In this document: positions 1-64,000 of the stretch, one piece after another | Position numbering within the stretch: the stretch's first letter is position 1 | Layout of the letters: each line of letters starts with the position of its first letter | Assembly (NCBI GenBank): GCA_030390025.1 | Contig: CM059432.1 | Span: forward strand, 39,682,001-39,746,000 | DNA: 64,000 bases | Origin: Squalus acanthias | Taxonomy: Eukaryota | Direction: 5' to 3' | Program-made: the position numbers and the translations under genes | Notes under the pieces: generated by a model | The model's input: only the letters and a program-made list of their open reading frames with translations | Told to the model about the DNA's origin: nothing | Databases searched by the model: none

Positions 1-1086
1 ATTTGGAGAATGGAAGGCAGGGTCTTGTGGTTGTGGAATCAATCTAAAAAGGTAAAGATATTGATTTAACACTTGGTAGGGTGGTCTGCACCCAAGTGTT
101 GACCTGCTTTTGTTCTTCCACTAGACTCCCGGGCCCCTAGAGCCTGCTCTGCCTTGCCAGTTTTTCATGCTTCCCTTTCTACCTCTTCCCCTTTAGCTAT
201 TCACACACTCTTTGACCCCGATTTTAAACACCAACCCCCCATCCCCCGAGGGGCGGGTGAGGGTTGGGGGGTAGTTAAAATATCGGGATCGAGCAACCTG
301 ACACATTCCTGTCCGTTTAAATTTTTACAAACCCAAATCAGGCCATCGACGAGGCTCCCGTAAAAGGCAGGTGGGGGCCGAATTAACATTCAAAAGTAAC
401 AGCCGTATTACATCATCGGTAAACTTAATTGTAGGTCAGGGGGAGGCTTGCGTTGTCAACTGCCCTGCAGCAGATCTGATGCGGGAGCCTAAGGTAAGTA
501 CTGAAGATCAGCGCCTTTTAGCACTCCTTGTGTGCCTGGAGGAGCAGGAGTGCTCCACCCAGGCCTCACAAGGAAGCCATTGGCCCCGCCCAGCCCTAAT
601 CGCGGCCCAGATCTTATGCCACCCCCAATCGCAGCCCAGAGCGATTTCCCCCCCCCCCCCCCTACTAACTGTCGGGGTCCGTCCCCATGGGTCCCCGGCT
701 GTGGCCTCCTGTCGCTATTTACTGCTGTCCGCCAGCCAGGCAGTCAATCTGGCCATCTGTCGGGCAGGAGTGTGCCAAAAATTATTCAAATGAAATCGAC
801 AGGGTTTCAACATCCCTGGCCTTGCTGGGTTCTTCACCTGTTACTGGGCTCCCCTGCCTCCCTGTTAATATCAGGGCCTCTGCCACACATAATCTTTCCC
901 ATTATGCCTCCTCCTGCTAATATCACTGTGTGTGTGTATTTTTTGACGTGGCTGGTGGGAAATAAAGATGGGGGTGGGGTGGTTAGTTGCTGGACTTTGT
1001 CAACATGCAGAAGAATGAAGTATATGGAGGGAGCATTTTAGAGGCATTGAGCTGAGTACTACAGCTGAAGATTCCTTTGTTTTTAG

Positions 1087-1152
1087 GTGTTGTCCAGTTT
1101 ATCTCGGTGGTAGTTCTGCACCTCTAGGACTGGGAACAAATACTTCTCAAAG
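1087..1152 (+). CDS. CFAP418: CFAP418/C8orf37 internal coding exon (66 bp): CCPVYLGGSSAPLGLGTNTSQR
   Basis: ttttag acceptor and gtaatt donor. The translation matches the C8orf37 PVYLGGSS..GxGTN motif, and the phase joins the next exon. Confidence 0.9.
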
Positions 1153-1779
1153 GTAATTTTTTTTTCACATTTATTTTATTAACCCCTAATTGAAGTCCGT
1201 GTCAGACAGAACATTTTGGGAAGGGAAAGAGAATGGATATGATGCATCTGCTTGTTTGTATATCTATTGTGTAAATTTTTAAATATAAAAATACTCATCA
1301 TTTTTTAATACACACATCCACATCCAACTAGACAAAACATTGATCCTAACCAGATTAGATTATAGTGTCACCCATGCATTTCCTCGCATCCAGGCTAGAT
1401 CCAATGTTTGTATTTCTCTCATAATGGCTGCTGAAACTGCCCTGTTTGATGCTGCACCTTTCTTAGCTCTGCCTGAACGCACTGCTAATACACTATAAAA
1501 AATTCCTCATATGAAACCTGTTGCTACTTATTAGTGCCCTCATGCGTTTGATAAAGCTGGAGTTTTCATTTTTGTCGGCAGTGGGTAAATTCAGGATGAG
1601 AAATTCATGTCTAGAGCAAGCTAATTGGAGTGCAATTCAGCTGTTCTGCCTCCTAAATAAGTGGCTTTGTCCTGGAATAGCACTGTTAACTCTAGTATAA
1701 ATGCAGGAGCCAGTACATTACCCAGATGAGTTTGACTCTCGTCCTGGGGCTTGAAGACTCTCAAGTGTAAGTATATTTA

Positions 1780-2010
1780 ATAAAGACTTGCATTTATATA
1801 GCGCTTTATCATATCTTCTTTGAGTGCCGTGGACCCTTTAACATCAGCCTCAGCCACTAGCACAGGGACATCTCATCCCCAGAACAGTACCTTCAATAAT
1901 GCAGCACTCCCTCACTGGAACGTCAGTGTAAATTATGCGCTCAAGTCCTGGAGTGAAGCTTGAACCCACAACCTTCTGACAGTCATGCTACGAACTGAAC
2001 CCAGCTGACA
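1780..2010 (-). mobile_element. Degenerate tRNA-derived (Deu-domain type) SINE fragment
   Basis: Reverse complement resembles the SINE head at 27885 (gtcagaaggttgtgggttcaag...gagggagtgctg). An L2-like tail lies at about 1790-1805. Confidence 0.55.
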
Positions 2011-2650
2011 CTAAAGGCCAGTTTCCCGACATGCACCTCTGGTGGACAAGACTCTACACAGGGAGCTCACGTTTGGAACATTGTTTTTTTATCATTTTCA
2101 ATGAGACCATCTGATTTCCCCAGGTTTTCTCTAAAACTCAGTGCCATTGTGTGTGGCAGTGTAACCTGGTCAGTGTTACTGAGGGAGTAGTGTTTGATGT
2201 CCCTTACTCATGATAGCCCCTATTTAACAAGGGGATGATATGGTTGATGTACTTGTGCTCCAGGATGGAAGGATGAGATCTTGCACTGCTGGTTCCTTGC
2301 TCAATTGATTCCTAATCTGAACGATACTATGAGAAGAGCAGAATGCATATTCAGCCTGGCCACTTCCCCTTAAGGAAACATTGAAAAGGCACCACCGAAA
2401 GCAGCTTTTTCACAGTTCTGGGACAAAAGTTGAGCCTCACACGAATTTCCAAGAAATAATTAAGTCAATTTTTTAAATGAAAAGAAAGATCTAAAAACTT
2501 ATACAAAATTAATGTACAGTGCGGTCAGATAGACTGATAGCTTAACTTACTGATTGCGCAGTTCTATTCTCATTAATTATAAAAGTTATTTTATTTGAAC
2601 AATGCATTTTATGAAGACAAGATATTTCCATACGTTTTTTTAATAAACAG

Positions 2651-2746
2651 AACGTGTGACCAGCTCCGCTGTACTACCTGTGACTTTAGAGTAATTGCAC
2701 TTGATGATTATGAATGGAACAAGTCATGCGACTACTTCTTTTTTAG
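2651..2746 (+). CDS. CFAP418: CFAP418/C8orf37 penultimate coding exon (96 bp): [32 protein letters not shown]
   Basis: aaacag acceptor and gtatgt donor. Conserved CDxLRCxxCDF...WxKSCDY motif, in phase with both neighbouring exons. Confidence 0.93.
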
Positions 2747-2875
2747 GTATGTTTGAACATATGCAAATATAGATCTGACAGTCCAGTATGGAACTGAGAG
2801 CTTTAAAAGGTTTCAGATAAACTCTTACATAATGTTTATTGTTGTCTTAGGTTTTTCACTTAACTCTCATATATA

Positions 2876-3595
2876 GGCCCCAGATTTTGCTGTTAAAATA
2901 ATGGTGCGGCTAATGGCGCTCGCTGTTATTTACGCACAAATGGTACAGCAACTTCAGGCGAGTGGCAGATGCGCAGTTAAACTCAATTATCCAAAAGTTG
3001 CTGTCTGAGTTGCGTTGCTCCGCTATTAGCTTTGCAAAAGCGGCAACTCGATGTATGGCTCACCATTGAAATGCATTGAATGACGTACAGTTGCTGTATT
3101 TGCACGGTAGATTTGAGCTAAACTCGTCACAGGAGGTTAAGTATTGCCCATTTCAGTCTAAGTACCCTTTTAATGACGTAAGTGTTAAGTACTGACAGTC
3201 AACCTCTCTGGGGTTGAAAATTAACTATTATAAGTGTGGTGTCTCATTCCTTCAGGTTTTAATTGTTATTGGAGATTTAAAAAAATATAAAATTTAAATT
3301 TAAAAATTATTTAAAATTTTTCCTTTCTGTCTCTCTTTTTCCTCTCTCTCTTAATCCAATCTTTATTTCCCTCTCTTTATTTCTCTTTCTGTACGTGATT
3401 TGACATTGAATTCACCCACTCTAATTTACACTTCCTTCTCCATCCTTGTGCTGTTAGTTTCACAATCCTTCAATCTGATTGGTTAAGGAAATGCATGGTT
3501 TCTTGCCCTGTTTGCTCAGGTCACAGATGCCCTGTTTCCCTCGCTGCACTATCAGCTCAAACTTTTAGCAACTTGCCATGCAGAAATTATGGTCC
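2876..3595. mobile_element. Old non-autonomous TIR element (probable Harbinger-type MITE)
   Basis: Degenerate TIRs ggccccagattttgc / gcagaaattatggtcc flanked by ATA...ATA. The termini resemble the MITE at 58534. Confidence 0.5.
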
Positions 3596-4167
3596 ATAGT
3601 TTCTTGTTCACTGTTTACAGTTCCTTGCTTTTAATTTTAGAATTCTAAATTCATAAAATTAACTGTTAGACATTCTGAGCTATTCAAAACTGTTGTGTAC
3701 CTTTGGTTCCTTTGATTTTCCAATTGTAAATTTTATTATCACATCAACAACAGACAATTCTCGGTGATTTTGTATATTTGATCTTTGAAAATAAAAGTGA
3801 TGTTACTTTTACTAGAACTGCTGTTCATAGGTATTGAGAATTAAAAGGAATTGAGGTGCCCCTTTGAACCTTTCTTATTTTTTGCTATTCTTTCAAACCC
3901 CAAAATATGATTAAAAACTAGTGTAAAAATAAAAGCTGCACCTGTGTTTAAAAAAATTGCCTGCAGGGCTAAATTTGCAGATTGTAAACATCTCCATTAA
4001 AGTGCAATTTTTGCAGTGAATTTTTTCAGTACTTTCTGGTACTATATAATAAACTGTTCAAAAATTTGGGGGGAGGGAAATCGGATATAAAGATAAAATA
4101 TTTCATTTATTAGTGATAGGAGTGATGTTTAATAATGAGAAATATTTAGCTGGGGCAAATTACAGCT

Positions 4168-5398
4168 ACATAGGATTACATAGGATATACGGCACAGAAA
4201 CAGGCCAATCGGCCCAACCAGTCCATGCCGGCGTTTATGCTCCTCCCGTCTTTCCTCATCTAAATCTAGCAGCATAGCCCTCTATTCCCTTTTCCCTCAT
4301 ATGCTTGTCTAGCCTCCCCTTAAATGCATCGATACTATTCGCTTCAACCACTCCCTGTGGTAGTGAGTTCCACATTCTCACCACTCCTTGGGTAAAGAAG
4401 TTTCTTGGATTTCTTGGTGACTATCTTATATTGATGGCCTCTAGTTATGCTCTTCCCCACAAGCAGAAACATTCTCTCTGTATCCACTCTATCAAAATTT
4501 TTCATAATTTTAAAGACCTCTATTAGGTCACCCCTCAGCCTTTTTTCAAGAGAAAAGAAACCCAGCCTGTTCATCCTTTCCTGATATGTATACCCTCGCA
4601 TTTCTGGTATCATCCTTGTAAATCCTCTCTCCACCCTCTCCAGTGCCTCTACATCCTTTCTATAATATGGCGACCAGAACTGTATGCAGAACTCTTAAGT
4701 GTGGTTTAACCAAGGTTCGATACAGGTTTAGCATAACTTCTCTACTTTTCAATTGTATCCCTCTAGAAATAAACCCTTGGTTTGCTTTTTTTATGATGCG
4801 GAGATGGACTGTTGGACTGGGGTGGACAAAAATGAGAAGTGTTGGACTGGGGTGGACAAAAATGAGAAGTCGCACAACACCAGGTTATAGTCCAACAGTT
4901 TTATTTAAAATTACAAGCTTTTGAAAGCTCGTAATTTTAAATAAAACTGTTGGACTATAACATGGTGTTGTGCGACTTCTCATTTTTGCTTTTTTTATGG
5001 CCTTGCTAACCTGTGTCGCAACTTTTAGTGATTTGTGTATTTGTACTCCTAGATCCCGTTGTTGCTCTACCCCACCTAGACTCGCACCCTCCAAGTGATA
5101 AGTGACCTCCCTATTCTTCCTACCAAAATGTAATACCTCACATTTATCGGTGTTGAACTTCATTTGCCAATGATATGCCCTTTCTGCAAGTTTATTAATG
5201 TCCACCTGTAACTTGTTGCAGTCCTCCTCAGTATTGGCTATCCCCCCGAATTTGGTGTCATCCGCAAATTTAGAAATTGTGTTTTTGATTCCTAAGTCTA
5301 AATCGTTAAATGTAAATTGTGAACAGCAGTGGTCCCAGCCCTGATCCCTGTGGAACACCACTACCCACCTTCTGCCACTGTGAATAGCTCATCCAACA
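4168..5398 (-). mobile_element. CR1 LINE 3' fragment (RT C-terminus plus tail), 5'-truncated
   Basis: Broken ORFs with GVPQGSGLGPLLF, KFADDTK and RLRGDLIEVFKI. The CR1 tail is at about 4168-4230. Confidence 0.9.
4796..4984. mobile_element. Small palindromic insertion, probably a Penelope-like element remnant, inside the CR1
   Basis: Inverted arms of about 65 bp (4857-4921 and 4924-4988), a 30-bp tandem duplication at 4811-4870, and a 15-bp TSD tttgctttttttatg (4781-4795 and 4985-4999). Confidence 0.65.
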
Positions 5399-5404
5399 CT
5401 TTGT

Positions 5405-7740
5405 CGGACAAGCAGTGTGACAACACAGAGGTAGTGGAGAGGTGGAGCTCTGTGTTATTAGCATACATGTAGAGGCAGTCCCCATGTCTGTGGATGATTT
5501 TGCTGAGGGGCAACATGCAGATGAGGAAGAGGAGGGAGCCAAGGATGGATCGTTGCAGGGTTCCGAAGGTGAAGGTGTTGGAGGAGGATGGTGCGGCCAA
5601 CCGTGTCAAAAACTGCAGAGAGTTCGAATGGGGTTAATGCCCAACAGTCATAGTCATGAACAACATTCCGTGTTTCTTTCGTTGGGGCCATTTTGCTGCT
5701 GTGGGATGGACAGAAACCAGATTAGAGGGATTCAAATGGGGAATTATGTGAAGATGAGCACAGATCTAGGAGGCGACAACATTTCAAGGACACTGTCAAC
5801 ACCCGGTAGTACCTTACCACCACTTCTCTCAACCCCTCCACTGTCTTTAAATTGTCAGACTGCTTGTCCGACATCCAGTATTGCATGAGCAGAAATTTCC
5901 TCCAACTAAATATTGGGAAGACTGAAGCCATTGTCTTTGGTCCCCGCCACAAACTCCATTCCCTAGCCACCTACTCCATCTCTTTCCCTAGCACCTGTCT
6001 GAGACTGAACCAGACTGTTCACAACCTTAGTGTCATATTTGATCCTGAAATGAGCTTCCGACCAGACATCCGCGTCATCACTAAGACCGCCTCCGTAACA
6101 GCGCCTAACTCTGCCCCTGCCTCAGCTCATCTGCTGCTGAAACCCTCATCCATGCTTTTGTTACCTCTGGACTTGACTATTCCAATGCACTCCTGGCTGG
6201 CCTCCCATATTCTATAATCAGTAAACTTGAGGTCATCCAAAACTCTGCTGCCCGTGTCCTAACTCGCACCAAATCCCGTTCACCTATCACCCCTGTGCTC
6301 GCTGACCTACATTGGCTCCCAGTTAAGCAATGCCTCAATTTTAAAATTCTCATCCTTGTTTTCATATCCCTCCATGGCGTTGCCCCTCCCTATCTCTGTA
6401 ATCTTCTTCAGCCCCACAACCCTCAGATATCTGCGCTCCTCAAATTCCGGCCTCTTGAGCATCCCTGATTTTAATCGCTCAACCATTAGTGACTGTGCCT
6501 TCAGCTGCCAAGGCCCTAAGATCTGAAATTCTCTCCCTAAACCTCTCTACCTCTCTTTCCTCCTTTAAGATGCTCCTTAAAACCTACTTCTTTCATCTGC
6601 ACTAATATCTCCTTGTGTGGCTCATTGTCAAATTTTGTTTTATAACACTCCTGTGAAGCGCCTTGGGACATTTTACTAAGTTATAGGCGCTATATAAATG
6701 CAAGTTGTTGTTGAGAGGAAACGGTGGTTGCAGATGCGGCGGTAGTTTTCAAGGATATTGAGGTTGAGCGTGGGTTTTTTGAGGAGGGGAGATTACTGCA
6801 ATTTTGAAAAGGAAGAGAGCCATTTATAATGTCAGATAGCATGGGAGCTGGGAAGGGAAGTTAGCTGGTCAGCAGTTTAGTGGAATGGAGCCAAGGGAAC
6901 AAGAGTTGGGTCTCATGGATGAGATGAACTCTCAGAGGGCATGGGGTGAGATGGACAAGAAACTAAAGGGAGAAAGAGAGAGAGACGGGGGTACAGGGCT
7001 TAAGTGGGGCGGGGGGTTGGGGGGACTGTGGGAGTTGGCCTAGTGGGCAAGAGAAAGAGGGGAAGCAGCTGAACACATTGTCTCTATCTTGGTAATGAAG
7101 AAATCCATGAGCTCTTCACTCTTGCTGGAGGTGAGGATGAAGGTGGCAGGGGAGAGAGGCTTAATGAGGTGTGTGGTAGTGTTGAATAAAGCCTGGGATT
7201 CTCTTTGCTCTCCAGGATGATCCTAGAGTAGTGGACAGTTTTTGGAGAGGAACACAAGGCCCATTAGCACTTGATGTTGACCAGCCAGATCTGGTGATTG
7301 GCGTGAGGTTGAGGGCTGTACCAGTGGACCGACTGGGATGATTGACCGTGAAGGTTTTGCTGGGGATGAAGGCAAGGGAAGCTGAAATGAAGATTGAAAT
7401 CACTGAGGATGAAGAGTCACTCGGTGCAGAGGCTGAGGAGGAAAGGAAGAAGAATATCTCAGGGACAAACTTTGAAGGAGGGTTATAGATGAGAATTTCA
7501 AAGGAGAGGTGAGGAGGATAGAACAGGGTGAGATGCTTGAAGGAGATCGAGCCAAAGGACTAAAGAGAGAGACAAGGCTGTGGCTTTGTGATGAGGGTCA
7601 CACTACCACCATGGCAGCTTGGATGGGGTAAGTGATGGAAAGTATAGTCAGGCAGACCGGCTTCACCAAGGTGCTGCTACCCATGAGCCACGTTTCAATT
7701 AAAGCCAGAATATCAATATGATCGTCGATTGTTTCAGCCA
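5405..7740 (-). mobile_element. Decayed L2 LINE (endonuclease to RT), interrupted by a + strand L2
   Basis: Remnant motifs HIDILALIETWL, LSAVFDTV and GSLLFLICMLPL..II on the minus strand. Confidence 0.65.
5805..6712 (+). mobile_element. L2 LINE 3' fragment with (GTT)n tail
   Basis: CLSDIQYCMSRNFLQLNIGKTEAIVFG, ending in ggcgctatataaatgcaagttgttgttg. Confidence 0.85.
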
Positions 7741-8144
7741 AGGAAACCTGCTGGGTTAGAAATACACAACAGGATGCGTAACGCAAAATGTAATTTCTTT
7801 TGCATCCATCTCCAGGGAAATACCCTCCTTTTAAAAATAATGCATGAAGCTCCCTCAATTAATCCATGAGTTGTCCAGTGAGTAGTTTTGCAAAACATAC
7901 CAGGAAGGCCTGACAGACAAGGCTCACATTGAATAATGGCTGATTTGGTGATTTACCTGAGTTTGATCATCGCTGGTCATGATTTTTGGGGAGCAAGGGA
8001 TAAAATTAGCAATAAAATAATGAACTTCTAAGAAGCAAATCCAATCCAAATTATTCTGCTAGCTTTAATCGTGAGCAATAAATGTAATGTTGTGTTATGT
8101 TTAAAATGATACGCACACCTGCCCTTTTTTGCTTTCACCAACAG

Positions 8145-8298
8145 AAACAACATGCCTGACTTAAATAAACTGAAAGTGAAGACGTTAAGTAGGAGAGGTG
8201 CACGAGCATATGCCTGCCAGTGCAGCTGGAGGTCCATCCAGGACCTGACTGACCTCCGGGAAGAACAGCAACTTCGATGGGTGTGTGGCAAACATTGA
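8145..8298 (+). CDS. CFAP418: CFAP418/C8orf37 last coding exon: [50 protein letters not shown]
   Basis: Polypyrimidine tract plus cag acceptor. Characteristic RAYACQCSW...LRWVCGKH C-terminus, with TGA at 8296-8298. Confidence 0.95.
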
Positions 8299-10292
8299 GC
8301 GTGAAAGCATACTTGTCTTTTCCATTCACCATTAGAGAGGTATTGTGGGGGCTAGTCCACTGCATTACCTGAAATAATGTCACACTTGCAGAATTTTGTT
8401 AAATACAAGGCAAGCTGTAGCAATTTAATTCTTGATTTTTCTACAGATAAAAACATTCCTCGTTGCTGTCCCAATTCAATAATGTGGTTTAATAGATGTA
8501 TGTGACTAATGCCTTTGTTCTAACATTAAACAGAATTCAATTGTTTCCAAGGTCAGATAGTGTGGAAAATATAACTGACAATGGACTTTACCTTGCAGTT
8601 TCTGTAGCGGAAAGCATATTGATTAGGCAAGGCCAAACTGAATCGAGTTTAATATAAAATTCCAAGTGGCAAACATTTAAAATCTGTGTCAGCCTGGCTA
8701 TCCCAATGGGTCACTGTTTTAGGCACTAGGATTCATCTCTTCCAGTAGTTACCAGTGCAACCTGCCTTCCTCTATGTGAAGTTGCATCCATTATTTTCTA
8801 CCTTAGTAGCTGTAGCTTGTCACTGCGTTCTTCTCGGACTTTGTGTTGGTCCCTCCCAATGAGTTTGGACGTGCGCAGCAAGGAATTATTATGTAACTTG
8901 CTACAAAGTGGGAAATGAAGTTACATAGATGACAGGAAAGGTAATATTACTCTTAAGTTAGAAAAAATACACAGGAAACATGTCCTTGGGTTCTTAATCC
9001 TTTCAGTGTTTACTGAAAAGCTCATATTCTGACAAGTTTTGACTGATGTGAAGATCACCTTTTTTGTGGATTAAAGGTTTCATCCAGCTGGGTTTATTCA
9101 TGTGGATTGCATTCATTGGATATCACACAGCTGTAAAAATGCATTGAATGTCCAGAAAGATGAAAGATTATAGCACAAACCTAAATATCCATTTGTGATG
9201 TTTGGGAATTATATTCAAGCTTGCATACTCGAGCTTCTGGAATGGCAAGTGCCCCATGGAAGAAAAAAAATAATTTTAAAGCAATCTTAGGGTCACAATA
9301 CTTCAGACAGGAAGAAACCTACTGAGTTTATTAAATGATCTACATTGGAATTTCTAGCATTAAAATGCTATACACTGGATAAACAAAGGCCAATTACACT
9401 TGGGCATTCCAATGTATGTTTGTTATGCTTCGTAGAACAAATTTTAAAATTCTGGCACTTTTAGGTCCCTTTACTGCTGTGACAAGTAATCGGTCAAAAA
9501 TGTAAATCAAATTTTGGACTATTGGTGTGTAACTGCTGTTATGATTTAAATTGAATATTTGTTCTGTGTAATTGATGTCTATATCGGGCTTAATTGGGTG
9601 GGCACTACAAATTTAACCTCCCATTCTTAAAGATCTATGCATAATGAAAGTTTCAAGCTTTGTTGAAATTCTAATAAAATATATGCTTTGCATTCTGTGC
9701 CCCAAATGTATTTACATTTCATCTTCAGAATCTACCTTGTGTGCACTGGAAGTAGCGAAGTGTTGCTGGCCAATCCTCCCACTTCCCATCATCTTGTCTG
9801 TTTCACTGACTTGCACATCATGTTGGATTAAGGAAAAGCTTCAGAAACGCATTGTCACTCTTTGGAGGAGTTTTCTGGCAGGTTTAATTTCTGGCACACT
9901 CCACTCTGGAAACTTACTTTTGGTTCTGCCACATTCAGTGCAGCGTGGACTTCTGGGATACAATTGTTGTCAAGAGTGATACTAATGTTTTGATATACTT
10001 TTAGGAAAAATAAAACCAGCATAAAATTATTTTTGAAGACACATTTGGTAACACAAAAAATGCTTTCAAGTTGTGTCTACAAAATACTACTGAAAAAGTT
10101 TACTGAGTCAAGTGGCTATGATGCTCTTTAACCCTTTTTATAATTGACACATACATGTGAAATCATTCCTATGTTTAAGCATCACAAATTTCAGTTTCTG
10201 TATCATTAAATGTTATTACTGTTCTTCCTGGTAATTCTATATAGAAGTCAATGGTTTAACTTTGGAATCCAGCTGTTATTAACCAGAAGAGC

Positions 10293-11957
10293 TGTAAGGG
10301 ATTCTGACCCTGCGTGTCTCGCAGCCTGTGAGATTCACGCAGCTCTGTGCAGCCTGTATGTCAGTGCGGGTCTAGGCCTTGTTGCCTGTTCTGGTCTCCA
10401 GCCAGTCTGGGAACACTAGACACACCTGTGAGTGGTTCGAATCACTCTCCCTTACGGTTCTAGACACTGGACTTAGATGCGAGAGCAGTAATGGAGATGA
10501 AACTCATGTAGACTTGGTTTGAATGGTACGAAATGGAAAATCTTTATTGCATGATACTTAAGATTATGAAATACATGTCATAAGCACAGATTAATGACAG
10601 TACAATCTTACAAACAGTTATATAGTCGATCTTAGGGAAACGAGGAACGAACGGCACAAAGTAAATAGGGGCACACATTACAAATATCCTTAATCCTTAA
10701 ACCCTCCCCTATCAATATCTATCCTAAACTAGATTCGTAGGATTTCGAGACTCATGCTCACCACTCGTGATAACTCGGAGAAATTCCGAATAGCTGATCG
10801 GATGTTTTTCACCGCAGCACCCACGTGTCGGTCAGGAGATCTCCTGGTCCCACTTGTTTACTTGCTTCTGCTGCTCCGGCTAGCAGGCTGGAACGTCTGC
10901 TGTGATGAAGATCTATATTGGTTGGTTTAACAGGTACTCTTCGAGCACAGTTGTCGATATCGTCGATACGATATGTTTCCTTGCAAGTTCGAAGAAGTCT
11001 TCCTGGCGAGGAAAACTTGGCTAATCGACCTACAGGCGCGGTCGGGATTTACTGACCGTGGCGATGGATATGGTCTTCCTCTCTTCTCATCTCATCTCAT
11101 CTCATCTCTTCTCGGGCCTTTTGGTTCCGATACCGGTTACCAATATAGGTCTTCGTTACGCGACACGAGGTAGATCCGAACGGATCAGAAAGTTCAACAG
11201 TCTTTTCAGAAGAGGCAACAGGCAAGCAGGAGCGAGCCCAACTACGAGTACACAGGAGCAGCCACGAGGTTACGAATCGATCGGATAAGAGCACAGGAGC
11301 AGCCACGATGATAAGAGCAGCAAGAGAGAGAATGGACGGTTTGGAGCCTGCAATTATAGTGCAAAATCTTCCGTTTCCCGCCCAACTATAATGTCCATTC
11401 TTTTGTTTAGGGTTTGGCGCTCAAATGTCTTGTATGGGTGATCTCCGTTCTTAATGGGTTTCGGGGCTACTCGTAAATGTCTGAGTACCTGTTAATATTT
11501 CTCCCATTGTTAAATCGGTCGGTGTTCTCCCTGGAGGGGTTTGGGGCTTCCAAGTGTCCTGTATAACTACCTGCTAACGGCTCTCTCATCGTAGAGTCGT
11601 TGGGATTTTACATATTAATGTCTTTTGGATGGGCCCTTGATTACTCGGTACAATGGCTTTCCTTTGTACCTGGGAGACCGATTTCAGTATCTATGTGTAT
11701 ACTGCAAACCCATAATGTCTCGTGTATTATCTTCACTGGCTGAATCTTAATCGATCTTGCACAAATGTTTATTGGAACGCCATCTTGTCTGCCTGTTGAA
11801 AAGTCTAGAATGTTCTGTCACGAGGTGCGGCGGCCATTTTACAGGCTGCTTGTGTCCACTTTAAACCTGCCAGCATTCTACTGAAATAAAAGCTGTTTGA
11901 ACGAAACTCTGTGTTTTCTCCTTATTAATAAAATCGCGATATATTGCGAATTCTACA
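10293..11957 (-). mobile_element. Solo LTR of the same family as the provirus at 47621-61021 (diverged variant)
   Basis: TGTA...TACA termini and a 4-bp TSD GAGC (10289-10292 and 11958-11961). Colinear with the proviral LTRs along its length, with no internal sequence. Confidence 0.95.
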
Positions 11958-12224
11958 GAGCAAAGTTCACAGCAGGAGAATGCAGAAAGGACACACTGTG
12001 GTACACTAGTTCTCGGTGAATAAGCCTCAAAAAGTTTGCCTATGATTGTTGCAGAGTGCTTGAAATGGTTTTAAAATATGGACATTTTTTCAGTTCTATG
12101 CAGTATACTAACAAACATTAATATATCTTTCTCTTTCACATGTTGATTGACTTGCTGTGCATTTTTAGCATTTTTCTGTTTTATTGCAGACTTCCAGCAT
12201 TTTAAGTTTCCCTTTAGTCCCCTT

Positions 12225-14757
12225 AGTAATGAGTAATGAGCCAGACTTATGATCTGATATGATCAAATTCAATGTTAGGTTTGAAATGGAGATATGTAGT
12301 ACGGTTCCTAAATTCTAGATTTGGGTACAGCTAACTTTAACAGGATGAGACAGAGACTGATGACAGCAATCTGGTCAAAACTATTATTGGGAAAAACTAC
12401 AGATGAAGAGTGGGAGGTTCTCAAAATAATGAATACAGGATCAGTATATACCTCTAAGGGGCAGGAGCTCTATTTACCAAGTAAAACAGCCATGGTAGGC
12501 AAAAGTGATGAGAAATAACATAAAACTAAAGGAGTGCAAAGAATAGTGTAGATCCAGAGGACTGGGAGAGATATAAAGAACAGCAAAGTAAGAGCTGCAA
12601 AAGGAATACAAAAAGAAACTTGAGGGATATTAAGATTAACACAAAATGTTTTGACTATTAGAAGAAAAAGAGTAGTCAAAAGTAATGTGGGCCCTTTAAA
12701 AACAGATGTGGGTAATATTGCAAATGAAAATAAGGATATGATAGACTTGTTAAATAATTACTTTGTGTCAGTCTTCACAGTAGAGGAAGAGGATAATATA
12801 CCTGACATTCCAGGGAAACTACTAATGAATCAAGGACTGGAACTCACTAAAGTTAACATGAGCACAAAAATAGTATTAGAAAAAATAATGGTACTGAAGA
12901 CTGATAAATCCCCAGGACCTGATGGTTTCCACCCCAGGGTTTTAAAGGAAGTAGGTGAGGAATTTGCAGCTGCGTTAGCCATAATCTTCCAAAACTCTCT
13001 CGATTCAGGAATTGTCCCTTTAGATTGAAAAATTGCAAATGTATCTCCATTATTTAAGAAAGGTGAGAGAGAGAAACCTGGAAATTATAGACCTGTTAGG
13101 CCGACATTTATTGTGGGGAAGTTACTGGAATCTATAATTTAGGACAGAGTGACTGAGCACTTGGAGAAATTTGAGCTGATTAGACAGCCAACATGGATTT
13201 GTAACGGGTAGGTCATGTCTAACCTAATTGAACTTTTTGAGGAAGTAACTAAAGTAGTAGACAGAGGAATGTCTATGGATAGTTTATATGGACTTCCAGA
13301 AGGCATTCGATAAGGTTCCACACAAGAGACTATTTTAAAGCTCATGGAATTGAAGGCAAATTATTGAACTGGTTAGGAGACCAGTTCGGCGGTAAAAGAC
13401 AGATAATGGGTATGGAAGGAAGTGACTAATGGTGTCCCACAAGGCTCTATGCTGGGGCCTGAACTATTCACTATATTTATTAATGACTTGGATAACACAC
13501 TAGCAAGCCATATATCCAAATTTGCCGATCTCTGTAATCTCCTTCAGCCCCACAACCCCCCCGAGATATCTGCGCTCCTCTAATTCTGCCCTCTTGAGCA
13601 TCCCTGATTATAATCGCTCAACCTTTGATGGCCGTGCCTTCTGTTGCCTAGGCCCTAAGCTCTGGAATTCCCTGCCTAAACCTTTCCGCCTCGCTACCTC
13701 TCTTTCCTCCTTTAAGACGCTCCTTAAAACCTACCTCTTTGACCAAGCTTTTGGTCACTTGTCCTAATTTATCCTTATGTGACTCGGTGTCATTTTTTTT
13801 TGTCTTACAATATTCCTGTGCAGCGCCTTGGGATGATTTACTACGTTAAAGGCGCTATATAAATACAAGTTGTTGTTGATGACACAAAGATTGGTGGTAT
13901 AATAAGTAGTGTACGGGAGCATAAAATCACAAAGAGACGTTGATAGATTAAGTGAGTGGGCAAAACTGTGACATAGCTTTCAACACAGGTAAGTGTGAGG
14001 TCAACCATTTTGAATCAAAAAAAGAATCGATCTGAGTATTTTTTAAATGGTGAAAAGCTAGGAACAGTGGAGGTCCAAAGAGATTTAGGGGTCCATGTAC
14101 ACAGATCATTAAAATGTTGTAGTCAGGTACAAAAAATAATCAAAAAGGCCAATGGAATGTTAGCCTTTATAAATAGAGGGCTAGAATATAAAGTGGAGGA
14201 AGTTTTACAAAGCCCTGGTTAGACCACATTAGGAGTACTGTGTACCGCACCTTAGAAAGGATATATTGGCCTTGGAAGGAGTACACCACAGATTCACCAG
14301 AATGTTACCAGGGCTCTAAGGATTAAATTATGAGGAGAGATTACATAAACTAGGTTTGTATTCCCTGGAATATAGAAGGTTAAAGGGTGATTTGATTGAG
14401 GTTTTTAGGATTTTGAAAGGAATTGATAGGGTAGATAGAGAGAAACTATCTGCTGGTAGGGCAGTCTAGGACAAGGGGACATCACCTTACAATCAGCCAG
14501 GCCATTCAGGAGAGAAATTAGTAAACACTTCTTCACTCAAAGGGTGGTAGAAGTGTGGAACTCCCACAAAAAGCAGCAGATGCTGGCTCAATTAATAATT
14601 CTAAATCTGAGATCGATAGATTTTTGCTAGCCAAAGTATTATGGGATATGGAGCCATGGCAGGTGGATGGTGTTAGGATACAGATCAGCCATGATCTCAT
14701 TGAATGGCAGAACAGGCTCAAGTGGCTGAATGGCCTACTTCTGTTCCTATGTTCCTA
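12225..14757 (+). mobile_element. Decayed CR1 LINE (RT region to 3' tail)
   Basis: KSPGPDGFHPRVLKE, NYRPV, DFQKAFDKV and GVPQG remnants, ending in a cctatgttcctat tail. Confidence 0.88.
13528..13878 (+). mobile_element. L2 3' end inserted into the CR1 RT at the FADD motif
   Basis: Splits tttgccgat|gacacaaag. Same 3' sequence and (GTT)n tail as 6400-6712. Confidence 0.85.
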
Positions 14758-15868
14758 TAATTCCCTATCCGGGGGAAAGGGAACTTTTTAGCCTGTACTC
14801 CGCTCTTCCCCACACTAAACAGCTTGGATTGGGGTGCGGATATTGTGGCTATGTGTGTGATCCAACAATCTATCACTCTGGTGTTTTGTGTCTGCACTGT
14901 CAGAATGGTCATCTTTCAAGTGTATCCTGATGGTTTTGTTACAAATTTCAGGTCTGCCTTAGCATCACTGGGTTCTTCCATAAGCAGACCCACGTCCCTC
15001 ACAACCAGGAGATTACTTTCACTACCCAGCATCTAGACTTGCAACAGTCTAACCTGCGGGATGTATTCAGATCCCCTAATTAAATGAATGGAATAATATG
15101 ATCCTTGCATGCATTTCTTCAAGTTTCTGGAAGCCAGACTCATTAACACTTCAGTGAGATGAGGCCAGATACATAGAAGATAGGAGCAGGAGTAGGCCAT
15201 TCGGCCCCTCGAGCCTGCTGTGCCATTCAATGAGATCATGGCTGATCATCCAAACTCAGTACCCTGTACCTGCCTTCTTCCCATATCCCTTGATACCTTT
15301 ACAAATTTATAAGCTGCTTTATTTTACAGTCAGTAGTTAAATGTACAGAGAAACAGTTCTGTAGCAAACTTCACCTTAATGCAACTTAACTTCAGTCGTT
15401 CCACGTCAATAAGTAAAATACAATGTATTGAGTCTTTTGAAAATGGTTGAAAATCTCAAAACACGACAAATAGTCTTTGACCTGACCTTTACAAAGCGCA
15501 TTTCATAACATTGTGGTTTCACAATGACTCTTATTCATTTATTGGCAGATTGGAGAAGACTGATGTGCAATTACAGGAATAAGCATATTTTAGATAATTT
15601 ACTGTTCTAATGGTGAACAGTTTAGTGTAAATTAACTTGCATATTAAACTCCACATGGCAGTTTTCCCTGGGCATTCAATACCACAGTGGGGAGCTTGTC
15701 TGCTTAAAATTATCATGAAAAGAAGAAAATTATTTTGAAGCTTTGTGTCCATTCCTCTGGATGTTTGCTGCGCAAAGTTTTATATTACTCAAAAAAAAGT
15801 ACTTCAATCCAGTAAGCATTGTATGTGCAGTTTAAAGTTGTGTCTTAACCACGTGTGGAAAATTCATA

Positions 15869-16746
15869 GGGGGAAAAATTCAGTTGGTTTGCGCCTCCCG
15901 TTAGCGCCTTAAGAGGGCGTTAATGGGGCGCAAAGCAACTAGTGCCCGGGCGCGGCGATATCTGCACCTCTCGTGAAATTGACCAGACATTTTGCAGCGG
16001 TGCTAAACACTACCGCCACGATCTCCTGCGCCGGCAGATCATGACGTCAGTCGAGTGCGCAGCGCCCCGGAGCGGATATTGAGTGGCGCCCCCTGCCTTA
16101 CCGCCTGCCGCTAGCAACGACAGGTTGAGGGGAGCGTTTTGCAGTCAGGAAGGGACTGGGGGAGCGCTATTTAAAGGCGAACGCTTCCTGCCTTTTTTTG
16201 TTGGTGACATTTTTGCACCACGCATTCTGAGAGAGAGAGAGAGACTTCTGGAGAGATTCAACGCTGTGTGAAGGAGTTTTGGGTACTGAGCAGCACTTTG
16301 CAGGTTCATTTTGATTTGCCCTTCCTTGCATCTATTTAGAGGAGACTGTGGGGGCTGCACTCTGAGCTCTTTCCCTGGCCTCTCCATTGTTCTTTCCAGC
16401 AGATTTGATGTACAGGTCTCTCCAGGCCGAGATTTAAGGCTGCAATGAGCAGGATGTGGATGGAGAGCAAGATCAACCCTCCCCTTTAAGAACTGGCCAG
16501 CGCCATTGTGTCTGTGTTCCATTGCTGACTGACATCACATGAGCTTCGCCAGTGCTCTGAGGTAGCGCCTCGCTCCTCGGCCTTTGCGCCTTAAGACAGG
16601 TGTGTAGCACCTGATTTAGCGCTCCAATCACCTCCAGGGGCGATAAAAGCCAAGTTTGCAGTCTGGCGATAATTAGCGCCAGGCGCTAAACTTTGCGCAC
16701 AGCCGATAATTGTGCCCCAAACGGGGCGATACTGAATTTTTCCCCC
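15869..16746 (+). mobile_element. Harbinger-type MITE (878 bp), GGGGGAAAAATTCAG family
   Basis: TIRs gggggaaaaattcagt / actgaatttttccccc, 3-bp TSD ATA, and GC-rich subterminal AGCGCC motifs. Confidence 0.9.
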
Positions 16747-17738
16747 ATAGACTTTAATGTCAAGAGTCAAGGCCAACCCCTCTTTCTGTCTGCCCTGTCC
16801 TCTCCAACCTCCAGCACTCCTCCCTGCCCTTTTCTCATTCAAGTGCTAACCCCTATTCCATAGTTTCTCTTCCAGCTCCTTCCACACTCAGTAAACTTCT
16901 CATCATGAAGCCTATGGCCTATTCTATGACGCATTCCCATCCTAGCTTCTGACCACCCAACATCTCTTCAGACTCATGCTTCCAGATATCATCACTTGTC
17001 TCTTTCCTCCAGATTAGTTCATAAGTCCTTCAAAATTTCTGTCATAACTCCACTCCCTAAAAATTTTACAATTTTAACCTTACCATTTATTGACCTATGA
17101 AAGCCTTCATTCTTAACATGCTGGAATGTGTTATTGCCTCACAATTATACTCCCTGTTCAAAATTCTCTGATCAGGCTTTTGCGTAATCAACAGCACCAA
17201 GACCATGCTGGTCAAAGTCACCAACAACATCCTGTATGACTGACTGGGCTTTCTGCCCTTCCTTATCCTCCTCAACCTCTCTGCTGGCTTATGTACAGTG
17301 AACCAATACATCCTCCAATTGTCTTCTCTATGGTCTGGCTCCATGCCACTGCTTAACCCAAGCCCAGCTTCCACCTGATTTTATCCATTACTAAAAACGC
17401 CTTCTTTCACCTCTAAAACATTGCCCACCTCTGCCTCTACCTTTGCTGCCAAATTCTCATCTGTACCTTTATCACCTCGATGTTTAATTTTTCCAATATT
17501 TTTGTTGCAGGCAATCTACTTCCACCCTTCAAAAACTATATCTCATCCAGTGCGCCACAGCCCAGGTTCACACCTGCATTAAAGCTCATACTGCTTGCCA
17601 AGCACCACAGGTCCCAGAAAATTGACTTTAAATTTTCACCTTTAAATCCCTCCAGGGCCTTGTCCCTCTCTACCTTCATGATGTCCTCCAGTTGTATGTC
17701 CCTTTTTTCCTCTAATATCAACTTATTTAAAGATCCAT

Positions 17739-18477
17739 GGGGGAAAAATTCAGTTGGTTAGCACCTTAAGAGGGTGCTAATGGGGCGCAAAGCAACTAGC
17801 ACCCAGGTGCGACGCCTCCCGCGAAATTCAGCGGGAGGTTAGCGGCGGCACTAACCGGTAGCGCCCTGTGGTGATGTGCCACCGGCGATGACATCATTGC
17901 CGTGCGCAGTGCTCCGGCCGCGATCTTCGGTAGCGCCCCTTTACTTACTGCTGGACGCTATGTCCGTCGGGGTCAGGGATGCCTACCTGCGGCCAGGGCG
18001 GCGCTAGTTAAAGGGGAGGTGGCGGGCGGCCAGCACCTGCCCCCGTTGCTGTCCCCGGCCCCCGTGGAGCCCCCCCTCCCCCCCCGCGAAGTGCCGGCTG
18101 CTCTCCAAGAGCCCGGCACTTCTCTTGAGTGCCGGGCTCTTTTGCCAGCTCTCCCGATCCCCGGGGGCCCAGCTGGGCCCCGGTTCGCGCTGCGCAAGGC
18201 CCCTCCCCTTTAAGAAGGGGAGGAAGGCCTGCAATACCGCGGTGCGACGTGCCACGGTGCGATGTGTCGCAGCGCCTGGCGCTGCAGAACGTAGCGCCAC
18301 GATATTGACTCGCAGCGCCCCAAGAGGGATGCAGGGCACTTCCAGTAGTGCCCCGCTTCCCTCTTGGGGCGCAACCACTCAATTTCCGGCGCGGGGGAGC
18401 TCATTTTTATGGGGCGCTAAAAGTAGTGCCCCGGCGAAGTTAGCGCCCCAAAGGGGGCGTTACTCAATTTTTCCCCC
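17739..18477. mobile_element. Harbinger-type MITE with the same termini but a different, very GC-rich interior
   Basis: TIRs gggggaaaaatt / aatttttccccc and TSD CAT. The first 70 bp or so are shared with the 15869 element. Confidence 0.85.
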
Positions 18478-18797
18478 CATGCTCTCCTCTCCACCAGTGG
18501 TGGCTGTTCCTGGTGCCACTTTGTTCCTGCAAAGTCCCTCAGCACCTTCACTGTGCTACCTAACTACCTTCTTTCAAAATCTTCCTGGATATGCATTACC
18601 TTTGATGTGCTCTGGCCTCTGATCCTTTTTTCCCTTTTCTCTCTCTTACTCAGTGTCCAGTTATTATGCACTACTTTATAAAGCAGTCTGAGATATCTAT
18701 CTGGCAGTGAGGTGTTCTACAACTATATAAATTGTTTTTGACTGCTTTTCTTCACTCAGATCAGTATGTATAACAAGAAATAACTTTTGTAACATAA

Positions 18798-19800
18798 ATC
18801 ATAGAATTTTATAGCACAGGAAGAGACCATTTGTCCCATTGTGCCTGTGCCGGCTTTTTGAAAGAGCTGTCCAATCTAGCCCCACACCCTAGATTTTTCC
18901 CCATAACCCTACAAATTAGTTCTCTTCAAGTACCTACCCAATTCTTTGACAGCACCTCCCAAACCCATGACCTCTACCACTTAGAAGGACAAGGGCAGCA
19001 GGCGTATGGGAACACTACCACCTGCAAGTTCCACTCCAATTCACATACCATCCTGACTTGGAAGTATATCGCCGTTCCTTCATCAGTGCTGGGTCAAAAT
19101 CCTGAAACTCCCTCCCGAACAGCATTGTGGGAGTACCTTCTCCACACGGACTGCAGCGGTTCAAGAAGGTGGCTCACCACCACCTTCTCAAGGGCAATTA
19201 GGAATGGCCAATAAATGCTGGCCTTGCCAGCAATGCCCACATCCCATGAATGAATTTTTTTAAATTGCCTTTCGAAAGTTCCTATGAACTCTGATTGCAT
19301 CACCCTTTCAGGTAGTGCATTCCAGATCTTAACCAACCGTCTGTGCGAAAAAAAAATTCTCCCCATTTCTCCTCTAGTTCTCTTCCCAATTATTTTAAAT
19401 TTATGACCTTTGGTTATCGACTCACTTGCCAGAGGAAACAGTTTCTTCCCTATTTGCTCTATCAAAACACCTCATAATTTTGAATACCTCTACTAGGTCT
19501 CCCCTTAACCTTCTCAGCTCTAAGGAGAACAATCACAAGGGCTTGACATCCTTCCTAAAGTGTGGTGCCCAGAATTGTACACAATACTCCAGCTGAAGCC
19601 TAACCACTGATTTGTAAAAGTTTAAATAACTTCCTTGTTTTTGTATTCAATTCACCTATTTACAAAGCCAAGTATCCCAAGCACTTTCTTAACTGTCTTA
19701 CCAACTTGCCCTGGCACTTTCAAAGATTTGTGAATATGCAGCTCCAGGTCCCTCTGCTTTTGCAGCCCCCTCAAAATAGTACCATTTAGATTATACTGCC
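18798..19800 (-). mobile_element. CR1 3' fragment carrying a nested + strand LINE 3' end (about 18948-19263, clade not assigned)
   Basis: CR1 tail at about 18800 and a KIWNALPERV remnant. The nested piece ends AATAAA...atgaatgaatttttt, and a second partial copy lies at about 21900-21985 (-). Confidence 0.7.
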
Positions 19801-20828
19801 TCTACTGCCTATCAAAAAAATTAAAGAATTCTGAATAAAATCACTAAACGTACTCATAAATGTGTTTATTTAATGTTTAAAATACCTGGTGGAAGTTTCC
19901 CTTTTCCCTGAGCCTGTATTTTCAGCTAGATTTTCACCTAAGCCTCAGATGTTACAGCTGTTGTGGATTAATTGTGTGGGAGAGAGTAAAAGAAAAGATG
20001 GCATCATGATGGTTGTAGTTTTCACCCTGCACCTATGGAACAAAAATATCCAGAGTACACTATGAAAAACCATGTAACATACAACCAGGTAAAGCAAGGG
20101 CCCAGTGAATTATTGACCCGAATCACAAATTGTGCAAGGGAGAGTGATGCATCGTGGGAATTGTAATTTCACTCTACTACTTTTCTACTGTGACCCAACA
20201 GGAAATTTACAAAATATAAATGAGTGGTGGAAAAGCACAGTAAATGTCACTTTATTCAACTTAAGCCATTAAATAACATTTCTGGGCTAATGTTTGGAAT
20301 GAGATTTTATTTGTGTAACTTAGGGCTGCACGGGGACCACAAGGGTTGTTTCTAAGCGCTTTGTAGCTGGCCTTGGACATTGCAGCTTGCAGTTATTCAG
20401 CCAGGCTAGATCATGGCAAATCACCACCTGGTCAGGTGCTGATCATTGGAGAGTTGACAGTGGGGCATTGCTACATCAACAGCAGCTTCAGCAAGAACTG
20501 GAATGCGCTGCCTGAAAGGGTGATGAAAGCAGATTCAGTAGTAACTTTCAAAGGGGAATTGGATATATACTTGAAAAGGAAAAATTGCAGGACTATGCAG
20601 AAAGAGCAGGGGAGTGGGACTAATTGAATATCTCTTTCAAAGAGCCGGCACAGGCACGATGGGCTGAATGGCCTCCTCCTGTGCTGTATGATTCAATGAA
20701 CTATAAATTCAGTGTGAGAAAGATGAGAAAAAATATATTTTATAATCATGTAAGTAACTTAGAACAAGGAGGAAGGTTTTGGTAAAGGAGAAGGTAAGAA
20801 TAAGCAAATAAAGTAATTGCATAGTCCT

Positions 20829-21650
20829 CTCTTCTTCTTAGGCAGTCCCTCGGAACCGAGGATGACTTGCTTCCATATTAAAAATGAGTTCTCAGGTGAC
20901 TGATGAGTCCAATGCGGGACCTACAGTCTCTGTCACAGGTGGGGCAGACGGTGGTTGAAGGGGCGGGCGGGTGGGTGGGGTGCTTGGGTTGATGTGCGCT
21001 CCTTGCGCTGCTTCTGCTAGCTCCCGGCGAAGAGACTCGGTGTTCGGCACCTTCCCGGATGCTTCTCCTCCACTTTGTGCGGTCTTGGGCCAGGGATTCC
21101 CAGGTGTCGGTGGGGATGTTGCACTTTTTCAAGGAGGCTTTGAGGGTGTCCTTGAAGCGTTTCCTCTGCTCACCTGGGGCTCTCTTGCCATGTCGGAGCT
21201 CCGAGTAGAGCGCTTGTTTTGGGAGTCTCGTATCGGGCATGCGGACGATGTGACCCGTCCATCGGAGCTGATCAAGCGTGGTCAAAGCTTCAATGCTGGG
21301 GATGTTGGCCTGAGCGAGAACACTGACGTTGATGCGCCTATCCTGCCAATGGATTTGCAGGATCTTGCGGAGGCAGCATTGGTGGTACCTCTCCAGTGCT
21401 TTGAGGTGCCTGCTGTACATGATCCATGTCTCTGAGGCATACAGGAGGGCGGGTATTACTACTGCTCTGTAGACCATGAGCTTGGTGCCAGGTTTGAGGT
21501 CCTGGTCTTCAAATACTCTCTTCCTCAGGCGACCGAAGGCTGCACTGGCACACTGAAGGCGGTGTTGGACTTCGTCATCGAGGTCTGCCCTTGTTGACAG
21601 TAGGCTCGTGAGGTATGGAAAGTGGTCCACGTTGTTCAAGGCCTCGTCGT
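20829..21650 (-). mobile_element. RTE-clade LINE 3' fragment
   Basis: ORF 20878-21640 contains HFPYL...SAAFGRLRKRVF, LLYASETW, QLRWTGHIVRMPDTRLPKQ and a C-terminal CPTC...GLISHLRTH zinc motif. (GAA)n tail. Confidence 0.9.
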
Positions 21651-24600
21651 GGTTAAAGTAATTGCATAGTAAGCAACTCTCAAACCCACGATAAGAGGGA
21701 GAGCATAATAAAAAATAAGGTAAATATTTGAAATACATTTTGGGGAGGAAAGAAGAAAGTTACTTGCACCTTAAGAAAGCTTTGTACTCGTAGCTGTAGA
21801 ACTACAAATCTATCTGAGGTTCTATCTTTCAGTGTCGATAAGCTGTGTAATATTTTTATCTGTGTCAATAAATTTGCTGTAGTACATTGATGGACAATTT
21901 TTTTTAAATTCATTCTTAGGATGAGACAAGGCCGGCATTTATTGCCCATCCCTAGTTACTCTGAAAAGGTGGTGGTGGGTCTTCTTGAAAACTGCTGTGG
22001 TGTATAAGCTGCCGCAAGACCTCTGTAAATGCCAGAAACCATACTCCAGGTCCCAGACTAGCCAGGAGCAACACTACAGCAGATCTATTACTCTTCAGTT
22101 ATTTTTGTTAACAACCACATTACACCTGTTGGATTGAAAAGCTTGAATGGATGAAAAGCATTTTCATATTTTTCCTTTTAAAAGTTTTTTGCATTAAATC
22201 TCTTTCCATGTCACTTATTGCGAAATATTTAGTGTCACGTTCTGCACCAATTGCATAAAATGTACTCCATCCTTTGCCCATTAGGTTTGTGTCAGCTGCG
22301 ACCTCTTCCTCATGCAAGATCTTCTCAAACTTCCAGAAGAGGGTGAAATGCTATGATGGCTATCATTTATATTTAAAGCACCAAATGAATGTATTGATGG
22401 CCACAATAGACTATTTTAATTAAAACTTGCCTTGAAGAGTTAAAATACTTTGTGTTAGCTGAAGATCTGTTATATTAAGCTAGTTTCTGACTAATCTGAA
22501 CTGCCACAGCTGTAGCTTCATCTGCAATGAAAAAAGGTATATTGACATTAATATTAAAGTTAATTTTCTGTTTTGTGAGTATCAAAAAACATTTTGCACA
22601 TTTAGAGTGAAACACACCCAGCCGCATCTTACACCGATGTATGACAAGATCTTACTCATCGCCATGACCTTAATTCAAAGAACATCCCACAGAAGCTGAT
22701 AACAGCGGAAGAAATTCATGAAAGAGACGTGATTGAGGTTGTTCTTTCTGCACTAGCTACTGTTAAATCTAACAATTTTAGTTATCTTCAGTTAATTACA
22801 GCAAAAACCAAGAAAATGATAGTGGCATTTAGTCATTAATTTGGCTTCAGGGCAAATTAATTTATGCGTGACTCTCTGAATCTCATTGCCCACGAACAGG
22901 GGATTTAAGTTGCATTTAAGGGGAAACTAGATAAGTACACAAGGAAGAAAGGAATAAAAGGATATGTTGATAGGTGGGAGGAGACTCGTGTGGAGCATAA
23001 ACACCGGCATAGTCCTGTTGGGTCGAATGGCCTGTTTCTGTGCTGTAAATTCTATATAGTGGGATCTTAATTTACAAAAAGTAGATGGGAAAAAGTATTC
23101 AGTAGACTATAGTATTCTGGCTTCATTGAGAAGCTCTTGTGACCCATTGGGTAAACTGCTGTGTTGGATAAGCAACTTCTTTAATGAATGAAAGCATCAA
23201 AGATTGGCTATTCATCTTCTAGTTGCAACAACTGCATGGAGCTCTCAGGGAAGTGTCCTCTATTTTTCATTACCAAAAGTGAATTCTCTTTACTGATGTC
23301 ACCATCCTCTATAGATCAGTTAAGTCCTCAACTAAAGGACAAATGGCGACTGACTGTACTGAAACAGGTTTCCCTTCAGGCACACACCCATTGTAATTTA
23401 GACGGGACTGTGATGGAAGGGCTGTAAATTAGGTTGGGACCCAACTTACCTGGGAGTTTCTGCAGGGTCTTGTAAGGAATGGAGCCTCTGCCCACCTTAA
23501 AGAATTCCAACAGCTTAATAGGGGACGTGTCCAGGAGTGGCCATCTCCCTGGCCTGGCAGAAGAGTAGCGGGTTGGAATGTTGATTGAGAACCTGCGTAC
23601 CAACCTGCTGCATGTGGGGCCCAGGCCTGCAAAATTCTTGAAGATTCGAGAAATTGCTGAAGATTTTTTGACCCTCTTATAAAGGGAACCAGTGGGAACA
23701 GGAGAGCCTGGCACCCTGATCCCCAACATGGCCAGCATCCGATGGGATTCCCGGTCACCCGCGAGTGCCCGATATTGACATTGAATGAAGTCACCTCCCC
23801 TGACCCCATAAACTTTGGTGGGGATATCCCAATTGAGATGTCAGGTTTGTGGGTTTTCAGACCATGAATCAAGTTTTTGGAATCAGTAGAGTCCAAAGCC
23901 ATAATGAACATAATTTACTCCTTGCAGAGACCACTTCCTGCAGTCTTTTAGAATGTGACTGGGCTGACAGTTCAAGACACGGTATATCAGCAACACAAGA
24001 GCTGCTAATGCTTACATCAGGCCTCCAGGTTTATGTCAGGAACACAGAGTTGCTGTATGCAAGTACTTTGTCAAAAGTTCAAAAGTTAATGGAAATCAAA
24101 AATCTCAAAAGTGTTATATAATGTGCTTTAAAAAATACTCAGATGTACAAAACATCAAGGACATCATACTCTTTAAAAGATAACAAATGTCCAAAATAAA
24201 GTTTAAATTAAAAACATAAAAAAACCATATTTCATAATAACATAATTAAATTTACTCACTGATTTTCCTTTGTGTCATTTAATATCTTTATTAAAGTTTT
24301 TTACTGAAGGCATAAACCTGTCCAAAAAATCTTATGCACTGGCTGGACACCTTTGCCCCAGAACAGTTAAAGGGCGTTACTAACTATAGGGGAGATTTTC
24401 CTGGTTCTGCACTCAGGCACACTGGATGACCTGGGCACAGCAAATATCAGAAAATTGGATGGATCGGAATGCATACCTGTAAAGGAATGCATTCACCCAA
24501 TTTTCCTTCCATGCTTCTTTTGATGGTGCAGCAGCATAATTTCCCTCTTCTGCCTGTTGTGATCCCACCTGGAGCCCATATGAGATAAACCTCATCAGGA

Positions 24601-25128
24601 ATCTGGGTTAGGGTGCTGGCGGTGTTGGGGAGGTAGGTGGAAGTTGTGCCTTGTCAGAACTGCTACAGCAAGGACAATTCCCTACCCACACCTCCCCCCA
24701 CCCCAGCCCATGTCAGTAAACATGCTAATAGTGCGCTAAGTGCTTTAAGACAGTGACTTAAAGCACTTTATGCACTAGAGACCAGCTGATGATGGAGAAA
24801 GAATTAAGTGGGTGCCCAATGGACGGGTCAGGGAAAACAGAGGAACATGTGAAGAGAAGCAGTAACATTATGGTCCGAAACTGTCCAAGGGAGATTCAGG
24901 CACCTTGGTACTGATCCCCTTCCTCTCTCTCAAAGCTGCCAGATTCCACTCCCACCCCTCCTCCACCATCCAATACTGTGATGCTGCTGGACCCCGTGAC
25001 ATCCTCCCCAAGGACTTCCCAACTCTGGGTCACAGATCCTGGAACCTGCCCTCAATGTTCACAAATCCCTAGACAGTGTCCAAACTCTGGGACTACCATT
25101 GTCTACTCCCAGATTCCAAAATTTCCTA

Positions 25129-27232
25129 GGGGGCTAAATTTGATAAGGCTCGAAAACGGGCACGGGGATCACAATGTGTGACCTGCCCGCGCCGTTGAAA
25201 GTATTGCAGGCAGCATGCAAAATTCGTGCTGCCTGCTAATTAACATGATTGAAGCGCTGATCCCAGCGCTGCTGATTGGCTCAACACTCAGCAGGGGGCC
25301 CAATTTCGTGAGAAGTGTGATCTCTATTTAAAGGTTGCCTGCAGAGTGAAACACTGTCTGCACTTCTTAAAAGGGAGGTGCTTTCTGAAGGAAGCACCTC
25401 ATTCTTAGTGCAGCTAAGGAAAGGGGAAGGTATCAATGTCGCACCAGGGCAGAGAAAAGGCACCTCGGTTCTCGGACGCAGCACTCGTGGCCTTAGTGCA
25501 GGGGGTCAATATGAGGAGACAGGTCCTCTACCTTCAGGGGGCCAAGAGGCCCTCCAGACAGACTGTACGAAGGCAGTGGGAGCAGATTGCTGAAGCGGTC
25601 AGTGCCACCAGTCTTTCCCCCAGGACATGGATCCAGTGCCGGAAGACGTTTAATAATCTCACACGAGTGGACAAGGTGAGTGAATGCATCTTCAAATGCC
25701 ATATCCTACCAACTGCACCACTCACCTCACACACTGCTCAATGCATCACAGCCCCATCACTCACCTACCAACAATTGCTATCAGTCATGACTCATACCTC
25801 ACAATCATATCTTCACCTCACCCTCACACACTTACCACTGTCGCTCGCCTCACACCCACATCTAACACCTTACATGGGACACCCGCTCTGGCATATACTG
25901 GAGGGCTCCTCCCGAGCGGCCAAGGCAGCAGAACCATTGCTTCAGCACACTGATGGTCTGCTCGATGATGTTCCTTGTGGCAGCATGGCTCTCATTATAT
26001 GATTGCTGGCTACGAGTGGTGGGGTTGCAGAGGGGAGTCATCAGCCAGATGTAGAGCGGATAGCCCTTGTCGCCTAGCAGCCAGATGTAGAGCGGATAGC
26101 CCTTGTCGCCTAGCAGTTCAACGTGGTGGCTGGAAGATTGCTGGCACAGCGGACTGGCGCATGATGAAGGCATCATGACTGCTGCCAGGATAGTGGACAT
26201 TCACCATCATGATGTGCTGGGTGTGGTCACACACCAATTGCACATTAAGTGAGTGGTAGCCTTTGCAGTTACGGTAGATTTCAGCATTGATATGCAGTGC
26301 CTGCAAAGCTACGAGTGTGCAGTCAATGGCACCCTGCACCAAGGGGAAGCCCGATATCCTGGCAAAGCCATGTGTGCGCTCCTCCTGCTTCTCTCTGTTT
26401 AGAGAAAAGACAATAAAGTACCTTGTCCTGGAGTACAGAGCTTCTGTGACCTCCCGGATGCAGCGATAGACGGTGAACTGTGAGATGGTTGTTACGTCAC
26501 CTGTTCCAGCCTGGAAGGATCCGCTGGCGAAAAACGTCAGGTCCACGGTCAACTTGAGGCCACTGGCAGAACCATCGTCGTCCTGCTTTGAGGCTGCAGG
26601 TCTGGTTCCATGAGGTGGCAGAGTTCTGTGACTACCTCCTTGGTGAAACGGAGCCGGTGAACACACTGCTCCTGCTTAGGTGAAGGTAGAAGTGCTCCCT
26701 GAAGACCCAAGTTAGGTAAGGTCTCCTGCTGCGAGCCCTCCTCCCCCTCCCCCTCCTCCCTCTGTGAGCAGCTTGTCTTCTTTGCTGCCTCTGCTTCATC
26801 GCGAGGGGGACTGCAACTAGAGCCCCCATGACTGGGAGCAAGTGGTGTACTCAGAGGCCTTCTAGTAGCAGCCAGCCAACAGCTTCCCAGCATCCAGCAG
26901 CACTCCCCGCACACTTTAGCAACTTTATAAATGTCTTCCAGCAACCCAGTATTCAAACAAGCTCTGCAAGAGCCAGTACAAGAGAAATAATCAACTTACC
27001 TGCAAGTTGGATGTATCCTTTAAATAGCGCTGGTGGTGGGGGGGTCCCTCGTGCAGCAGAACACACATGACAGACATCACGATCTGCCTACTCTGCATGC
27101 TGCCGGCGCACGCACGTCCCGCTATCGCCCTCACCAAGTTGCTGAACAGCATGGGCTGCGCCAGAAGTGAGACGGCTGCCATTTTTTTCTCCAAACTGGC
27201 CTTAACTACCGGCGCTAAGGCACCTATTTTCA
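25129..27232. mobile_element. Harbinger transposon A (internally deleted): Myb/SANT-like gene (+, from 25436) convergent with DDE transposase remnant (-, about 25862-26830)
   Basis: KAPRFSDAAL...WEQIAEAV...RTWIQCRKTFNNL followed by a gtgagt donor. Transposase [23 protein letters not shown] and TRNIIEQTI motifs are split by frameshifts. Ends approximate. Confidence 0.85.
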
Positions 27233-27884
27233 CAGTGTATGTATTTCTTTTCTCCTGTTTTACTGAGAATTATACTCCAGTAGGTCAAAAGGATCTAATC
27301 TTAATGATGCAGGGGACAACCTGCTGCCGTCTGCAAGAGACATTTGAGCCCATCCAATACTGAAAACGTTTGTATTACCACATCTGGCTGTTGTATGAAC
27401 AATCCTTTATATTTGTTCTCGCTTCCCACTACAAAGATGCCTTCAACAAAAGGCACGTCTGTGTGGCCAACTGTTCACATGACCTCCATTCATTCCACCT
27501 CATCAAAACCATTTCCAAACCTTGTCAAAACCAATCACTGCTCATACTGCAACTTTAGTGTAACCATCATTTTAATGAAAGCCCACACTCTGTATGTGTG
27601 TCTCGTGTTCCTTTCCACCATGCTTCTCGTTGGTGCAGGTGTGTGATATATGACCTCTTAAACCTAATCTAGTGAGGTCAACCTTGTCTCATGGTAACTA
27701 AATCCTGAGATTGACCTGCAGACAGCTGTGTTGGTATCCTGCCTCAACCCCCACCCTTTCTGCCACATGTGCAGGCATCTGAGAGAGCTACTGGGAGGGC
27801 ATAAATATGCTGCTATCCTGAGCGACAATAGCATGATGTAAGCACATTCTGCCAGGCCACTATTCAACTGACCAAGCCATAGGT

Positions 27885-28218
27885 GTCAGCTATGACTCTG
27901 TGGGTAGCACTCTCGCCTCTGAGTCAGAAGGTTGTGGGTTCAAGTCCCACTCCAGAGACTTGAGCACAAAATTCTAGGCTGGCACTCCAGTGCAGTACTG
28001 AGGGAGTGCTGTACTTTTGCCGTCTTTCAGGTGAGATGTTAAACCAAGGCTCCATTTGCTCTTTAAGGTGGACGTAAAAGATCCCATGGCAGTACTTCAA
28101 AGAAGAGCAGCGGAGTTAGCCCCGGTGTCCTGGCCAATATTTATCCTACATTACAACAGTGTCTACACTTCAAAAGTACTTAATTGGCTGTAAAGCGCTT
28201 TGGGACGTCCTGAGGTCT
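27885..28218 (+). mobile_element. tRNA-derived Deu-domain SINE (SacSINE1/AmnSINE1-like) with L2-type tail
   Basis: Pol III A/B-box-like head (gggttcaagtccc), Deu-like core ggtggacgtaaaagatcccatggca, and tail aagcgctttgggacgtcctgagg. Confidence 0.75.
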
Positions 28219-28230
28219 GTTGGTCAGCCG

Positions 28231-28521
28231 GTCTCTCTCTCTTTCTCTCTCTTTCTCTTTCTCTCTTTCTCTCTCTCTTTCTCTTTCTCTCTCTCTTTCT
28301 TTCTCTCTCTCTTTAACTCTCTTTTTCTCTCTCTCCCTCTTTCTCCCTTTCTCTTTCTCTCTCTCTCTCTTTCTTTCTCTCTTTTTTCTTTGTCTTTCTT
28401 TTCCTCTCTTTCTCTCCCACTTTCTCTTTCTTCCTTTCTCTCTTTCTTTTTCCCTTTCTCTCTCTCTATCTCTTTCGCTCTCTCTTTCTCTCTCCAGTTC
28501 TCTCTCTCTCTCTTTCTTTCT
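28231..28521. repeat. CT-rich polypyrimidine microsatellite
   Basis: About 290 bp of nearly pure C/T (CT and CTTT units). Confidence 0.95.
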
Positions 28522-28901
28522 CCAAAGATTCCGGAGTCAGCCTCATTCAGGGCAAGCTCCCAGGTCAATGCCTCTGAGCAGTTCAATGCTGTTCCCAGTG
28601 GGTGTAGGTCCACATGCTCTTCATCACAATTCCAAAATATTTGCCTCCTAAAATATATATTTGTTCTTGGCCAACCCAATAAGATATCAGACTAAACTGT
28701 TCTTGTAACCAACGTCTACTTTCCATTAGATGTATCAGCTGAATCAAAATCTCAGTAAACATTCTTTCTAAGCAAACAATTCCATTGACAGGTTATCCAT
28801 CAGCTGGCAGGTGCTGCATTATCTCATCAAGCTGCTTGTCTCATGGGATGTACTATGACACGATGTGCCGAAGGGCCTCTTTCTGTGCTGTATAACTCTA
28901 T

Positions 28902-29794
28902 GGGGTAAAAATTCAGTTGGTTGCACCTCCCGTTAGCGCCTTAAGAGGGCGCTAATGGGGCGCAAAGCCGCTAACGCCCGGGCGCAGCGATGTTTGCGCC
29001 GCTCGGGAACTTAACTAGACATTGTGCGGCGGCGCTAAACTTTACCGCTGCGACCACCTGCGCGCGCAGATTGTGACGTCATTCCATGGTGCAACGCCCT
29101 TGTGGCGCCCCGGAGCGGAAATTGAGTGGCGCCCCCTGCCTTACCGTCTGACGCTAGCAACGACAGGTTGAGGGGAGCGTTCTGCAGTCATGAAGGGAAA
29201 GGGGGAGCGCTATTTAAAGGTGACTGCTTCCTGCCTTTTATTGTTGGTGCCATTTTTGAACTATGCATTCTGAGAGAGAGAGGGAGAGACTTCTGGAGAG
29301 ATTCAACGTTGTGTGAAGGAGTTTTGGGTACTGAGCAGCACTTTGCAGGTTCATTTTGATCTGCCATTCCTTGTATCGATTTAGCAGAGACTGTGGGAGC
29401 TGCACTCTGAGCTCTTTGCCTGGCACTCTCCATTGTTCTTTCCAGCACATTTGATGTGCAAGTCTCTCCAGGCCGAGATTCAAGGCTGCAATGAACAGGA
29501 TGTGGATGGAAAGCAAGATTAACCATCCCCTTTAAGAACTGGCCCGTGCCATTGTGTGTGTGTTCCATTGCTGACTGACATTACATGAGCTTCGCCAGCG
29601 CTCTGAGTTAGCGCCTCACTCCTTGGCCTTTGCGCCTTAAGACAGGTGTGCAGCGCCTGATTTAGCGCTCCACTCACCTCCCGGGGCGGTAAAAGTGAAG
29701 TTTCCAGTCAGTGGCGATAATTAGCGCCAGGCGCTAATATTTGCGTCCAGACGATATTTGCGCCCCAAATGGGGCGCGACCTAATTTTTCCCCC
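28902..29794 (+). mobile_element. Harbinger-type MITE, same family as 15869-16746
   Basis: TIRs ggggtaaaaattcag / ctaatttttccccc and TSD TAT. Colinear with 15869-16746. Confidence 0.9.
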
Positions 29795-29805
29795 TATGAC
29801 TCTAT

Positions 29806-30698
29806 GGGGGAAAAATTCAGTATCGCCCCGTTTAGGGCGCAATTATCGGCCGGGCGAAAAGATTAGCGCCTGGCGCTAATTATCGCCTCCGACTGCAAAC
29901 TTGACTTTTATCGCCCCTGGAGGTGATTGGAGCGCTAAATCAGGTGCTACACATCTGTCTTAAGGCGCAAAGGCCGATGAGCGAGGCGCTAACTCAGAGC
30001 GCTGGCGAAGCTCATGTGATGTCAGTCAGCAATGGAACACAGACACAATGGCACCGGCCAGTTCTTAAAGGGGAGGGTTGATCTTGCTTTCCATCCACAT
30101 CCTGCTCATTGCAGCCTTGAATCTCGGCCTGGAGAGACCTGTACATCAAATCTGCTGGAAAGTACAATGGAGAGAACCAGGGAAAGAGCTCAGAGTGCAG
30201 CCCTCACAGTCTGTTCTAAATCGATACAAGGAAGGGCAAATCAAAATGAACCTGCAAAGTGCTGCTCAGTACCCAAAACTCCTTAACACAGCATTGAATC
30301 TCTCCAGAAGTCTCTCTCGCTCTCTCTCAGAATGCGTGGTTCAAAAATGTCACCAACAAAAAAAGGCAGGAAGTGTTCGCCTTTAAATAGCGCTCCCCCA
30401 GTCCCTTCCTGACTGCAAAACGCTCCCCTCAGCCTGTCGTTGCTAGCGGCAGGCGGTAAGGCAGGGGGCGCCACTCAATATCCGCTCCGGGGCGCTACCG
30501 GGGCGTTGCTCACTCGACTGACGTCACGGTCTGCCGGCGCAGGAGATCGTGGCGGTAGTGTTTAGCGCCGCCACAAAATGTCTAGTTAATTTCACGCGCA
30601 GCGCAAACATCGCCGCGCCCGGGCGCTAGTTGCTTTGCGCCCCATTAGTGCCCTCTTAAGGCGCTAACGGGAGGCGCAACTAACTGAATTTTTCCCCC
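29806..30698 (-). mobile_element. Harbinger-type MITE, same family, inverted orientation
   Basis: TIRs gggggaaaaattcag / ctgaatttttccccc and TSD TAT. Reverse complement of 15869-16746. Confidence 0.9.
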
Positions 30699-31821
30699 TA
30701 TGACTCTATGAAGACATTTCAACATTATTGTTTATATCATCAATGTTGTATCGAGATCATTAATCATGGATATCTTTATAATTGGGAGAGAGGATACGAT
30801 CACTCTATCGAAATAGATTTTGGTTTAATCAGGCATGTTTCTGTCTCTTGTTTTCCTTTCGAAGAGGACAGTTTCACCAACTTTTTAATCAGCTGCTGAA
30901 ATTAATCACAGCAGAAGGTGGCGCTGTGTGTAAGAAAGAAAATAGGAGGAATAAAGTAGCTCATTCCAAAAAGTAGAGAAGAGGAAGTTAACCAAGGAAG
31001 TTAATCTAGCTCAGAGCCCAAAATGGGAGGCAGATACTGCAACATAGAGTACGCCTGACAGCAGGAGGACAGAAGGGATGGTGGGAAGTAAAAATTAAAA
31101 GGGGTAATTTTTCCGACTTTGTATTCCCGACAGGTGAATCTCCGCGCTGGCACAAGGAAACATATGCAGGGCTAGAAGGAAAGAGCAGGGGAGTGGGACT
31201 AATTGGATAGCTTTTTCAAAGAGCTGGCACAGCCACAATGGGCTGAAAAGCCTGCTTCTGTACTGTATGATTTTACGATTCTATGAACGTCGGAAAAATA
31301 CCCTGAAATTGAGTATATATGGAGTCATTTAAATTAATAGCCACAGGCTACCCGCCGGGAACATGGTCAGAAAGTTACACCTAAAGGGAGCATATAAGGT
31401 GTAATTTAAATTAATAGTTGAAGAATCGTGCGTTGTGCACCCAAATTTCTAATGTGCACTCCCAGCGGGTGAGCCTCCTCACGAGAGCACAAAGTGGTAA
31501 AATTACTCTTAGAACCTGATACACCAATTGCACAATTGGTACATCAACTTGTACTAATACATAGTGAAGATCAGAGTGAAAATCTAGTGCATCTGTACCA
31601 TTGTGTAGCAGCAAAACTGCAGCTATGGTAGAACCAAATCATAAAACTAGTAAAAAAAAGAATGATGAGGGTTGAGTAAGGAAAAACAAACTGATGAAGA
31701 AGCAAAAGTGAGAAAGGGCAGTTAGGTGAAACAGAACTGGTAAAATGTTGAATGAGTGAAGAAGTAGCTATGATTCATATGCCTGGACTTTCTCTTTCAG
31801 CAGTAATCCTGCCAGAAACTG

Positions 31822-32760
31822 TGGTCAGACTGGCTTTGTGCCCACACGTGCCTCCAATGGTCAGACTGGCTTTGTGCCCACACGTGCCTCCAATGGTCAG
31901 ACTGGCTTTGTGCCCGCACGTGCCTCCAATGGTCAGACTGGCTTTGTGCCTGCACGTGCCTCCAATGGTCAGACGGGCTTTGTGCCCACACATGCCTCCA
32001 ATGGTCAGACGGGCTTTGTGCCCGCACGTGCCTCCAATGGTCAGACTGGCTTTGTGCCCGCACGTGCCTCCAATGGTCAGACTGGCTTTGTGCCCACACG
32101 TGCCTCCAATGGTCAGACGGGCTTTGTGCCTGCACGTGCCTCCAATGGTCAGACGGGCTTTGTGCCCACACGTGCCTCCAATGGTCAGACGGGCTTTGTG
32201 CCCACACGTGCCTCCAATGATCAGACTGGCTTTGTGCCCACACTTGGCTCCAATGGTCAGACGGGCTTTGTGCCCACACGTGCCTCCAATGGTCAGACTG
32301 GCTTTGTGCCTGCATATGGCTCCAATGATCAGACGGGCTTTGTGCCCGCATATGGCTCCAATGGTCAGACTGGCTTTGTGCCCACACGTGCCTCCAATGG
32401 TCAGACGGGCTTTGTGCCTGCATATGGCTCCAATGATCAGACAGGCTTTGTGCCTGCACGTGCCTCCAATGGTCAGACGGGCTTTGTGCCCACACGTGCC
32501 TCCAATGGTCAGACGGGCTTTGTGCCCACACGTGCCTCCAATGATCAGACTGGCTTTGTGCCCACACTTGGCTCCAATGGTCAGACGGGCTTTGTGCCCA
32601 CACGTGCCTCCAATGGTCAGACTGGCTTTGTGCCCACACTTGGCTCCAATGGTCAGACTGGCTTTGTGCCCACACGTGCCTCCAATGGTCAGACGGGCTT
32701 TGTGCCCACACGTGCCTCCAATGATCAGACTGGCTTTGTGCCCGCACATGGCTCCCAATG
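31822..32760. repeat. 36-bp minisatellite, about 26 copies (tggtcagactggctttgtgcccacacgtgcctccaa)
   Basis: Directly visible tandem array with a few recurring variant positions. Confidence 0.97.
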
Positions 32761-34207
32761 CTGACCCAGATGGACCTTCATAGGTGCTAATTTAAAAATT
32801 GCTGGGTAGGCTCCTAGCAGGATTTCCAATGGAGCCAGAAACCCTGTCTCCAGAAGTGGAAGGAAAGTCACTGCTGTAGCAGTAGAGTGCATCTGGCAGT
32901 CTACAAGTTGTTGAAGTTGTAAACATTTTTTAATTTGATGCAGTAACAAGTGCAATCAATTGCCCTCACAGGCTATTTAAAATGTTAAACCCCACGCCAC
33001 CTTCTTAGCAATGCTGTACGCTGGGACACAACAGCCCAGCGTTCCTACGGTATTGATGAAGGAAAATACATTAGAACATCGGATGACATATTTCCTTCGT
33101 TTGCATTGCACTTCAATGCAGTCACCCAAATATGGGCAGGCAAATTCACTGCCCCTCCATCAAGTCCAGAGGAAAATTCTAGAAGTGACAGGAACCGGGA
33201 TTTTTCTTTAGTACTGAAGAGCAATGAATATGCCCACCCATATTTGGGCGCGTATGTTTAATTAGAACATTGTTTAAGGATTATGAGGAGCATATGTCTT
33301 ATTTGGAGATTTTTCTAACTGGTGCATGGTGATTAGATTTGACAGGCTGAAAGGAATTACAAGGCAATGTGGAGTTTCTTTAAACAGTGGTCATAAGTTG
33401 AGCGATTGCTGATCATAGCAGGATGGCAGTAGAGGTATCACAATTGGCTGGGAAAGGAACAATCAGCCAAGGTTCCCATGCCTGCTTGGACACCTGCTGG
33501 GAAGTCCATATGTGTTCATCAGTTAAGGACAGGATTAGATATGACTGTTATTGTCCCAGCAGTCAAATAGACTGCTGACACTCACTGTCACACATGGCTA
33601 CTTTGGTGAGATACCACAGGGCATTTGGCATCCATGGCACCGTATCCCAAAAGATGACAATGCCGATAGGACCAGAACATAATTTGGCTATTTTAACCCT
33701 GACAAGGGTTGATATTTATTTTAATGACAGAATTGACATTGAGATAAACTATAGTTAACAGCTACACTAATGTTTGCGGGCATAACAACATTTTCAACAC
33801 ATTAAATTAAGCATATATAAGGCTATTTTTGTTGTTTGAAGTTCTTTACAAATTCCCTTGAAGCACAAGACTGAATATCATGACTAATTTCCTTTGTCCT
33901 AGAAATTGGATCTGGCCCCAAAACGGGTGGTGTCAGGGCACACCACTATTTGGCCGTGCCCATTCAAAGTGATCCAGGCAGCATGCAAAATTCATGCTGA
34001 CTGCTCATTTACATGATTGTAGTGCTGATCTCAGCACTAAACACGCTGCTCATTGGCTTATCACTCAACAGCTGGGCCAATATCGGGTGCTGTCTAATGG
34101 CCAGTAATGTTTGGCCTAGTCTTTCTCCACTACTTAAAGGGGAGGTGCTTTGATGCAGCAGCACTTCATTGGAGTTGGAGCTGGAATTGGAATTGCGGTT
34201 GGAACAC

Positions 34208-36116
34208 ATGGCTGAATACCAGCAAAGAGAACGTGCCAGGAGGTTGTCCGATGCGGCTCTGGAGGCTTTGTTCCTGGCCGTGGAGAGGAGGCGGGCTGTC
34301 CTGTTCCCGCAGGGTGACAGGAAGCCATCAGCGCATACATTGAGAAGGCTGTGGCAAGAGATAGCTGGATACATCACGGTCAATAGTGTGGTACCGAGAA
34401 CATGGATCCAGTGCCGCAAGAAGTTTAATGACCTCACACGGCAGTTCAAGGTGAGTGAAGGCTTCAGCAAATGCTGTATCCCACCATCTGCCCCACAAGC
34501 CTCATGTACTACTCAATGCACCACACCCCTATCACTCACCTACCAACAATCTCTACCTATCACCACTCATACCTCACAATCATAGCTTCACTTCACCCTC
34601 ACAATCTTACCACTTCTGCAACACTCACATCCACATCTCACATCTTTCACACACTGGGAGCTATTCAACTATAGCAGGCACATCACCCAAACACATTGCA
34701 TTACAGTCACTGACACACCTCCCTTGCTCTTGCAGGCCAAGGTTGCTCACAGTCGCCATGAGCAGCGGCAGACGGGAGGCGGCCAAGCCGCAATACAGGC
34801 CTTGAGCCAACTGGAGGAGAGCGTGCTCGACATCATTGGAGGGGAAGTCACCGAGGCCGTGGCAACGGGCGAAGTTGAAGCCCTTGGGGACAATAACGGT
34901 ATCTTCATTCCTAATCCTTCTTCTCACATCCCACTTCCCCTTCATCCCACAATCTCTTTTGACTTACAAGCTGCTGATGCTGTATGCATGGATATCTTGC
35001 CTTCCCTCCCTCACCATAACCCGACTCTTGTGCCTTTCTGCTTTCAGATGACCAAGAACTGCCAGCCGTAGAGCCTGTCCCTGAAGCAATGGAGGAGAGT
35101 GAAGGAGAAGAAGACGGCACATTGTCACTGCATCTGCCACTCACAGACACCAGCTCAGAAACTGGCACTGCGTGGAATTTAGAGGGTAGTGTAGATGCGG
35201 GATCTGCACATGGTGGGGCACTGGGCATGAGTGGGCTGCAGCAAGGCCAGGGGAAAAGGGTAGCTCGGGGGCCATCTCCCCGAGGGCAAGTTTGTGCATG
35301 AGTTCTGCTGCACACGACTCATGATGACCTCGATGGGGCAGCCTTCTGAAGAAGGGTGATGGGCATGCACACCGAAATGCTTGGTGCAATGGCAGGACTG
35401 CCTGAGAGCCTCTTTGCAATGTCAAGGAGCATGGAGGAGGCCGGCTCCAACATTGGACGGGGCTTTGTGCATAGCTTGGAGCCCAGGATTTCCAGGATGG
35501 AAATGATGGACAACTCCAGGAGAGAGCTTCTCGACCCAGACATGATGCTGAGTGTGATGGGCAATGTCGCGGCTCTCATTGCAGCACAGGCGGAAGTGAC
35601 CCAACGTCTCAGTGCTGCAGTGGAAGCGCAGACTGCTCTCCTGCAGGCTCAGCTTGCTGCCACGCCAGATCAGACTGTTCTTATGCGGTCTCAGCTTGCT
35701 GCCACCCAAGACTGCTGCCATCATGGTTGGGTTTACCAGTGTCAAAAGGGGACTGCAGGGTGCCGCAGCAGCCCAGCAATCTGTCCTCCAACAGATTGCT
35801 AGGAATGCTGAGACTCCGCCCCGAGGGAGTGGCAGTGGGTCTGTGGAGCAGGACCCTGCTGTCCTCTCTCAGGATGACAGCATTCCTATTCCCACCACTG
35901 TCACTTCGCCATTGCCCTTGCCGCTGCCTGTCAGCCAGCCAGCCCAGTCTGCTCGCCCATGCCGAGGTGGTGAAATCTACAGCTGGGCCTTCTAGATCCA
36001 CAGCTGGTCGAGGTTGTCCTGCAAGACATCTGAAGTCTCCCCCATGGAAACTCAGCAACATTCCACCAGCTATGCTGCAGCCACTGGGAGAGCACTGCGT
36101 AGGAGCACCAGAGTAG
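34208..36116 (+). pseudogene. Spliced Harbinger Myb/SANT-like DNA-binding protein gene (3 exons, decayed)
   Basis: MAEYQQRERARRLSDAAL...WIQCRKKFNDLTRQFK|gtgagt, then ttgcag|AKVAHSRHEQRQTGGG...|gtatct, then ctttcag|exon 3 with stops and frameshifts. Confidence 0.75.
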
Positions 36117-36332
36117 GAAAGGGCACATGAACGACAGGCACTGTAGGATTGCACAAGGGTGATTAGTTGACACTGTAATGGAAATTGAATAATTATAAAT
36201 GTATTAATTTGGTTTGGAATGTTTGTTTTCTGGTGGCTCTCATTTCAGCTTTGTGCCCAGGTGGACGCTGTGATATTCCATAACAGAGGGATGTTATGAT
36301 GGGGATGTGGTGAGCAATGGGGATCTGGGGAT

Positions 36333-36421
36333 TCATTCACTCAAATCAGATCTGATGAGGCTTTCACGGACAGCCTGTGCGGAAGGGTGATTTGCTGCCT
36401 GCCTCCTCCCTTCCTCCTCAT

Positions 36422-36452
<31 letters not shown>

Positions 36453-37360
36453 TCCCTCGTCCTCTTCCTGAGGTGGTCCTGCAATCTCTGCTGCCAAGGG
36501 CTGCACCCTCATGATGACCATGTTGTGAAGCATGCAGCAGACCACCACGAAATGGGACATCGGCTCCACCGAGTACTGGAGGGCTACTCCCAGGCGGTCA
36601 AGGCAGCGGATCCGTTGCTTCAGCAGCCCGTTGGTCTGCTCGATAATGTTCCTGGTGGCAGCATGGCTCTCATTATCTGAGTGCTCGGCACGAGTGTTGG
36701 GGTTGCGGAGGTGAGTCATCGGCCAAGTGCAGAGTGGATAGCTCTTGTCTCCGAGCAGCGACCCTTGGGTTTGACGTGGTGGCTGGAAGATTGCTGGCAC
36801 ATCAGACTGACACAGGATGAAGGCACCATGAATGCTGCCAGGATAGAGGGCATTGACCATCAGGATACGCTGGGTGTGGTTGCACAACAACTTCACATTA
36901 AGTAAGTGGTAGCCTTTGCGGTTACGGAAGATGTCAAGATTGTTATGCAGCGCCCGCAAAGCCACATGGGTGCAGTCAATGGCGCCCTGCACTATGGGTA
37001 ATCTGCTCAGAGAGAGGACAACATAGACCCTTCTCCAGGTGTAGAGAGCCTCAGTGACCTCCCGGATGCAGCGATGGATGGCGAACTGGGAGATGTTCGC
37101 TATGTCTCCTGCTGCAGACTGGAAGGATCCGCTGGCGAAGAAATTGAGGGCCACGGTGACCTTGACTGCCACTGGGTGAGCTGTGGTCACCCTGCTCTCA
37201 TTCTGCAGGTCTGGTTGCAGGAGGTGGCAGAGTTCTGTGACCATCTCCTTGGTGAAGCGGAGCCTCCTAATACACTGCTCCTCGCTAAGTGGATACAAGA
37301 GAAGTGCTCTCTGAAGACCCTAGGTGGGTAAGGCCTCCTGTTGAGCCCTCCTGGCCCTCC
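36333..37360 (-). pseudogene. Harbinger (HARBI1-like) DDE transposase, N-terminus disrupted by CR1
   Basis: 321-aa ORF with [46 protein letters not shown] and an acidic tail. Confidence 0.88.
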
Positions 37361-37363
37361 TCC

Positions 37364-37808
37364 TAGTCATAGAGTCATACAGAACAGAAAGAGGCCCTTC
37401 GGCCCATCGTGTCCGCACCGGCCATCAAGCCCTGTCTATTCTAATCCCATTTTCCAGCACTTGGTCCGTAGCCTTGTATGCTATGGCGTTTCAAGTGCTC
37501 ATCTAAATGCTTCTTGAATGTTGTGAGGGTTCCTGCCTCTACCACCCTTTCAGGCAGTGAGTTCCAGATTCCAACCACCCTCTGGGTGAAAAAGTTTTTC
37601 CTCTAAACCTCCTGCCCCTTACCTTGAAACTATGCCCCCTGGTTATTGACCCCTCTACTAAGGGGAAAAGTTCCTTTCTATCTACCCTATCTATGCCCCT
37701 CATAATTTTGTACACCTCAATCAGGTCCCCCCTCAGCCTTCTCTGCTCTAAGGAAAACAACCCCAGCCTGTCCAGTCTCTCTTCATAGCTGAAGCGCTCC
37801 AGCCCAGG
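37364..37808 (-). mobile_element. CR1 3' fragment inserted in the Harbinger B transposase
   Basis: LGLFSLEQRRLRGDLIEVYKIMRG, with a (ctatgact) tail at about 37364-37380. Confidence 0.9.
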
Positions 37809-40800
37809 GTTATTACCACAGCTGACCAAACATTGCCAAGCAGGAAGGAGGCTCCAGCAGCGATATTTAAAGGGATCATCAGCAACAACTTGCAGCTGAG
37901 ATGTTTGTTCAGTTTGACTGGCTCCTCTTCCCTCTGTGCGCATCTTCTCCTCTTCTTCGCTGCCTCCGCTCCCTCTCCCTAAGATACTCGAGCGCTGGGG
38001 GGGCTGCAAGTAAATCCCCCATGACTGTGAGCAAGTGTTGTGAACAGAAGCCTTGAAATAATAATGAAGGCATTCTCCACTTGCCCCAACACTCCCTGTT
38101 ACCTTAGGAACTTGAAAGAAGTTTAGAAAGCTGCTGGAGTTGCAGAAAGTTGCACAGAGCCAGTCAAACTGAACAAACATGTCAGCTGCAAGTTGTTGCT
38201 GATGATCCCTTTAAATAACGCTGCTGGAGCCTCCTTCCTGCTTGTGACTGTTTGGTCAGCTGTGGTAATTAACACAGGCTGGTAAGTTGAGCAGCGCACT
38301 CCAAGCTGGCAGATCGGGCATCAGGTGAGCGTTGCATACTCACTGACGTCACAGTCTGCATAATCTACATATCCCTAGCAAGCACGGACATCAGCAGCGA
38401 AGCCTCCGAGCCAAAAATGGCGGCCACCGCGGGACCCACCGGCAGCAAGCAGAAGTGAGGCAGCTGCCATTTTTTTTTGCCGAAATGGGCCTTAACGGCC
38501 AGCACTAACATCTCCAATTTCTTGGCCTTTATCTGTCCTTAGTAAACTACTGTCATTATAGGCATGAGTAAGTAAAACTTTCAATCATGTTAAACTATAC
38601 TAATTCTGTCATACCACTGCTAATTTCCTTTTGTTTTACTTTACACTTTCTGTAACAGAACTCTTTGCTAGTCTTGACATCCTGCCACAGAAAAATGTAG
38701 CACAAAGAAGATGGGGGGAGGGCTGTCTTCAGTATGACATTGCCTATAGCCAATACCTATTCAATATTAGCCAAGGCTTTACCAATCCCTATATGTTTCC
38801 CTCAAGAAACAATATCCTAGTTGTGTATTTAGGAATCAGTGAAAGTTTGAATTTCTAAATGTTTGGAAATATTATTTTGATTCTTATCAGAAATTGTAAT
38901 AATTCTTAATTCGATCTTGATGTGTTTTCAGGATCTTCTCTTTCATTGAATTTTACTATAGAATCTGCAGCCTCCTTTTACAGTTTCTGTACTACTTGAC
39001 AGCTTACTTGATGGATCCTGTGGCAATAATTGGGTTGTCATTCAGGACAGACATTCTCTTTCAGCTCATTTCTGATGTGTTGATATGTACCTGTTCATTA
39101 ACTCCTGTCCACAAGCTATGTCAAGAGGTTATCTGCAAGTCCTAACAAGCTATAGTACTAAGAGTACGCCTTTTAAAATTCTTACGGGGTTCATTTTACT
39201 GAACAGTTCAGTTAGCATTTTCTTTAATAGAAAAATAATTTTGGAAAAATTGAGTTATTATTATAGTTTTATGGTGTACAGCTTGCATGTTACAGTGTGA
39301 CAAATTCTATAGATACAAGTGTGGCTTGTGGATGGCCCAGGCAGCTAGCTCTGGGAAATGTAATTGGACCTGGGTATATTACTACTGTTGCCCACACTCT
39401 TCATGTCACACAGGCCGTCCAATAGTCCCGCTGGAAGTCCAGGGCCATTTTGAGGGCTGGGCATCATTAACATTCGACTGGCAGGCTGCGGGCGGAAAAT
39501 GAGCACCCGGGTGTAGCCCGCCTGATCTGGGCCGTGGCAATACTGGTTGGCCCAGCTGGTTTCTGGGTCAGAAGAAGTAGATCCGTGGGTGGTGGGGAGA
39601 GGGGCTCCAATCTTGAGGGGGAGGGGACCCTGAACGGCAGCAGCCCAGACTAGTTTTGTGGAGGACTTTTGCTCCTCTCAGCCCCACAAAAACACTGTAA
39701 AACTTACCTGTGGGATCATCTTCGGGTGGACTGCCAGCCTGTACTGTCCTAAAATGACAAACGGGGTCCTATTTACGTCATAGGATCCCACTTTGCATAT
39801 TAAAAGATCCTATTGCCTGACTCTGGGGCTACCCAGTGGTAGGCCCGGGGGGAAGATACTGGCGGTCACATTGACGGTGGGAATGGAGCAGTAAGTCACT
39901 CCCCACTATTTTCGCGGTGCTGCCATCCTGTTTCTGCTACTCAAAATCTCTCCCAGGTAATGAAAGCCCGGTAAATTGTTCCGAATTGCAGTTTCCTGGG
40001 TCAGGGAGTGATTACAGATTTAGGCCTGGCTCCTGGCAGGACTCCAGCTGCCAAGAAAGAGCTTGCCAGTTTCTGGCTGCAAAATCTTGGTGGTGCTGCA
40101 GTGAGATTGTTGCTGCAAACTCAGAAGAGACAGCTGGGTACTTAAAGGGGGCGTTAGTGCCCCAAATTCTAAAGGAGCTGCATCCTTGTAGGCCTCAGCA
40201 GAGTCCTATGCCACATAGGTAAGTCATTGGGGGTCAGGCTGGAGGGAGACGAGGCTGCTACAAGATCCTCTCTCTCCATGGGAGCCTTTACCATCTCTTA
40301 CATGGAAATGACAATATGAAAACAGGCCATTTGGTCCAACCAGTCCGTGTCAGTGGTTATCCTTCACACAAGCACTAGTACTGTATCCTATGTGCCCACT
40401 CTGTTCCCAATATCACTTTATTCTCATTTCTTCAACCCGCCATCTAATATATTCCTAAATGTTGACATTATCTCCACCTTAATTGCTAAGTCTGCTAATG
40501 CATTACACAACCTCACAACCCACTGTGTAAAAAGGTTTCTCCTCCTTTCTATCCAAAATCTCGAGGGGGAAAAAATCATCCCCTTAGCGCCTCCTGTTAG
40601 TGCCAGCAGATGGCGCTAACGGGGCGCTATAGTAGTATCGCCGGGGCGAGGCAAATCCAGCGCCGCACGCCAAATCCCACACCTCGTAGCACCGCCAGTA
40701 AGAGTTATCGCCGGGAACATCAATGCCAGGTGGATCGTGACGTCAGCAAGTGTGCAACGCTCACTGACCGCCCGGTCTGCTAAATTGATTGTCACCACTT

Positions 40801-41061
40801 AGCGCCTGGAGTAAACTACGACAGGGAGAGCTGGTGTTAAGCACCAGGAAGCCAGCTCCAGGGACGTTATTTAAAGGGATCATCAATAATGACTCGCAGC
40901 TGTCAGGTTAGTGCAGTTTCAGTGGTTTCTTGTCAGTTTCACATACTCCAACAGTTTTATTCAGTAATTTCAAGGTTCTTTTGTATCAGGACTGTTGTGT
41001 CAACTAAAAATTAGCTACATTTATTCTTCAAAGGATCAAACTATTACACATGGTAACATTA

Positions 41062-42201
41062 ATGGGGGGCTGTACTGGCAGTTGACCTCACCCTCCAGGA
41101 TCTACGGCGGAGTGAGTGGAGGCAGTGAGAAAGACTGCAACATATGCCCAGAGGGAGGAGGAGGCTCTCAACAGGAGGCCTTACCCTCCAAGGGTATTCT
41201 GAAAACACTTCTCCTACCTCCAATTAAATGAGGAGCAGTGTATTAGAAGGCTCCGCTTCACCAAGGAGATGGTCACAGAACTCTGCCACCTCCTGCAACC
41301 AGACCTCCAGCCTCAGACCAGGGCAACCACGGCTCTCATCGCCCTCAATTTCTTTGCCAGCGGATCCTTCCAGTGTGCAACAGGAGACATAGCTAAATCT
41401 CGCAGTTCGCCGTCCATCAGGGAGGCTCTCTACAGTAGGAGAAGGGAGTACATTTCCTTCCCCATCACCAGAGAGAAGCAGGACGGGCGTGCATGTGGCT
41501 TTGCCAGGATAGCGGGATTCCCCATAGTGCAGGGTGCCATTGACTGCACCCACATGGCTTTGCGGGCACCGCATAACAATCCTGACATCTTCCGTAACCG
41601 CAAAGGCTACCACTCACTTAATGTGCAGTTGGTGTGCGACCACAGACAGCGAATCCTCAATGCCAATGCCTGCTATCCTGGCAACAGCCACGATGCCTTC
41701 ATCCTGCGCCAGACCGGTGTGCCAGCACTCTTCCAGCCACCACGTCAAGCTCACGGCTGGCTGCTCGGAGACAAGGGCTATCCACTCTCCACCAGGCTCA
41801 TGACTCCCCTCGGCAACCCTAACACTCCTTCCCAGCACTCATATAATGAGAGCCATGCTGCCACCAGGAACATCATCGAGCAGAACATCAGCTTGCTGAA
41901 GCAACGGTTCCACTGCCTTGATCGCTCGGGAGGAGCCCTCCAGTACTCGGCTGAGTGGGTGTCCCATTTTGTCGAGGTCTGCTGCATGCTCCACAACTTG
42001 GCCATCATGAGGGCGCAGCCCTTGTCACCAGGGATTGCTGGACCACCTCAGGAGGAGGAAGAGGAGAGGAGGAGGAGGATGAGGAGGAAGACGAAGAGGA
42101 TGAGGAGGAGGAGGAACAGGAGCGAGGGAGGAGGCAGCCACTCAATCGGCCTTCCAGAAGGGCAGGTCCGTGACTGCCTCATCAGACTGCGGTTCGAATG
42201 A
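41062..42201 (+). pseudogene. Harbinger DDE transposase (core open 41269-42201, frameshifted N-terminus)
   Basis: [34 protein letters not shown]...LKQRFHCL and CCMLHN motifs. Confidence 0.88.
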
Positions 42202-42399
42202 ATTAAACCCCGGCTCCCCGTTGCTCACCACATCCCCATCATTCTATCCCTGTCGCAGGCCGTATCACAGCGCAAAGCTGAAATGAGACACACCACAAAA
42301 GAATCCAAACTGAATTAATCAAAAATCATTGAACACATATTTACACCAAAGATATTAACTATTCATCCTGGTGCAATCCCTTAGTGCCTCTCGTTACTG

Positions 42400-44264
42400 T
42401 GCCTTTGCCTGCTCTAGTGCTCCTATGAAGTGTTGGCCCAATGGCTGCAGCATGGCTGGTGGAAGGCTGCTGAATGTCCGTGCGGGAGACTTCAGATGGC
42501 CTTGCAGGACGCCCTCAACCACCTCTGGGCCTGGAAGGCCCGGCTGTAGACTGCACCACCTCAGCATAGGCAGCAGCAGTCTGGGCTGGCTGGATGACGG
42601 GCAGCGACAAGGGCAATGACGGAGTGCCAGTGGTGGGATCAGGAATGCTATCATCCTGAGAGAGGAAGGCAACTTCCTGCTCCATTGATCCACTGCCACT
42701 CCCCCAGGGCAGCACTTCAGCATCACTAGCAATCTGTTGCAGCACAGATTGCTGACCTGCTGCAACACCGTGAAAGCCCCGGTCAACGGTGGTAGACCCA
42801 GCCACGATGGCAGCAGTCAGAGCTTGCGTGGCATCAAGCTAAGACTGCATGAGAGCAGTCTGAGATTGGATGCCACCAAGCATAGACTGCATTACAGCAC
42901 TAAGACGTTGTGTCGCTTCCGGCCTGTGCTGCAATGGAAACTGCCAGATCGCCCATCACACGCGACATCAGGTCTGGGTCACCACGGTCTCTCTGGGAGT
43001 CTACCATCCTTTGTAGACTGGAAATGATGGGCTCCATGGTGTGCGCAGAGCTTTGTGCAATGTTGGAGGCGGACACCTCCACGCTCCTTATCATTGCCGA
43101 GAGGCTCTCGGGCACCCTTGCCATTGCACCTATCATCTCTGTGTGCATGCCCATGACCCTTCTTCTAAAGGCCTCCCCATCGAGGTCCTCATCTGAGTCC
43201 TGTGCAGCAGAACTCGTGCACGAACTCACCCTCCGGGGAGCTGGCCCCCAAGCTACCTTTGCCCTCTGGCCTTGCTGCAGCCCACTCGTCCCCGGTGCCT
43301 CACCCTGTGCAGATCCCGCTACTATACTAGCCTCTAAAGAACGCGTAGTGCCAGTATCTGAGCTGGTGTCTGCGGGTGAGACATGCAGTGACGCGGTGTG
43401 TTCTTCGTCCTTCTCTTCTCCCACCTCGCTCTCTATGGTACCCTCAGGGACAGGCTGCTCAGGTGCTTGCTCATTATCTGAAAGCATAAAGGCACAAGAG
43501 TCAGGTTAAGGTGAGGGGAGGGGGACAAGAAGGGAGAAATGCATGCATACAGCATGATTAGCTGGAAAGTGCGAAAGGCTTGTGGGGTGAGGGGGAAATG
43601 GGATGTGAGAAGAAGGAGTAGGGATGAACATACCGTTGTTATCAACAAGGGGTTCAACGTTGGTGGTGGCCATGGTGCCCATCACCTGGCACCCAATGAT
43701 CTGCAGCACTCGATTCTCCAGCGCAGACAGTGGTTGGGTGTCAGCTTGTCTCCCGCCTGTGCGCTCCTGCTCCCTCTTGTTGTGAGCCACCTTGGTCTGC
43801 AAGAGAAAGGAAAGTGTGTGAGTGAGTGTGGAGCAATGTGTTTGGCAGATGTTCCTGCCATAGTTGAATAGCTGTCATTGTGTGCAAGGTGTGAGATGTG
43901 GGTGTGCGTGTTGGTAGGTAGAGATTGTTGGTGGGTGAGTGCTGGGGGTGTGGTGTTTTGGGCAGTGTGTGAAGACTGTGGCTCAGATGGTGGTATGTGG
44001 CATTTGTTGAAGCATTGACTCACCCTGACCACCCGCATGAGGTCATTAAATTTCTTCCTGCACTGTGTGTGGGTCCTGGGGACCACAGTGCTGCCCGAGA
44101 TGTGCTGTGCTACCTCCCTACATGGTGCGGAAGACTTGTGGCAAGGGCCTCCTGCCTCTTGCCGGGTAGAGCACCGCCCTCCGTCTCTCCACAGCGAAAA
44201 TCAATGCCTCCAATCCTTCATCGCAGAATCTGCAGGCTCTCTCCCTGGGGCGTGGATCTGCCAT
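42400..44264 (-). pseudogene. Spliced Harbinger Myb/SANT-like gene (decayed)
   Basis: MADPRPRERACRFCDEGLEALIFAVERRRAVLYP...QCRKKFNDL and TKVAHNKREQERTGG. Exon layout parallels 34208-36116. Confidence 0.75.
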
Positions 44265-44589
44265 GAGTACACCTGGTTCAGTCCTCCAGCTCCTTCTCCT
44301 TGTCCTGCTTCTGCTTTTGCTTGCTGAGGCTGCTGCACAGCCAGCAATACTGAGAATGAGGTGCTGCAGCATCAATGAACCTCCCCTTTAAGTACTGAAA
44401 AAAGCCTGTGGCAATCATGACTTGCGATTAGACTGCACCTGATATTGGTCCACCCTTTGAGTGTAACGCCAATGAGCTTGGGCTGTAAGACTTGAATTAG
44501 GACTCCAATCATTTTTTTCAGCAGTGAGCACAAATTTTGCGTGCAGTCTAAAGCATTAGCGCCTGGCGCTAATTCTCCAACTTTTCTAC

Positions 44590-45780
44590 TGACACCACCC
44601 ATTCTTGGCTATAATGAATTTCTAGCCCTTTGTGTTTAATCTTATATCTATGTCCCCATTGTTCTAGACCCCTCAACCACTGAAAACAGTCTGGGAGTGA
44701 ATTTCCATGAGGGTTTGCCCACTCGTCCGCTGTAACTTTGGAAGAACAGCCATGGAAAGGCCATTTTTCTGGGGTTTCCACAGCTCTTCCACAGAAGTTA
44801 CAGTGAAAGATCAGGAAAACCACCATGGAATTTCATCCCCTCTGTTTCTATCTATTCTGCCTCATCCCTTCATCATTTTAAACACATCTATCAAATCACT
44901 CCTTTATTTTCTCTGTTGTAATGAAAACAGCCCCAATTTTCAAGTCTTTCTTTATATTTATATTTTTTCATATCAGAGCATCCAAGTCAATCTGTTGTAC
45001 TTTCCTATTGCTTCAAAATCCTTCCTATAGTGTGGTGCCCGAAACTGCACACAGTACTCTAACTGTGTTTTATCTGATGTTTTACATAGATTCATCATTA
45101 CATCTTATTGTTCTTATTGGGGAGCGGGCAGGAAAGTGGAGTTGAGGCCAAAATCGGATCAGCCATGATCTCATTAAATGGCGGAGCAGGCTCGAGAGGC
45201 CGAATGGCCTGCTCCTGCTCCTATTTTCTTATGTTCTTATGTTATCACAATTTTTATATTCTATACTTGCTATATAAACAAGAATCCATTAGCTTTTCTT
45301 ATGGCCTTATCCACTTGAGGTGCCGGCCTTAATATCTTGTGAACCTGAACCTCCAAATCCCTCTGCTCTTCCACTTAATCCAGCTTTCCTCCATTCCAAG
45401 TACAATTATCACATTACTTTTTTTTTACCAAAATATACCACCTCACATTTACTGACATTGAATTCCATCTGCTACTTCCTTGGCCACTGCACCATTTTAT
45501 CTATCACCATACAATTCTCTTTGGTCCTCAAAATTATTTACTGTGCCTCCTATTTTCGTATCATCTACAATTTGGACACCACTCCCTCTGGCCCTAATTC
45601 CAAATCATTGATGTATACAGTAAACAGAAGCAGCCCCAGAACTGAAGCCTGTGGGACACCACTACCCACTTCCAAACCACTCTGACAAATTGCCCTTAAC
45701 TCCTGCTCTCAATTTCGTCTCTTCTAACCAGTTTTAATCTAATTTGCTACCCTACCTCAATTCTGTACCCTTTAATCTTT
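44590..45780 (-). mobile_element. Old CR1 remnant (continues 40300-40560) with small nested inserts
   Basis: GVPQASVLG-like and RT C-terminal remnants on the minus strand. A + strand CR1 tail lies at about 45120-45245. Confidence 0.6.
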
Positions 45781-46824
45781 TGCAATAATCTCCTGTTAGT
45801 GACCCTGGGTGGACAGGAGGAAAATCTGTTGGCAACCCTGGCCATGCCCCCATGTCACCATTTGCATGTGGTGGGTGGGGAGAGATAATCCCGGTGGGGA
45901 TGGGGGGTGAGAAATTCAGGTCAGGCAGTGAGATGTTGGTAGGCCTCATAGCCCAAATCTTCCATCATTCTCCATTGATTTTGGGCACAACCGCAGAAGA
46001 GAATCTAGCCCTACAAATCATGGTATACAAAATTAATCAAAAGTAACAGAAACAGGTCCTGTACATAATTTTTGCAAGAAATTTCTCTTTCTCTATTTAG
46101 TACACACCAAATTTGAATTTAGCATGGGCTGTGTAAATACAATAAGTTATTTCTTCAGAAAAGAGTGGATTTAAAAGTAGAGTCTATTGAACTGTTGGAA
46201 GTTGCTTTGCAGAACTTTATTTTTGGTTAAAGATCTCCTCTTCTCCTCTCATGGCCTATATGTGATTCCAGTCCCACACTGTGTAGTTGACTCTTACTGA
46301 GGTAAAGTTTCATGGGCACGATGATACCTCACCCTTCTTCATGTATGAGCCTAGATAGTGTGCAAAGGCAGGTTATTCGACTGTAGACAGGGTCAAACTA
46401 GTACCAGGCCTCACCTAAAGGCTGCACATGTAATTTTCAGCAGAGGCACTGGATAGCTATCAAGAGTCGGAACATCAGCTGATGTTCCCCATCATAGTCC
46501 AGTCACGCTGAGGCTAATTTTAGCATCCCGAGTGAGATCAGCTAACTCAGGCATGACTCAAACATGGAACCTTTTAGTCTATATGGCTCAGTTACACAAC
46601 TACTGAGATTCAGGCGAGCCTGTTTTACAGAATGTAAACCTGGCAAAAATTCAGCTGTGTCACCTGAAGATGGAGCTAAAGAAAGCATATCCATGAAAAT
46701 GAGTCAGGAATTGGCAAGCAGTGTTACTTCCACCCACAGGAACAAATAAAAATAGTCATTTGCTTGCATATTAATTAACAAACAGCTTATCTATATTTAT
46801 GTGATAATGACTAGAAAATCTATT

Positions 46825-47110
46825 TTAGTGATGTTGGTTGAGGGATAAATACTGGCCAGGACATCAGGGGGAATTCCTCTGGTCCTCTTCAAAATAATGC
46901 CATGGGATCGTTTACGTCCACCTGAGAGGACAGACAGGGCCTCAATTTAATGTCTCCTCCGAAAGACGGCACCTCCGACAGTGCAGCACTCCCTCAGTAC
47001 TGTACTGAAGTGTCAGCCTAAATTCTGTGCTCGAGTCTCTGGAGTGGGACTTCAACCCACAACCTTCTGACTCCGAGGCGAGAGTGCGACCCACTGAGCC
47101 ACAGCTGACA
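46825..47110 (-). mobile_element. Deu-domain tRNA SINE
   Basis: Reverse complement of the head and core of the 27885 SINE. Confidence 0.8.
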
Positions 47111-47560
47111 GTTGCAGAGGCAAGGAGGGGTGAGGCCATGGAGGGATTTCAATATGAGGATGAGATTTTTTAAATCGAAGCATTGGTGGATCAGGAGCCA
47201 ATGTCAGTCAGCAAGGACAGGGGTGATGGGTTAACGGAGACATGGTGCGGGTTAGGATTCGGGCAGAAGAGTTTTGGATGAGCTCAAGTTTATGGAGGGT
47301 GGAAGGTGGAAAGCCAGCCAGGAAAACATTGGAATAGTTGAGTTTGGAGGTAACAAAAGCATGGATTAGAGTTTCAGCAGCAGATAAGCAGGGGCAGAGA
47401 CGCTTGATGTTATGGAGATGGAAGTAGGCAGACTTTATGAAGGAGCGGAAATGGAGTCAGAAGCTCACCTCAGGGTAAAACGGCTTCAGTCTTTCCAATG
47501 TTTAATTCGAGGAAATTGCAGCTCATCCAGGTCTGAATGTTGGACAAGCAGTCTGACAAG
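47111..47560 (-). mobile_element. L2 fragment
   Basis: Reverse complement is homologous to 5850-6390. Confidence 0.7.
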
Positions 47561-47620
47561 AAAAAGGCTGTCTAGTCTCATATATGAAGAATGGCTACTC
47601 AGACATATAGCAGAGGGCTG

Positions 47621-49244
47621 TGTAAGGGTTTACGTGCGTGTCTCTCAGCCTGTGAGATTCACGCGGCTCTGTGCAGCCTGTATGTCAGTGCGGGTTTAGG
47701 CCTTGTTGCCTGTTCTGGTCTCCAGCCAGTCTGGGAGCACTAGACACACCTGTGAGTGGTTCGAATCACTCGCCCTTACGGTTCTAGACACTGGACTTAG
47801 ATGCGAGAGCAGTAATGGAGATGAAACTCATGTAGACTCGGGTGAATGGTACGAAATGGAAAATCTTTATTGCATAATATTTAAGATTACGAAATACATG
47901 TCACAAGCACAGATTAATGACAGTACAATCTTACACGCAGTTATGTAACTAATTCTAGGGAAACGAGGAACGAACGACACACCGTAAATGGGGGCACACA
48001 TTACAATTATCCTTAATACTTAAACCCTCCCCTATCAATATCTGTCCTAGCTAGATTCGTAGGATTCGAGACTCATGCTCACCACTCGTGATAACTCGGA
48101 GAAATTCCGAATAGCTGATCGGATGTTTTTCACCGCAGCACCCACGTGTCGATCAGGGGGTCTCCTGGCCCCACTTGTTTACTTGCTTCTGCTCCGGCTA
48201 GCAGGCTGGAACGTCTGTTGTTATGAAGATCTGTGTTTGTGGGTTTCACGTACCAGCCAAGATGGGTTTCACAGACCAGTCAATACTTCGAAAGAAGAGT
48301 CTTCCGGGGTCCGTTCTTTAAAGTTCAAAGAAGTCTTCCTGGCAAGGAAAAATGTCTATTCGACCTACAGGCGCGGTCGGGGCTTACTGACCGTGGCGAT
48401 AAGTATGGTCTTCGTCTCTTCTCATCTCTTCTCGGGCCTTTGGTTCCGATGCCGGTTACCAACACAGGTCTTCGTGACACGACACGAGGTAGATCCGAAC
48501 GGATCACAAAGTTCAACAGTCTTTTAAAAGAGACACCAGGCAAGCAGGAACAAGACGGCGAGTCAAGAACACAGGAGCAGCCACGAGGATGAAGAGTCAA
48601 TCGGATAAGAGAAAGATGGACGGTTTGGGGCTTGCAATTATAGTGCAAAAATCTTCCGTTTCCCGCCCAACCTTAATGTCTTTTCTTTTGTTTGGGTTTG
48701 GCGCTCAAATGTCTTGTATAGGTGATCTCCGTTTTTAATGGGTTTCGGGGCTACTCGTAAATGTCTGAGTACCTGTTAATATTTCTCCCATTGTTTAATC
48801 GGTCGGTGTTCTCCCTGGAGGGGTTTTGGGGCCTCCAAGTGTTTTCTGTAACTACCCGCTAACGGCTCTCTCATCGTAGAGTCGTTGGGATTTTACATAT
48901 TAATGTCTTTGGATGGGCCCTTGATTACTTGGTACAATAGCCTTTATTCGTACCCGGGAGACCGATTTCAGTATCTATGTGTATACTGCAAACCCATGAT
49001 GTCTCGTGTATTATCTTCAATGTGCTGAATCTTAATCGATCTTGCACAAATGTTTATTGGAACGCCATCTTGTCTGCCTGTCGAAAAGTCTAGAATGTTC
49101 CGCCACGAGGTGCGGCGGCCATTTTACAAGCTGCTTGTGTCCACTTTGAAACCTGACAGCATTCCGCTGAAATAAAAGCTGTTTGAACGAAACTCTGTGT
49201 TTTTCTCTTTATTAATAAAATCGCGATATATTGCGAATTCTACA
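47621..49244 (-). repeat. 3' LTR (1624 bp)
   Basis: TGTA...TACA ends. Minus-strand AATAAA at 47866-47871. Confidence 0.97.
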
Positions 49245-49256
49245 GTCCCTCCTGTT
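49245..49256 (-). other. Polypurine tract (AACAGGAGGGAC) abutting the 3' LTR
   Basis: Purine-rich run immediately upstream of the 3' LTR TG on the minus strand. Confidence 0.7.
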
Positions 49257-49692
49257 GATGCGAATAACTCCGCTTATCGTATCAAAAATAGTGGTGAGCA
49301 ATATTATCTCGATTTTCTCCGAATCCAGAAAATTTAATCCCATAACTTAAACTACCTAGGGTCTTTGTGTCGTCCTTATTTCCCAAGAAAATTACATTTT
49401 ATAGCACCGTAGGCATTATTTGCCTTTAAACTTACACCACTTGTTTTCCTTCCCGGCGTAATCAGGCCGATGCCTCTCGTATCACCTGTACATTCATCTT
49501 TTATTCAGGGAAAGGAAAAACAAAACCCAAAACCAAACAATCATTTTTTTAACTGTAACACCATCACCAAAATAATCAACACCAACTCTTAAAACATGTC
49601 GAGTTCCAAACGTATTTACAGTCTTTGAAAATCATGATCGAGTACCAACTTCCGCGGCGCACGTGGCGAGCGGGAGTGACGCCATTTTCCGA

Positions 49693-51975
49693 TTACACGG
49701 TGCTTTCATCGTGCACGCGCACGTAACGTTCTCGCCACTCACCCGTGTTTTCATGCTTGGTGAGGCGTTTGTCTCTTTTACAATGTACGACCAATAGGTA
49801 CACTACAATAAAAACTTGGCATATTACTAAAATGTGGGAGGCTATTCTGATCCATGAAGGCACTTCAATATTGGTGAACAGATTCCACCACGGTGGAATG
49901 ACTATGTCCAGAATGTCTGTCCCTATCTCGACAGTTTTCTGTTCTAATGTATAAAAATGTTTCTGTGACACCGTGACGGCTTTTAAAAGCTTGGTGAGGT
50001 GTTCAGGGAGAGGGGGAATGAGGTATCCGAAATGCGCGACGAATCGCTGCAAGTCGGTGAAATTCTCTTTTACTGTTAGATGAACAGTGGATGGTTCAGG
50101 GATTGGGACAATTCGCTGTTGTGCTACTTGAACTTCCGCCCTGGGTTTGAAACAGAAACTGCTGTCACTCACCGGACACCGGCTACGGTTTCCATGCTGG
50201 TAGTGTTGCGCTGCAGTGGTAACACAATATGTTCCACCCCCGATGTATGCTACCTGCGGAGGCACATGATCTTGTGCCATTGCCTCCATGGTGCAATTCA
50301 TGGACTTGGCGCCAGCCGTTCTGAACCCGCACTGTGGTGTTAAAAAGGCATTCAAGTGCTGGGGACACAGTATTATGTGTGCTCCCCTGCCACGACAACC
50401 AGAGAGATCGGTACCTGTCATCGTTTGCTCCCAGCGGATGACGTAAGGTGGAACCGCTGCATAGCGAATGTGGGCTCCCCCCTGAATGACACCAATGTTC
50501 TCTACCCGATACACCGGGGCGGGCTTTGCTGTGTCGCCCAAAACCGGCATACGTAAAACTATACCCATAATGGTATGGTTTGATCGTCCACAGGGACTGG
50601 GTATGCTTCTGAAGCTAGCCTGAGCTGGCACGGGCTTAATGCGTTCTGAAAAGGGTGGAGCGCCCGCAGGTGTTTGTTACTTATCCAGGACGGGACCAAA
50701 CCTTGTTTTAAATCTTCCAAATTACTGCGGCCCTCGCCCAGTAACCACGCCCCGTAAAGCACGCACACCTCGTTCTGCGCAGCTTGATCGGATGCATTCC
50801 GATCTTCCCTAATCAGGGCATTTACCGTCTTTGCATGTTTCTCTAACTCTGCTATAATTTCCTTTAAATGGAGAGTCATGGCTTGGTCCTCGTGTAAACC
50901 CGACCCTACCACTTTATTCTCATCTGTTAGAATGTCTTTTAATTGTGTCTTTAAACCATTAATCTGGGTCTGCAGCTCCACACTGTCTAGAGCGTTGACC
51001 ACAGATGTACCCGTGTTAAAAGCAGTATTAAAAGCAGTGAACGCGTCGTTCACTACACCCCTTCTTTGCCTCCCTACTTGATCCAAAACTTCATGTGGTG
51101 CGGTGTACAAACTTGTTTTATCAATTTCCGCGAAATCGAATTCGTAAAATTGTCTGAACATCTTGGTCAACAGGACCTGATACAACTGTTCTGTCTTTTT
51201 GGGGCACCACTCTGGTAACCGCACCTCGGTGAGATTTAAAATCACCGAGGCCACCGCGTAATGTACCCCCTGGAATAGTATCTGGTCTGTGGGGACCAGT
51301 ACCAAACCATTCCCGGGTCCCTTACTAGTTTTAGGGCACCCTTCCTCTTCAGCTAGAACCACCGGAATCGTGGGCGGGGCTTTGATCCCACCTCATCCCC
51401 TGTCCGTTATCCTGCCATTGATTAATGAAGAATATGGATATGCCTTTGGGGCAAGGGTACTTTGACCCCCACATGCATACATAAATTCCCTCATCCGGTT
51501 CCCACCATTTGTCCCAACAGACTCTCACATGTCCGTTTGTCCCCGTAATTGTCCGATGGGTATTATTACCCAGTCGTTCCCACTCGACCGAAGAGTTCCT
51601 CATAGTTTTGCTCAGCTTTCGCAGCCACCACCATCGGCTCAATGGGACATTCCCACTACAAGTCAAACAAATCCGTTTGCCGACGGTGACGCTGATCCTG
51701 GGTGCGATGATCCTTACTTTGGGGCACATTAAAGAAGTCTCTTGGTAGGCAAACCCCGATGTGCTAGAATACTCCGTCGAGTTCGTTCCCAGCCATCCTG
51801 GCCACCTTCCCTTGTGGAAATAGGTGGTGTTCTCCTCAGCCTCCCGTCTTCCGGTCTCATCCACCGCGATGGGGGCCGTGTCCCCGGAGCATCCAAACAC
51901 CACGACATCCTTGGTGCGGCCTCGATAGGCCAATCCACATCCGATTGCCGCGAGCAATACTAGAATTCGTTCCAT
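49693..51975 (-). pseudogene. env: env-like gene (about 760 codons, in three frames): signal peptide, Ig-like domain, furin site, F-like fusion subunit, TM anchor
   Basis: ATG at 51975 (aggATGG) begins MERILVLLAAIGCGLA. RQRR|GVVNDAFTAF is followed by a heptad repeat, a Cys-rich region and the TM segment IASHILVICQVFIVVYLLVV. Frame breaks occur near 51375 and 50590. Confidence 0.85.
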
Positions 51976-52278
51976 CCTTCCTTGGTTCCTGTGATCAGAT
52001 AGAATGAGGTAGCCAGCCTCGCAAGAGTCTCTGGCTTTTGTGAAGGGTGAGCGGGTCCCCTGACCTCGCCTCACGTAAACTTCAACGTTCGCTGAATAAA
52101 CTTTAACTAGACCTAATCTCTAAAGCTCCCATCATTTTACCGTTTTCTGTTAAAATTAAACTACAAACTTAACCTTATTTAAAACTACAAACTTATAACC
52201 TTATTTAAAACTATAAACTTGGAAACCTATCCTAAACTTATTACTGTACAGCGCCGCCCGTTCTCAGGGCGGCCCCCT

Positions 52279-55200
52279 TTAAATTCTGAGAAGGCTGCTG
52301 CGAGCTCTTCCCGACGGTGGGAGGGCTCTGACCTTTTCCTCTGATCTGCCGCAGCCTGTTGCTGCACTGACCCCTTCCTCTGATCTGCCGCAGCCTGTTG
52401 CTGCACTGACCCCTTCCTCTGATCTGCCGCAGCCTGTTGCTGCTGCGATGGGGCCGGGCTGTATCTGGGCTGCCTTAACCTTGAGTCTACGCCTTGGGAC
52501 AGTCTGGGGCCATACCCACATCTTCCTGGGCTGGGGTTCTCTACTTGACCTACGGGGAGTTGTCAGGGGCAGGGATCCCATGACCGACGGACCGGGTTCC
52601 GAGACTTCCATCGGGACGACCTGTGGTTCCACCACAGTCGCTGGCTCCGCCTCCGCTGACTCCGCCTCCCTAACCTCGGGACTTGCAGTTTGTGGCTCCG
52701 CCCTGCTCGGCCCAGCAGGCGGCCCTTCACTTGCGATCCCTGCCTCCCCCGAGGGCGGGACGTTCAAAGCGGGCGGCTCGGGCTCGGAGGTTCTCACCGT
52801 CACTCCCTGTGTTCCCACAGCAGCTGGCTCCGCCTCCCCTAGCTCCTCCCTCCTGGGTTCGGGACCTGCAGCTTGTGGCTCCGCCCTGTGCGGATCTCCA
52901 TCTGCAGTCCGTGTCCTCCCTATACCTAAAATGGGGACGCCCCTTACGTTCCGCAAAACCCACTCGCCTTCATCACTATCCTCATCTGACTCCCATCCCC
53001 ACAAAAATGCTTCATGATCTTCCAGGATGTCCCCTCCCCTGATGCAAGCTGCTTTGCCTGCCTGTTTGCCTTGTGGTCCTACCTGGGGCTGCGCTTCCCC
53101 ACTCGCGGGGTTTACCCCTGTGGTTTTCCCTTGCGCACCTGGCTTGTACAGTTTGCACTGGTTTACATGGAACCACTTAGTGCGCCGAGGTACCTTTACG
53201 GCGTATACCATGGGACTCGCCTTATCTACAATGTTGTAGGGTCCCATATACAGTGGTTCCAGACTCCCTACTCTGGCGTAGTTTCTGACCATGACCTGGT
53301 CTCCTACTTCCCACTCCCGCGTTTTGCGGGGTTCCAGCAACAGGCGATTGCCCTGATGCTGCCTTCCCATGTTCCCAGCCGCCTGCTCATAAACCTGCTT
53401 CAGGCGCTCCAAGAGGGTCTGGGCGAACTTGTCCCTGCTTATCTCTTGGAGCTGACCCTCAGTGAGCACCGGCGCTAGCACATGGGTGGGGGTTCGCATG
53501 AGCCTCCCAGTCATCACCTCGTGCGGGGAATACCCCGTACTTTTCGACTGACTGGCCCGGACCCCCATGAGGACTAAAGGCAGAACTTCCGCCCATTTTT
53601 GGGGCGAGTTCCTAGTCTCTTTCCTCAATTTCTCCTTCAGGGTCCGGTTCATGCGTTCAACAATCCCGGATGACTGGGGATTGTGTGCTACGTGCCACTT
53701 CCCTTCAATGCCCAAAAGCATGAGGGTGTTCTGCATCACCTGGCCGGTGAAATGACTCCCTTGGTCTGACTCCACAAAACGGGGGAGTCCCCACCGCGAG
53801 AACACTTCCCGGACCAAGATTTTTGCAGTACCCAGTGCCGTAGCTGTTCGACAGGGGAAGGCTTCCACCCACTTGGAGAACACATCCACCAAGACGAGGC
53901 AGTATTTATAGCCTCCCTGGGTGGTGGGCAGGGGCCCTATATAGTCGATCTGTATCGACTGCCATGGTCCCTCTACCCTTCTTACGTGTCCCATGGGCAC
54001 TTTCCTTTTCTGGGGGTCTGGGTTGTTTGCAGCGCACACAAGACAGTTTGCACAGAACTCGCGGACTTGTTCCCTGAGCCCTGGCCACCATCCCGCTTGC
54101 TCTACCCGTTGCCAGGTAACCTCGGGCCCGGGGTGCCCTGCCCCTGGTCCCTCGTGAGCCAACTGGAGGAATTCCCTCCTGTGCTGCTGCGGCACAACCC
54201 ACTGCTCCTCGCGGAACAGCATGCCTTCCTTAACTGAGAGGGTTGCCGTACTGTACGGACCCTCTACCTGCTTCCCCTCAGCAATGGTTTTTAGGACTGC
54301 TTTTAGGGCGGGATCCTGGGTTTGGACGGTCTTAAGGTCTAGGGGCAATGCTACCCTGGGGTTCCCGGGATTCCCGTCCCTGCCTTGGATCGCTGCCATG
54401 GGTCTGGTCCCATAGGGGTCCCAGAAAATGCCGTTGCGGGCACCTTCCCTGGCTAGCGCATCCGCCTGTTGGTTGCCCTCCCCACGGGGCTCTGTGGAGG
54501 AGTGAGCTTTCACCTTATGGATGAAAATCTCCCCTTCCTCCCCTGCTGCTGCTGCTAGGATCTTTTCCAGCAAGGGCTTCACCGTTAAAGGTCGCCCGTC
54601 CGCGGAGGTGTATCCACGGCGGGACCAAATGGCCAGGTATTCCGTACACGAATTGCATGTGAACATACTGTCCGAGCAAATCGTGTATGGGGTTGGGAAA
54701 ATGTCTGGGTGGGTAACAACGTACACCACAGCAGACAGCTCAGCCTGCTGCGCGCTCATGGTGCTAGGGAGCTTGATCGCCAGGGCAAGGTTTGCCGCAG
54801 GGTCATAAACTCCACACCCTGTGAGTCGTTCGCCAGCAGATACTGTGCTAGAACCATCAACATAAATCTCGCGCCCAGTGGGATGTATCCCGGCCCGCAA
54901 ACCTATGTTGACGTCCCACACCCCTTCCACCGAACATCGGTGGGCTGTACCGGGGTATACCAAATTGGCCGCAAGCCTGGGCTCGCAAAGACCTTTTACT
55001 CTAAGATCCATCTGGGAAAGAAGAAGGGTCCAGCGCGCAATACGCACGCCGCTTACGGTCCCATCTTTAATCCTCCCATCTAGAAGCATCTTAGTTGGTG
55101 TGTGATGGGTGAGGAGAGTGATGGGAGAGAGCCCTGTGAAGATCGCTGATCTTTTCACAGCCCAATGCGTGGCTAAAAGGTGCCTTTCGCAATTGGAGAA

Positions 55201-56817
55201 ACTTCTCTCCACATCCGTTAACACTCTGGACGAATAGACAACCGGCCTCAGCTTGCCGTGACGCTCTTGGAGCAGCACAGCGCTCAAGCTGTCCCCGCTG
55301 GCAGCTACCTCCAGGAAAAACTCCTTCCCCCCATCTATGGCCCCTAAAGCTGGCGCGGTCTGCAGATCCCTTTTTAACTTCTCGAAGGCTGCTTGGCAGC
55401 CCTCGTCCCAAGACCACTCCACTCCCTTATGGAGGAGTCGGAGGAGCGGCGCTGCTGTGGCCGCATAGTCTTCGATAAAATCCCTGCAGTAACCGGTCAG
55501 TCCCAAGAAGGACCTCACACCCCTTATGTTGTTGGGAATCGGTAACTCTTGCACCGACTCCCTCCTAGCCTTATCTATGGCTCTTTCCCCAGCGCGAATG
55601 GTCAGTCCCAGGAATTTTACTTCCTGCTGACCGATACGTGCTTTCTTAGAATTTATTTTAAAACCCTTTCTCGCTAGCAGCTCCAATAACTCGTCCAGCA
55701 GTGGTCCATGCTCCTCCCTTGAATCCGTAAATAGGAGCAAATCATCCACGTACTGCACTATCTGATTGGGCTGACTAAACTCCTTTAAACTTCCTGCCAT
55801 ACACTGATGGAAAATACTGGGGCTATTGTGGAAACCCTGTGGCAGACAGTTCCATGTGTACTGTTGTCCTTTGAAAGTAAAGGCAAACTTGTACTGGTCC
55901 TCTCGCCGCAGCGGGATAGACCAAAAACCGTTCGAGATATCCAGCACCGTGAACGTGGTCGCGGACGCTGGGATACTCCCTATTAGGTCAGCAACTGCTG
56001 CTACCGTGGGCGCGCAGGCGGGAATGTTACTGTTAAGGACTCTGTAGTCCACCGTGGCCCTCCACGAATTATCCGGCTTCCTAACCGGCCATAATGGGGA
56101 GTTCACGTGTGTGGCTATCGGCCTCAACACGCCCTGCTGCACCAAGGAGGACATTGCTGTCTCCATATCGGGTTCTGCTTCTTTGGGGAAGTTATACTGT
56201 TTTTGGGGCCGGGTCATGGGGTCCCCATCTACGCTGACTTCAAACCCGGTAACCCTCCCACAATCATGCTTGTGGGTTGCAAACGCATGCATATTATCTG
56301 ACACGTACGTTTGCATGTCCGTTGGGACATCTGCGACCATAAGCCCGAGGTCGTAGCCTCCGGATGGCTGCATGGTACACAGGACCCCCGTTTCTTCCTC
56401 CCCCGGAATCACTACTACTTCGCCTTTTTCACTCTTAGCCCCCCAGAGACAGTGATTTCTGAGGTCCACGAGGATCCCGTGCCCTGATAGGAGATCGGAC
56501 CCAAGGATACCTCTTCCACCCCCCTCCTGCCATTCCATCAGTATGCACTTCCACTTGAGGTGAAGTGCTCCCAAACGAATGGATAGCGGAAGGGAGAACG
56601 CGCCAGCCTGTTCTTTTCCCGTGAACCCCGTTAATGTGAATGGGACCTTGGTAGATAGCGGCGAGTCAAAAGGGCTATCTGTATGAATTATGGTGCAAGA
56701 AGCTCCCGTGTCCAACAAATAACTACCCTTCTGTTTCTCTACCTCCATCTCCACCAAAGGTCGCTTCCACGCATCATAGCTGAGCGGACACAGGTAGACG
56801 GGCTGCGCGGGCTCTAG
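52279..56817 (-). CDS. pol: pol polyprotein, uninterrupted: protease, RT, degenerate RNase H tether, RNase H, integrase, long C-terminal tail
   Basis: LLDTGA; LDISNGFW, LPQG, YVDD; EVAAS...ERHLLA...THH; IYVDGS...AQQAEL...SDS...KVKAH...GNQQAD; HHCC, IDYIGP, SDQGSHF, GIVERMNRTLK, GPY. Confidence 0.97.
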   Translation of the reverse strand, partial: LEPAQPVYLCPLSYDAWKRPLVEMEVEKQKGSYLLDTGASCTIIHTDSPFDSPLSTKVPFTLTGFTGKEQAGAFSLPLSIRLGALHLKWKCILMEWQEGGGRGILGSDLLSGHGILVDLRNHCLWGAKSEKGEVVVIPGEEETGVLCTMQPSGGYDLGLMVADVPTDMQTYVSDNMHAFATHKHDCGRVTGFEVSVDGDPMTRPQKQYNFPKEAEPDMETAMSSLVQQGVLRPIATHVNSPLWPVRKPDNSWRATVDYRVLNSNIPACAPTVAAVADLIGSIPASATTFTVLDISNGFWSIPLRREDQYKFAFTFKGQQYTWNCLPQGFHNSPSIFHQCMAGSLKEFSQPNQIVQYVDDLLLFTDSREEHGPLLDELLELLARKGFKINSKKARIGQQEVKFLGLTIRAGERAIDKARRESVQELPIPNNIRGVRSFLGLTGYCRDFIEDYAATAAPLLRLLHKGVEWSWDEGCQAAFEKLKRDLQTAPALGAIDGGKEFFLEVAASGDSLSAVLLQERHGKLRPVVYSSRVLTDVERSFSNCERHLLATHWAVKRSAIFTGLSPITLLTHHTPTKMLLDGRIKDGTVSGVRIARWTLLLSQMDLRVKGLCEPRLAANLVYPGTAHRCSVEGVWDVNIGLRAGIHPTGREIYVDGSSTVSAGERLTGCGVYDPAANLALAIKLPSTMSAQQAELSAVVYVVTHPDIFPTPYTICSDSMFTCNSCTEYLAIWSRRGYTSADGRPLTVKPLLEKILAAAAGEEGEIFIHKVKAHSSTEPRGEGNQQADALAREGARNGIFWDPYGTRPMAAIQGRDGNPGNPRVALPLDLKTVQTQDPALKAVLKTIAEGKQVEGPYSTATLSVKEGMLFREEQWVVPQQHRREFLQLAHEGPGAGHPGPEVTWQRVEQAGWWPGLREQVREFCANCLVCAANNPDPQKRKVPMGHVRRVEGPWQSIQIDYIGPLPTTQGGYKYCLVLVDVFSKWVEAFPCRTATALGTAKILVREVFSRWGLPRFVESDQGSHFTGQVMQNTLMLLGIEGKWHVAHNPQSSGIVERMNRTLKEKLRKETRNSPQKWAEVLPLVLMGVRASQSKSTGYSPHEVMTGRLMRTPTHVLAPVLTEGQLQEISRDKFAQTLLERLKQVYEQAAGNMGRQHQGNRLLLEPRKTREWEVGDQVMVRNYARVGSLEPLYMGPYNIVDKASPMVYAVKVPRRTKWFHVNQCKLYKPGAQGKTTGVNPASGEAQPQVGPQGKQAGKAACIRGGDILEDHEAFLWGWESDEDSDEGEWVLRNVRGVPILGIGRTRTADGDPHRAEPQAAGPEPRREELGEAEPAAVGTQGVTVRTSEPEPPALNVPPSGEAGIASEGPPAGPSRAEPQTASPEVREAESAEAEPATVVEPQVVPMEVSEPGPSVMGSLPLTTPRRSSREPQPRKMWVWPQTVPRRRLKVKAAQIQPGPIAAATGCGRSEEGVSAATGCGRSEEGVSAATGCGRSEEKVRALPPSGRARSSLLRI

Positions 56818-58533
56818 TCATTGGGTACTATTAGACGGTCCTGCGGCACCTACGGGGCCGGTAGCAACCGCCACCTTTCCATGTGCACTCATGAAGTTGC
56901 GCATGGCTCCCAACACTGATTCGAGTTCGTTGGAAGGGGTGGGTGCACTAGTTTCCCTAGCAGGGACAGGCGTCTGGGCTCGGGCTGCGGGAATTTTATC
57001 CCTGGAATCCTTCCAAGGGTTCCTGCAGTTCTTGCGCCAGTGCCCTGTCTTCCCACACCCGTAACAAGCATTACTTGCCTGCGGGGCGCGATTACCCTCC
57101 TGATGCCACTCCCTTTGATACGGGGCTGCGGGTCGTACCTCATGTACTTTTCCCTTAAGGGGACGTGTTCCCATACCCCTTATATTGCGATATCCTAACG
57201 TGAGTCGATTCAATACCGACTCTTCCGTAATGTTGGGGTCATTGGGATCAAACCATGCTTTTGCCTACTCTCTGATGGCTGGTAAACTGTTGGCTACTAT
57301 GCACCTAAGCCAATGATTTAAACCGGCGCCGTCCATATCGTCGCGCTCTAGCGTACCTAGACAGCTGCGCTGATATACTGGCCACAGCCTGTCGGCAAAA
57401 ACCTTCGGGGGTTCTCCCTCCATCTGCACTGTCTGTCCCACTCTAGCAAACGGACCTTCATCGTCCGCCCCCAACACTTCTAGGACCTCATTTTTCAATG
57501 CCTCATAAGTCTTGGTTCCCCTCTTGCTCTCGCCCGAGAGACACTGAAGGATTGAACTGCCTAACGAAAACAACAGCATTTTTGCTGTTTCCCCATCATC
57601 GCAGCCGTTAATGGCTGCGGTTTGCTCAACTTCTCTGAAATGTACGGAAGGGTCGTCTAACTCGGTCAGCTTCCGTACGTGATTTATCATAACTCTCAGC
57701 TGGTGTGAGCTGTGAGGCAACACAAGCTGGCCGAGGAGATCCCCTGGTTCCTCCCCACCGTTTCTGTTTGGGCCCCTTTTTATACCCGTAACTGGATACA
57801 ACGGTCCCTTTTCCACTTCTTTCTCAGTGGGCTCTTTCGTTTCTTCCACTACTTCCTCCCTTACCCAGGTTACCGAATAGCTGGGTGGCGCGGAGGGCGC
57901 AGTGGCTAATACTTCCTCTGCTTTACTTGGTGGGGATTTCTGAAACTCCTCTTTTACTAGCGGCTGGTGTGCTGACGGACTGATAAGGCACATCATGCCG
58001 TGCGCTTTGTTCACGGCCTTTTTGAGGTGTTCTATCTCTTTTTGGCAGGCGCTATGATCGGCCCCCTGAAATTTATCCTCAAGGGCCAGCTTATATGCCG
58101 CCCTAACCCCTGTTAAGCTTTCTTCCTGGGTTCTTATCTGGGCAGCTGGGCGGGCACATCGTTCCTTTAGTCTGCCCTCACTTAACTTTGCCTCAGTGAC
58201 CTGGCACTCGAGGTAATCTATCCTTGTTTTATGGTGACTGGTGATTTCCTGGCGTTCTTGGTGCAGCGCACTTAAATTCCTAATGAGCAATTCCCCTCCA
58301 GAGACCTTCTCATCCATTTCTCCCTCTAAATGACTGATTCGAGCTGTTAGCGCTGTAATGACCTGGTTTGAAATCTGGACCTGCCTTTTGTAACACATTA
58401 GCCAGACTGCTTTCTCGATTGTCTTTTTATGTTCCTTACTATCTGTCCACCTTTCGGCTGCCTCTAGTGGACTCTTATCCGCTAACAATTCACTTATCCA
58501 TTTCTTAGTTAGATTAACCTTTCCGAACACATA

Positions 58534-59287
58534 GGCCCAGAAATTGATCCGGCTGCGCGAGAGTACGCACAGTGTACACTCACGCAGCCAGACTTCAATT
58601 GCCGGTTTTCAGCATGCACTGCGCATGCACTGAAAACCGGCAATTGATCTTTCGAAAAGGGGGCGGGTCCTCAGTGCACCGCGTGCGCGCTACAGGCTGC
58701 GCGCACGCAGTGCACTTCATCGCTTGCGCACGCAGGTAAGTATTGAAGAATCTGGAAAAGAAAAAAGGAAGCGCAGGAGACTCTTTTAACCAGGTAAGTA
58801 CATAATTAAGTAGTATTTAGAATTTTTTTTTACAGGTAAATCTTTAGTAGCGACTTTAAAGACAGGTAAGTTTATTTTTATAACATTTTAAAAGATTTAA
58901 AATTTTTTCAAAAATTTATTTTTTTGTTTAAAAAGGTTAATTTATTTAATTACACTTATTTTAATTATGTGATGGGTTTTTTTTTTAATTTAATGGAGGT
59001 TTAGCTCTTCTTTTGGGGGCTTGTTGTATTCCTAGTTTTCACAGCAGTTCAATGGCCGCTGTGAATTCTATGAATGAGAGCTTGGTGTGCTGCCATTGGC
59101 TGTAACTCAGTCACGTGATCCCACAGTACGCTCGAACTAACTTCGCACTGTGGGATCACGATGCACTCGCAGCTGATGGCTGGAACATGAAGTTCCAGCG
59201 AGCTGGGACTGAAAAAGCCAACGCGCAGTGAGACATCGCGGGAAGGGCTTACCCTCGCACGAACCCTCACACTGCAATTTCTGGGCC
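58534..59287. mobile_element. 754-bp MITE inserted in gag codon 32
   Basis: Perfect 13-bp TIR GGCCCAGAAATTG and TSD ATA (58531-58533 and 59288-59290). Excision restores the gag frame. Confidence 0.92.
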
Positions 59288-59364
59288 ATAATCTGCTATC
59301 TTTTCCTGCATAACATTTCGTACAGTCACACCAAAGTCTAACACACTACCCTCTCGCTGCCAGT

Positions 59365-59382
59365 GTCCTGCCGCGGTCGCCA
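59365..59382 (-). other. Primer-binding site TGGCGACCGCGGCAGGAC, complementary to the tRNA-Arg(TCG) 3' end
   Basis: The + strand reads GTCCTGCCGCGGTCGCCA, the 3' 18 nt of vertebrate tRNA-Arg(TCG) as I recall it. It lies 5 nt from the LTR. Confidence 0.85.
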
Positions 59383-59387
59383 TTTTC

Positions 59388-61021
59388 TGTAAGGGTTTAC
59401 GTGCGTGTCTCTCAGCCTGTGAGATTCGCGTGGCTCTGTGCAGCCTGTATGTCAGTGCGGGTTTAGGCCTTGTTGCCTGTTCTGGTCTCCAGCCAGTCTG
59501 GGAGCACTAGACACACCTGTGAGTGGTTCGAATCACTCGCCCTTACGGTTCTAGACACTGGACTTAGATGCGAGAGCAGTAATGGAGATGAAACTCATGT
59601 AGACTCGGTTGAATGGTACGAAATGGAAAATCTTTATTGCATAATATTTAAGATTACGAAATACATGTCATAAGCACAGATTAATGACAGTACAATCTTA
59701 CACGCAGTTATGTAACTAATTCTAGGGAAACGGGGAACGAACGACACACCGTAAATGGGGGCACACATTACAATTATCCTTAATACTTAAACCCTCCCCT
59801 ATCAATATCTGTCCTAGCTAGATTCGTAGGATTCGAGACTCATGCTCACCACTCGTGATAACTCGGAGAAATTCCGAATAGCTGATCGGATGTTTTTCAC
59901 CGCAGCATCCACGTGTCGATCAGGGGGTCTCCTGGCCCCACTTGTTTACTTGCTTCTGCTCCGGCTAGCAGGCTGGAACGTCTGTTGTTATGAAGATCTG
60001 TATTTGTGGGTTTCACGTACCAGCCAAGATGGGTTTCACAGACCAGTCAATACTTTGAAAGAAGAGTCTTCCGGGGTCCGTTCTTTAAAGTTCAAAGAAG
60101 TCTTCCTGGCAAGGAAAAATGTCTATTCGACCTACAGGCGCGGTCGGGGCTTACTGACCGTGGCGATAAGTATGGTCTTCGTCTCTTCTCATCTCATCTC
60201 ATCTCTTCTCGGGCCTTTGGTTCCGATGCCGGTTACCAACACAGGTCTTCGTGACACGACACGAGGTAGATCCGAACGGATCACAAAGTTCAACAGTCTT
60301 TTAAAAGAGACACCAGGCAAGCAGGAACAAGACGGCGAGTCAAGAACACAGGAGCAGCCACGAGGATGAAGAGTCAATCGGATAAGAGAAAGATGGACGG
60401 TTTGGGGCTTGCAATTATAGTGCAAAAATCTTCCGTTTCACGCCCAACCTTAATGTCTTTTCTTTTGTTTGGGTTTGGCGCTCAAATGTCTTGTATAGGT
60501 GATCTCCGTTTTTAATGGGTTTCGGGGCTACTCGTAAATGTCTGAGTACCTGTTAATATTTCTCCCATTGTTTAATCGGTCGGTGTTCTCCCTGGAGGGG
60601 TTTTGGGGCCTCCAAGTGTTTTCTGTAACTACCCGCTAACGGCTCTCTCATCGTAGAGTCGTTGGGATTTTACATATTAATGTCTTTGGATGGGCCCTTG
60701 ATTACTTGGTACAATAGCCTTTATTCGTACCCGGGAGACCGATTTCAGTATCTATGTGTATACTGCAAACCCATGATGTCCCGTGTATTATCTTCAATGT
60801 GCTGAATCTTAATCGATCTTGCACAAATGTTTATTGGAACGCCATCTTGTCTGCCTGTCGAAAAGTCTAGAATGTTCCGCCACGAGGTGCGGCGGCCATT
60901 TTACAGGCTGCTTGTGTCCACTTTGAAACCTGACAGCATTCCGCTGAAATAAAAGCTGTTTGAACGAAACTCTGTGTTTTTCTCTTTATTAATAAAATCG
61001 CGATATATTGCGAATTCTACA
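59388..61021 (-). repeat. 5' LTR (1634 bp)
   Basis: Matches 47621-49244 except for about 11 substitutions (counted by eye) and two extra ATCTC units. Confidence 0.97.
60410..60450 (-). promoter_or_regulatory. Candidate LTR core promoter (GC box, ETS-like CGGAAG, TATAAT)
   Basis: The minus strand reads gggcg(t/g)gaaacggaagatttttgcactataattgc. The motif order is conserved in all three LTR copies. Confidence 0.5.
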
Positions 61022-62313
61022 GCTGCCAGCCACTATCATGAGAGAGGGGGTAGAAAGAAAATCATAAGGAAAATTGGAGGGAAAACACAAAACAAAATAA
61101 AGGAACCAAATTGAATCCCGAATCCAAAGTCACTGGGAATTTCCTTGGGTTTCTGCCGAACTTCCGCAAAAGTTACGGTGATGAAGCAGGAGAAACTCCA
61201 AGAAAATTCCCGGTAATTGTCTTTACGAACTTTGTGACTACTTGAATCTGGCCTGATTCACACTTTTGATTTGAGTTGGTCTGTGCCTGTAAAAAATAAA
61301 TGCAAAAAATGGACAACGGAGCCAAAAGTCCTGAAGGCCCGCTCCGCTGTTGGAAGTGTGGTAGAGCACGACTTCCGCCCACTGCTACTCTGGCAGGGAG
61401 CCCTCTAGGCTCGGAAAATTAAAGCATGTAATTTTTTTTGAATGCTCCAAAGAATAAAGGGGTATTAGTTACCTTTCTCTCTGGCAGTCTTGTGGCCTTT
61501 CTAAGGCCCGGTATGGGACCTAAATGTGTTCTCCGCAGACATAGGTCCTCCTGGGCATATTATGTGGCATACTGGGTAGGGTTCCTAGGATAGTCTGGGA
61601 AAGCCCTCAGAGAAACCTCCATAGCTGGCAGTGGACCTGTGCGGGGGCAAGGGGAATGGTTGAATAGATGAATTGCCTGCCCTTCCCTGACTGTAATTGG
61701 GGTCACAGGTACAATGAGCAGAAACCTTGTAGATCTAGGTTTCAACAGAATTCATACCCGCTCTCATGGGGAGATCAGTATAAGAACATAAGAGCATAAG
61801 AAATCGGAGCAGGAATAGGCCACTTGGCCCCTCGAGCCTGCTCCGCCATTCAATAAGATCATGGCTGATCTTGGGCTCAAAGCCACCTCCCTGCCCGCTC
61901 CCCACTCACATATTGCAGGTTTTATGAGAAAATGAGTTAGATGGGTTGAATTACACACTTTATCCATGCTTTGCATCCTCCCCCTCCTATCACCAAGAAG
62001 TTCAACCCGCAGAGGTCCATTTGTGCACCTGCACTGCCATTTTAAAATGCTGCTGTAATTATACCTATCATGGTGAATGTCTATGGCTACTTCTATCACT
62101 ATAATGCTTAAAGTGATGGGTTCGCATATTGTAGGTTTTATGAGAAAATGAGTTAGATGGGTTGAATTACACACTTTATCCTTACTTAGCTTTGTGATCT
62201 TTGTCCAACTTAAAATATGGAGGAAAGTCTAAATCATAATGCTCGATCACACTAAGGGATTTATAATGGATGCATTAAGAAATCGTACAGAAACGCTGTC
62301 AGTTAGAATTGTA

Positions 62314-62725
62314 GAATCATAGAGTGGTTACAGCACAGAAGGAGGCCATTCGGCCCATCGAGCCTGTGCCAGCTCTCTGCAAGAGCACTTCAGCTCGTCC
62401 CACTCCCCCGCCCTTTCCCTGTAGCCCTGCAATTTTTTTTCCTTCAGGTACTTATCCAATTCCCTTTTGAAAGTCACGATTGAATCTGCCTCCACCACCC
62501 TTTCAGGCAGTACATTCCAGATCCTAACCACTCACTGCGTAAAAAAGTTTTTCCTCATGTCACCTTTGGTTCTTCTGCCAATCACCTTAAATCTGTGTCC
62601 TCTGGTTCTCGATCCTGCCGCCAATGGGAACAGTTTCCCTCTATCTACTCTGTCTAGACCCCTCATGATTTTGAACACCTTTATCAAATATCCTCTCAAC
62701 CTTCTCTGCTCTAAGGAGACCAACC
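62314..62725 (-). mobile_element. CR1 3' fragment
   Basis: SLEQRRLRG..IKVFKIMRG and IWNVLPERVVEADS, with a tail at about 62314. Confidence 0.85.
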
Positions 62726-62727
62726 TT

Positions 62728-64000
62728 AGGGGGTGTAAAAAAGGAGGGGGTGTCGCAATATTAATCAAGGAGTCAATTACTGCTGTAAGGAGGGATGATA
62801 TCTTAGCAGGTTCCTCTAATGAGGCCATATGGGTAGAACTTAAAAACAAAAAGTGGGCAAGCACTTTGCTGGGAGTGTACTATAGGCCCCAAAACAGTCA
62901 GGGGGAGATAGAGGAACAGATATGTAGGCAAATCTCAGAGAAGTGTAGAAATAATAGGATAATAATAGTAGGGGATTTCAACTTCCCCAATATTAACTGG
63001 GATAGTCAGAGTGTGAAAGGCTTAGAGGGTGCGGAATTCTTAAAGTGCATCCAGGAGAGCTTTTTGAGCCAGCATGTAGAAAGTCCCACAAGAGAGGGGG
63101 CGGTACTGGACCTAATTCTAGGGAATGTAGCCGGGCAAGTGGTAGAAGTGTCAGTAGGAGAGCATTTTGGTGACAGTGACCATAATTCGGTGAGATTTAA
63201 GGTAGTCATGGAAAAGGACAAAAATAGACCGGAAATAAAGGTTCTAAATTGGGGGAAGGCCGATTTTAATATGATAAGGCAGGATCTGGCCAAAGTGGAC
63301 TGGGATCAGCTACTTGTAGGAAAATCCACATCAGAGCAGTGGGAGTCTTTCAGAAAGGAAATAGAGAGAGTACAACGCCAACATGTTCCCGTAAAGGTCA
63401 AGGGTGGGACGAACAAGCCCAGGGAACCCTGGATGTCAAGGGATATACAAGAATGGATTAGGAAAAAAAGGGAGGCTTTTGGCAGATACAAAGAACTAAA
63501 AACAGTGGAAGCCCTAGAGGAATATAGAAAGTGCAGGGGGGTACTTAAAAAAGAAATTAGGAGAGCGAAGAGGGGGCATGAAAAAACACTGGCGGGCAAA
63601 ATAAAGGAAAATCCCAAGGTGTTTTATAAGTATATTAAGGGCAAGAGGATAACCAGGGAAAGAGTAGGGCCCATTAGGGACCAAAGTGGCAATCTGTGTG
63701 TAGAGCCGGAAGATGTGGGTGAGGTTTTAAATGAATATTTTGCATCTGTGTTCACTATGGAGAAGGATGATGTAGGCATAGAAATCAGACAGGGGGATTG
63801 TGATATACTTGAACAAATTAGTATTGAGAGGGAAGAGGTACTAGCAGTTTTAGCGGGCTTCAAAGTGGATAAATCCCCAGGCCCAGACGAGATGTATCCC
63901 AGGCTGCTGTGTGAGGCAAGGGAGGAGATTGCAGGGGCTCTGACACAAATTTTCAGAACCTCTCTGGCCACAGGGGAGGTGCCAGAGGACTGGAGAACAG
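62728..64000 (+). mobile_element. Relatively young CR1 ORF2 (APE endonuclease onward), running off the window
   Basis: GGGVAILIK, GVYYRP, VGDFNFPNINW, LDLIL, SDHNSV and KSPGPDEMYPRLL, with no stop noticed. Confidence 0.9.

Follow-up and report, generated by a model that had tools for sequence, protein, structure and literature searches.

The window analyzed here, a 64-kb stretch of DNA from a cartilaginous fish, carries on its minus strand a provirus of 13.4 kb with long terminal repeats (LTRs) of 1.6 kb, flanked on both sides by the 4-bp target duplication CAGC (61022-61025 and 47617-47620; Table 1). In a BLAST alignment of the two ends spanning 1635 columns, the LTRs differ at 11 mismatched positions and by a single gap of 10 nt. 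Between the LTRs there are only gag, pro-pol, and env, and the provirus has no separate gene for an attachment protein. Gag and pro-pol share one frame with a stop codon between them, and gag is itself interrupted by an in-frame stop at 57265-57267, at which contigs of other copies vary. Pfam matches in pol were RVT_1 (E 1.5e-35), RT_RNaseH_2 (the tether, a degenerate RNase H; 2.1e-21), RNase_H (7e-20), Integrase_H2C2 (1.8e-17), and rve (6e-15). The 280-aa tail of pol, for which Pfam gave no family, holds three 13-aa repeats.

The gene under study, env, belongs to an endogenous retrovirus that is young and present in many copies, and the copy in the window is dead. Its ATG lies at 51975 and its stop codon at 49693-49695, and the coding sequence is spread over three frames (51349-52119, 50559-51392, and 49693-50676). 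Indels aside, it is 98.4% identical to an intact sister copy (37 mismatches in 2271 aligned bases). The encoded signal peptide is MERILVLLAAIGCGLA, and the SU-like part of the protein (residues 1-330) has five N-glycan sites, four of which are located in the N-terminal head. When we re-read the sequence, all features named in an earlier sequence-only reading of this DNA were present on the minus strand where it had placed them; the furin site RQRR (residues 327-330), given there as about 51060-51071, occupies exactly these positions directly before the fusion peptide. The joint between leader and env was not seen in contigs of four runs, of which X1 and X4 are only presumed to be RNA.

Table 1. 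Features of the provirus and of its env gene in the window
Feature	Position	Strand	Basis
5' LTR, ends TG...CA	59388..61021	-	BLAST of both ends; ends read
Primer-binding-site-like 18-mer, begins TGG, 5 nt after 5' LTR	59365..59382	-	Sequence read
gag: capsid-like part, then CCHC zinc-knuckle part	56818..58608	-	ORFs; zf-CCHC E 4.1e-4
pro-pol: PR, RT, tether, RNase H, IN, and 280-aa tail	52279..56817	-	ORF and Pfam
env (broken here; 783 aa in intact sisters)	49693..51975	-	ORFs; comparison with sister copies
Signal peptide, aa 1-16	51928..51975	-	Sequence; AF2 model helix over residues 2-16
N-terminal head, aa 17-197 of about 17-242, extra relative to F	51385..51927	-	Alignment to F
Probable Ig-like core of head, aa 85-185 (CLTC, W, DEGIYVC)	51421..51723	-	Motif, weak Ig matches, model
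74-nt deletion, frameshift, window copy only	51384..51385	-	Alignment to intact sister; X1 and X4 contigs carry the 74 letters
F2-like segment, aa ~243-330, furin site RQRR at its end	51060..51323	-	pLDDT 87-93; aligned to paramyxovirus F2
12-nt in-frame insertion (short duplication), fusion-peptide region, approximate site	51027..51038	-	Alignment to intact sister
7-nt deletion, second frameshift, window copy only	50592..50593	-	Alignment; X4 contigs carry 7 extra letters
F1-like subunit	49696..51059	-	AF2 model; F matched by Foldseek and VIA; foamy gp130 547-753 matched by profile
Transmembrane helix, aa ~730-757	49774..49857	-	Hydrophobicity windows; AF2 model helix 730-765
3' LTR, purine-rich tract just before	47621..49244	-	BLAST; sequence read

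Copies of the family and selection on env

A search of the same genome for this family scored 148 matches out of 7176 candidates, and the copy number is at least 148. The 147 copies besides the window's own are 95-98% identical over the head. The env frame is open over at least 840 aa in 75 of the 148 scored matches. The family is very young and abundant. Roughly one in two scored copies retains an open env frame, so that the family may be active in its host to this day.

We estimated pN/pS from 17 distinct ungapped copies. These were selected among the top 30 matches to the head at the protein level, of which only those free of indels were retained. The ratio was 0.09 over codons 1-699, 0.13 over the Ig-like part, and 0.08 over the F1-like part; values over the head (0.06-0.13) correspond to purifying, not diversifying, selection, and the choice of copies by head match together with the indel filter lowers the head estimate, whereas the ranking does not bias the estimate for the F1-like part. 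Shared variants comprised 59 synonymous and 12 non-synonymous changes, compared to a site ratio of 1:3.3. Purifying selection thus acted on the whole of env during the spread of the family. Long open frames in many copies and a low pN/pS would also be consistent with a syncytin-type gene domesticated by the host instead of a viral env. We consider this highly improbable, given that the provirus around env is complete, with LTRs that are nearly identical and a duplicated target site, that the copies are so numerous, and that the copy in the window is broken.

The predicted F-type core

A model of the Env of a natural sister copy, P0001, was generated with AF2 using 40 aligned relatives (pTM 0.45). 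The pLDDT was 87-93 over residues 234-305 and 77-95 over residues 410-650, with helices at 333-373 and 384-444 and strands at 477-645. In a Foldseek search of the PDB with this model, the top rows were all paramyxo- or pneumovirus F proteins (1ZTM, E 6.6e-12; 3RKI, 3.3e-10; 8TVE; 3MAW), and 215 chains matched at E<=1e-3. Fold matches among the predicted structures of BFVD were F-type glycoproteins from both Mononegavirales and chu-like viruses, the F protein of baculoviruses, the epsilonretrovirus Envs of WEHV-1 (Q9WHI8, 8e-11) and WDSV (A4GTG3, 1.1e-7), and feline foamy virus gp130 (1.1e-4). The predicted model shows the nested domain I-II-III fold with HRA and HRB, and in this model the Env core folds as paramyxo- and pneumovirus F does.

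In the F1-like subunit, the fusion peptide is followed by long HRA helices, then by beta domains I and II, which bear Cys, and finally by HRB, the membrane anchor, and a short tail. In the intact sister, the subunit downstream of the cleavage site comprises 453 aa, with 10 ectodomain Cys and a single hydrophobic anchor near residues 730-757. There are no adjacent Cys anywhere in this Env, and therefore there is no CX6CC. This agrees with the sequence-only reading, which had described a post-cleavage subunit of about 450 aa without CX6CC and had likened it to F1, not to an orthoretroviral TM, a comparison with which the predicted fold agrees. Gamma-type Env proteins, by contrast, are characterized by CX6CC and a region for the immunosuppressive domain within a TM roughly 200 aa long.

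The sequence-only reading had expected the downstream part to be recognizable as PF00523 or as pneumovirus F, and the predicted structure does resemble F. PF00523 gave no match in 19 core-bearing env proteins or pieces (two pieces from the window, P0001, and 10 + 6 relatives) at an E limit of 1, or of 10 for P0001. Nothing significant was obtained in single-sequence PDB searches with three window pieces and P0001, in a PDB search with a profile of all 40 relatives (best, an MPER-TM stretch of HIV gp41, E 0.17), or in a whole-protein Atlas search (nearest cluster 0.84, unnamed, Chordata), and word-indexed homologue searches yielded 11 and 2 proteins with no bridge to PF00523. The only solved protein reached by sequence from this family is foamy virus gp130: a profile of 19 distant relatives matched 8RM1 (E 1.3e-4) and 8RM0 (7e-4) over about 200 residues (gp130 547-753). 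In hhalign comparisons with a foamy-like env ORF of the same genome, E values were 2.4e-4 and 3.2e-4 at a probability of only 39-43%.

The protein is organized like paramyxo- and pneumovirus F: a furin site separates a short F2-like piece from the fusion peptide, after which come HRA, domains I-II, HRB, and the membrane anchor. It differs from F in lacking the PF00523 match, in being encoded by a retrovirus, and in a head of about 225 aa that precedes the F2 equivalent. F moreover works together with a separate attachment protein (HN, H, or G), of which this provirus has none. The alignment to F begins at Env residue ~243-245, corresponding to the mature N terminus of F, which makes the Ig-bearing part a genuine addition to the F scaffold; in distant relatives, the aligned region starts no earlier than residue ~221-235. 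In the model, the head lies outside the F scaffold.

The N-terminal head

Translation of 51424-51723 gives PKVRIIAPRISVTVGKRICLTCSGNVPLSRWWW...DEGIYVCMW.... Counted from the second Cys of CLTC, a Trp comes 11 residues later and the Cys of YVC 61 residues later, so that C106, W117, and C167 form an Ig triad (strands B, C, and F) at canonical spacing, together with DEGIYVC. We searched all six frames for the stop-free pattern C-x(9-14)-W-x(35-60)-D-x-[GA]-x-Y-x-C. In the window it is found in env only, as two overlapping matches, one for each Cys of CLTC, and it was absent from all 200 random 64-kb sequences generated with the window's dinucleotide transition frequencies. The Ig signature claimed by the sequence-only reading is thus present, and the motifs CLxC...W...[DE]xGIYxC are conserved in every family member that reaches them.

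Sequence and language-model matches point in the same direction at low scores. Ig_3 was the sole Pfam family at E<=10 for the heads, appearing in three of five head sequences (best E 0.0067), with 13.8, 14.2, and 17 bits compared to an Ig-clan cut-off of 30. PDB sequence matches of the head were an antibody VL, JAM-A, and the CRTAM IgV domain, at E 0.1-0.4 and none below 0.1. For residues 80-190, the ten best named Atlas clusters all belong to the Ig superfamily (scores 0.89-0.91). The full-length AF2 model has seven strands at residues 93-184, the stretch that contains the motifs of strands B, C, E, F, and G, at a pLDDT of ~40-65. Modeled alone, the head reached a mean pLDDT of 40.6, and Foldseek found no match for this model at E<=1e-3. 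Taken together, the sequence and the model suggest that the core of the head, residues ~85-185, is probably an Ig-like beta-sandwich. Of the Ig fold proposed in the sequence-only reading, the conserved signature and the uniformly Ig-type neighbors hold, whereas a Pfam match above cut-off, a confident model, and a Foldseek hit were not obtained.

The Cys/Trp/DxGxYxC pattern could instead reside in a beta-rich domain whose fold is not Ig-like but of some other type, or new. The low confidence of both AF2 models, the empty Foldseek search with the isolated head, and the position of every Pfam and PDB sequence match below threshold would fit this explanation, as would the 10 Cys and the conserved CxxC of the head, which are unusual for a plain Ig domain. 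We nevertheless regard it as rather unlikely, based on the absence of the pattern from the random sequences, the appearance of Ig_3 alone in Pfam, the Ig identity of all top PDB and Atlas neighbors, and the seven modeled strands at the expected motif positions. The sequence-only reading had also described the domain as captured from a host. An exhaustive phmmer search of 1.84 billion representatives found no host donor of the head, which leaves this description unsupported. One protein, P0052 (5014 aa, matching residues 21-89), is a bacterial repeat protein and was rejected as a chance match because its score sums sixteen weak repeats.

Sharks, a skate, and frogs hold Envs related to this one, and by sequence comparison these keep the F core and swap or lack the head. 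In P0038, P0047, and P0051, the signal peptide runs directly into the conserved "ECP" start of the core, without any head, and the P0012/P0023 group has a Cys-rich head. Among the frog and shark relatives, P0034 has another Ig-patterned head (V-set, E 0.045), P0013 bears the UniRef name "Ig-like domain-containing protein", and for the head of P0075 all six PDB matches at E<=10 are of the Ig superfamily (best 0.11). None of 10 pairwise hhalign comparisons among the heads of five subgroups was significant (best P 0.026), and a single origin of the Ig-type heads is therefore unsupported.

We propose, with a probability of about 0.6, that the window contains a young, dead provirus whose intact sisters encode a 783-aa class I fusion glycoprotein composed of an F-type core and, most likely, an Ig-like receptor-binding head. 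According to this proposal, a cleavable signal peptide would be followed by the head of ~225 residues with its Ig-like core, and from residue ~243 by the paramyxo-/pneumovirus F layout, the "class Ib" scaffold common to foamy virus Env. Because the retrovirus has no separate attachment protein, the head is most likely a built-in receptor-binding module. Upon furin cleavage and a trigger, the F-like subunit would most likely refold into a six-helix bundle and bring about membrane fusion.

Alternatively, the head may be Ig-like but not bind the receptor, and would then cover the prefusion trimer as a cap, a shield of glycans, or a decoy for the immune system. Since three relatives lack any head and yet keep the core, the core may be able to bind alone, and most of the SU-like N-glycan sites are situated in the head. 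As argued in a preprint, moreover, a newly gained receptor-binding domain (RBD) module may at first only enhance attachment (10.1101/2024.03.17.585361). We consider such a role unlikely. N-terminal or inserted modules on F-type scaffolds bind receptors in foamy virus and coronaviruses (PMC11468914), and selection on the head was purifying rather than diversifying. Nothing in the present data favors a decoy, and the immune-decoy function suggested by the sequence-only reading is unsupported.

The receptor-binding reading invites comparison with gamma-type Env proteins. The RBD-C of MLV, FeLV, and Env-Pb1 and a SIRP-like IgV RBD are likewise independently folding Ig-type N-terminal heads, and such heads were exchanged between lineages, one of them captured from a host gene, as described in the same preprint (10.1101/2024.03.17.585361). 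However, the heads of gamma-type and alpha-like Envs sit on CXXC/CX6CC, short-TM Envs and not on an F-type core. The author of the sequence-only reading was not aware of a description of the combination of an Ig-like domain with an F-like fusogen. The two components of this combination are known separately, F-like retroviral Envs from lokiretroviruses and foamy viruses (PMC11468914) and Ig-like heads from gamma-type Envs (10.1101/2024.03.17.585361), and their pairing was not found in the searchable literature.

Paramyxovirus F depends on an attachment protein of its own, distinct from F. In foamy viruses and coronaviruses, a binding module is instead grafted onto this same scaffold. The Env described here would represent a third, simpler layout in a retrovirus, with the head directly in front of the F2 equivalent. 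Natural variants in which one conserved core bears various heads, or no head at all, provide a series for studying how the F machine is coupled to receptor binding.

Lineage of the provirus

Cryo-EM has shown foamy virus Env to be F-like, and the insertion site of receptor-binding modules varies between virus families (PMC11468914). Foamy virus gp130 (8RM0/8RM1) resembles the present Env in being a retroviral Env with an F-type core and an extra module on the F scaffold. The two differ in that the foamy family PF03408 does not match P0001 at E<=10, and in that foamy Env has a membrane-spanning leader peptide, whereas the present Env and its relatives have an ordinary signal peptide. The foamy RBD sits between N-SU and C-SU; the add-on here is N-terminal and lies wholly before the F2 equivalent. 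In further contrast to foamy virus, the gag of this provirus bears a zinc knuckle, and its pol lies behind gag in the same frame. RT scores were 218 bits for MLV, 187 for foamy virus, 139 for Ty3, and 56 for HIV, and IN scores were 119 for PFV and 108 for Ty3. Tentatively, pol would be placed as class-I-like or basal, and less probably with the lokiretroviruses or foamy viruses.

The lokiretrovirus Env described by Wang and Han (2020) (PMC7947760) is similar in belonging to lower-vertebrate endogenous retroviruses (ERVs), in its likeness to Mononegavirales F, and in the order of its motifs, namely signal peptide, RXKR site, fusion peptide, coiled coil, and membrane anchor. Unlike the present Env, it matches PF00523 (E 2.2e-7), and the word "immunoglobulin" occurs zero times in the main text of that study, which mentions no Ig-like domain. 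The provirus could be a lokiretrovirus carrying the known F-like Env, which would extend that lineage to cartilaginous fish. Apart from the shared motif set, this would accord with the relatives of the window env in frogs, given that four of six anuran genomes held lokiretroviruses (PMC7947760 supplement), with RT and IN that look basal, and with the tether and RNase H of pol. A tether and RNase H are common to all retroviruses. Membership in the lokiretroviruses is doubtful because the screen of five chondrichthyan genomes found none (screened/positive: Carcharhiniformes 1/0, Orectolobiformes 3/0, Chimaeriformes 1/0; PMC7947760), and two of the negative genomes, Scyliorhinus torazame and Chiloscyllium punctatum, hold the relatives P0009 and P0013. 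The consistent lack of a PF00523 match, fold neighbors that include epsilonretrovirus Env, and gag-pol read through a stop codon in class I style also speak against it. We therefore judge the lokiretrovirus frame invoked in the sequence-only reading to be improbable.

Epsilonretroviruses share with this provirus the Env fold matches, a class-I-type genome, gag-pol readthrough, and fish hosts. Their Envs are longer (1159-1317 aa), and phmmer found no sequence similarity between them and the Env of this family. The structure of epsilonretrovirus Env is uncharacterized in PMC3758190 and in the accessible part of a preprint (10.1101/2021.11.05.467493). A tentative possibility is that the shark, skate, and frog retroviruses constitute a large, recently active radiation with an F-type fusogen and interchangeable Ig-like, Cys-rich, or absent heads, which would be neither lokiretroviruses nor foamy viruses but class-I-related and perhaps epsilon-like. 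If so, and considering the fold matches to epsilonretrovirus Env, an F-type envelope may be widespread, perhaps ancestral, in vertebrate retroviruses, head-swapping on an F core may be a general route to new receptors, and the Ig-like head may trace ultimately to a host gene.

With this family, the debate on the origin of the fusion proteins of retroviruses and Mononegavirales gains a lineage. The family also closes a gap left by earlier papers on shark and frog ERVs, the accessible parts of which gave pol but no recognizable env (PMC5512871, PMC10699275). Foamy-like env genes matching PF03408 form a separate family at 11 other places in the same genome.

The predicted F-type fusion core

The env gene lies on the minus strand of the window, within a complete provirus. 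The details that the sequence-only reading had given for it, from start codon through signal peptide, Ig signature and RQRR to stop codon, were all found where it had placed them (see the table). That reading had not recorded that this copy of env is dead. Its coding sequence is spread over three frames; compared with an intact sister copy, it carries two deletions and one insertion and is otherwise 98.4% identical. At the two deletion sites, contigs from other public runs contain 74 and 7 additional letters, respectively. P0001, a natural sister copy that encodes an Env of 783 amino acids from the same ATG, was used unaltered as the query for searches and folding. The open env frame of sister copies extends a further 64 codons 5' of the MERIL start, with another ATG in frame there, whereas that of the window copy is closed by a stop codon ahead of this start.

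Coordinates of features in the window
Feature	Position	Strand	Basis or remark
5' LTR	59388-61021	minus	LTR-vs-LTR alignment
High summed contig depth	58399-59387		far higher than elsewhere
Leader stretch	58530-59286		contigs join across it
gag internal stop	57265-57267	minus	in frame
pol C-terminal tail	52279-53100	minus	follows integrase
Region before MERIL start	51976-52134	minus	stop in window copy
env ATG	51975	minus
CLTC	51658-51669	minus	head
Ig signature	51424-51723	minus	head
74-nt deletion	51384/51385	minus	relative to intact sister
RQRR	51060-51071	minus
12-nt insertion	near 51038	minus	relative to intact sister
7-nt deletion	50592/50593	minus	relative to intact sister
env stop codon	49693-49695	minus
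3' LTR	47621-49244	minus	LTR-vs-LTR alignment
Harbinger-type ORF	41203-42201	plus	upstream of provirus

None of 19 core-bearing env proteins or pieces matched PF00523, the paramyxovirus and pneumovirus F family, and single-sequence searches of the PDB with core-bearing queries found nothing. When 1.84 billion representatives were searched exhaustively with phmmer, only 52 proteins reached E<=1e-3. Named relatives belong to sharks and a skate (Pristiophorus, Rhinoraja, Scyliorhinus, Mustelus, Chiloscyllium, Heptranchias and Heterodontus) and to frogs (Pelodytes, Mantella, Xenopus and Lithobates). A profile of 19 more distant relatives matched foamy virus Env gp130 (8RM1, E 1.3e-4; 8RM0, 7e-4) over about 200 residues (gp130 547-753), and hhalign against a foamy-like env ORF of the same genome gave E values of 2.4e-4 and 3.2e-4 at probabilities of just 43% and 39%. 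By sequence methods alone, the core is not identified as F.

The fold comparison was clear. P0001 was modelled with AlphaFold2 from an alignment with 40 relatives; mean pLDDT was 61.6, with values of 87-93 at residues 234-305 and 77-95 at residues 410-650. Foldseek matched this model to 215 PDB chains at E<=1e-3, and every top row was a paramyxovirus or pneumovirus F protein (1ZTM, 6.6e-12; 3RKI, 3.3e-10; 8TVE; 3MAW). The alignments begin at model residues 243-245, opposite the N-terminus of mature F2 (F residue ~25-38). Among predicted viral structures (BFVD), the model matched F-type glycoproteins of Mononegavirales and chu-like viruses, baculovirus F and paramyxovirus F0. The modelled structure supports the F-type fold proposed from sequence. 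The post-cleavage subunit is 453 amino acids long and lacks CX6CC. The BFVD matches also included the epsilonretrovirus Envs of WEHV-1 (Q9WHI8, 8e-11) and WDSV (A4GTG3, 1.1e-7), which suggests that epsilonretrovirus Env may be F-type too, and feline foamy virus gp130 (1.1e-4). Epsilonretrovirus Env has been termed uncharacterised or not modellable (PMC3758190; preprint 10.1101/2021.11.05.467493).

The N-terminal head

Residues 17-242, the head, lie outside the F scaffold, and in distant relatives of full length the alignable part begins no earlier than residue ~221-235. Across the six frames of the window, the Ig signature pattern uninterrupted by a stop occurs in env only; it occurred in none of 200 random 64-kb sequences and is kept in relatives of 47-74% identity. 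The sole Pfam family at E<=10 was Ig_3, matched by three of the five head sequences (0.0067 at best). PDB matches were to an antibody VL, JAM-A and CRTAM IgV (E 0.1-0.4), the best ten named Atlas clusters all belonged to the Ig superfamily (0.89-0.91), and AlphaFold2 placed seven strands at the expected Ig positions. Against an Ig assignment, no curated threshold was reached by the head, pLDDT was ~40-65 over the Ig-like core (~85-185) in the P0001 model and 40.6 for the head folded in isolation, and Foldseek found no match at E<=1e-3 for the isolated model. Although its matches are sub-threshold and its model confidence low, the signature is non-random and conserved and the weak matches are all to Ig, and we consider an Ig fold of the head core probable, at roughly three chances in four. 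The head is a putative receptor-binding module. Its suggested capture from a host is unsupported, because the exhaustive search of 1.84 billion representatives gave no host donor.

All five head sequences share a CxxC motif (C-L-[TVS]-C) without exception, at the would-be strand B. It recalls the CXXC carried by gamma-type SU, whereas the CX6CC partner is absent here.

Within the env superfamily a conserved core carries exchangeable heads. In three relatives (P0038, P0047 and P0051) the core, whose start is conserved, directly follows the signal peptide; the P0012 and P0023 group has a Cys-rich head; and frog and shark groups have different heads with Ig-type patterns. P0034 matched V-set at E 0.045, P0013 is named 'Ig-like domain-containing protein' in UniRef, and all six PDB matches of the P0075 head at E<=10 were to the Ig superfamily (best 0.11). 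Pairwise comparison of subgroup heads revealed no significant mutual similarity. Many diverged lineages of the superfamily reside in the same genome: P0013 had 83 matches (33-81% identity) and P0012 had 66, of which 64 were core-only (residue ~115 on, 41-48%) and two weaker (33%), from residue ~61-63. In four public gene models (P0007, P0008, P0011 and P0040), pieces of the env are joined with domains of host type (Niban-like, nine C2H2 zinc fingers, cadherin and F-box); they could be chimeric annotations, or fragments that have been exapted.

F-type retroviral Envs and Ig-like N-terminal RBDs are each known separately. The former are described for lokiretroviruses (PMC7947760; PMC9040795; PMC13524379) and, by cryo-EM, for foamy virus Env, with the idea of a modular 'class Ib' protein (PMC11468914). 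The latter occur in gamma-type and alpha-like Envs, are exchanged between Envs and in one case were captured from a host gene (preprint 10.1101/2024.03.17.585361). Among the papers covered by full-text searches, we found no F-type Env with an Ig-like head, nor is one described in passages of PMC12690878 and preprint 10.64898/2026.05.06.723177. For shark and frog ERVs, pol has been reported without a recognisable env (PMC5512871; PMC10699275; PMC4422223).

Provirus, lineage and copies

Across the 1635 columns of their alignment, the two LTRs differ by 11 mismatches and a single 10-nt gap. The LTRs start with TG and finish with CA, CAGC adjoins the provirus at both ends, and an 18-mer beginning TGG lies 5 nt past the 5' LTR. 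The interior holds three genes, gag, pro-pol and env. The gag gene encodes a CCHC knuckle (zf-CCHC, E 4.1e-4, Pfam), and its internal stop, between the capsid-like and zinc-knuckle parts, is not common to other copies, whose contigs differ there. Pro-pol continues in the frame of gag beyond a stop codon and matches RVT_1 (1.5e-35), RT_RNaseH_2, RNase_H (7e-20), Integrase_H2C2 and rve in Pfam. The ~280-residue tail after integrase contains three tandem 13-residue repeats and matched no Pfam family. Contigs of three public runs (X1, X4 and X9) join across ~757 nt between the primer-binding site and gag; here the leader either varies in length or contains a repeat. The Harbinger-type ORF encodes a transposase (DDE_Tnp_4, E 6.4e-35).

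The lokiretrovirus link raised earlier is doubtful, and membership of that lineage is unsupported. Lokiretrovirus Env matches PF00523 (E 2.2e-7; PMC7947760), unlike the present family. The hosts listed in that paper include no cartilaginous fish, and its supplementary table gives lokiretrovirus in 0/1 carcharhiniform, 0/3 orectolobiform and 0/1 chimaeriform genomes, two of the negative species bearing relatives of the window env. Genuine foamy-like env genes form a separate family, matching PF03408 at 11 other places in the genome (best E 3.2e-22). Against solved structures, RT was closest to XMRV/MLV (218 bits; foamy 187, Ty3 139, HIV 56) and IN to PFV (119 bits; Ty3 108). Three features suggest that the lineage is class-I-related or basal: the zinc knuckle, the in-frame stop between gag and pol, and the fold match to epsilonretrovirus Env.

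Searching the genome (3.7 Gb, 3882 contigs) with the head yielded 148 scored matches, a lower bound since they were scored out of 7176 candidates; leaving aside the window copy itself, the other 147 share 95-98% identity with it, and by a tally of the match table the frame is open for at least 840 amino acids in 75 of the 148. Of 32 fetched loci, 18 were gap-free over codons 1-699, and removal of one exact duplicate left 17, one containing a stop codon. Across these copies pN/pS was 0.09, with values of 0.13 for the Ig-like part and 0.08 for the F1-like part; as the loci were those whose protein best matched the head, the head estimate is biased and the F1 estimate is not. Variants shared by at least two copies were 59 synonymous and 12 non-synonymous, at a site ratio of 1:3.3, and singletons were 53 and 34. 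The low pN/pS and the synonymous excess among shared variants therefore show that env was under purifying selection during the spread of the family, which fits repeated infection rather than intragenomic copying.

Follow-up and report, generated by a model that had tools for sequence, protein, structure and literature searches.

An in-frame UGA-CUAG and a predicted stem-loop at the gag-pol junction of an endogenous retrovirus of Squalus acanthias

How is the pol gene of a retrovirus expressed when an in-frame UGA closes gag directly upstream of it? The question is raised by a provirus of 13.4 kb on the minus strand of a 64,000-nt stretch of Squalus acanthias contig CM059432.1 (the window, in whose positions all coordinates are given). 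A preliminary description had proposed programmed opal readthrough. This is still the best reading of the locus in view of a stop at the homologous position of a relative, the sister copies, the TGA-CTA junctions of lokiretroviruses and a stem-loop predicted to start at +12 (numbered from the first letter of the stop). Very probably, the Gag-Pol protein of the provirus's family is made by readthrough of UGA.

The provirus is young and defective, and has the following parts.

59388..61021, minus strand: 5' LTR (TG...CA), 1634 nt
59365..59382, minus strand: primer-binding site, 5 nt past the 5' LTR
58534..59287: 754-bp element ending in inverted repeats of 13 bp and with TAT on either side, in the 5' part of gag
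56821..58533, minus strand: gag, with a coiled-coil N-part, a capsid-like part and a single CCHC knuckle
57265..57267, minus strand: premature stop that breaks gag
52279..56817 (codons 56817-52282), minus strand: pol, 1512 codons, stop-free, with a long low-complexity tail
56712, minus strand: protease DTG codon
49693..52119, minus strand: env, three pieces in shifting frames (52119-51349, 51392-50559 and 50676-49693)
47621..49244, minus strand: 3' LTR, matching its 5' counterpart at 98.7% identity, with 11 mismatches and a single gap of 10 nt

The layout LTR-gag-pol-env-LTR, together with a primer-binding site, a polypurine tract and a 4-bp target-site duplication (CAGC), places the element in Retroviridae. 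The primer-binding site is presumably of the tRNA-Arg type. The gag zinc knuckle (57066-57025, minus strand) was matched by PF00098, and the Pfam domains of pol follow in the order protease, RT, tether (RNase H-like), RNase H and integrase, with a dual RNase H (RT_RNaseH at 470-602, RNase_H at 650-793). The middle env piece contains an RQRR furin-type site. Queried for a relation to paramyxovirus F (PF00523), env had no Pfam or PDB match and its predicted model reached a pLDDT of only 35; Atlas pointed towards viral fusion glycoproteins (0.94, with low recognition). This copy is unable to produce Gag-Pol because of the premature stop at 57267-57265 and the 754-bp insertion in gag, so any mechanism applies to the family and not to this locus.

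In quick trees of the RT, both built with lokiretroviruses left out, the provirus grouped with retroviruses, apart from Ty3/gypsy (SH-aLRT 100), in a snakehead-retrovirus-like grade. Membership among the gamma- and epsilonretroviruses was rejected, as a 14-row clade of these (support 99) excludes the provirus. The best annotated-type relative was the SnRV-type sequence L032 (10,688 nt; 37% identity over protease-RT, E 4e-71), which stands in an open fork beside the provirus's group; its length (PMC12193657) and its junction hexamer (PMC13517186) fit SnRV. The two share a coiled-coil Gag with one CCHC knuckle, an architecture compared by eye, and a similar start of the primer-binding site. The Env proteins gave no significant BLASTP match (best E 0.019 and 2.6), the motif spacing being similar by eye only.

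The junction itself reads as had been described, ACC CAA TGA CTA GAG CCC on the minus strand.

56818..56820, minus strand: TGA that closes gag, in the frame of pol
56814..56817, minus strand: CTAG 3' context, +4 to +7, a type II UGA-CUA hexamer followed by G (class as in PMC13517186)

We confirmed that pol continues in the gag frame, since the TGA shares its frame with both the gag zinc knuckle and the 1512 codons of pol. Frameshifting was ruled out on the same ground, and the two other frames both close less than 80 nt past the stop. CTAG follows a given position of this provirus at a frequency of 0.0032, CTA makes up 15 of the 135 Leu codons of its pol, and TGACTAG occurs three times in the window, both strands counted, and once inside the provirus.

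In the reading that we prefer, ribosomes of the family would mostly terminate at the UGA and release Gag, while a few percent would decode it with a near-cognate tRNA and continue in frame through protease, RT, RNase H and integrase; the level of readthrough and the amino acid inserted are parts of the explanation that we infer. The signal would be of the alphavirus kind (type II), a UGA-CUAG context that is leaky in itself, with a probable boost from the long predicted stem-loop, the base of which would lie 8 nt past the stop, at the mRNA entry of the ribosome. According to PMC13517186, human genes with UGACUAG show readthrough of at least about 1.3%; the stimulators of MoMLV, VEEV and CTFV begin at +12 and that of SINV at +16. 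In alphaviruses, readthrough is 3- to 14-fold higher with a stem-loop (PMC3159437).

Related retroviruses carry stops at the same boundary. The gag stop of L032, TAG-GGC, lies at the position homologous to the TGA of the provirus; its UAG-GGC is type III-like, as opposed to the type II UGA-CUAG, and is followed by no strong fold. Lineage I CmiERVs are SnRV-like (PMC4422223), and their junction was not found in a search of the supplement. The preliminary description had set the UGA against gamma- and epsilonretroviruses, said to read through UAG. That contrast is incomplete, since UGA junctions are known in SSSV (UGAAGA), ZFERV (UGACGA) and a cane-toad ERV (UGAAGU), as listed in PMC13517186, and in XtERV-S (TGA; PMC8278194); we also read TGA-AGA in L042. 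Like the provirus, these fish and frog retroviruses have an in-frame UGA between gag and pol with predicted suppression. None of the SSSV, ZFERV and cane-toad hexamers is UGA-CUA, however, and none is experimentally verified according to that review. MoMLV shares with the provirus the frame layout, the purpose of setting a Gag:Gag-Pol ratio and the 8-nt spacing before the structure, but uses UAG-G and a 50-nt H-type pseudoknot.

A closer match of context was found in lokiretroviruses. Read by eye in the supplement of PMC7947760, seven of the ten consensus junctions that were legible, out of 24 consensus sets, have an in-frame TGA-CTA (TGA-CTA-G in Ofa, Cne, Pyo and Sau; TGA-CTA-A in Dcl, Lro and Bsp), two have a sense codon before CTA with fused ORFs (GGA-CTA in Str, CGA-CTA in Pfl) and one, Tfu, is ambiguous (TGN-CTA-A). 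The seven are not independent events because the consensus rows are related. The main text of PMC7947760 (Wang and Han) does not mention the TGA-CTA. Besides this boundary, the provirus resembles lokiretroviruses in having a tether plus RNase H and a furin-type Env site; it differs in that the Gag ends in the supplement have no CCHC knuckle and the protease N-termini carry other motifs (by eye). A Loki-type Gag end and protease N-terminus was therefore rejected, as the provirus does not match the published consensus set. Lokiretroviruses have not been reported from cartilaginous fish (PMC7947760).

Downstream of the stop an extended structure was predicted.

56599..56809, minus strand: predicted extended stem-loop, +12 to +222, about 210 nt, a computational prediction
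56809-56801 (+12..+20) with 56608-56599 (+213..+222), minus strand: predicted basal helix, in two registers

A fold of the downstream 150 nt had been suggested as a check; it failed, with z of -0.08 for +4..+153, because that length cuts the stem and about 225 nt are needed. The fold of +4..+230, a window picked after scanning, had -88.8 kcal/mol and z of -4.23, and none of 200 shuffles was as stable. Synonymous resampling did not match it in 400 trials, and it ranked first among 20 pol tiles (runner-up z -2.82). The predicted stem has a rod-like core at +59..+177, and three further base pairs may extend it to +7..+9. Close to the stop, windows of 40-90 nt contained no strong fold (best z -1.72), and the folds after the stops of L032 and L042 were weak (z -1.6 and -2.1).

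The likeness to the alphavirus nsP3/nsP4 junction (SINV, UGA-CUA) extends over the hexamer, a long stem-loop (predicted in the provirus) that starts at +12 to +16 and a polymerase downstream; in VEEV the stop is UGA-CGG with an extended stem-loop (PMC3159437, PMC13517186). Some alphavirus lineages have a sense codon (CGA), paralleled by Loki-Pfl. The viruses are unrelated, though, and the predicted stem of the provirus is rod-like and 211 nt long versus 126 and 177 nt; the resemblance is convergence, not membership.

Does the fold take part? One explanation, to which we give a substantial minority share of belief, holds that readthrough is real and that the UGA-CUAG context suffices, the fold being incidental or having another job, such as packaging or shielding genomic RNA from nonsense-mediated decay. 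It is compatible with the preferred explanation in all but the stem-loop step. UGACUAG is active at a basal level even without structure, and UGACUA depends on structure only under certain conditions (PMC13517186). Comparable folds occur elsewhere in the provirus, with z <= -3 in 19 of 303 windows of 120 nt and a region at +1171 that equals the stem-loop (z -5.92 vs -5.93), and the core at +59..+177, far from the ribosome, contributes the larger part of the signal. Against it, the predicted stem has its base at +12, where known stimulators begin, with pairing probabilities of 0.97-1.0 across most of +12..+20. Furthermore, one of the 40 best-supported variants of the sister copies falls within +1..+225, at an unpaired position; set against the seven pol variants among those 40, the finding carries little weight (p 0.044, post hoc). 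If readthrough does take place, we lean slightly towards a role for the modelled stem-loop in it.

It is improbable that the TGA is an ordinary terminator and pol is expressed separately in the manner of foamy viruses, from a spliced mRNA or from an ATG at +73. Such an in-frame ATG is present, and the provirus branches close to foamy virus, within a basal grade whose branching order is poorly resolved. Yet this ATG, the first in pol (codon 24), lies inside the Pfam protease match, which begins at codon 17, and just 12 codons ahead of the catalytic Asp; the absence of an ATG ahead of the protease N-terminal region, noted earlier, holds. The ATG is unconserved in L032, P0005 and P0173, whereas residues upstream of it are conserved: codons 9-12 after the stop read LC.L in both the provirus and L032, and P0173 shares C..Y D.W..PLV. 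Separate expression would also leave unexplained why the stop is followed by CTA in the provirus and why CTA recurs in all ten lokiretrovirus junctions read.

We assign an equally small probability to the TGA being a mutation acquired after insertion, for example through decay of the CpG in a CGA codon; the family would then have had a single gag-pol ORF. The copy does carry further lesions, and in some relatives the stop appears, from their sequences, to be absent or decayed (Loki-Str, Loki-Pfl and the coelacanth gene model P0005, which has Gln at this position). The LTRs, however, differ by just 0.7%, and in the alignment the stop of L032 falls at this position too. The sister copies were checked in contigs of four of 23 listed public runs (four organisms), by way of the 40 variant rows with the best support out of 161. 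Depth covered the TGA in 4/4 runs and no variant was found among those 40 at 56814-56823, so the proposed conservation of the stop was borne out to that extent; a minority variant at the stop may lie among the other 121 rows. A private change would be expected as a near-100% row, and none of the 40 lies at 56820. For the premature gag stop, another reading made up 99.8% or more of the depth in 4/4 runs, and the lesion is thus not common to sister copies. No RNA run with the element appeared among those listed, which counts neither for nor against readthrough. In run X3 we observed two loose ends, in which unlike gag ends are joined to the junction at 56821 and 56829.

In broader searches, a provirus protein used as query had no relatives among viral contigs, and there were no matches to the exact junction pattern and none in genome contigs; 31 metagenome loci matched, none of them close (22-35% identity). 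A protease query for longer fused proteins found none, which is weak evidence, and a zinc knuckle running into protease was seen in none of the ten proteins inspected from the best 150 matches.

Least probable of all is that the UGA is recoded otherwise, by selenocysteine insertion or by A-to-I editing that would turn it into a codon for Trp inside the long predicted duplex adjoining the stop. In the model, neither the stop nor +4/+5 is paired (probability 0.0), a search of 600 nt for a crude SECIS-like pattern gave no match, and an Rfam search returned four chance-level matches and no significant family.

As earlier work had described UGA in retroviruses of fish and frogs, the type of stop is not new. 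New are the UGA-CUA context together with a predicted stem-loop, a combination absent from a 2026 review on readthrough and not listed for retroviruses in the papers searched, and the TGA-CTA at lokiretrovirus gag/pol boundaries, along with the predicted stem-loop of about 210 nt here. UAG-pseudoknots of gammaretroviruses are the only retroviral readthrough signals that have been verified, and the 2026 review calls the cis elements unclear for epsilon and unclassified fish retroviruses. Tentatively, and with more doubt than confidence, we suggest that UGA-CUA(G) readthrough, as in alphaviruses and human OPRL1 and MDH1, may be widespread and possibly the oldest Gag-Pol route in retroviruses that branch deeply (lokiretroviruses, SnRV-like ERVs of sharks and perhaps epsilon-like ones), combined here with an alphavirus-like extended stem-loop. 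From lineage to lineage the junction would switch among UGA-CUA, UAG-GGC and a sense codon; the UAG-pseudoknot of gammaretroviruses would have come later. If true, the compact type II cassette and the lokiretrovirus TGA-CTA would form a third class of Gag-Pol signal, the convergence with alphaviruses would extend to the sense-codon variants, and there would be a handle on the origin of Gag-Pol expression at the base of the retroviral tree. For annotation, such TGA codons would not count as disabling mutations, which alters the tally of intact ERVs.

The gag-pol junction of the provirus reads AGT ACC CAA TGA CTA GAG on the minus strand (56829-56812). The TGA (56820-56818; +n positions are counted from its T) terminates the reading frame in which the gag CCHC knuckle lies, and pol follows in that frame with 1512 open codons, which bears out the preliminary description of an in-frame UGA in a CAA-UGA-CUAG context. 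Across the provirus, CTAG occurs at 0.0032 per position. The absence of an ATG ahead of the protease N-terminal region was confirmed as well: no ATG occurs in frame until codon 24 (+73), 12 codons upstream of the catalytic Asp, and the Pfam protease match starts at codon 17 (E 6e-4). The junction is a real, inherited, in-frame UGA-CUAG and is best read as programmed readthrough. The features are as follows.

47621-61021, minus strand: provirus with LTRs, PBS and target-site duplication
Downstream of 56818, minus strand: pol domains, namely protease, RT, tether RNase H-like domain, RNase H and integrase (Pfam)
58534-59287: inverted-repeat element (754 bp, several internal hairpins) inserted in the 5' part of gag and flanked on each side by TAT
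10293-11957: solo LTR from a related subfamily (86-92% identity), flanked by a separate 4-bp target-site duplication

Between the proviral LTRs (~1.63 kb) there are 11 mismatches and a single 10-nt gap, the target-site duplication is 4 bp, and the PBS lies 5 nt past the 5' LTR, its start overlapped by an ATG (59381-59387). This copy is defective, though pol is open: besides carrying the 754-bp element, gag is cut short by a premature stop at 57267-57265, and the env sequence is split over three frames. For the last env piece, a sawshark gene model was the one homologue found (64% across 48% of the query), which makes a cartilaginous fish the probable host. By eye, the first piece (51349-51975, minus) begins like a signal peptide and shows cysteines and tryptophans in an Ig-like pattern. 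The integrase is followed by a tail of ~290 residues at the end of Pol (52282-53150, minus), acidic and proline-rich, with short tandem repeats. No second copy of the 754-bp element was found within the 64-kb window, which also holds an inverted repeat whose 893-nt arms match at 89%, and a 36-bp tandem array (28902-30698 and 31678-32913).

The closest Pol proteins were one at 83% and, at 44-47%, gene models from frog and coelacanth. In two quick RT trees (120 and 39 rows, neither with a lokiretrovirus row) the element fell among retroviruses, outside the gamma/epsilon clade, in a basal grade without firm branching order shared with the related locus L032. This 10,688-nt contig, whose gag ends CCA-TAG-GGC, fits snakehead retrovirus by the hexamer given in the accessible text of PMC13517186. 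The Env of L032 begins with a similar Ig-like pattern (by eye), and the frog model P0002 has an Ig-like stretch at its end. The window element differs from lokiretroviruses in its CCHC knuckle and protease N-terminus and, judged by sequence, does not look lokiretrovirus-like.

The 150 nt downstream of the stop, proposed earlier as the place to look for a stimulatory structure, folded unremarkably (z -0.08). In a scan of window sizes the signal turned strong once ~200 nt were included; the window picked after this scanning, +4..+230, folded at -88.8 kcal/mol (z -4.23, 0/200 shuffles), was matched by none of 400 synonymous resamplings, and ranked first among 20 pol tiles (next z -2.82). The predicted structure is rod-like and spans +12 to +222, with a basal helix of +12..+20 with +213..+222 in two registers and a possible 3-bp extension to +7..+9. 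Stimulators start at +12 in MoMLV, VEEV and CTFV and at +16 in SINV, according to the accessible text of PMC13517186. That the predicted stem has no role in readthrough is quite possible, if somewhat doubtful: 19 of 303 120-nt windows of the provirus reached z -3 or lower, and a region in RT at +1171 (55500-55680, minus) tied with the junction core (z -5.9). Further strong folds lie at 57630-57720 in gag and at 53370 in integrase. Folds after the stop were weak in L032 (z -1.6) and L042 (z -2.1), and the MoMLV-type locus L035 gave +0.9; therefore a strong z neither proves function nor is required for it.

Separate expression of Pol, from the +73 ATG or from a spliced RNA, is very unlikely, as it would truncate the conserved protease N-terminus. 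Sister copies were compared over 56400-57500 using contigs from four sequencing runs out of the 23 listed (four coded organisms). The stop was covered by depth in all four, and no variant at 56814-56823 appeared among the best-supported 40 of 161 rows, a minority variant being possible in the other 121. The premature gag stop served as an internal control: in all four runs at least 99.8% of the depth disagreed with it. A TGA private to this copy would be expected to show as a near-total variant too, and among the rows listed it does not. In the same 40 rows, +1..+225 had a single variant, 56631 (+190), unpaired in the fold; without gag this deficit is weak (1/7 pol rows, p 0.044). Among the 19 of 95 loose contig ends listed, two in run X3 carried dissimilar gag ends, with joins at 56821 and 56829, and contigs of X7, X11 and X13 matched from the junction side up to 56786 and then diverged. 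These ends, for which the matched letters themselves are not displayed, hint at retention of the junction region in divergent families. Deleted copies were also seen in X3: two low-depth DNA contigs skip 339 nt over the junction (56666-57006), and one skips 81 nt within gag.

With the alignment anchored at the stop, LC.L stands at codons 9-12 in both the window and L032, so their gag stops are positionally homologous, although L032 has UAG-GGC where the window has UGA-CUAG. The coelacanth protein P0005 has Gln at the stop position, then Gly, with the window's 35-residue spacing to the catalytic Asp (by eye); this Gln may mark a stop that has decayed or been lost. An origin of the TGA by mutation of a sense codon is contradicted both by the sister-copy contigs (best 40 of 161 variant rows) and by L032, and we consider it highly improbable. 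Selenocysteine or editing at the UGA is without support and hardly credible. Given the homologous stop of L032 and the sister copies, programmed opal readthrough is upheld as the most likely reading.

UGA-CUAG is the context of the vertebrate readthrough gene AQP4. The accessible text of PMC13517186 includes the MDH1 and OPRL1 contexts, gives at least about 1.3% readthrough for UGA-CUAG in human genes, and describes gag-pol readthrough as established for gammaretroviruses and predicted for epsilonretroviruses. The earlier contrast with retroviruses that read through UAG is incomplete: UGA junctions were already given for SSSV (UGAAGA), ZFERV (UGACGA) and cane-toad ERV (UGAAGU) in that text, and for XtERV-S in the accessible text of PMC8278194. 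UGACUA is given there (PMC13517186) for alphaviruses and PSIV only, with no mention of loki. The literature searched, including the accessible parts of PMC10435555, PMC12440569 and two preprints, contained no description of UGA-CUA(G) readthrough for any retrovirus; subscription journals, Repbase or preprint supplements may have one.

In the accessible supplement of Wang and Han (PMC7947760), TGACTAG occurs 17 times, four of them where gag meets pol and in the protease frame (Ofa, Cne, Pyo, Sau). Dcl, Lro and Bsp have TGA-CTA-A at the junction and Tfu has TGN-CTA-A, while in two fused ORFs a sense codon precedes CTA (GGA in Str, CGA in Pfl); CpG decay could account for CGA versus TGA. Thus, among ten junctions read by eye, TGA-CTA was present in seven and CTA in all, the rows being the authors' consensus sequences, related to one another, from 24 sets of which Aro, Ape and Lch begin in pol. 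Three junctions read UGA-CUA-GGC, which PMC13517186 names as the context of OPRL1. The terms readthrough, read-through, stop codon and frameshift have zero occurrences in the main text of PMC7947760, and the same terms are absent from the follow-up PMC9040795. Elsewhere, CmiERV scaffold 324 (elephant shark, lineage II, epsilon-like; PMC4422223 supplement) has CAA-TGA-CTC in frame before protease. In the metagenomic Ty3/gypsy-type locus L025 (1891-1897), gag ends TAA-CTAG and pol continues in its frame (516 open codons ahead, 503 from there to YVDD); this is a UAA version of the junction's context.

What is added here is a candidate stem-loop at +12, as modeled, and the unremarked TGA-CTA of lokiretroviruses. 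The family very probably produced its Gag-Pol by leaky termination at UGA-CUAG, and the stem-loop would possibly lift readthrough several-fold, the gain given for SINV and VEEV in the accessible text of PMC3159437.
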